NCBI RefSeq assembly: GCF_001272835.1
Contig: NZ_CP010546.1
Location: forward strand, 572,809-604,808
Direction of reading: 5' to 3'
Length of the DNA: 32,000 nucleotides
Source of the DNA: Mycoplasmoides pneumoniae FH
Lineage (GTDB): Bacteria > Bacillota_I > Bacilli_A > Mycoplasmatales > Mycoplasmoidaceae
Made by a program: the position numbers and the translations under genes. The notes below the pieces were generated by a model. It did no database searches, was not told where the DNA came from, and saw only the letters and a list, made by a program, of their open reading frames with translations. The stretch's first letter is position 1; each line of letters begins with the position of its first letter. Shown here in pieces: positions 1 to 32,000 of this stretch.

Positions 1-1452
1 TAGCTGGATTTGTAAAGCAGCGTTGTGCTTCAAGGCCTTATCTAACTGTTCTTGGAGCAGGGTCATTTCAAAACTCACGGTAGGTTGTACTGGCACTACA
101 TCTTGAACAGGCAGTAGCTTGTATTCTTCCACACCCATGTAAGTTACAGGAGGTGTTTCTAGTTGAGCTTGGCGTAGTTCAATTTGGGCTTGCAATTGTT
201 GTAACTGCACTTGTTTGGTGGCAATTTCCTTGTCTAAAACGGCACTTTGATGAGCGCTGTCTTCAGCGGGTTTTATAACCACTGTTTGGCTCAAAGCATT
301 AGTTAAATTAGCCTTGTCCACCGTTGTAATCGAGAAGCTATGTTCAGCTGCAGGTGATGTCACAACAACAGGTGTAACTGGTGCAGACTCGTTGACTAAT
401 GTATGGGTGAGTGGTACTGTTACTAATTCATCGACTAACTGGGTTTGGTCAAGTGCAAAGTTAGTTGGTGCTGCTTTTGGTTGTAACGGTGCTGGAGTTA
501 CAGTGTGAGTTAAAACTGGCACTTCCACTAGTTCGTCAAGCAGTTGTGTTTGGTCTAACGGAACAGTTGTGGTAGTTGGTGCAACTGTGTCAAATACATG
601 AGGTACCTTCATTTCCGGGTACACCAAAATGGCATTACTGTCAATCGGACTGCTAAAGGTCAAGCTAACAGTAGGATCAAGTGCTGCTTGGGGTAAAGCA
701 GTTTGGGCTTGAACATCCTGTTCCACCATTTCGACATAGTCATCCAACAACATAGTTTCACTAACAGCTTTTGTGGCTGCTGGTTCTGTTGCCACACTAA
801 ACTGATGGGTATGGTTTGATGAAACTTGTTCTGATGCGTTTTTGATTTGTTGGGTTAGTTCAATGTATTCGTTGACAAGCACACTTTCATCGACTTGTTG
901 GGTTGAAGGAGTATTAAAGACCTCTTCAAACAGTACTTCCTTAGTGGCAAAGGATATAGGTATTGGTGTTGTTTCTAACTCTTTGGTGTGCACGTATTCA
1001 TCGACTAGTTGAGTTTCATCTAACTGGGGCTTGGTCGTTTGTTCGGTAATACTAGAGGGGGTAATTTCACAAAAACCAGCCTTAATTTCCTTTGTTAGTA
1101 CTTCCTGGCCTTCTTGTTCTAAAAACTCCATTGTTAGATCAACGGTTTGCGGTTTATGAACTTGGAGTTGGTTAGCGAAGTGGTTTAACACATCAACATG
1201 GGGTTGGCTTTTGACCACACCCATATCTACCATAAAGTGAAAAAAATTGCGAATTGATTGTTCTTTCTCTAACTGATCTAATTCGCCAAAGAAACTACGT
1301 TCTACAATGTTACGTTCTAGGGGAACTGTTATTGTTTCCCTTGTTGGTTCTAGGGTAATGTTACGGGTTTTGGGCATGAGTTGCTTGAGCAAACTTTGTT
1401 CGTTTAAGTTTTCGTCAAAATCGTGGATACCTAGCTCTTTTTCTGCTGTCAT
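1..1452 (-). CDS. Large acidic repeat/coiled-coil protein, N-terminal 484 codons; the gene runs off the left edge (MPN474-like from memory)
   Basis: ATG at 1452-1450 (MTAEKELGIHDFDENL...). The minus frame stays open to position 1 and is missing from the ORF track only because no stop lies inside the window. It is D/E/Q/T/V-rich, with degenerate repeats of the type QTQL(V/L)DE(L/Y)V. Confidence 0.6.
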   Translation of the reverse strand, partial: MTAEKELGIHDFDENLNEQSLLKQLMPKTRNITLEPTRETITVPLERNIVERSFFGELDQLEKEQSIRNFFHFMVDMGVVKSQPHVDVLNHFANQLQVHKPQTVDLTMEFLEQEGQEVLTKEIKAGFCEITPSSITEQTTKPQLDETQLVDEYVHTKELETTPIPISFATKEVLFEEVFNTPSTQQVDESVLVNEYIELTQQIKNASEQVSSNHTHQFSVATEPAATKAVSETMLLDDYVEMVEQDVQAQTALPQAALDPTVSLTFSSPIDSNAILVYPEMKVPHVFDTVAPTTTTVPLDQTQLLDELVEVPVLTHTVTPAPLQPKAAPTNFALDQTQLVDELVTVPLTHTLVNESAPVTPVVVTSPAAEHSFSITTVDKANLTNALSQTVVIKPAEDSAHQSAVLDKEIATKQVQLQQLQAQIELRQAQLETPPVTYMGVEEYKLLPVQDVVPVQPTVSFEMTLLQEQLDKALKHNAALQIQL

Positions 1453-1488
1453 GAATGGCACAGACCTCATCTAGTTAAGTATATTATC

Positions 1489-2838
1489 TTAGGTTTTTGC
1501 GACACCTCTTATCCGTGCATTTTTGGACTTGAAATAAAGAGTAATAGGTACAGCACTAAAACCAAAGCTTTCCCTAATCTTGTTCTCTAAAAAGCGCGCA
1601 TAGGAAAAGTGGACAAACTTAGGGTCATTACAGAACAGTACAAAGTGCGGTGTTTGACTGTGAGTTTGCACCGCATAAGTTACCTGTAACCTCCCACCCT
1701 TAAACAGGGGTGCTTGGTTAAACAGTTGTGCTTGTTGGATGACATCGTTTAACAGGGAAGTTGAAATCTTTTTGGTGAGCTGTTCCTGGATAATTTGGAG
1801 CTGTTCAAAGATGGTATGTAAGCGCTTGTTGTTTTTGACACTAATAAAAACAATGGGAGCAAAGCTGAGGTGTTGAAACTGACTTTGTAACTGCTTTTTA
1901 AACTTAGCCATCGTGTTGCTGTCCTTCTGTACTAAGTCTCATTTGTTGACCAGAATAATCACCGGAATTAAAGCGGCTTGGGCTAATCCACCGATAATCT
2001 CGTCCTGTTCACTCAACGGTTTGGAACCATCAACCATTAACAGAATAATGTTGCTCCTAGCGATTGCTAACTGGGTTTTCCCATACGAGGCCGCTTCAAT
2101 TCCGGGGGCTATTTTCCCCTTACGGCGAATCCCAGCCGTATCAATTAAAAGGTAGTTTTGCCCATTAACCCTTAAGGGAATATCAATTGCATCACGGGTA
2201 GTACCACTCTCATCGGACACTAACACCCGGTTTTGCTGCACCAGTTGGTTAATTAAAGAACTCTTGCCAACATTGGGTTTACCAATTACACAAAAGCGCA
2301 CTTCGGGATTGGTTTCACTACTACCATGGTAAGGGGGGAGTTGGTTGTCCTTAACTAGTCGATCCATTAGGTTACCAATGCCAATGCCATGGCTAGCACT
2401 CACACAAACGGGTTGGCCAAACCCAAAGCTGTAGAACTGTTGTAGGTTGGGTTCATAAGCATCTGGTTTGAGGTTTTCTGATTTATTGACGACCAACAAA
2501 ATCGGTTTGTCCTTAATCTTTTTCAATACCTTAGCTACATAAAAGTCATCACTGCTAATCTGTTCTTGGTAAGACACCAAGAAGATAATCGCATTAGCTT
2601 GACTTAAGGCTGCTCGAACTTGGACTTCAATTTGTTGTTGGAGCGGGGTCTTTTGGGAAATTAATCCCCCAGTATCAATAAAGGCAATTTGCCGCGTTAA
2701 CCATTCACCAACACCATAAATGCGGTCCCTTGTGGTATTGGGCGTATCGGAAATAATCGCGTAGGGTTTTTGGATTAAGCGATTGAACAAACTCGATTTG
2801 CCAACGTTAGGTCGGCCGATAATGGCAACAGTAAACAC
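1489..2838 (-). CDS. der: GTPase Der (EngA), 449 aa
   Basis: Track ORFs 1939-2838 and 1489-1911 are in the same frame and joined through TGA at 1939-1941. Two G domains are present (GRPNVGKSS and GKPNVGKSS) plus a C-terminal KH-like tail. GTG start at 2838; no upstream in-frame start before the TAA at 2875-2877. Confidence 0.95.
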
Positions 2839-2839
2839 C

Positions 2840-3493
2840 TTAAAGTTTAAAAACTGTACGCGCTTGTTGCACCATTAACTCGACTACTTGCTGAAAAGTA
2901 AGGTTAGAACTGTCGATGTAAATCGCATCGGGGGCTTGCACTAAGGGATCAGCAGTTCTGGAAGTATCCACCGCATCACGGTGCTTAATTTCCGCTACTA
3001 GTTCCTGAAAGGCCTTGTCACTGTCATATGCTATGCCAAGATCTTGGGCGCGTCGTTGCGCTCTTATTTCCGGTTTAGCATCCAAGAAGTACTTTAACTG
3101 CGCGTCCTTCAATACAACGGTACCAATGTCGCGTCCATCCATCACAATGTTGGTGTTTTTAGCTAACGCTTGTTGGCGCAATACCGCCATCTTACGCACT
3201 TCGGGATTGGTTGCTAAATTGCTCGCTAGTTGGGCAATTTCCTGGTTTAGGATAACCTCTGAGATATCAGCGTTGTTATAAAACACCTTTTCGTGTTCAA
3301 AGCGCCAGTTAATTTGGTTAATCACCTTTAACAAAAGGTTGACATCCAAGCGGTTGACCTGCATCACGTAAGCGAAGGCCCGGTACATTTTGCCAGTGGA
3401 AAAGTACTCAAAACCGAGCTGTCGGGCCACTGTTTTAGCAACACTAGATTTACCAGAACTACTAGGACCGTCAATGGCAATTTGAAAATACAT
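2840..3493 (-). CDS. cmk: Cytidylate kinase, 217 aa
   Basis: Intact ORF with P-loop [13 protein letters not shown] and CMP-kinase-like sequence throughout. There is a 1-nt gap to the der start. Confidence 0.93.
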
Positions 3494-3519
3494 AAATTTA
3501 ACTTAATGGGTGTAAGCAA

Positions 3520-4149
3520 TTAAAGGGAAGTGAATAAGAGGGTTAGTAAAACAACCAAACCCACTAAACTACTAATAAAGAATACTAATAAACTGAGCAA
3601 AATCCGCTTAAATAACGGGTTGTAACTGCTCGCTAAGGGCTGGCTTAAATCAGTGGTGGTAAAGCTCACTTTTTCGTTAGTGAGTGCCATTAGTGCCTTA
3701 TTATAGTTCCCCAATTGCACTACGAAAGTTTGCGTTTGCTGAATAAACTGTTGTTCGTTGTCCTCAAAAAAGCGCTTTAGGTTATCTATTTTATCCATCC
3801 CCCGGTCATCAGTAATCCAACTTTCATAACCAGTCGCGCTATCGTGGTGTTTAATTTGTAACCACAAGGCATCAGCTTGGGTGGCGATGGCTTGAAAATC
3901 CGATGTTTGGAAGTTGTTAATGAGAGTTTGCAGTGATTGTAAGACCTGATTGGGTTCACTTTTGCGTTTCACCGGATTAGCACTCAATTCACTAAAAGGC
4001 TGGTAGTGCGACAGAATTTTCGGGCTCAATTCGTCTAGTTCTACTTTTCAACTAGCGACCTGTTTTTGCGCTTTCAGTAACGCTTTTTGAACAGTCGTAT
4101 TATTGTCATCGTTCTGGCGGTAAAAGCGAAACTTCTCTAAGCGTCCCAT
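3520..4149 (-). CDS. Hypothetical protein with a C-terminal transmembrane anchor, 209 aa
   Basis: Track ORF 3520-4029 (TTG pseudo-start) extends upstream through TGA at 4048-4050 to ATG 4149-4147 ([10 protein letters not shown]...). Hydrophobic C-terminus [24 protein letters not shown]. Only 2 nt separate it from the upstream gene's stop. Confidence 0.6.
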
Positions 4150-4151
4150 TG

Positions 4152-4859
4152 CTACAGTGCATTATGCACTACTGTTTGGATGTCATCATCCTCTTCACAC
4201 GCATTTAAAAAGCGGTTTAAGAGGGTGTGTTGTTCGGCGTTAAGTTCCACCGTTAACAGCGGAATTAAGCGCAACTCACTCGCTTCAATCGTAAAACTGT
4301 TTTTAACGAGTAAATCCTTCAACGCAAAGTAACTCGGTGAATCGACCACTACTTCAAAGCTGTCATCATCTTCATTGAGATCTAACAAATTAATGTTGTT
4401 ACTAATTAACAGTTCAATTAACTCGTCTTGGGTAAAGTTATTGTGTTTAACTAGCGCAATGCCCTTTTCCTCAAAGTTAATTTTAACACTGTTGGGCTTG
4501 GCTAGCTGTGCCTTTAATTTAGCAATGTAACCGTTTAAACTACTCAACAACCGGTTCGGATTATCGGTTAGACCAAAGACAATGATGCCAACACCATTGG
4601 GACCAAAGATCTCATAGCAAAACTCGCTTAGTTTTGTGGGATCCTTTTCACTGCCATGGATGTTGCGTTTAATTGAATCCGCACTTAAACCATGAGCTAA
4701 CGCTAGTTCGACTGCCACCTTTAGCTGGGGGTTGGCATCAATGTTACTGCCACCTTTTTTGACAGCAGCAGCGATCCGCTTCGCTAACTTTTGTAGTTGC
4801 TTCGCGTTGGATTGTTGTTTTTTGTTTGTTTGACTGGCAATTAAATGCTTCCGCGGCAT
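4152..4859 (-). CDS. YebC/PmpR-family probable transcriptional regulator, 235 aa
   Basis: Intact ORF with YebC (DUF28)-like sequence: [28 protein letters not shown]... and [13 protein letters not shown]. Confidence 0.88.
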
Positions 4860-4862
4860 GAA

Positions 4863-5456
4863 TTAAAACTCATTAGCAATTGCGTCCACTTGTTTAGCGA
4901 ACATGTCCACTACTTCACTCTTACTTTTGTCCTTGTAAAGTAGCTTGGTACCATCAATGATTACACTAGCAAAACTAGCGACTCCAGCAAAACCAAACAG
5001 ACCGCGTAGACTGTTGACATGATCGCCCCATGGGTATCAACCTAACGGTGCGCCTTGGGAACCCAAAACGACTACCTTGAGGTTACCCAACATTCCTGAT
5101 GATGCGCCCTTAGTGACATACTTATCCTTAAAGGTTTTGTTTGCCACAAAGACATGGTCAATAAAGTTCTTTAACGTTGCGGGGTAGTTAAAGTTGGTCA
5201 TTGGCGCCAAGATAATAACACCGTGCGCTGCTTTGAGCGCATCAATGTACTTATCGGAGTTTTCTACAGAAAAGAAAGTTCCAGCGTTTTGGGTGTTATA
5301 GGAAATTTGTCCCACTGGTAGTTCGTTGAGGTTCCAAGTGGAGAGCTCTACGTCCTTGTTTTTAGCTTGAAAGGTAGCTAAAAAGCGTTCTAACAATAAA
5401 TGGGTGTAAGAACCACTAGGTGATACAGAAGCATCAATAATAATTACCTTCTTCAT
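4863..5456 (-). CDS. FMN-dependent NADH-azoreductase / flavodoxin-like fold protein (AzoR/AcpD-like), 197 aa
   Basis: Track ORF 5037-5456 continues through TGA at 5037-5039 (Trp) to TAA at 4863-4865. The N-terminus MKKVIIIDASVSPSGSYTHLL and the motif GVIILAPMTNFNYPATLKNFIDHV are typical of the AzoR family. Confidence 0.78.
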
Positions 5457-5483
5457 ACTGAACTAATTGTTATTGTTTAAATT

Positions 5484-8000
5484 CTACTCAGCTTTAGTTA
5501 ATTTAGCGATTAAATGATTGACTTCCGCTAATTTTTTTTGATATTCCTCTAACTTTAAAAGCTCCGCCTTAACTTTGTGCGGTGGTGCTTTTTTTAGAAA
5601 GGCAGGGTTAGTGTTAATCGCTTGACTACGTTGGACTTCCGCTAAATAAAAGCTCCGTTGTTTTTCTAAGTGGGCTAAGTTGTTGGCTGCATTGTCAACG
5701 ATTTTGATTTGGAAGCCTGGAGTTTTGTTAACTTCTATCCTAAGATCGACCCAGTTAAAGTGGAAGTAGTTTTGCACTACAGGAGCAGCTTTACCACTTA
5801 AAACAACGGTTAAATTCTGGTTAGCTACTAGTTGGTTGTTGGCCTTGTAGTGGCGCAAGCTGGACACGGCTTCAACAACATCAGCAAACAGTTTCGGTGG
5901 TTTAACTGCTTTGGCAGTTGGCCAACTTGCTTGCATGACACTGCCACTGTGAAACTGTTGGTAGATCCGTTCCGCCAAGAAGGGAGTAACGGTACTTAGC
6001 ATAACGACCGCCGTACTTAAAACAGTTTTAGCAGTTGTGTACAGCTGGGGTAAAAGTGCCGTGTCCTCTTGCTTAATCGTTTCAATGAAGGTATTGCAAA
6101 AATCATTTCAAATAAAGTTGACTAACGCTTGGTTGGCCAAAGCTAACTGGTACTTGTCTAATAACTTGGTGGTTTGGACAATGAGTTGTTTCAATTTAGC
6201 CCAGATCCAGCGCTCACTCAATGTAGAGGGTAAGTGAGTACTTGGTACAGTTTTGGCTTGTTCTCCTAACTGCAACACGTACTTGGTCACATTCCACAAC
6301 TTGTTCAAGAAGTTAGCGGCACTCTTTAACTTCTGTTCGTTGAAGATTAAATCATCACCCGGAGTGTGATTGGAAGTTAAGAATAAGCGCGTGGCATCGG
6401 CCCCATAATCACGGATTAAGTCCATTGGGTTAATCCCGTTGTTTAGGGACTTGGACATTTTGCGGTTTTGGGCATCGCGGACTAGACCGTGAATTAACAC
6501 TTGTTTAAAAGGTAACTGCTTGGTTTGAAAGTACGAGTTAAAGGTCATCCGTAAGACCCAAAAGAAGAGGATGTCATACCCGGTTACCAAAAGATCAGTT
6601 GGCACAAAGTGCTTGTTTTTGTGTCAGTCTAAACAAATTAACGGTCACAGTGATGAGGAAAATCAGGTATCGAGTACATCGGTGGACTGGGTGTAGTTTT
6701 GCTTATCAGTTGGTGCAGTACTGCCCACATGCAACGCACCACTTTGTTTATGTGTTCACACCGGAATAGGGTGACCCCAAATTAATTGGCGCGATATGCA
6801 CCACGGTTTGAGCTGACTCAACCACCTTGTTACCTGTTTGTTAAAACGCTTGGGAATTAACTCGGGGTATTTCTTAATGGCGAGTGCTTTTTTGAGTTTC
6901 GGTAAATCGACAAACCACTGCTTGGATAATAACGGTTCTACGACCGTGTCACTGCGCTCGGAAAAACCAACGTTACTGGTTAGTGGCATAGTTTTCACTA
7001 GTAGTTTTTGCGTTTGTAAAAACTCGACTACCTGCTGACGTGCTGCACTTACGGTTAAACCAGTAAATTGCTTAGCGTGCTCATTTAACAAACCATTGTG
7101 GTCAATGCAACTTACAAACGGTAAACGGTACTTTTCGTTTAAGGCAAAGTCGTTAAAGTCATGGGCGGGGGTGCACTTCAACACACCGGTGCCAAACTTC
7201 TTGTCGACATAACTATCGGTGAACACTGGCATTAACGCACCAGTGAGCGGATTAACTACCTTTTGTTTGACAAAGCTGTGGTAGTGCTTGTCTTTGGGAT
7301 GGACAAACAAACACACATCAACAAAGATCGTTTCTGGTCTAGTAGTTGCCACCACTAAACGTTTTTTGGGATTATTAGCTAACTTATAAGCAATGTAATA
7401 CAGCTGTTGGTCAACTGGTTTATTAATGACTTCAATGTTCGAGATGGCAGTGTTTAGCTTGGTGTCCCAGTTAACCAAGGTTTCAGCTTGGTAGATAAAG
7501 CCCTGTTCAAACAACTGGATGAAACTATCGTTGACAATTTGACTCGCTTTTTTGGACAGGGTAAAGTTAACCTGGTTTCAGTTTAAGGATGCCCCTAAAC
7601 TTTTGAGCTGACTTTGAATGGTGTCCCCTTGTGTTAAGGCCCAATCCATAATCATTTTGACCTTTTGTTTACGCGGCGCTTGGAAGTACTCGGGATTAGT
7701 TTCCCGTGCTAACTTTTCGTATTTGGTTTGCGTAGCAATCCCCGCATGGTCAAATCCGGGAATCCAGTTCACGCCATAACCCCGCAGTCGCTTAAAGCGC
7801 ATAATTTGGTCAGTGATACTCACTTCAAAGGCATGACCAATGTGCAGCGTACCCGTTAAGTTTGGTGGGGGGAGAATGGCAGTGAAGGGTACCTTGTTTT
7901 TTTGTGGTTTAAAAAAACTAGCACTGCTTCAACTATCATAAAGACCAGTGCTCACTGTTTTGAAGTCGTATTGACCTTGAAAACTAAATTGCTTGTCCAT
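5484..8000 (-). CDS. valS: Valyl-tRNA synthetase, 838 aa
   Basis: Four track fragments (5484-6002, 6108-6605, 6756-7514, 7578-7823) share one frame. I checked the TGA at each of the three fragment-boundary stops (6108, 6756, 7578) and hand-translated the 6606-6758 gap, which holds three further in-frame TGA. The other gaps were not fully translated. HIGH motif (TLHIGHAF), KMSKS motif, and DVLDTWFSS spanning a TGA-rich stretch (6606-6758). ATG at 8000-7998 (MDKQFSFQGQYDF...); TAG at 5484-5486. Confidence 0.95.
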
Positions 8001-8565
8001 CTGCTTTAAATAACTCAAAGATTTGTTTGTGCATTACTTGGAGGTTATACCCGGTTTTGGCACTAACAAATAAACACTTATTAGGATTGACTTTTAAAAA
8101 GTGTGCCAGTTTATTCTGGGTATGAAAGCGCTCGCTTTGGTTGAGCTTATCAAACTTATTGGCTATCACCAAAAAATTTAACCCCGTTTGGAGAATGGTT
8201 TTGACCACTTCCTGGTCCTGAACGGTCACTACACCGCTGTCAATCACTAGTACCACACCAGTTAAGTTTTGGCGAAAATTGAGGAACTGCGTTAATAAAT
8301 TAGTAATTGCTTCCTTTTGCACTTTACTCAGTTTAGCAAAGCCATAACCTGGTAAATCGACAAAGCGTTTACGGTTGTATTCAAAGAAGTTTAACAGTTG
8401 TGTACGTCCCGGCGTCGCGGAAGTTTTAGCTAGCTTTTTTTGAAAAAAGGCATTAATGAGGCTTGATTTGCCGACATTACTCCGCCCCATAAAACAGACT
8501 TCCTTAACACTGTCTTGGGGACAACTCTCTAAGTCACTTGCACTTTTTAAAAAACGTGCCTCCAT
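7984..8565 (-). CDS. engB: GTP-binding protein EngB (YsxC/YihA), 193 aa
   Basis: Intact ORF with G1 motif [18 protein letters not shown] and NKFDK. Its 3' end overlaps the valS start by 17 nt. Confidence 0.9.
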   Translation of the reverse strand: MEARFLKSASDLESCPQDSVKEVCFMGRSNVGKSSLINAFFQKKLAKTSATPGRTQLLNFFEYNRKRFVDLPGYGFAKLSKVQKEAITNLLTQFLNFRQNLTGVVLVIDSGVVTVQDQEVVKTILQTGLNFLVIANKFDKLNQSERFHTQNKLAHFLKVNPNKCLFVSAKTGYNLQVMHKQIFELFKADGQAI

Positions 8566-8572
8566 TTATTAA

Positions 8573-8794
8573 TTACTTCTGGTTTTTAATGGAGCGCATA
8601 ATTTCCTTGACTTGTGTTTCAGAAAGCTTACGACCCATTTTGGCATACATCGCCTTAATTTGGTTTTCGGTGATTGGTGGGTTATCACGAATCTGTTTTT
8701 TAAAGATTTTGATAGAAATAAAATAGCCAATAATGACACCGACTAACAGGGAAAGGGGAATTCCCAAACCTAAGGCAAGCGCAAGATCATTCAT
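8573..8794 (-). CDS. UPF0154 (YneF-like) small membrane protein, 73 aa
   Basis: Intact ORF with an N-terminal TM helix followed by IRDNPPITENQIKAMYAKMGRKLSETQVKEIMRSIK, the signature I associate with the UPF0154 family. Confidence 0.72.
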   Translation of the reverse strand: MNDLALALGLGIPLSLLVGVIIGYFISIKIFKKQIRDNPPITENQIKAMYAKMGRKLSETQVKEIMRSIKNQK

Positions 8795-8852
8795 ATCTAT
8801 ATCTTAATCTTAATCCTCTCTAGAATCTTATAAAATCAGAATAGCGTAATTA

Positions 8853-9878
8853 ATGAACAAGCTAATTAGCATTCTGGTTCCTTGTTACCAATCCCAGCCC
8901 TTTCTCGATCGCTTTTTCAAATCACTTTTAAAGCAAGACTGGAACGGTGTTAAAGTAATCTTCTTTAATGATAACAAGCCAGATCCAACATACGAGATCC
9001 TAAAACAATTTCAACAAGCACATCCACAACTAGCGATTGAAGTACATTGTGGTGAGAAAAATGTCGGTGTAGGCGGTTCACGTGATCAACTAATAAATTA
9101 TGTAGACACACCCTACTTTTACTTTGTTGATCCTGATGATGAATTTAGTGATCCCAACTGTTTTAAGGCAATAGTGGAAACAATTCAAGGAGAAAACTTT
9201 GATATTGCAGTGTTAAACAGTATTGTTTACCTCCAAATGTTGAAGAATGACTTTTTAATTAAACACATTCCGCTCAAAAACATCTTTCAGGGCAAGGTAA
9301 AACTCAATCCTGATAACACCGTAAATCATTTGCACTATATCCAGAATAACGACCAGTACATTTGGAACATTGTCATCAACACCGCCTTTTTCAAAGCATT
9401 GGATTTGCAGTTTGTTAACCGCTTTATTGAAGACATTGCGGTGTGGTTTCCGATTATGTTTAAAGCCCAAAAAGTGCTGTGAATTGATGTAAATGGGGTT
9501 AACTATTACTTGCGACCGAACAGTGCTTCCACCCAGAAAAACAGCATTAAATTACTCTCCTTTATTGAGGCTTACGAACGGTTGTATTTCCACTTAAAGA
9601 AGGTGGGTAAGCTAGCTGATTTTATTGACCCTAACAATAAGATTGAAAGTCGTTTTTGACGGCGTCAAGCCTTCATTTGGTTTAGTTTTATTAATGTTTC
9701 ATGGATGAAAGCGGAATTTGAACAGACCAAAAGTGTGTTGCAAAAACTGTTTGACTTCATGGAAGCCAACGGCATCTACGACAGGGTATTTACTAATAAG
9801 CACCACGGTATTTACTTATTGTGAGTTAACCGCTTAAAACACTTTAAGAAGTTAGTGCAAGCACAACCACATCTATAA
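8853..9878 (+). CDS. Family 2 glycosyltransferase, 341 aa (MPN483-like glycolipid glycosyltransferase from memory)
   Basis: Track ORF 8853-9482 continues through three in-frame TGA (9480, 9657, 9822) to TAA at 9876-9878. GT-A N-terminus ISILVPCYQSQPFLDRFFKSLLKQ and DxD-like VDPDDEF. Confidence 0.85.
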
Positions 9879-9888
9879 GTTTTGTGTT

Positions 9889-10125
9889 CTAACAAGCTAA
9901 AGCTTCGAGTAGCTTTTTAAAAAGTTGTTCTCTTTCTAGAGTTTGTTTTCCATCTTGGGCTTGTACAACCATTTCCTTTTGATTAGCGTGAATCTTTATG
10001 TAAAGTGTGCGTTTATTATCTTCATTGGCTTCGTTAAAAGCTACAAATGAAATTAGCTCACTTTGATTGAGTGAATTCATTGCGTGATCAATAAAAGGTA
10101 GTTTGATAATTTTTTTATTTTTCAT
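9889..10125 (-). CDS. Hypothetical small protein, 78 aa from ATG 10125 (the track start at 10185 is a TTG)
   Basis: Open frame only; no recognisable domain. It lies at the edge of the RepMP1-like island, convergent with the glycosyltransferase. Confidence 0.3.
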   Translation of the reverse strand: MKNKKIIKLPFIDHAMNSLNQSELISFVAFNEANEDNKRTLYIKIHANQKEMVVQAQDGKQTLEREQLFKKLLEALAC

Positions 10126-10320
10126 AATTAATATTTGTTTTTTGGAGATTGAAAAAATAGCTACCACTTGCAACTCGGTTGCCAACAGGGATCAGACGTT
10201 TTGCTTATCAATTAAAAAAATAAAAGATTTGCATTTTGCTCCTCCACTAAATAAATTGAACTGAGACTTTATATGTGACAACAAAATTACCAAAAATTTT
10301 TTTGAATATTTTTTAGATAA

Positions 10321-10363
10321 ATAAAAATACCAACAACTGACATATAAAAATCAACTGCTGGTA
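10321..10363 (-). terminator. Rho-independent terminator of DUF16 gene A
   Basis: On the minus strand: UACCAGCAGUUGA, a 10-nt loop, UCAGUUGUUGGUA (13 bp including G-U pairs), then UUUUUAU. It starts about 20 nt after the TAG at 10383-10385. Confidence 0.55.
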
Positions 10364-10382
10364 CTTTTATTTTGGGTTGAAT

Positions 10383-10805
10383 CTACTTAGACTCCAAACG
10401 ATCCAAACGTTTGTTAATTACTTGAAGAGTTTCAAGAATTAACTTAAGCGTTTCCCCTTGGGTTTGAATTTGTTCGCCCTGCTTTTCAACAGTTTCAGTG
10501 AGCTTATTTATTTGTTCACCCTGAAGAATTGAAACTTTGATTAGCTGACTAATTTGTTCACCTTGAGAAACCAAAGTGTTCTCAATTTTTATCAGCCGCT
10601 GATTGTTGGAATTTTTGAAATCATTAAACTGCTTTTGGGTAACGTAACCACTTTTTCGTTTTTCCATATGGTTTAAATTGCCATAAAAGCCCATGTCATA
10701 GCTGCCATCAGGTAGATCTTCGATTCAGGCTTTTGATGTTTTAATCTTATCTTTTTTCAAATTTCTTTTAAACAAAGTAATTGAAATTTCACGTTTAATG
10801 ATCAA
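10383..10805 (-). CDS. DUF16 / UPF0134 family coiled-coil protein (start uncertain)
   Basis: Track ORF 10383-10694 carries QGEQI(N/S)(K/Q)L heptad-type repeats and the ...RLDRLESK C-terminus typical of DUF16. The frame stays open upstream through TGA 10725-10727 to TAA 10818-10820. No upstream ATG exists. TTG at 10805-10803 sits right after AAAGGAGG. ATG 10694 is the conservative alternative. Confidence 0.68.
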
Positions 10806-11110
10806 ATCCTCCTTTCTTTACAAGATTTAAAAAACTACAACGTGCAACAATGTTGCCAGAGGATATCAACTGCTTGGTTGATCCAGTAATTTTCTTGAAA
10901 TACTTCATAACGATCATTTCACTAAATAAATTGAGTAGTTGATTTGGAAGTAACAAGTAGAATTTCTGAAATTTTTGAAGAGTCAAAAAATCTATTCATG
11001 AAATTAATTGAATGAAATTCAGGTAACAAGGCCTTTTCAAACTAAAAAAGCGCTTTTGCCGCCCTACTAATTAATCAATTGCGTAAATCAAATTGAAACG
11101 CCAAATTTAT

Positions 11111-12556
11111 TTAACTCACCTCCCCCAAATCTTTCTTAAACTCACTTAACTTCCCCGCAGCAGCCAAATAATCCTTGTACTCGGATTGGATGTCGGTTAA
11201 GGCCTTTTTAAAGGTGGGGTTATCAGTGAAGGGTTTGGCCAAATCCGCACTTGATTTCAACAGCGCTTTGGCTAACTTAACCACTTCCGATTCTTGGGTA
11301 TCAGTCGATTGCTGTCTGCTTTGCTGGGTAGTTTGAACGCTAACAGAAGCTGCTCGGCTACTCCCCTGCACACTGCCCTTAACTTGGGTCCCCTGACCCG
11401 AACCCATCATCGCCACCAAAGCACCGTACAACTTCGCGGTTAACCCCGTTTGTGCTCACGTTTGGAACAGGCTGCCAGATTCCAGTAAGTTCAAACTAAA
11501 CTCGACGCCGTTTTCCTTAAAGTTATTACTCTTAGCTTGTAAATAGCGGTACAGCAAGATGTCGGCTTGTTTGGTGAAATCGCGTTTGTTGTTCGCCAAA
11601 AAATAATCACCACCGTCAATTGCCAGGGCGTATGTACCATCGTCACCACGGGCGTAAACAGGGGTTTGGAGTGTGGAGGTGGTTTGTTGAACTTGTTGCT
11701 GGGTGTGGGTAAGGGCGGCACTCCTTGGGAGCGGAATTAAAACAGAGTTGCCCCCGGAGCTACCACCAACATTGGTACCACTACTAGAATCTGCCCCAGT
11801 GGAAGCTGCCGCCATTGCTTGACTACTCGTCAACCGCACCGCGTCTTGGAGGTAGTGGTGTTTATCATTGGAATTATTACTACCCCCATTAGTTTGCCCG
11901 CCGCTCAGTTTGCGCTGGGTTGTGTAAAACGCATCGGTTTGATTATTCTGCTTCACCTTGACAAACGCCGGGTCGACCTTAAACCCGGGGGTTTGGTCGG
12001 TCATGGCAATTTTCGCACGCGAAACTATGGATCTAATCGCCACGGCATCCTTCCCCTCCATAAAAAAACTATCCAGCGGATTTTGGTTGGACTTATTCGA
12101 ATCTACCTTGACCTCGGGCAACGAACTCGTCTTACTCCCACCCACCAGGTACTCGTACTGGTCAATAATGGCCGTAGCTAACCCCACGCCCTTAAAGGCC
12201 CCGCGCAGGTTGGACTTGGTCACCAAGAGCTTATTGGCAGCGCCATTGCTGTTTCACTTGGTTTGCCAGTCAAACAACCCGGTGCGGGAGGATGTATTGG
12301 ATTGTTGGGTTTGACCATTCTTCTGCTCCGGAAACACCGCCTTAATGAAATCCCCGAAGTTTTGGGCACTGTTGGGGGTGGGGTCGAAGGTGGTTTTACC
12401 TTGGCTTTGTCCATTATTGGGCTCGCGAAACGCGGGGAAGGCATAGACCAACTGTAAGGCACTACCAATCGCGGCTTGGTCGTATAAGCTGTCGAGCCCG
12501 TCCTTGGGTGCTTGGTACGCGAAGAACGCTTGGGTGAGGGGAAACAGATAGAGCAA
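11111..12556 (-). pseudogene. Truncated, signal-peptide-less paralog fragment of the 14282-18382 lipoprotein gene
   Basis: Track ORFs 11111-11431, 11456-12226 and 12254-12556 are one frame joined by TGA at 11456 and 12254. Nucleotides 11114-12541 are near-identical to 16289-17710. The frame opens only at 12571 (TAA 12572-12574) with no ATG (first candidate TTG at 12556), there is no lipobox, and it ends at TAA 11111-11113 where the full gene continues. Confidence 0.65.
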
Positions 12557-12649
12557 AAGCTGTAAGCCACTTTATAATTAAGTAAATTATAGCAACGCTG
12601 TCAAAGCGTACTTTTACCATTGATTATTTCCTTAAAAAGACTTGTTTAA

Positions 12650-13876
12650 ATGACCAAAACTAAGTTTAATCCGTACCAATTTCGCAAACAATTTAAGTGG
12701 TTTAAAAACAACCCCCAATGGGTTAACTTTGACAACGCTGCTACCTCAATTGCGCTAGACACCGTTAGTCAAGCTTGCAAGGAATACTATGAGCTTTTTA
12801 GTGTCAACCCCCACAATAAAACCCCTGATCTCAACAACCAGATTATTGCCATTATTGCTGAAACCCGTCAACTAGTAGCGGACTGGTTTAATGTCACTGC
12901 ACCTGAAATTATCTTTACAAGTTCAGCCACGGAGTCCATTAATTTGTTTGCCCATGGCTTAAAGCCCTGGATTAAACCCGGTGATGAAATTGTCTTAAAG
13001 GGTGATGAACACTCGGCTAACGTTTTGCCCTGAGTGGCACTAGCTAAACAAACAAAGGCCAGACTAGTATGGGTCGAAAAGCAAGCTAACCAATCCTTAG
13101 AAGACACTTTTAAGTCATTGATTAACCCGAAAACTAAAGTAGTAGCCATTACCGCTACTTCCAATTTGTTTGGCAATTCAATTGACTTTGCTCAAATTGC
13201 CGATTACCTCAAACAAGTCAATCCTAAAGCTTTTGTAGCCGTGGATGCAGTGCAAACGGTGCAGCACAAGCAAATTGACATTGCCAAAACCCAGATCGAC
13301 TTCCTAGCCTTTTCTACTCATAAGTTTTACGGTCCCACTGGACTGGGGGTAGCTTACATTAAAAAAAGCTTACAACCCCAATTACAACCCCTCAAACTCG
13401 GGGGTGATATCTTTACCCAGATTGACCCGGACAATACAATTCACTTTAAAAGTACACCCCTAAAGTTTGAAGCCGGTACCCCCAACATTATGGCCATCTA
13501 TGCCTTAAACAAGCTGTTGCGCTTCTTTAAACAAAAGTTTAATTTTGCCCAAATGATGGCTTATGGTCACCAACTTAAACAACAAGCTTACGAACTGTTA
13601 AACAGTAATCCGCAAATTGTGCTGGCCAACCACGACCAGGATGTCCCGATTTTTTCCTTTAAACACCGCCAATTGGCTACCATTGATCTAGCCACTTTCC
13701 TAAACATCAATAAGATCATGGTACGCCAGGGCTCCATTTGTGTGGGACGTTACCGCAATAAGGATTACTTTGTGAGAGTTTCGTTAATGCACTATAACAC
13801 AGTGAAGGAGTTGCAGTATTTAGCTAAACTCCTAGCAACTGATACCAAGACAATTATTAAAAACGTAATTAAGTAA
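12650..13876 (+). CDS. nifS: Cysteine desulfurase (class V aminotransferase, NifS/SufS-like), 408 aa
   Basis: Track ORFs 12650-13033 and 13034-13876 are in frame and joined by TGA at 13031-13033. PLP-lysine motif FSTHKFYGPTGLG and a C-terminal Cys loop RQGSICVG. Confidence 0.9.
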
Positions 13877-13878
13877 CT

Positions 13879-14301
13879 ATGGATCGCAAAATAAGGGAGC
13901 AAATTATTGCCATTTACAGCAACTTACAACACAAACAGGACTTAACTCAGTTTGCCCATTGTTTAACCACTAAGGCTGATGATAACTGTGAGGACTTCTT
14001 TAACTTAGGCTTACAGTTTCAAAACAACCAACTAACAGCACTTGGTTTTAACGGGGAGGGTTGTATTATTTCGACAATTGCTAGTGAACTGACTTTAAGT
14101 GCGTTGGAAGGCAAAACAATCAAAGAAGCCATTGTCTTGTTAGAACAGTTTATGGAAGCTGTACAAACTGGTAGCTTAAGCACGCCACTACCCCAAGCTT
14201 TACAACTGTTGTGGGACTTTCAGATTGACCAGAAGCGTTTAAACTGCTTACTCCTAACACCACAGAATTTGCTACAGTGGCTTAAAGATTTTTCGCACTA
14301 A
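13879..14301 (+). CDS. nifU: NifU/SufU-like Fe-S cluster scaffold protein, 140 aa
   Basis: Intact ORF starting 2 nt after the nifS stop. It has a [14 protein letters not shown] cysteine motif and a second Cys in ADDNCEDFF. Confidence 0.78.
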
Positions 14302-17300
14302 GCGCTAGCGTTTGCCCTAACGCATCATACAAGCGTTTGTCACCCACCAGGATTTGCTGGTGACTACGTTTGTTTTGCACCTGGTTAGCGCGCACTAAGT
14401 CTAAAAAGGCTAACTCTTGCGTACCAGCGTCCAAGGCTTGTTCTACTAGTAAAGCCATAAAGATTTCCTTTTTGAGGCCTAAAGCACTGTTCTTATCAGT
14501 TTTTCAACTAGCAGAAATTTTGTTAACGTCCTCGTTGGTAATCTGAATGACATAGCTCAAAGTCTTGACACTCGAGTCCTTGGTGAGTGGTACGGCTTTG
14601 GCTTTCTTATAGTCTTCGTTACCTTGGGAACTACTACTTGAATCAGACATCTTCACCTTGGTTTGGCCAACATAACCTTCGAACTTGTTAAAGTAACCAT
14701 CATCCAGTTTGTCCACTACATCAACCAAGAACTTCTTCTTGTTGTCAAAGCTAATCAACGGTTCCCCACTGGAGTTAAAACGTCCTAAGTTACTGGTATC
14801 GACATTAACTGCACGGTGCAACACTTCACCAAAGGCATTGAGCTCGGCATCGGAATTAGTGTTTTGGATTAAGCGTTTCAGGGTTGCTTTATCCTTGTAC
14901 TGGCTCAAGGCCCCGGATTTGTCACTACTTGTTACTAACTGACCAAAGTTGTTAAAGATTTGTTCCGTGAGTCCGGCACTAGCAGTCGACACACTTTGGG
15001 GCGAGTTAATCGTTAAACCGTTAAAGCCAAAGAAGTGTTTTTCGTTAGTGGTACCACCAGTAGACCTCTTTTGACTTTTCGTCTTATCATCAAACGGTTC
15101 CGCGGTAAAGTTGTAAGTGCTTTCGCTTTCCAGTAACGAATCGGGTTTAATTGGCGTACTCTTATCGTTAAATCAGTTGGTTTCCGAACCCTGGACATAA
15201 TCGGGGTTTTGGACAAACTTATTGAAGGGGTTGTCGCTTTGAGTATTTGTTGCCTGAGCTGTCTTTAATACTGCTACTTGCGCTTTTGCTGCGGCTGCTG
15301 ATGCCGTAGCCGTATCATCATAGCTCACCGTTCACGACACAAAGGCACGGGTACCCACGGTAATCGCTTGTTGGAGCAAGCGCTTATAGTTCTTCGCCCC
15401 ATCCTTAACTAGTCACATTAAGGTGGACAAGAAGCGCAGGTACTTGTACTGCCCATCACTACTAGATGCTTCCAGTTCACTTTCAAACGCTTTTTTACCG
15501 AGTTCCAAGAGGGTTTGATCACCAGATTTTTGCATGCCACTTGAAGCTACAGCATTTGCAACTGCTGCGCTACTTGAAAGTGAAACCATTCCTGATTGAG
15601 CTGCTTGTGCTTTTACACTACCCAACTCCTTGTAATAACCAAACTTTTCCTTGGAAGTGAGTCGTTGTCAGGAACGTAAGTACAAGGTTTGTTTAACGAG
15701 GTCGTTAAAGTCCTTGTACTCATTGCCTTTAAGTTCTTTCTTTTCAGAATCGTAATTGTTCTTAAAGTCGTTGGTATTAGTAAAGAACCACTCCTTAAAG
15801 GAATTGAGAATCTTGGTTCACTTAATCCCAACATCAGACAATAAGGCCAAGATCATGTTGGTCTGGGGCTTATTGTCCTTACTCTTGAGCGAAACAATTT
15901 CGGAGAACTGACTACCAATTTGGGGTGTTGCACCTCATTTGGTGATTAAACTAGATGCTTTAGTTTCTACATCACTAGTTAACTGCTTTAACTTTTTGTC
16001 GTTGTTTTCCCGAGTCGGTTTGATGTCCGGTTGTTTAACGGTGTTTGTGCTTTTTTGACTATCTGTTGTCTTTAGTGTTACTAAAGCGGCAGATCCTGAT
16101 TCAGATGCTTTTACTTTTCCATCTGCTGCACTATCTTCCGGAATAAAGAACTTCTCTAAAGCGGGGTAACTACCATCACTAGCGCGTTGGTAAGGGAGCG
16201 GTTGGCCCAAGCCAATCGCACTCTTTTGGGCTTGTTTTTCTAGTTGAATGTACTTATCAGCGCGGTCAATAATAGCTTGCTGTAAGCCACTCACCTCCCC
16301 CAAATCTTTCTTAAACTCACTTAACTTCTCCGCAGCAGCCAAATAATCCTTGTACTCGGATTGGATGTCGGTTAAGGCCTTTTTAAAGGTGGGGTTATCA
16401 GTGAAGGGTTTGGCCAAATCCGCACTTGATTTCAGCAGGGACTTGGCTAACTTAACCACTTCCGATTCTTGGGTATCAGTCGATTGCTGTCTGCTTTGCT
16501 GGGTAGTTTGAACGCTAACAGAAGCTGCTCGGCTACTCCCCTGCACACTGCCCTTAACTTGGGTCCCCTGACCCGAACCCATCATCGCCACCAAAGCACC
16601 GTACAACTTCGCGGTTAACCCCGTTTGTGCTCACGTTTGGAACAGGCTGCCAGATTCCAGTAAGTTCAAACTAAACTCGACGCCGTTTTCCTTAAAGTTA
16701 TTACTCTTAGCTTGTAAATAGCGGTACAGCAAGATGTCGGCTTGTTTGGTGAAATCGCGTTTGTTGTTCGCCAAAAAATAATCACCACCGTCAATTGCCA
16801 GGGCGTATGTACCATCGTCACCACGGGCGTAAACAGGAGTTTGGAGTGTGGAGGTGGTTTGTTGAACTTGTTGCTGGGTGTGGGTAAGGGCGGCACTCCT
16901 TGGGAGCGGAATTAAAACAGAGTTGCCCCCGGAGCTACCACCAACATTGGTACCACTACTAGAATCTGCCCCAGTAGAAGCTGCCGCCATTGCTTGACTA
17001 CTCGTCAACCGCACCGCGTCTTGGAGGTAGTGGTGTTTACCCTGGGAGTTATTATCCCCACTTTGCCCGCCGCTCAGTTTGCGCTGGTTTTGGTAAAAGG
17101 TATCGTTCTGCTGACTCTGCTTCACCTTGACAAACGCCGGGTTGACCTTAAACCCGGGGGTTTGGTCGGTCATGGCAATTTTCGCACGCGAAACTATGGA
17201 TCTAATCGCCACCGCATCCTTCCCCTCCATAAAAAAACTATCCAGCGGATTTTGGTTGGACTTATTCGAATCTACCTTGACCTCGGGCAACGAACTCGTT

Positions 17301-18382
17301 TTTTTCCCACCCACCAGGTACTCGTACTGGTCAATAATGGCCGTAGCTAACCCCACGCCCTTAAAGGCCCCGCGCAGGTTGGACTTGGTCACCAAGAGCT
17401 TATTGGCAGCGCCATTGGAGTTTCACTTGGTTTGCCAGTCAAACAACCCGGTGCGGGAGGATGTATTGGATTGTTGGGTTTGACCATTCTTCTGCTCCGG
17501 AAACACCGCCTTAATGAAATCCCCGAAGTTTTGGGCACTGTTGGGGGTGGGGTCGAAGGTGGTTTTACCTTGGCTTTGTCCATTATTGGGCTCGCGAAAC
17601 GCGGGGAAGGCATAGCCCAACTGTAAGGCACTACCAATCGCGGCTTGGTCGTATAAGCTGTCGAGCCCGTCCTTGGGTGCTTGGTACGCGAAGAAGGCTT
17701 GGGTGAGGGGGAGGGGGTTTTCCTCCACTACTCACTGGGCAAATAGATAAGCCTGGAGGTTAGCAAAGAACTCCCCGTTAGGATCATTTGGTTTGGAATT
17801 AACAAACTTGATTTTGTTGCTAGTACTGTCGAGGTTATCTTTGGTAGTGGGTTTAAACTGATCACTACCATCAGTCAACTGCACATTAGCAACAATGTTG
17901 CTAAAGATAAGTGATTGGAAGTCGGCTATTAAACGGTCGTATAACTTTAAGGCCTTTCAGGAACTTTCACTCCCACCCCACTGGTCGTATTCCTTTTGGA
18001 GCTCTATTGGTCAATTAATCGGTTCGGCCTGTTGTTTTTGGTCCAACAGGTTATCATGTTCATCCTCCACGTTTTCACTAAAGATAGTTAAACGGGTAGC
18101 AATGTTGCGATCCTTATTGTTTTGGTACCAACTCTTTAACGCTTCACCAAAGTTAACCCTTAAAATGGTTTCCGTACCATTGTCCTCAGCTAAAGCGGCT
18201 TTTAGTACAGCTTCAGGTTTAATGATGTTGTTTTCGGTAAACCCAATCAACTGCTTGGAGCGGTTTTGACGGGGAAACAGATTGGAGGTATTGAGTGCAG
18301 AACACGCCGCTAGCACCACCCCTAGGCCAATTCCGGTAAATGTAAACGCAACTAAAGGTCATCGCTTTAACTTATAACCCAT
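14282..18382 (-). CDS. Large surface lipoprotein, 1366 aa (MG307/MG309/MG338-family, MPN489-like from memory)
   Basis: Six track fragments (14504-14992, 15413-15625, 15935-16606, 16631-17395, 17423-17728, 18011-18319) share one frame. I translated every gap by hand and found only TGA stops. ATG at 18382-18380 gives [27 protein letters not shown], a signal peptide with lipobox LAAC. The apparent stop at 14504 is also TGA; the true stop is TAA at 14282-14284. Confidence 0.85.
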
Positions 18383-18731
18383 AAATTGTGTGTCCGTTAA
18401 AGAATAATAGTTTGCTAATTATCTCATGAATGGCACTAATTTAGCCATTGTTTATCCAGCTAATATAAATAGGTGAAGGTGAAAAACTTCAAACCGCTTT
18501 TACAATTTTGTGAGTTCTTTTGCCCAATTAAAACATTGGGCAGACCAGCATTAGATTGCTATGGTATATTTAAGCGGGACTTGGGAACCGTTAATACTAT
18601 CTCATTTTCCTCAAGATACAACTGTTTCATTTTTTCGTAACTTTTATATTTTGTAAACGTTCCTCTTATCATTCATACATGTCTTTATAATTCCCAAGTT
18701 CTAAAGAGTCCCTTCGGGGACTTTCTTAATG

Positions 18732-18785
18732 CTAAAAAAGCAGTTTGATGCTACTTATAGTCGCTATAAGCCATCTAAACTGCTT
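18732..18785 (-). terminator. Probable rho-independent terminator of recA
   Basis: On the minus strand: AAGCAGUUUAGAUGGCUUAUAG-CGA-CUAUAAGUAGCAUCAAACUGCUU, about 20 bp of imperfect stem, followed by UUUUUU (18737-18732). It lies about 100 nt downstream of the recA TAG. Confidence 0.55.
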
Positions 18786-18881
18786 TCTTAGTTTTGATAG
18801 TTATTCCTAATTTGTGTCTATATATTATATATAGTCCTTATTAATAACTATTTTTATATTTACCGGCGCTGTGGGGGTTGG

Positions 18882-19892
18882 CTAGCTCGCTGGGGGTGGC
18901 GGGCTGTGGATTTGCTTAATCGTGAGCTGCTTAATTTGTTCAAACAACTCTGGTTTTTCCGCCAACACGCTAAAGAGCTTCTCTTTGCCAATCGCAATGT
19001 TTTGGCTCTTAAACGAATATGCATTGTCACTGCGCACCACCACATTGTGTTTAAGCGCTAACTCAATCACTTCGTGTTCATACACAATACCGCGGTTAAA
19101 CATAATTTCCAAAAAGGCAACACCAAACGGGCGCGCTACCTTATTCTTGGACACGGTTAACTTACTCTTAATGCCGACATAGTTACCAAAGCGGTCTTTG
19201 AGCAGTTCACTGCGTTTGGCCTCCATCCGCATCGAAGCGTAGAACTTCAACGCCCGACCCCCAGTAGTTACTTCCCCATTACCAAACATGACTCCGGGTT
19301 TTTCCCGGAGTTGGTTAATAAACAGTAAGCAGGTGTCAGATTCAGGTAAGAGTGACTGCACACGGCGTAGTCCCTTAGACATCATCCGCGCATGGAGTCC
19401 TATTGTCTGGTCATCCATGTTGCCCTCCAGTTCTTGCTTAGGAATCAAAGCCGCCACGGAGTCCACCACAATTAAGGCCACTTTGTTGGTCTTAATCAGT
19501 GACTCCATTAGGGCAAAGGCGTTTTCCCCATGCTTGGGATGGGCTACTAGTAATTTACCCAAGTCAATCCCAATTGCCTTGGCGTAACTTAAATCTAGTG
19601 CACCCTCAGCATCAATGTAACAGGCCACTTTGCCCGCTTTTTGAAAGCTAGCGACTGCATGTAACGCGACCGTGGTTTTACCCGAGGACTCGTTACCATA
19701 AAGTTCTACAATGCGCCCTAGTGGCAAACCACCAGTGCCGAGCGCTTCATCTAAATGAAGGCTTCCAGTTGAGACAGTTTTAATTTCACTGTTTTTCTTT
19801 GCATCTAAAAAATCAAAGTCTGCCAAGTTATTGTTTTGAATAAAACTGTTGTCTTGGCTAATTTTCTTATTAATCATTTCTTTTTGTACCAT
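18882..19892 (-). CDS. recA: Recombinase RecA, 336 aa
   Basis: Intact ORF with Walker A GNESSGKTT and RecA core sequence throughout (IDAEGALD, VVDSVAAL, FINQLREK). Confidence 0.97.
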   Translation of the reverse strand: MVQKEMINKKISQDNSFIQNNNLADFDFLDAKKNSEIKTVSTGSLHLDEALGTGGLPLGRIVELYGNESSGKTTVALHAVASFQKAGKVACYIDAEGALDLSYAKAIGIDLGKLLVAHPKHGENAFALMESLIKTNKVALIVVDSVAALIPKQELEGNMDDQTIGLHARMMSKGLRRVQSLLPESDTCLLFINQLREKPGVMFGNGEVTTGGRALKFYASMRMEAKRSELLKDRFGNYVGIKSKLTVSKNKVARPFGVAFLEIMFNRGIVYEHEVIELALKHNVVVRSDNAYSFKSQNIAIGKEKLFSVLAEKPELFEQIKQLTIKQIHSPPPPAS

Positions 19893-19965
19893 TGTCGTTT
19901 ACATCATCTAAATTGATTCAAAAAGGGAAAAACGCCATTTTTTTAGATAATTAAGGCAAATTTTT

Positions 19966-21390
19966 ATGAAATTAACACTTTGGCTGGTGTTGGGCGCTGT
20001 CGGAGTCGGTGCAGTTGGTACGGGTGTGGGCTTTGGTACCAAGTACTTTTTAGACCACAAAGCCAAAAGTAACGTGGACGTTGCGTTTAAACAACGTTCA
20101 CTACGCAAACAGGTCAATGTGGGCTTTTGGAATGCACTCAACTTCTTGGGTAGTGAAAGAAGTTTCGGCAACCAAAACAGTAAGGTTAAAACCAAGGGGA
20201 TTGCTGAAATTATTAACCTCCTTAAGTACGACATTGTCGGTTTAGCGGAAATTCAACCATCCACTGAAAGTACTGCTGAACGGTTTGTCGACCAACTCAA
20301 CGAGTACGCTGATCCTTATACCTCCTGGTCTTATGATCTATCTCCCGTAACTACCAGTAAGACTGCTAGTGAAGGCCAGAAGGAACGGATCTTAATTGTT
20401 TACAACAGCCAGAGTGTCAAAATGGAGGGACAAGGTTGGTTTTATGACAATCCCGAAATGGACATTAGTAACTATGTCAGTGATGGGAGTTCTTCCAAAA
20501 CAAGAACACCTAAGAAAACTAAAACTAGTAAAAAGAAGCCTACTAAAAAGAAAAGTTCAAGAAGCAAATCTTCCAAAGGTAGTAAGAAACAAAAAACTAC
20601 CAATGAAAGTGAAAGTGAAACTTTAGAACTCAAACTGGAACAACGCCGTGTAACAACACGCTCACAATCAAAGCAACAAAAGGGGCAAGAACAAGCAACT
20701 GATCAAACTGATAGTGAGGGTGTGACTACTGAAGAAGGAGCAGATAACACTGACACTGAATTAGTTGAAACCACAGCGGAAACAACCGAACAAGAAGCTA
20801 CCACGGAAAGTACAAAAGACACTAAGGAAACTAAAGATAGAATCAAAGTGGACTGATCGCGTCCCCCTTACAGTGCTGAATTTAGTACCCAAAAGGGCAA
20901 AGTAGTAGTGGCTTTTGGTCATTTTGACTCTCCGGGGGCAAACACTAAGCGGGGTGAAAAAATCGCTAAGATGGGCAAGGGTCAAGGTGCCCATGAATAC
21001 TTTGAAGCGCAAACTACCTTCAAGGCAATGGATTCCATTAAGCAGCACTTTAACAACGAAAACATCCTGTTTATGGCTGACACTAACATTAAATTCGGTA
21101 ATCAAGCCGCTGCTTTTGGTGAAAGCAAAGATTACACCTTTTTAACTGAAGATAATGAAGCGTGAAAATCTTCATTGGGTACAAAGAGTGGTTATGCCAA
21201 CCCTTATGATAAGATTATTACCTCTAACAGCTTTAAGAATAAGGTCTTGAATCAAGCTGAACCCTACTGAAATTACTTTGACCGTTACTTAAAAACTAAG
21301 GGTCACAATAGTTATCTGTTTGATCTAGCTAGTTGGGGCACTAAACCTAGAACTATTTCTGACCACGCCCCTGTAGGAGTGTTGTTTTAA
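19966..21390 (+). CDS. Membrane-anchored endonuclease/exonuclease/phosphatase-family nuclease, 474 aa (MnuA/MPN491-like)
   Basis: Track ORF 19966-20856 continues through TGA at 20854, 21163 and 21259 to TAA 21388-21390. N-terminal TM helix LTLWLVLGAVGVGAVGTGVGFG, an EEP-type N-terminal block VGFWNALNF...DIVGLAEIQ and C-terminal catalytic SDHAPVGV. Confidence 0.85.
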
Positions 21391-30907: not shown

Positions 30908-31237
30908 AATTCACATAAATAAAAAAGCCATCTGCCCAAGGTGAAAAAAACAGACGGCTTTTTGGCGATTTTGAAATTAACAGCAAGTTGTAACTTTTAG
31001 TGATTTGAATGAAAGGAATATATGACCTTTATTCTTTTAAAAAAAGAGATACATCAATTGTGCTGAAAGCCATTGCGTTAACATAAATAAATTAAGACAT
31101 AAAAAATAAACACATTAATCAAATAAGTGTGGGAACAGAAAATTAGGCTTTCAACACAAAATTTTCGTTTTCCTGCCCCCACTAAATAAATTGAGTTGGG
31201 TTTTAAAAAGCGTCAAAAATTTTAATTTAGTTTTTGC

Positions 31238-32000
31238 TACTTTCCCCTCCCCCTCACGGGTGAAAACCCCGGCGCTTGGGCCTTAGTGCGCGATAACATT
31301 GCCAAGGGCATCACTGCCGGTAGTAACACCCAACAAACCACGTATGATCCCACCCGAACCGAGGCCACCTTGACCACCGCCACCACCTTTGCGTTACGCC
31401 GGTATGACCTCGCCGGGCGCGCCTTATACGACCTCGATTTTTCGAAGTTAAACCCACAAACGCCCACGCGCGACCAAACCGGGCAGATCACCTTTAACCC
31501 CTTTGGCGGCTTTGGGCTGAGTGGGGCTGCACCCCAACAGTGAAACGAGGTCAAGGATAAGGTCCCCGTCGAGGTGGCCCAAGACCCCTCCAATCCTTAT
31601 CGGTTTGCCGTTTTACTCGTGCCGCGCAGCGTGGTGTACTATGAGCAGTTGCAGCGGGGGTTAGCGCTCCCTAACCAAGGGAGTTCGTCAGGCTCCGGTC
31701 AACAAAACACCACCATTGGCGCGTATGGGCTGAAGGTGAAAAACGCCGAGGCGGACACCGCGAAGAGCAATGAAAAACTCCAGGGCTATGAATCCAAGTC
31801 TTCCAATGGATCTTCAAGCACTTCCACCACCCAACGTGGGGGTTCGTCAAATGAAAACAAAGTCAAGGCGTTGCAGGTGGCGGTGAAAAAGAAATCCGGG
31901 AGTCAGGGCAACTCCGGTGACCAAGGCACCGAACAGGTGGAACTTGAATCTAATGATTTAGCCAACGCCCCGATTAAACGGGGCTCCAATAACAACCAGC
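31238..32000 (+). repeat. RepMP4-like silent cassette encoding the N-proximal part of adhesin P1; runs off the right edge
   Basis: The frame opens after TAA 31223-25 with ...[42 protein letters not shown]...[32 protein letters not shown](TGA 31541)NEVKDKVPVEVAQDPSNPYRFAVLLVPRSVVYYEQLQRG. I recognise this as N-terminal P1 sequence. There is no ATG start and the segment is GC-rich. Confidence 0.8.

What the first reader, a model, noticed from the sequence alone, without database searches (positions are those of the whole stretch)
9889..12556. Both DUF16/RepMP1 islands directly abut start-less, GC-rich surface-protein cassettes
Island A (10186-11110) is immediately followed by the truncated lipoprotein copy (11111-12556). 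Island B (29865-31237) is sandwiched between the RepMP2/3-like P1 cassette (28158-29864) and the RepMP4-like P1 cassette (31238 onward).

In both cases, an AT-rich module sits flush against a silent cassette. The module contains a 15-nt core, an AAAGGAGG box, a DUF16 coiled-coil gene and a strong terminator.

The left junction of the lipoprotein duplication (about 11103-11113, AAATTTATTTAA) itself resembles the core (CAATTTATTTAG in reverse).

This raises the hypothesis that RepMP1/DUF16 modules are junction or insulator elements for cassette storage, acquisition or transcriptional silencing, not merely dispersed repeats. DUF16 has no established function.
Basis: inference. Interest (0 to 1): 0.6.

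Follow-up and report, generated by a model that had tools for sequence, protein, structure and literature searches.

The report
Recombination-sigma promoter modules beside adhesin cassettes
The repeated AT-rich modules beside Mycoplasma pneumoniae's spare surface-protein gene pieces are most likely copied promoters for the rarely active recombination sigma factor, each driving a small protein or small RNA, rather than joints or silencers; the spare pieces seem to carry their own end signal.

Summary
The adjacency is real and genome-wide: 20 of 24 adhesin cassettes have a module promoter within 500 nt (rotation null 2.8, p=0.001). The '15-nt core' is the extended -10 box of a sigma-20 (MPN626)-type promoter: 38 of 40 cores have the published -35 (at most 1 mismatch) exactly 19 nt upstream. 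Core-like strings sit at only 1 of 50 cassette ends. Island A's strong terminator faces away from the cassette. An M. genitalium-like genome keeps cassettes without any module. Modules carry three cargoes: DUF16 genes, an 11-copy ~80-aa protein family, and a 17-copy candidate structured RNA with no Rfam match. Cassette ends themselves are C-rich (5') and G-rich (3') in both species, the lipoprotein copy included. That copy also shows a circular-permutation mark. Against my reading: published MPN626 overexpression raised 8 of 24 DUF16 genes seen, but not this window's two. Terminators abut 16 of 50 cassette ends, so partial insulation is possible. The scan already noted these promoters elsewhere in this genome (e1-2516373).

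The parts
9889..10125 (-). Small ORF (78 aa from ATG 10125), member of an 11-copy family of 68-93 aa proteins behind module promoters; no Pfam family
   Evidence: strong hits only near-identical to the genome's own members among 1.84 billion representatives
10245..10281 (-). Sigma-20-type promoter, class I: -35 TTGTCA 10281-10276, 19 nt, -10 ATTTAT 10256-10251; contains the 15-nt core
   Evidence: consensus from PMC4446450
10322..10369 (-). Strong intrinsic terminator after the DUF16 gene, on the side away from the lipoprotein copy
   Evidence: -24.7 kcal/mol, z -9.1
10383..10805 (-). DUF16 gene (MPN484 locus); 140 aa from TTG behind AAAGGAGG. A sigma-70 TAAGAT box at 10749-10744 inside the frame fits the published start of the short 103-aa form
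10795..10917 (-). Leader ORF (40 aa) overlapping the DUF16 start
10920..10956 (-). Sigma-20-type promoter in front of the DUF16 gene: TTGTTA-N19-ATTTAT plus core
11074..11104 (-). Third sigma-20-like site, TTGGCG-N19-ATTGAT, 10 nt from the cassette end and pointing away from it (score 16; 1-2 above 15 per simulated genome)
11103..11114 (+).
11114..12542 (-). Partial copy (MPN485/486 region) of the DUF3713 lipoprotein gene; begins with a C-rich tract and ends with a G-rich tract
11865..11974 (-). Variable patch holding 25 of the 40 copy-versus-source differences, frame kept
12543..12571 (-). 13-mer (12571-12559) that also straddles the 3' breakpoint in the source gene and occurs nowhere else in the genome, then a 16-nt linker holding the in-frame TTG: possible circular-permutation mark
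12586..12594 (-). TGCTATAAT extended -10 box facing the copy; the cysteine desulfurase -10 box TATAAT is on the + strand at 12573-12578
   Evidence: MPN487 start in PMC4332154 Table S2
14282..18382 (-). Source DUF3713 lipoprotein gene (MPN489 locus); duplicated part 16289-17710
19908..19938 (-). recA promoter ATGGCG-N19-ATTTAG, the published sigma-20 site; positive control in the window
28158..29864 (+). RepMP2/3 P1 cassette (MPN500 locus); C-rich 5' end joined to ordinary, non-module DNA; G-rich 3' end
29865..29893 (+). AT-rich hairpin flush with the cassette 3' end; the same junction recurs in 6 copies genome-wide
   Evidence: (z -5.6)
29928..30111 (+). Degenerate site TTGGTG-N19-ATTTAG at 29928 and full sigma-20-type promoter TTGGCG-N19-ATTTAT at 30075-30105 with core
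30123..30230 (+). Leader ORF (35 aa) whose stop overlaps the DUF16 ATG (TAATG); AAAGGAGG at 30213
30230..30841 (+). DUF16 gene (MPN501 locus), 203 aa, with 21-nt tandem repeats
30857..30963 (.). Two hairpins with A/T runs on both sides (bidirectional terminator-like)
   Evidence: z -5.3 and -2.0
30928..31180 (-). Candidate class II small RNA (about 253 nt): 5' stem, AT-rich body, terminator; one of 17 copies; transcription not shown
31181..31216 (-). Sigma-20-type promoter TTGACG-N19-ATTTAT pointing away from the RepMP4 cassette
31245..32000 (+). RepMP4 P1 cassette (MPN502 locus), starting in a C-rich tract 29 nt from the -35 box

Best explanation
RepMP1/DUF16 modules are amplified transcription units for the alternative sigma factor MPN626 (sigma-20), which also controls recA and ruvAB. 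Each unit is promoter, cargo, terminator; the '15-nt core' is the extended -10 box. The cargo is a DUF16 coiled-coil gene (often behind a leader ORF), an ~80-aa protein, or a 165-270-nt structured RNA. SHOWN: promoter anatomy, cargo classes, terminators, co-localisation with adhesin cassettes. INFERRED: (a) these sites fire in the rare sigma-20-on cells; (b) modules sit beside cassettes because both spread by repeat-mediated duplication and deletion into the few dispensable parts of a minimal genome, with about nine module-cassette junctions formed and then copied as composite units; (c) cassette ends are set by their own C-rich (5') and G-rich (3') tracts, not by the module; (d) the lipoprotein copy is a one-off, probably circular, fragment of the nearby gene inserted between a module promoter and the cysteine desulfurase promoter. 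The terminators keep most sigma-20 transcripts out of the cassettes, but that is the ordinary end of each unit rather than a silencing device.
For: 38 of 40 cores (at most 1 mismatch) have a -35 within 1 mismatch of TTGGCR/TTGTCA at spacer 19; TTG[GTA]C occurs in 35 of 40 at spacer 19 and in 0-2 of 40 at every other spacer 10-29. Spacer columns vary (commonest base 13-40 of 40) while both boxes are near-invariant. The published M. pneumoniae consensus is TTGGCR-N18/19-ATTYAT (PMC4446450), and the same scan recovers sites matching the published boxes for MPN014, 313, 534, 571 and 614 and recA. Strict sites: 35 vs 3-9 in five Markov genomes. 23 of 27 DUF16 loci have a co-oriented site within 700 nt upstream. 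On MPN626 overexpression 8 of 24 DUF16 rows seen were up, vs 12 of 379 other rows seen (PMC6721554 Table S5). Junction table shows the same composite junctions copied 3-6 times. End tracts: 9.0 vs 4.5 C at 8 distinct 5' ends (p<1e-5), 6.3 vs 4.2 G at 13 distinct 3' ends (p=3e-4); 5.9 vs 3.4 and 5.6 vs 3.3 in G009; no such bias in 200 simulated inserts. G009 has only 108 nt between the two flanking genes.
Against: MPN484, 485, 486 and 500-503, the loci of this window, show no entry in the MPN626 overexpression column; overexpression was weak (0.8 log2) and paralogues may cross-hybridise either way. Mapped starts for MPN484 and MPN501 lie inside the frames at sigma-70-type boxes, not at the cores. 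No annotated RNA starts at the island-B class II site or the island-A sites, and ncMPN263 only partly overlaps another class II copy. Box conservation in recently copied repeats is not independent evidence. About 9 of about 28 junction classes (by eye) touch a module, more than one copied event explains, so selection for adjacency is not excluded. The rotation null ignores landing-site constraints. Some G009 cassette ends are orthologous to those here, so that replicate is not fully independent.
Confidence: 0.62

Rival explanations
1. Functional coupling: the modules are kept beside cassettes because sigma-20 transcription next to a cassette end (especially the class II RNAs ending flush with RepMP5 3' ends or leaving RepMP4 5' ends) opens or marks the cassette for RecA-mediated exchange, with DUF16 trimers as DNA-binding helpers and the G-rich end tracts as start or stop signals.
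For: Sigma-20 drives non-coding RNAs in M. genitalium MgPar cassettes (PMC6105099). Offsets are stereotyped: 210-219 nt at 3' ends, 17-31 nt at RepMP4 5' ends, 436-462 nt for class I. About 9 separate junction classes touch modules. 12 of 25 DUF16 proteins, including MPN484 and MPN501, scored as DNA-binding in a screen (PMC6721554 supplement). The class II 5' stem is paired in 133 of 136 cells at 56-99% identity.
Against: No transcription or recombination data for any class II copy. 4 of 24 cassettes have no module promoter within 500 nt. G009 varies its adhesins without these modules. Published recombination rates in M. pneumoniae are low (PMC8714221). Stereotyped offsets also follow from copying. 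The stem register was chosen to maximise pairing, and an unguided alignment fold found only 3 pairs.
Confidence: 0.2
2. Insulator or silencer: the modules were kept for their terminators, which stop transcription entering silent cassettes.
For: Top-5% hairpins within 60 nt of 6 of 25 5' ends and 10 of 25 3' ends. 10 of 11 cassette-facing module promoters have a terminator before the cassette; 17 of 28 nearby promoters face away. The one class I unit without a terminator precedes a RepMP4 cassette, and MPN128, which by gene order probably lies there (inferred), rose 1.6 log2 on MPN626 overexpression.
Against: 34 of 50 ends lack a hairpin, and the 16 come from about five copied junctions. Only 6 of 25 ends are protected on the sense-entry side. 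In island A the terminator is on the far side and a TATAAT box faces the copy. MPN500 has an upstream operon start and an antisense RNA. MPN149, by gene order probably the cassette behind a terminated unit (inferred), also rose. Cassette genes rise on RNase III loss (MPN485 5.9, MPN500 3.2 log2), so they are transcribed and degraded rather than blocked.
Confidence: 0.1
3. Site-specific junction: the 15-nt core is a crossover or attachment site used to acquire or store cassettes.
For: A 2-mismatch core-like 12-mer lies exactly at the lipoprotein copy's left junction (about 4% chance for an AT-rich position). The published type-2 deletion of mpn130 ends in two direct sRepB repeats (PMC3472980).
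Against: 1 of 50 adhesin-cassette ends has a core-like string. True cores lie 50-450 nt from ends. The core has fixed promoter spacing. No recombinase domain among the ORFs scanned. The mpn130 deletion was explained by ordinary homologous recombination between repeats.
Confidence: 0.03
4. Relic of a mobile element: modules are decayed copies of a phage- or element-derived unit, and the promoter boxes are kept only by recent copying and gene conversion, with no current role.
For: Lineage-specific: DUF16 over the cut-off in 1 of 41 genomes, class II RNA in 1 of 12. Several cargo frames are broken. The beta-layer coiled coil of MPN010 is a type common in phage fibres (PMC4786415). The loci are non-essential.
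Against: Boxes and spacer length are kept while spacers and cargoes diverge (small proteins 21-29% identical to the window's copy). A third of DUF16 genes seen respond to MPN626. No terminal inverted repeats around island A, no transposase, no viral fold match.
Confidence: 0.08

Closest known systems
Sigma-20 (MG428/MPN626) recombination regulon promoters (Torres-Puig 2015, PMC4446450; 2018, PMC6105099; passages read)
   Same: -35 TTGGCR/TTGTCA, 19-nt spacer, -10 ATTTAT; same boxes as before recA in this window; sigma-20 also drives non-coding RNAs at cassettes in M. genitalium.
   Different: Published sites are about a dozen single-copy promoters; here about 50 sites lie in repeats, with a longer conserved -10 context and three multi-copy cargoes. 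M. genitalium's RNAs lie inside MgPar repeats, whereas class II units lie outside and end before the cassette.
RepMP1 mosaic with sRepA/B/C and DUF16 genes (Musatovova 2012, PMC3472980, parts 1-4 of 5 read; Forsyth and Geary 1996 not read)
   Same: Same elements: RepMP1 genes, intergenic short repeats, 21-nt tandem repeats in MPN501. Two sRepB copies flanking MPN139 are 704 nt apart in M129; my two promoter sites there are 703 nt apart.
   Different: That paper treats the short repeats only as recombination substrates. The promoter reading, the small-protein family and the class II RNA were not in the text I read.
RepMP2/3, RepMP4, RepMP5 and MgPar silent adhesin cassettes
   Same: Island B's neighbours are these cassettes. 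The lipoprotein copy shares partial-copy structure, a central variable patch and the same end composition.
   Different: The lipoprotein copy is single-copy, comes from a non-adhesin gene, has an in-frame TTG and an upstream TATAAT, and exchange with its source is unproven.
MPN626 targets in Yus 2019 (PMC6721554, Table S5)
   Same: MPN013, 137, 138, 139 and 145 (DUF16) are already starred as MPN626 targets; MPN130, 204 and 524 also rise.
   Different: The window's MPN484 and MPN501 are not listed. The text I read does not link the motif to RepMP1 repeats; Figure 3A (motif logo) could not be seen.
Neisseria pilE G4 motif with its cis small RNA, and Chi sites (both recalled, not from a call)
   Same: A G-rich oriented tract beside a variable locus with nearby non-coding transcription; G-rich tract near the 3' end of each strand.
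   Different: Tracts here are degenerate, lie at the ends of donor cassettes, and no structure or enzyme was tested. A lead only.

Membership tests
Sigma-20 (MG428/MPN626) promoter | -35 TTGGCR or TTGTCA | tested here: met
   38 of 40 cores within 1 mismatch (23 exact), consensus
Sigma-20 (MG428/MPN626) promoter | 18-19 nt spacer and -10 ATTWAT/ATTYAT | tested here: met
   spacer 19 in 39 of 40 best matches; ATTTAT in 39 of 40
Sigma-20 (MG428/MPN626) promoter | Transcription depends on the sigma factor | tested here: inconclusive
   Published overexpression: 8 of 24 DUF16 rows seen up, but not MPN484 or MPN501
Sigma-20 (MG428/MPN626) promoter | Mapped start just downstream of the -10 box | not testable with these tools
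   Only assembled contigs were available; published starts under ordinary growth lie elsewhere
DUF16 (PF01519) | Score above the curated cut-off | tested here: met
   125.5 and 150.4 bits vs 40; profile hits 2BA2 at E 4.7e-16
RepMP1 / sRepB repeats | Short intergenic repeat flanking RepMP1 genes at the published positions | tested here: met
   703 vs 704 nt spacing around MPN139; single site where type 2 strains keep one sRepB
RepMP1 / sRepB repeats | Sequence identity to the published sRepB | not tested
Site-specific recombination (att-type) junction | Conserved core at the joints | tested here: not met
   1 of 50 ends vs 4% background
Transcriptional insulator of silent cassettes | Terminator between upstream transcription and the cassette 5' end | tested here: not met
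   6 of 25 5' ends only; absent at both cassette 5' ends of island B and at the lipoprotein copy
Silent antigenic-variation cassette (RepMP/MgPar type), for the lipoprotein copy | Partial copy with conserved flanks and a variable middle | tested here: met
   25 of 40 differences in 110 of 1428 nt
Silent antigenic-variation cassette (RepMP/MgPar type), for the lipoprotein copy | No promoter and no start codon | tested here: not met
   In-frame TTG 12556 and ATG 12061, TGCTATAAT upstream; no mapped start is listed, however
Silent antigenic-variation cassette (RepMP/MgPar type), for the lipoprotein copy | Sequence exchange with the expressed gene | tested here: inconclusive
   4 of 15 listed cluster records are mosaic for the patch, but all are partial or on short contigs and may be assembly chimeras
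Insertion sequence / MITE | Terminal inverted repeats and a transposase | tested here: not met
   No inverted pair flanking island A at 20 nt or more; no transposase among 17 ORFs scanned; target duplications not searched systematically
Known RNA family (Rfam 15), for class II units | Match to a covariance model | tested here: not met
   10 loci scanned to E 1: only a tRNA and two sub-threshold microRNA hits

The most novel reading that the evidence does not exclude
M. pneumoniae has turned its RepMP1 repeats into a distributed, sigma-20-switched cassette-handling system. About 50 copied promoters express DUF16 DNA-binding trimers in a long, head-bearing form, an uncharacterised 11-copy small protein, and a 17-copy structured RNA transcribed right up to or away from cassette ends. 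Oriented G-rich tracts at the ends of every donor cassette, including a newly recruited lipoprotein cassette, mark where exchange starts or stops.
Probability: 0.17. Interest if true: 0.8.

Novelty: new variant of a known kind. Interest (0 to 1): 0.52.

Why it matters
RepMP1 has been an unexplained repeat since 1988 and DUF16 is the largest family of unknown function in this model minimal cell. Reading the repeat core as a sigma-20 promoter ties both to the recombination regulon. It explains why ordinary transcriptomes see only short internal forms, and it predicts exact start sites, an unannotated RNA family and a small-protein family that existing overexpression data or an in vitro assay can check. 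The C-rich/G-rich end signature in two species makes the open question of how RepMP/MgPar cassette ends are set directly testable.

Tried and rejected
Core as junction motif: rejected. Circular-permutation mark in adhesin cassettes: none found, longest shared strings 4-8 nt at 25 cassettes; it is peculiar to the lipoprotein copy. Origin of the 16-nt linker: no exact second copy; one 1-mismatch hit at 215724 is probably chance. General rule that modules abut truncated non-adhesin paralogues: the lipoprotein copy is the only GC-rich case; three other DUF16 loci lie under 700 nt from AT-rich duplications and one at 806 nt, using a hand-made block list with no permutation test. Fold of the small protein: model pLDDT 70, alpha-beta-beta-alpha, no Foldseek match at E 0.001 in PDB or viral libraries, best VIA Z 4.7, no Atlas hit; this does not show a new fold. 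Homology of the small protein to the DUF16 head: profile probability 7%, inconclusive. Fold of the DUF16 head: low confidence, no match. Expression: all 24 runs were contigs; 4 were laid on 9300-13000 and broke at repeats, so strand, starts and levels could not be read. Unguided consensus fold of class II 5' ends failed through misalignment (3 pairs); the sequence-only model found 17 full copies plus one partial in G000 and none in 11 congeners. Literature searches that found no link between sRepB/RepMP1 and sigma-20, no MPN485 paper and no report of G-rich cassette ends: (open-licence library only). BLAST-end artefact for the end signature: not seen in simulation. In one search two core sites missed by the scan filter were added by hand, and cassettes under 300 nt and the expression locus were dropped; one merged cassette was later split, giving 25.
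Full report
SETTING. The window is G000:572809-604808 of an 817,207-nt genome read with code 4. P1 adhesin, DUF16 and DUF3713 genes and named cluster members identify it as Mycoplasma pneumoniae. MPN locus labels below are assigned by protein content and by coordinate offsets to PMC4332154 Table S2.

THE OBSERVATION. Both adjacencies are real. Island A (9889-11113, GC 0.31) touches a 1,428-nt, 97.3% copy of part of the lipoprotein gene at 14282-18382. Island B (GC 0.33) lies between a RepMP2/3 and a RepMP4 cassette. In the 580-kb congener G009 (M. genitalium-like by size and gene order), only 108 nt separate the glycosyltransferase and cysteine desulfurase genes, so island A plus the copy is a lineage-specific 2.7-kb insert. 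Of 24 adhesin cassettes outside the P1 operon, 20 have a module promoter within 500 nt (2,000 rotations: mean 2.8, p=0.001) and 14 have a DUF16 frame within 500 nt (mean 2.2, p=0.001). The converse is weaker: 13 of 27 DUF16 loci lie within 2 kb of a cassette, and none within 300 nt. The null ignores copied junctions and the scarcity of dispensable landing sites. By eye, about 9 of about 28 distinct junction classes touch a module.

WHAT THE CORE IS. There are 35 exact and 40 near-exact cores. In 38 of 40, a hexamer within one mismatch of TTGGCR or TTGTCA lies exactly 19 nt before the ATTTAT inside the core. TTG[GTA]C is seen in 35 of 40 at spacer 19 and in at most 2 of 40 at any other spacer from 10 to 29. 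PMC4446450 (passages) gives TTGTCA-N18/19-ATTWAT for M. genitalium sigma-20 and TTGGCR-N18/19-ATTYAT for M. pneumoniae. My scan recovers sites matching its listed single-copy boxes and the recA site in this window at 19938. Strict sites number 35 against 3-9 in five simulated genomes; matrix scores above 15 number 51 against 1-2 (the matrix was built from the cores, so this is partly circular). Two published sRepB repeats around MPN139 are 704 nt apart and my two sites there are 703 nt apart, so the core is most likely part of sRepB; I did not see the sRepB sequence. Island A has three sites, all on the minus strand and facing away from the lipoprotein copy (10281, 10956, 11104). Island B has a convergent pair (30075 +, 31216 -) and a degenerate site at 29928.

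EXPERIMENTAL SUPPORT AND ITS LIMITS. In PMC6721554 Table S5 I read parts 1, 2, 5 and 6 of 7 plus six rows (403 rows; column located by counting tabs by eye). MPN626 overexpression raised 8 of 24 DUF16 rows seen and 12 of 379 others, including recA and ruvAB; MPN675 was not seen, and I saw 20 of the 25 changes the paper counts. Five DUF16 genes are starred as direct targets, so part of this link is already in a supplement. Against my reading, MPN484, 485, 486 and 500-503 have no entry. Overexpression was only 0.8 log2, and paralogues may cross-hybridise. Under ordinary growth the mapped starts of MPN484 and MPN501 are inside the frames. This scan noted the same promoter type before DUF16 genes elsewhere in this genome (e1-2516373); I had reached that reading before the look-up (note), and I confirmed its leader ORF only in this window's two copies.

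THREE CARGOES. (1) DUF16 genes: 23 of 27 loci have a co-oriented site within 700 nt. The family is a trimeric beta-layer coiled coil (2BA2). Twelve of 25 members, including both here, scored as DNA-binding in a screen. One paper reports NOD2 activation (PMC11165193, abstract only). (2) An 11-copy family of 68-93 aa proteins, one at 9889-10125. Its six strong hits among 1.84 billion representatives are near-identical to the genome's own members; two weak partial hits to long repetitive proteins were not examined. No fold match was found. (3) Seventeen class II units of 167-268 nt, one at 31180-30928, with a 5' stem, an AT-rich body and a terminator. The first 8 pairs are kept in 133 of 136 cells at 56-99% pairwise identity, with both-sided changes at pairs 9-10; the register was picked to maximise pairing. 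There is no Rfam match in 10 loci and none in 11 congeners. Transcription is not shown: no listed RNA starts there, and ncMPN263 only partly overlaps another copy.

JUNCTION HYPOTHESIS. The 12-mer at 11103-11114 does match the core with 2 mismatches, but it overlaps the upstream side of the -35 box at 11104 and lacks its own -35. Only 1 of 50 adhesin-cassette ends has such a match within 15 nt, against 4% of AT-rich positions. Eleven RepMP2/3 copies have seven unrelated upstream flanks, all joined within 18 nt of one source position, and only one flank class is a module terminator. G009 has dozens of cassette pieces with no DUF16, core pattern or class II unit. The published mpn130 deletion does end in two sRepB repeats, but as homologous recombination between direct repeats. 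The signal at cassette ends lies inside the cassettes: 9.0 C in the first 16 nt at 8 distinct 5' ends (background 4.5, p<1e-5; G 0.9) and 6.3 G in the last 16 nt at 13 distinct 3' ends (background 4.2, p=3e-4). The lipoprotein copy has 9 C and 9 G, each in the top 1.5% of windows of its source gene. G009 repeats the pattern (15 and 10 ends, p=4e-5 and 0.0015), although some ends are orthologous. Simulated inserts show no bias. The mechanism is inference: trimming or strand invasion that halts at G-rich 3' ends, by analogy with Chi or the Neisseria G4 (both recalled).

INSULATOR HYPOTHESIS. Hairpins in the top 5% of AT-rich DNA abut 6 of 25 5' ends and 10 of 25 3' ends. Of 28 promoters near ends, 17 face away, and 10 of the 11 that face a cassette have a terminator first. 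So sigma-20 transcripts mostly stay out of cassettes. But 34 of 50 ends have no hairpin and the rest derive from about five junctions. In island A the strong terminator (z -9.1) is downstream of DUF16, the hairpin near the junction is unremarkable (z -0.3), and a TGCTATAAT box and an in-frame TTG face the copy. MPN500 has an upstream operon start and an antisense RNA, and RNase III loss raises MPN485 and MPN500 strongly. Silence is more likely due to missing signal peptides and RNA decay (inference).

THE LIPOPROTEIN COPY. Twenty-five of its 40 differences fall in 110 nt with the frame kept, like an adhesin cassette. The 13 nt that straddle the source's 3' breakpoint recur 16 nt upstream of the copy's 5' end and nowhere else, which fits insertion of a circular fragment; adhesin cassettes show no such mark. 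Four of 15 listed protein records are mosaic for the patch, but they may be assembly chimeras.

VERDICT. The modules are most likely sigma-20 promoter units copied along with cassettes (0.62; the promoter identity alone about 0.85). Functional coupling to cassette exchange remains open (0.2). Papers seen: PMC3472980 parts 1-4 of 5, supplements not read; PMC4446450, PMC8714221, PMC12505857, PMC4786415 and bioRxiv 2025.02.06.636790 passages; PMC6105099 passages, section 3.2 and a supplement search; PMC6721554 passages, section 11 and parts of supplements 1, 6, 8 with rows of 2, 3, 7; PMC4332154 supplement rows only (10 of 22 files not searched); PMC11165193 abstract. Figure 3A of PMC6721554, Table S2 of PMC3472980 and subscription papers (Forsyth and Geary 1996; Spuesens 2009) were not seen and could already contain the promoter-repeat link or the end motif. 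My claim that these are not in print rests only.

Noticed in passing
window 12571-12559 (-) and 16291-16279 (-): A 13-mer straddling the source gene's 3' breakpoint recurs just upstream of the copy's 5' end and nowhere else in the genome; fits insertion of a circular fragment at a shared 3-nt overlap.
   Followed up: partly
all RepMP2/3, 4, 5 ends in G000; MgPar ends in G009 (L050): Cassette 5' ends are C-rich and 3' ends G-rich, so each strand has a G-rich tract near its 3' end; seven unrelated flanks join the RepMP2/3 5' end within 18 nt.
   Followed up: yes
window 30928-31180 (-) and 16 other copies: Candidate sigma-20 small RNA family with a conserved 8-12 bp 5' stem, a second hairpin and a terminator; longest ORF 44 aa or less; no Rfam match.
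   Followed up: partly
window 9889-10125 (-) and 10 other copies: Unnamed ~80-aa protein family behind class I promoters; four or five copies are truncated by the same frameshift or a stop.
   Followed up: partly
window 10749-10744 (-) and about 30373 (+): Published housekeeping starts lie inside both DUF16 frames, so ordinary growth may make only the coiled coil and sigma-20 the form with the N-terminal head.
   Followed up: no
window 11114-12542, 28158-29864: RNase III knock-out raises MPN485 by 5.9 log2 and MPN500 by 3.2 log2 in published data, suggesting double-stranded RNA decay as the silencing route.
   Followed up: no
G000 115997/116087, 164312/164402, 197078/197166, 437248/437353, 563243/563348, 607384/607473: Six back-to-back promoter pairs about 90-105 nt apart: class II RNA one way, DUF16 the other.
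   Followed up: no
G000, 24 cassettes: All adhesin cassettes lie on the + strand, like the P1 operon, across 113-607 kb.
   Followed up: no
G000 168575-169334 and 176786-178107: No DUF16 gene at the mpn130 position and two rather than three at mpn137-139: the published type-2 arrangement.
   Followed up: no
window 19966-21390 (+): 474-aa membrane-anchored ORF with no Pfam hit, a lysine/threonine/glutamate-rich middle and motifs resembling a nuclease-phosphatase fold (recalled resemblance).
   Followed up: no
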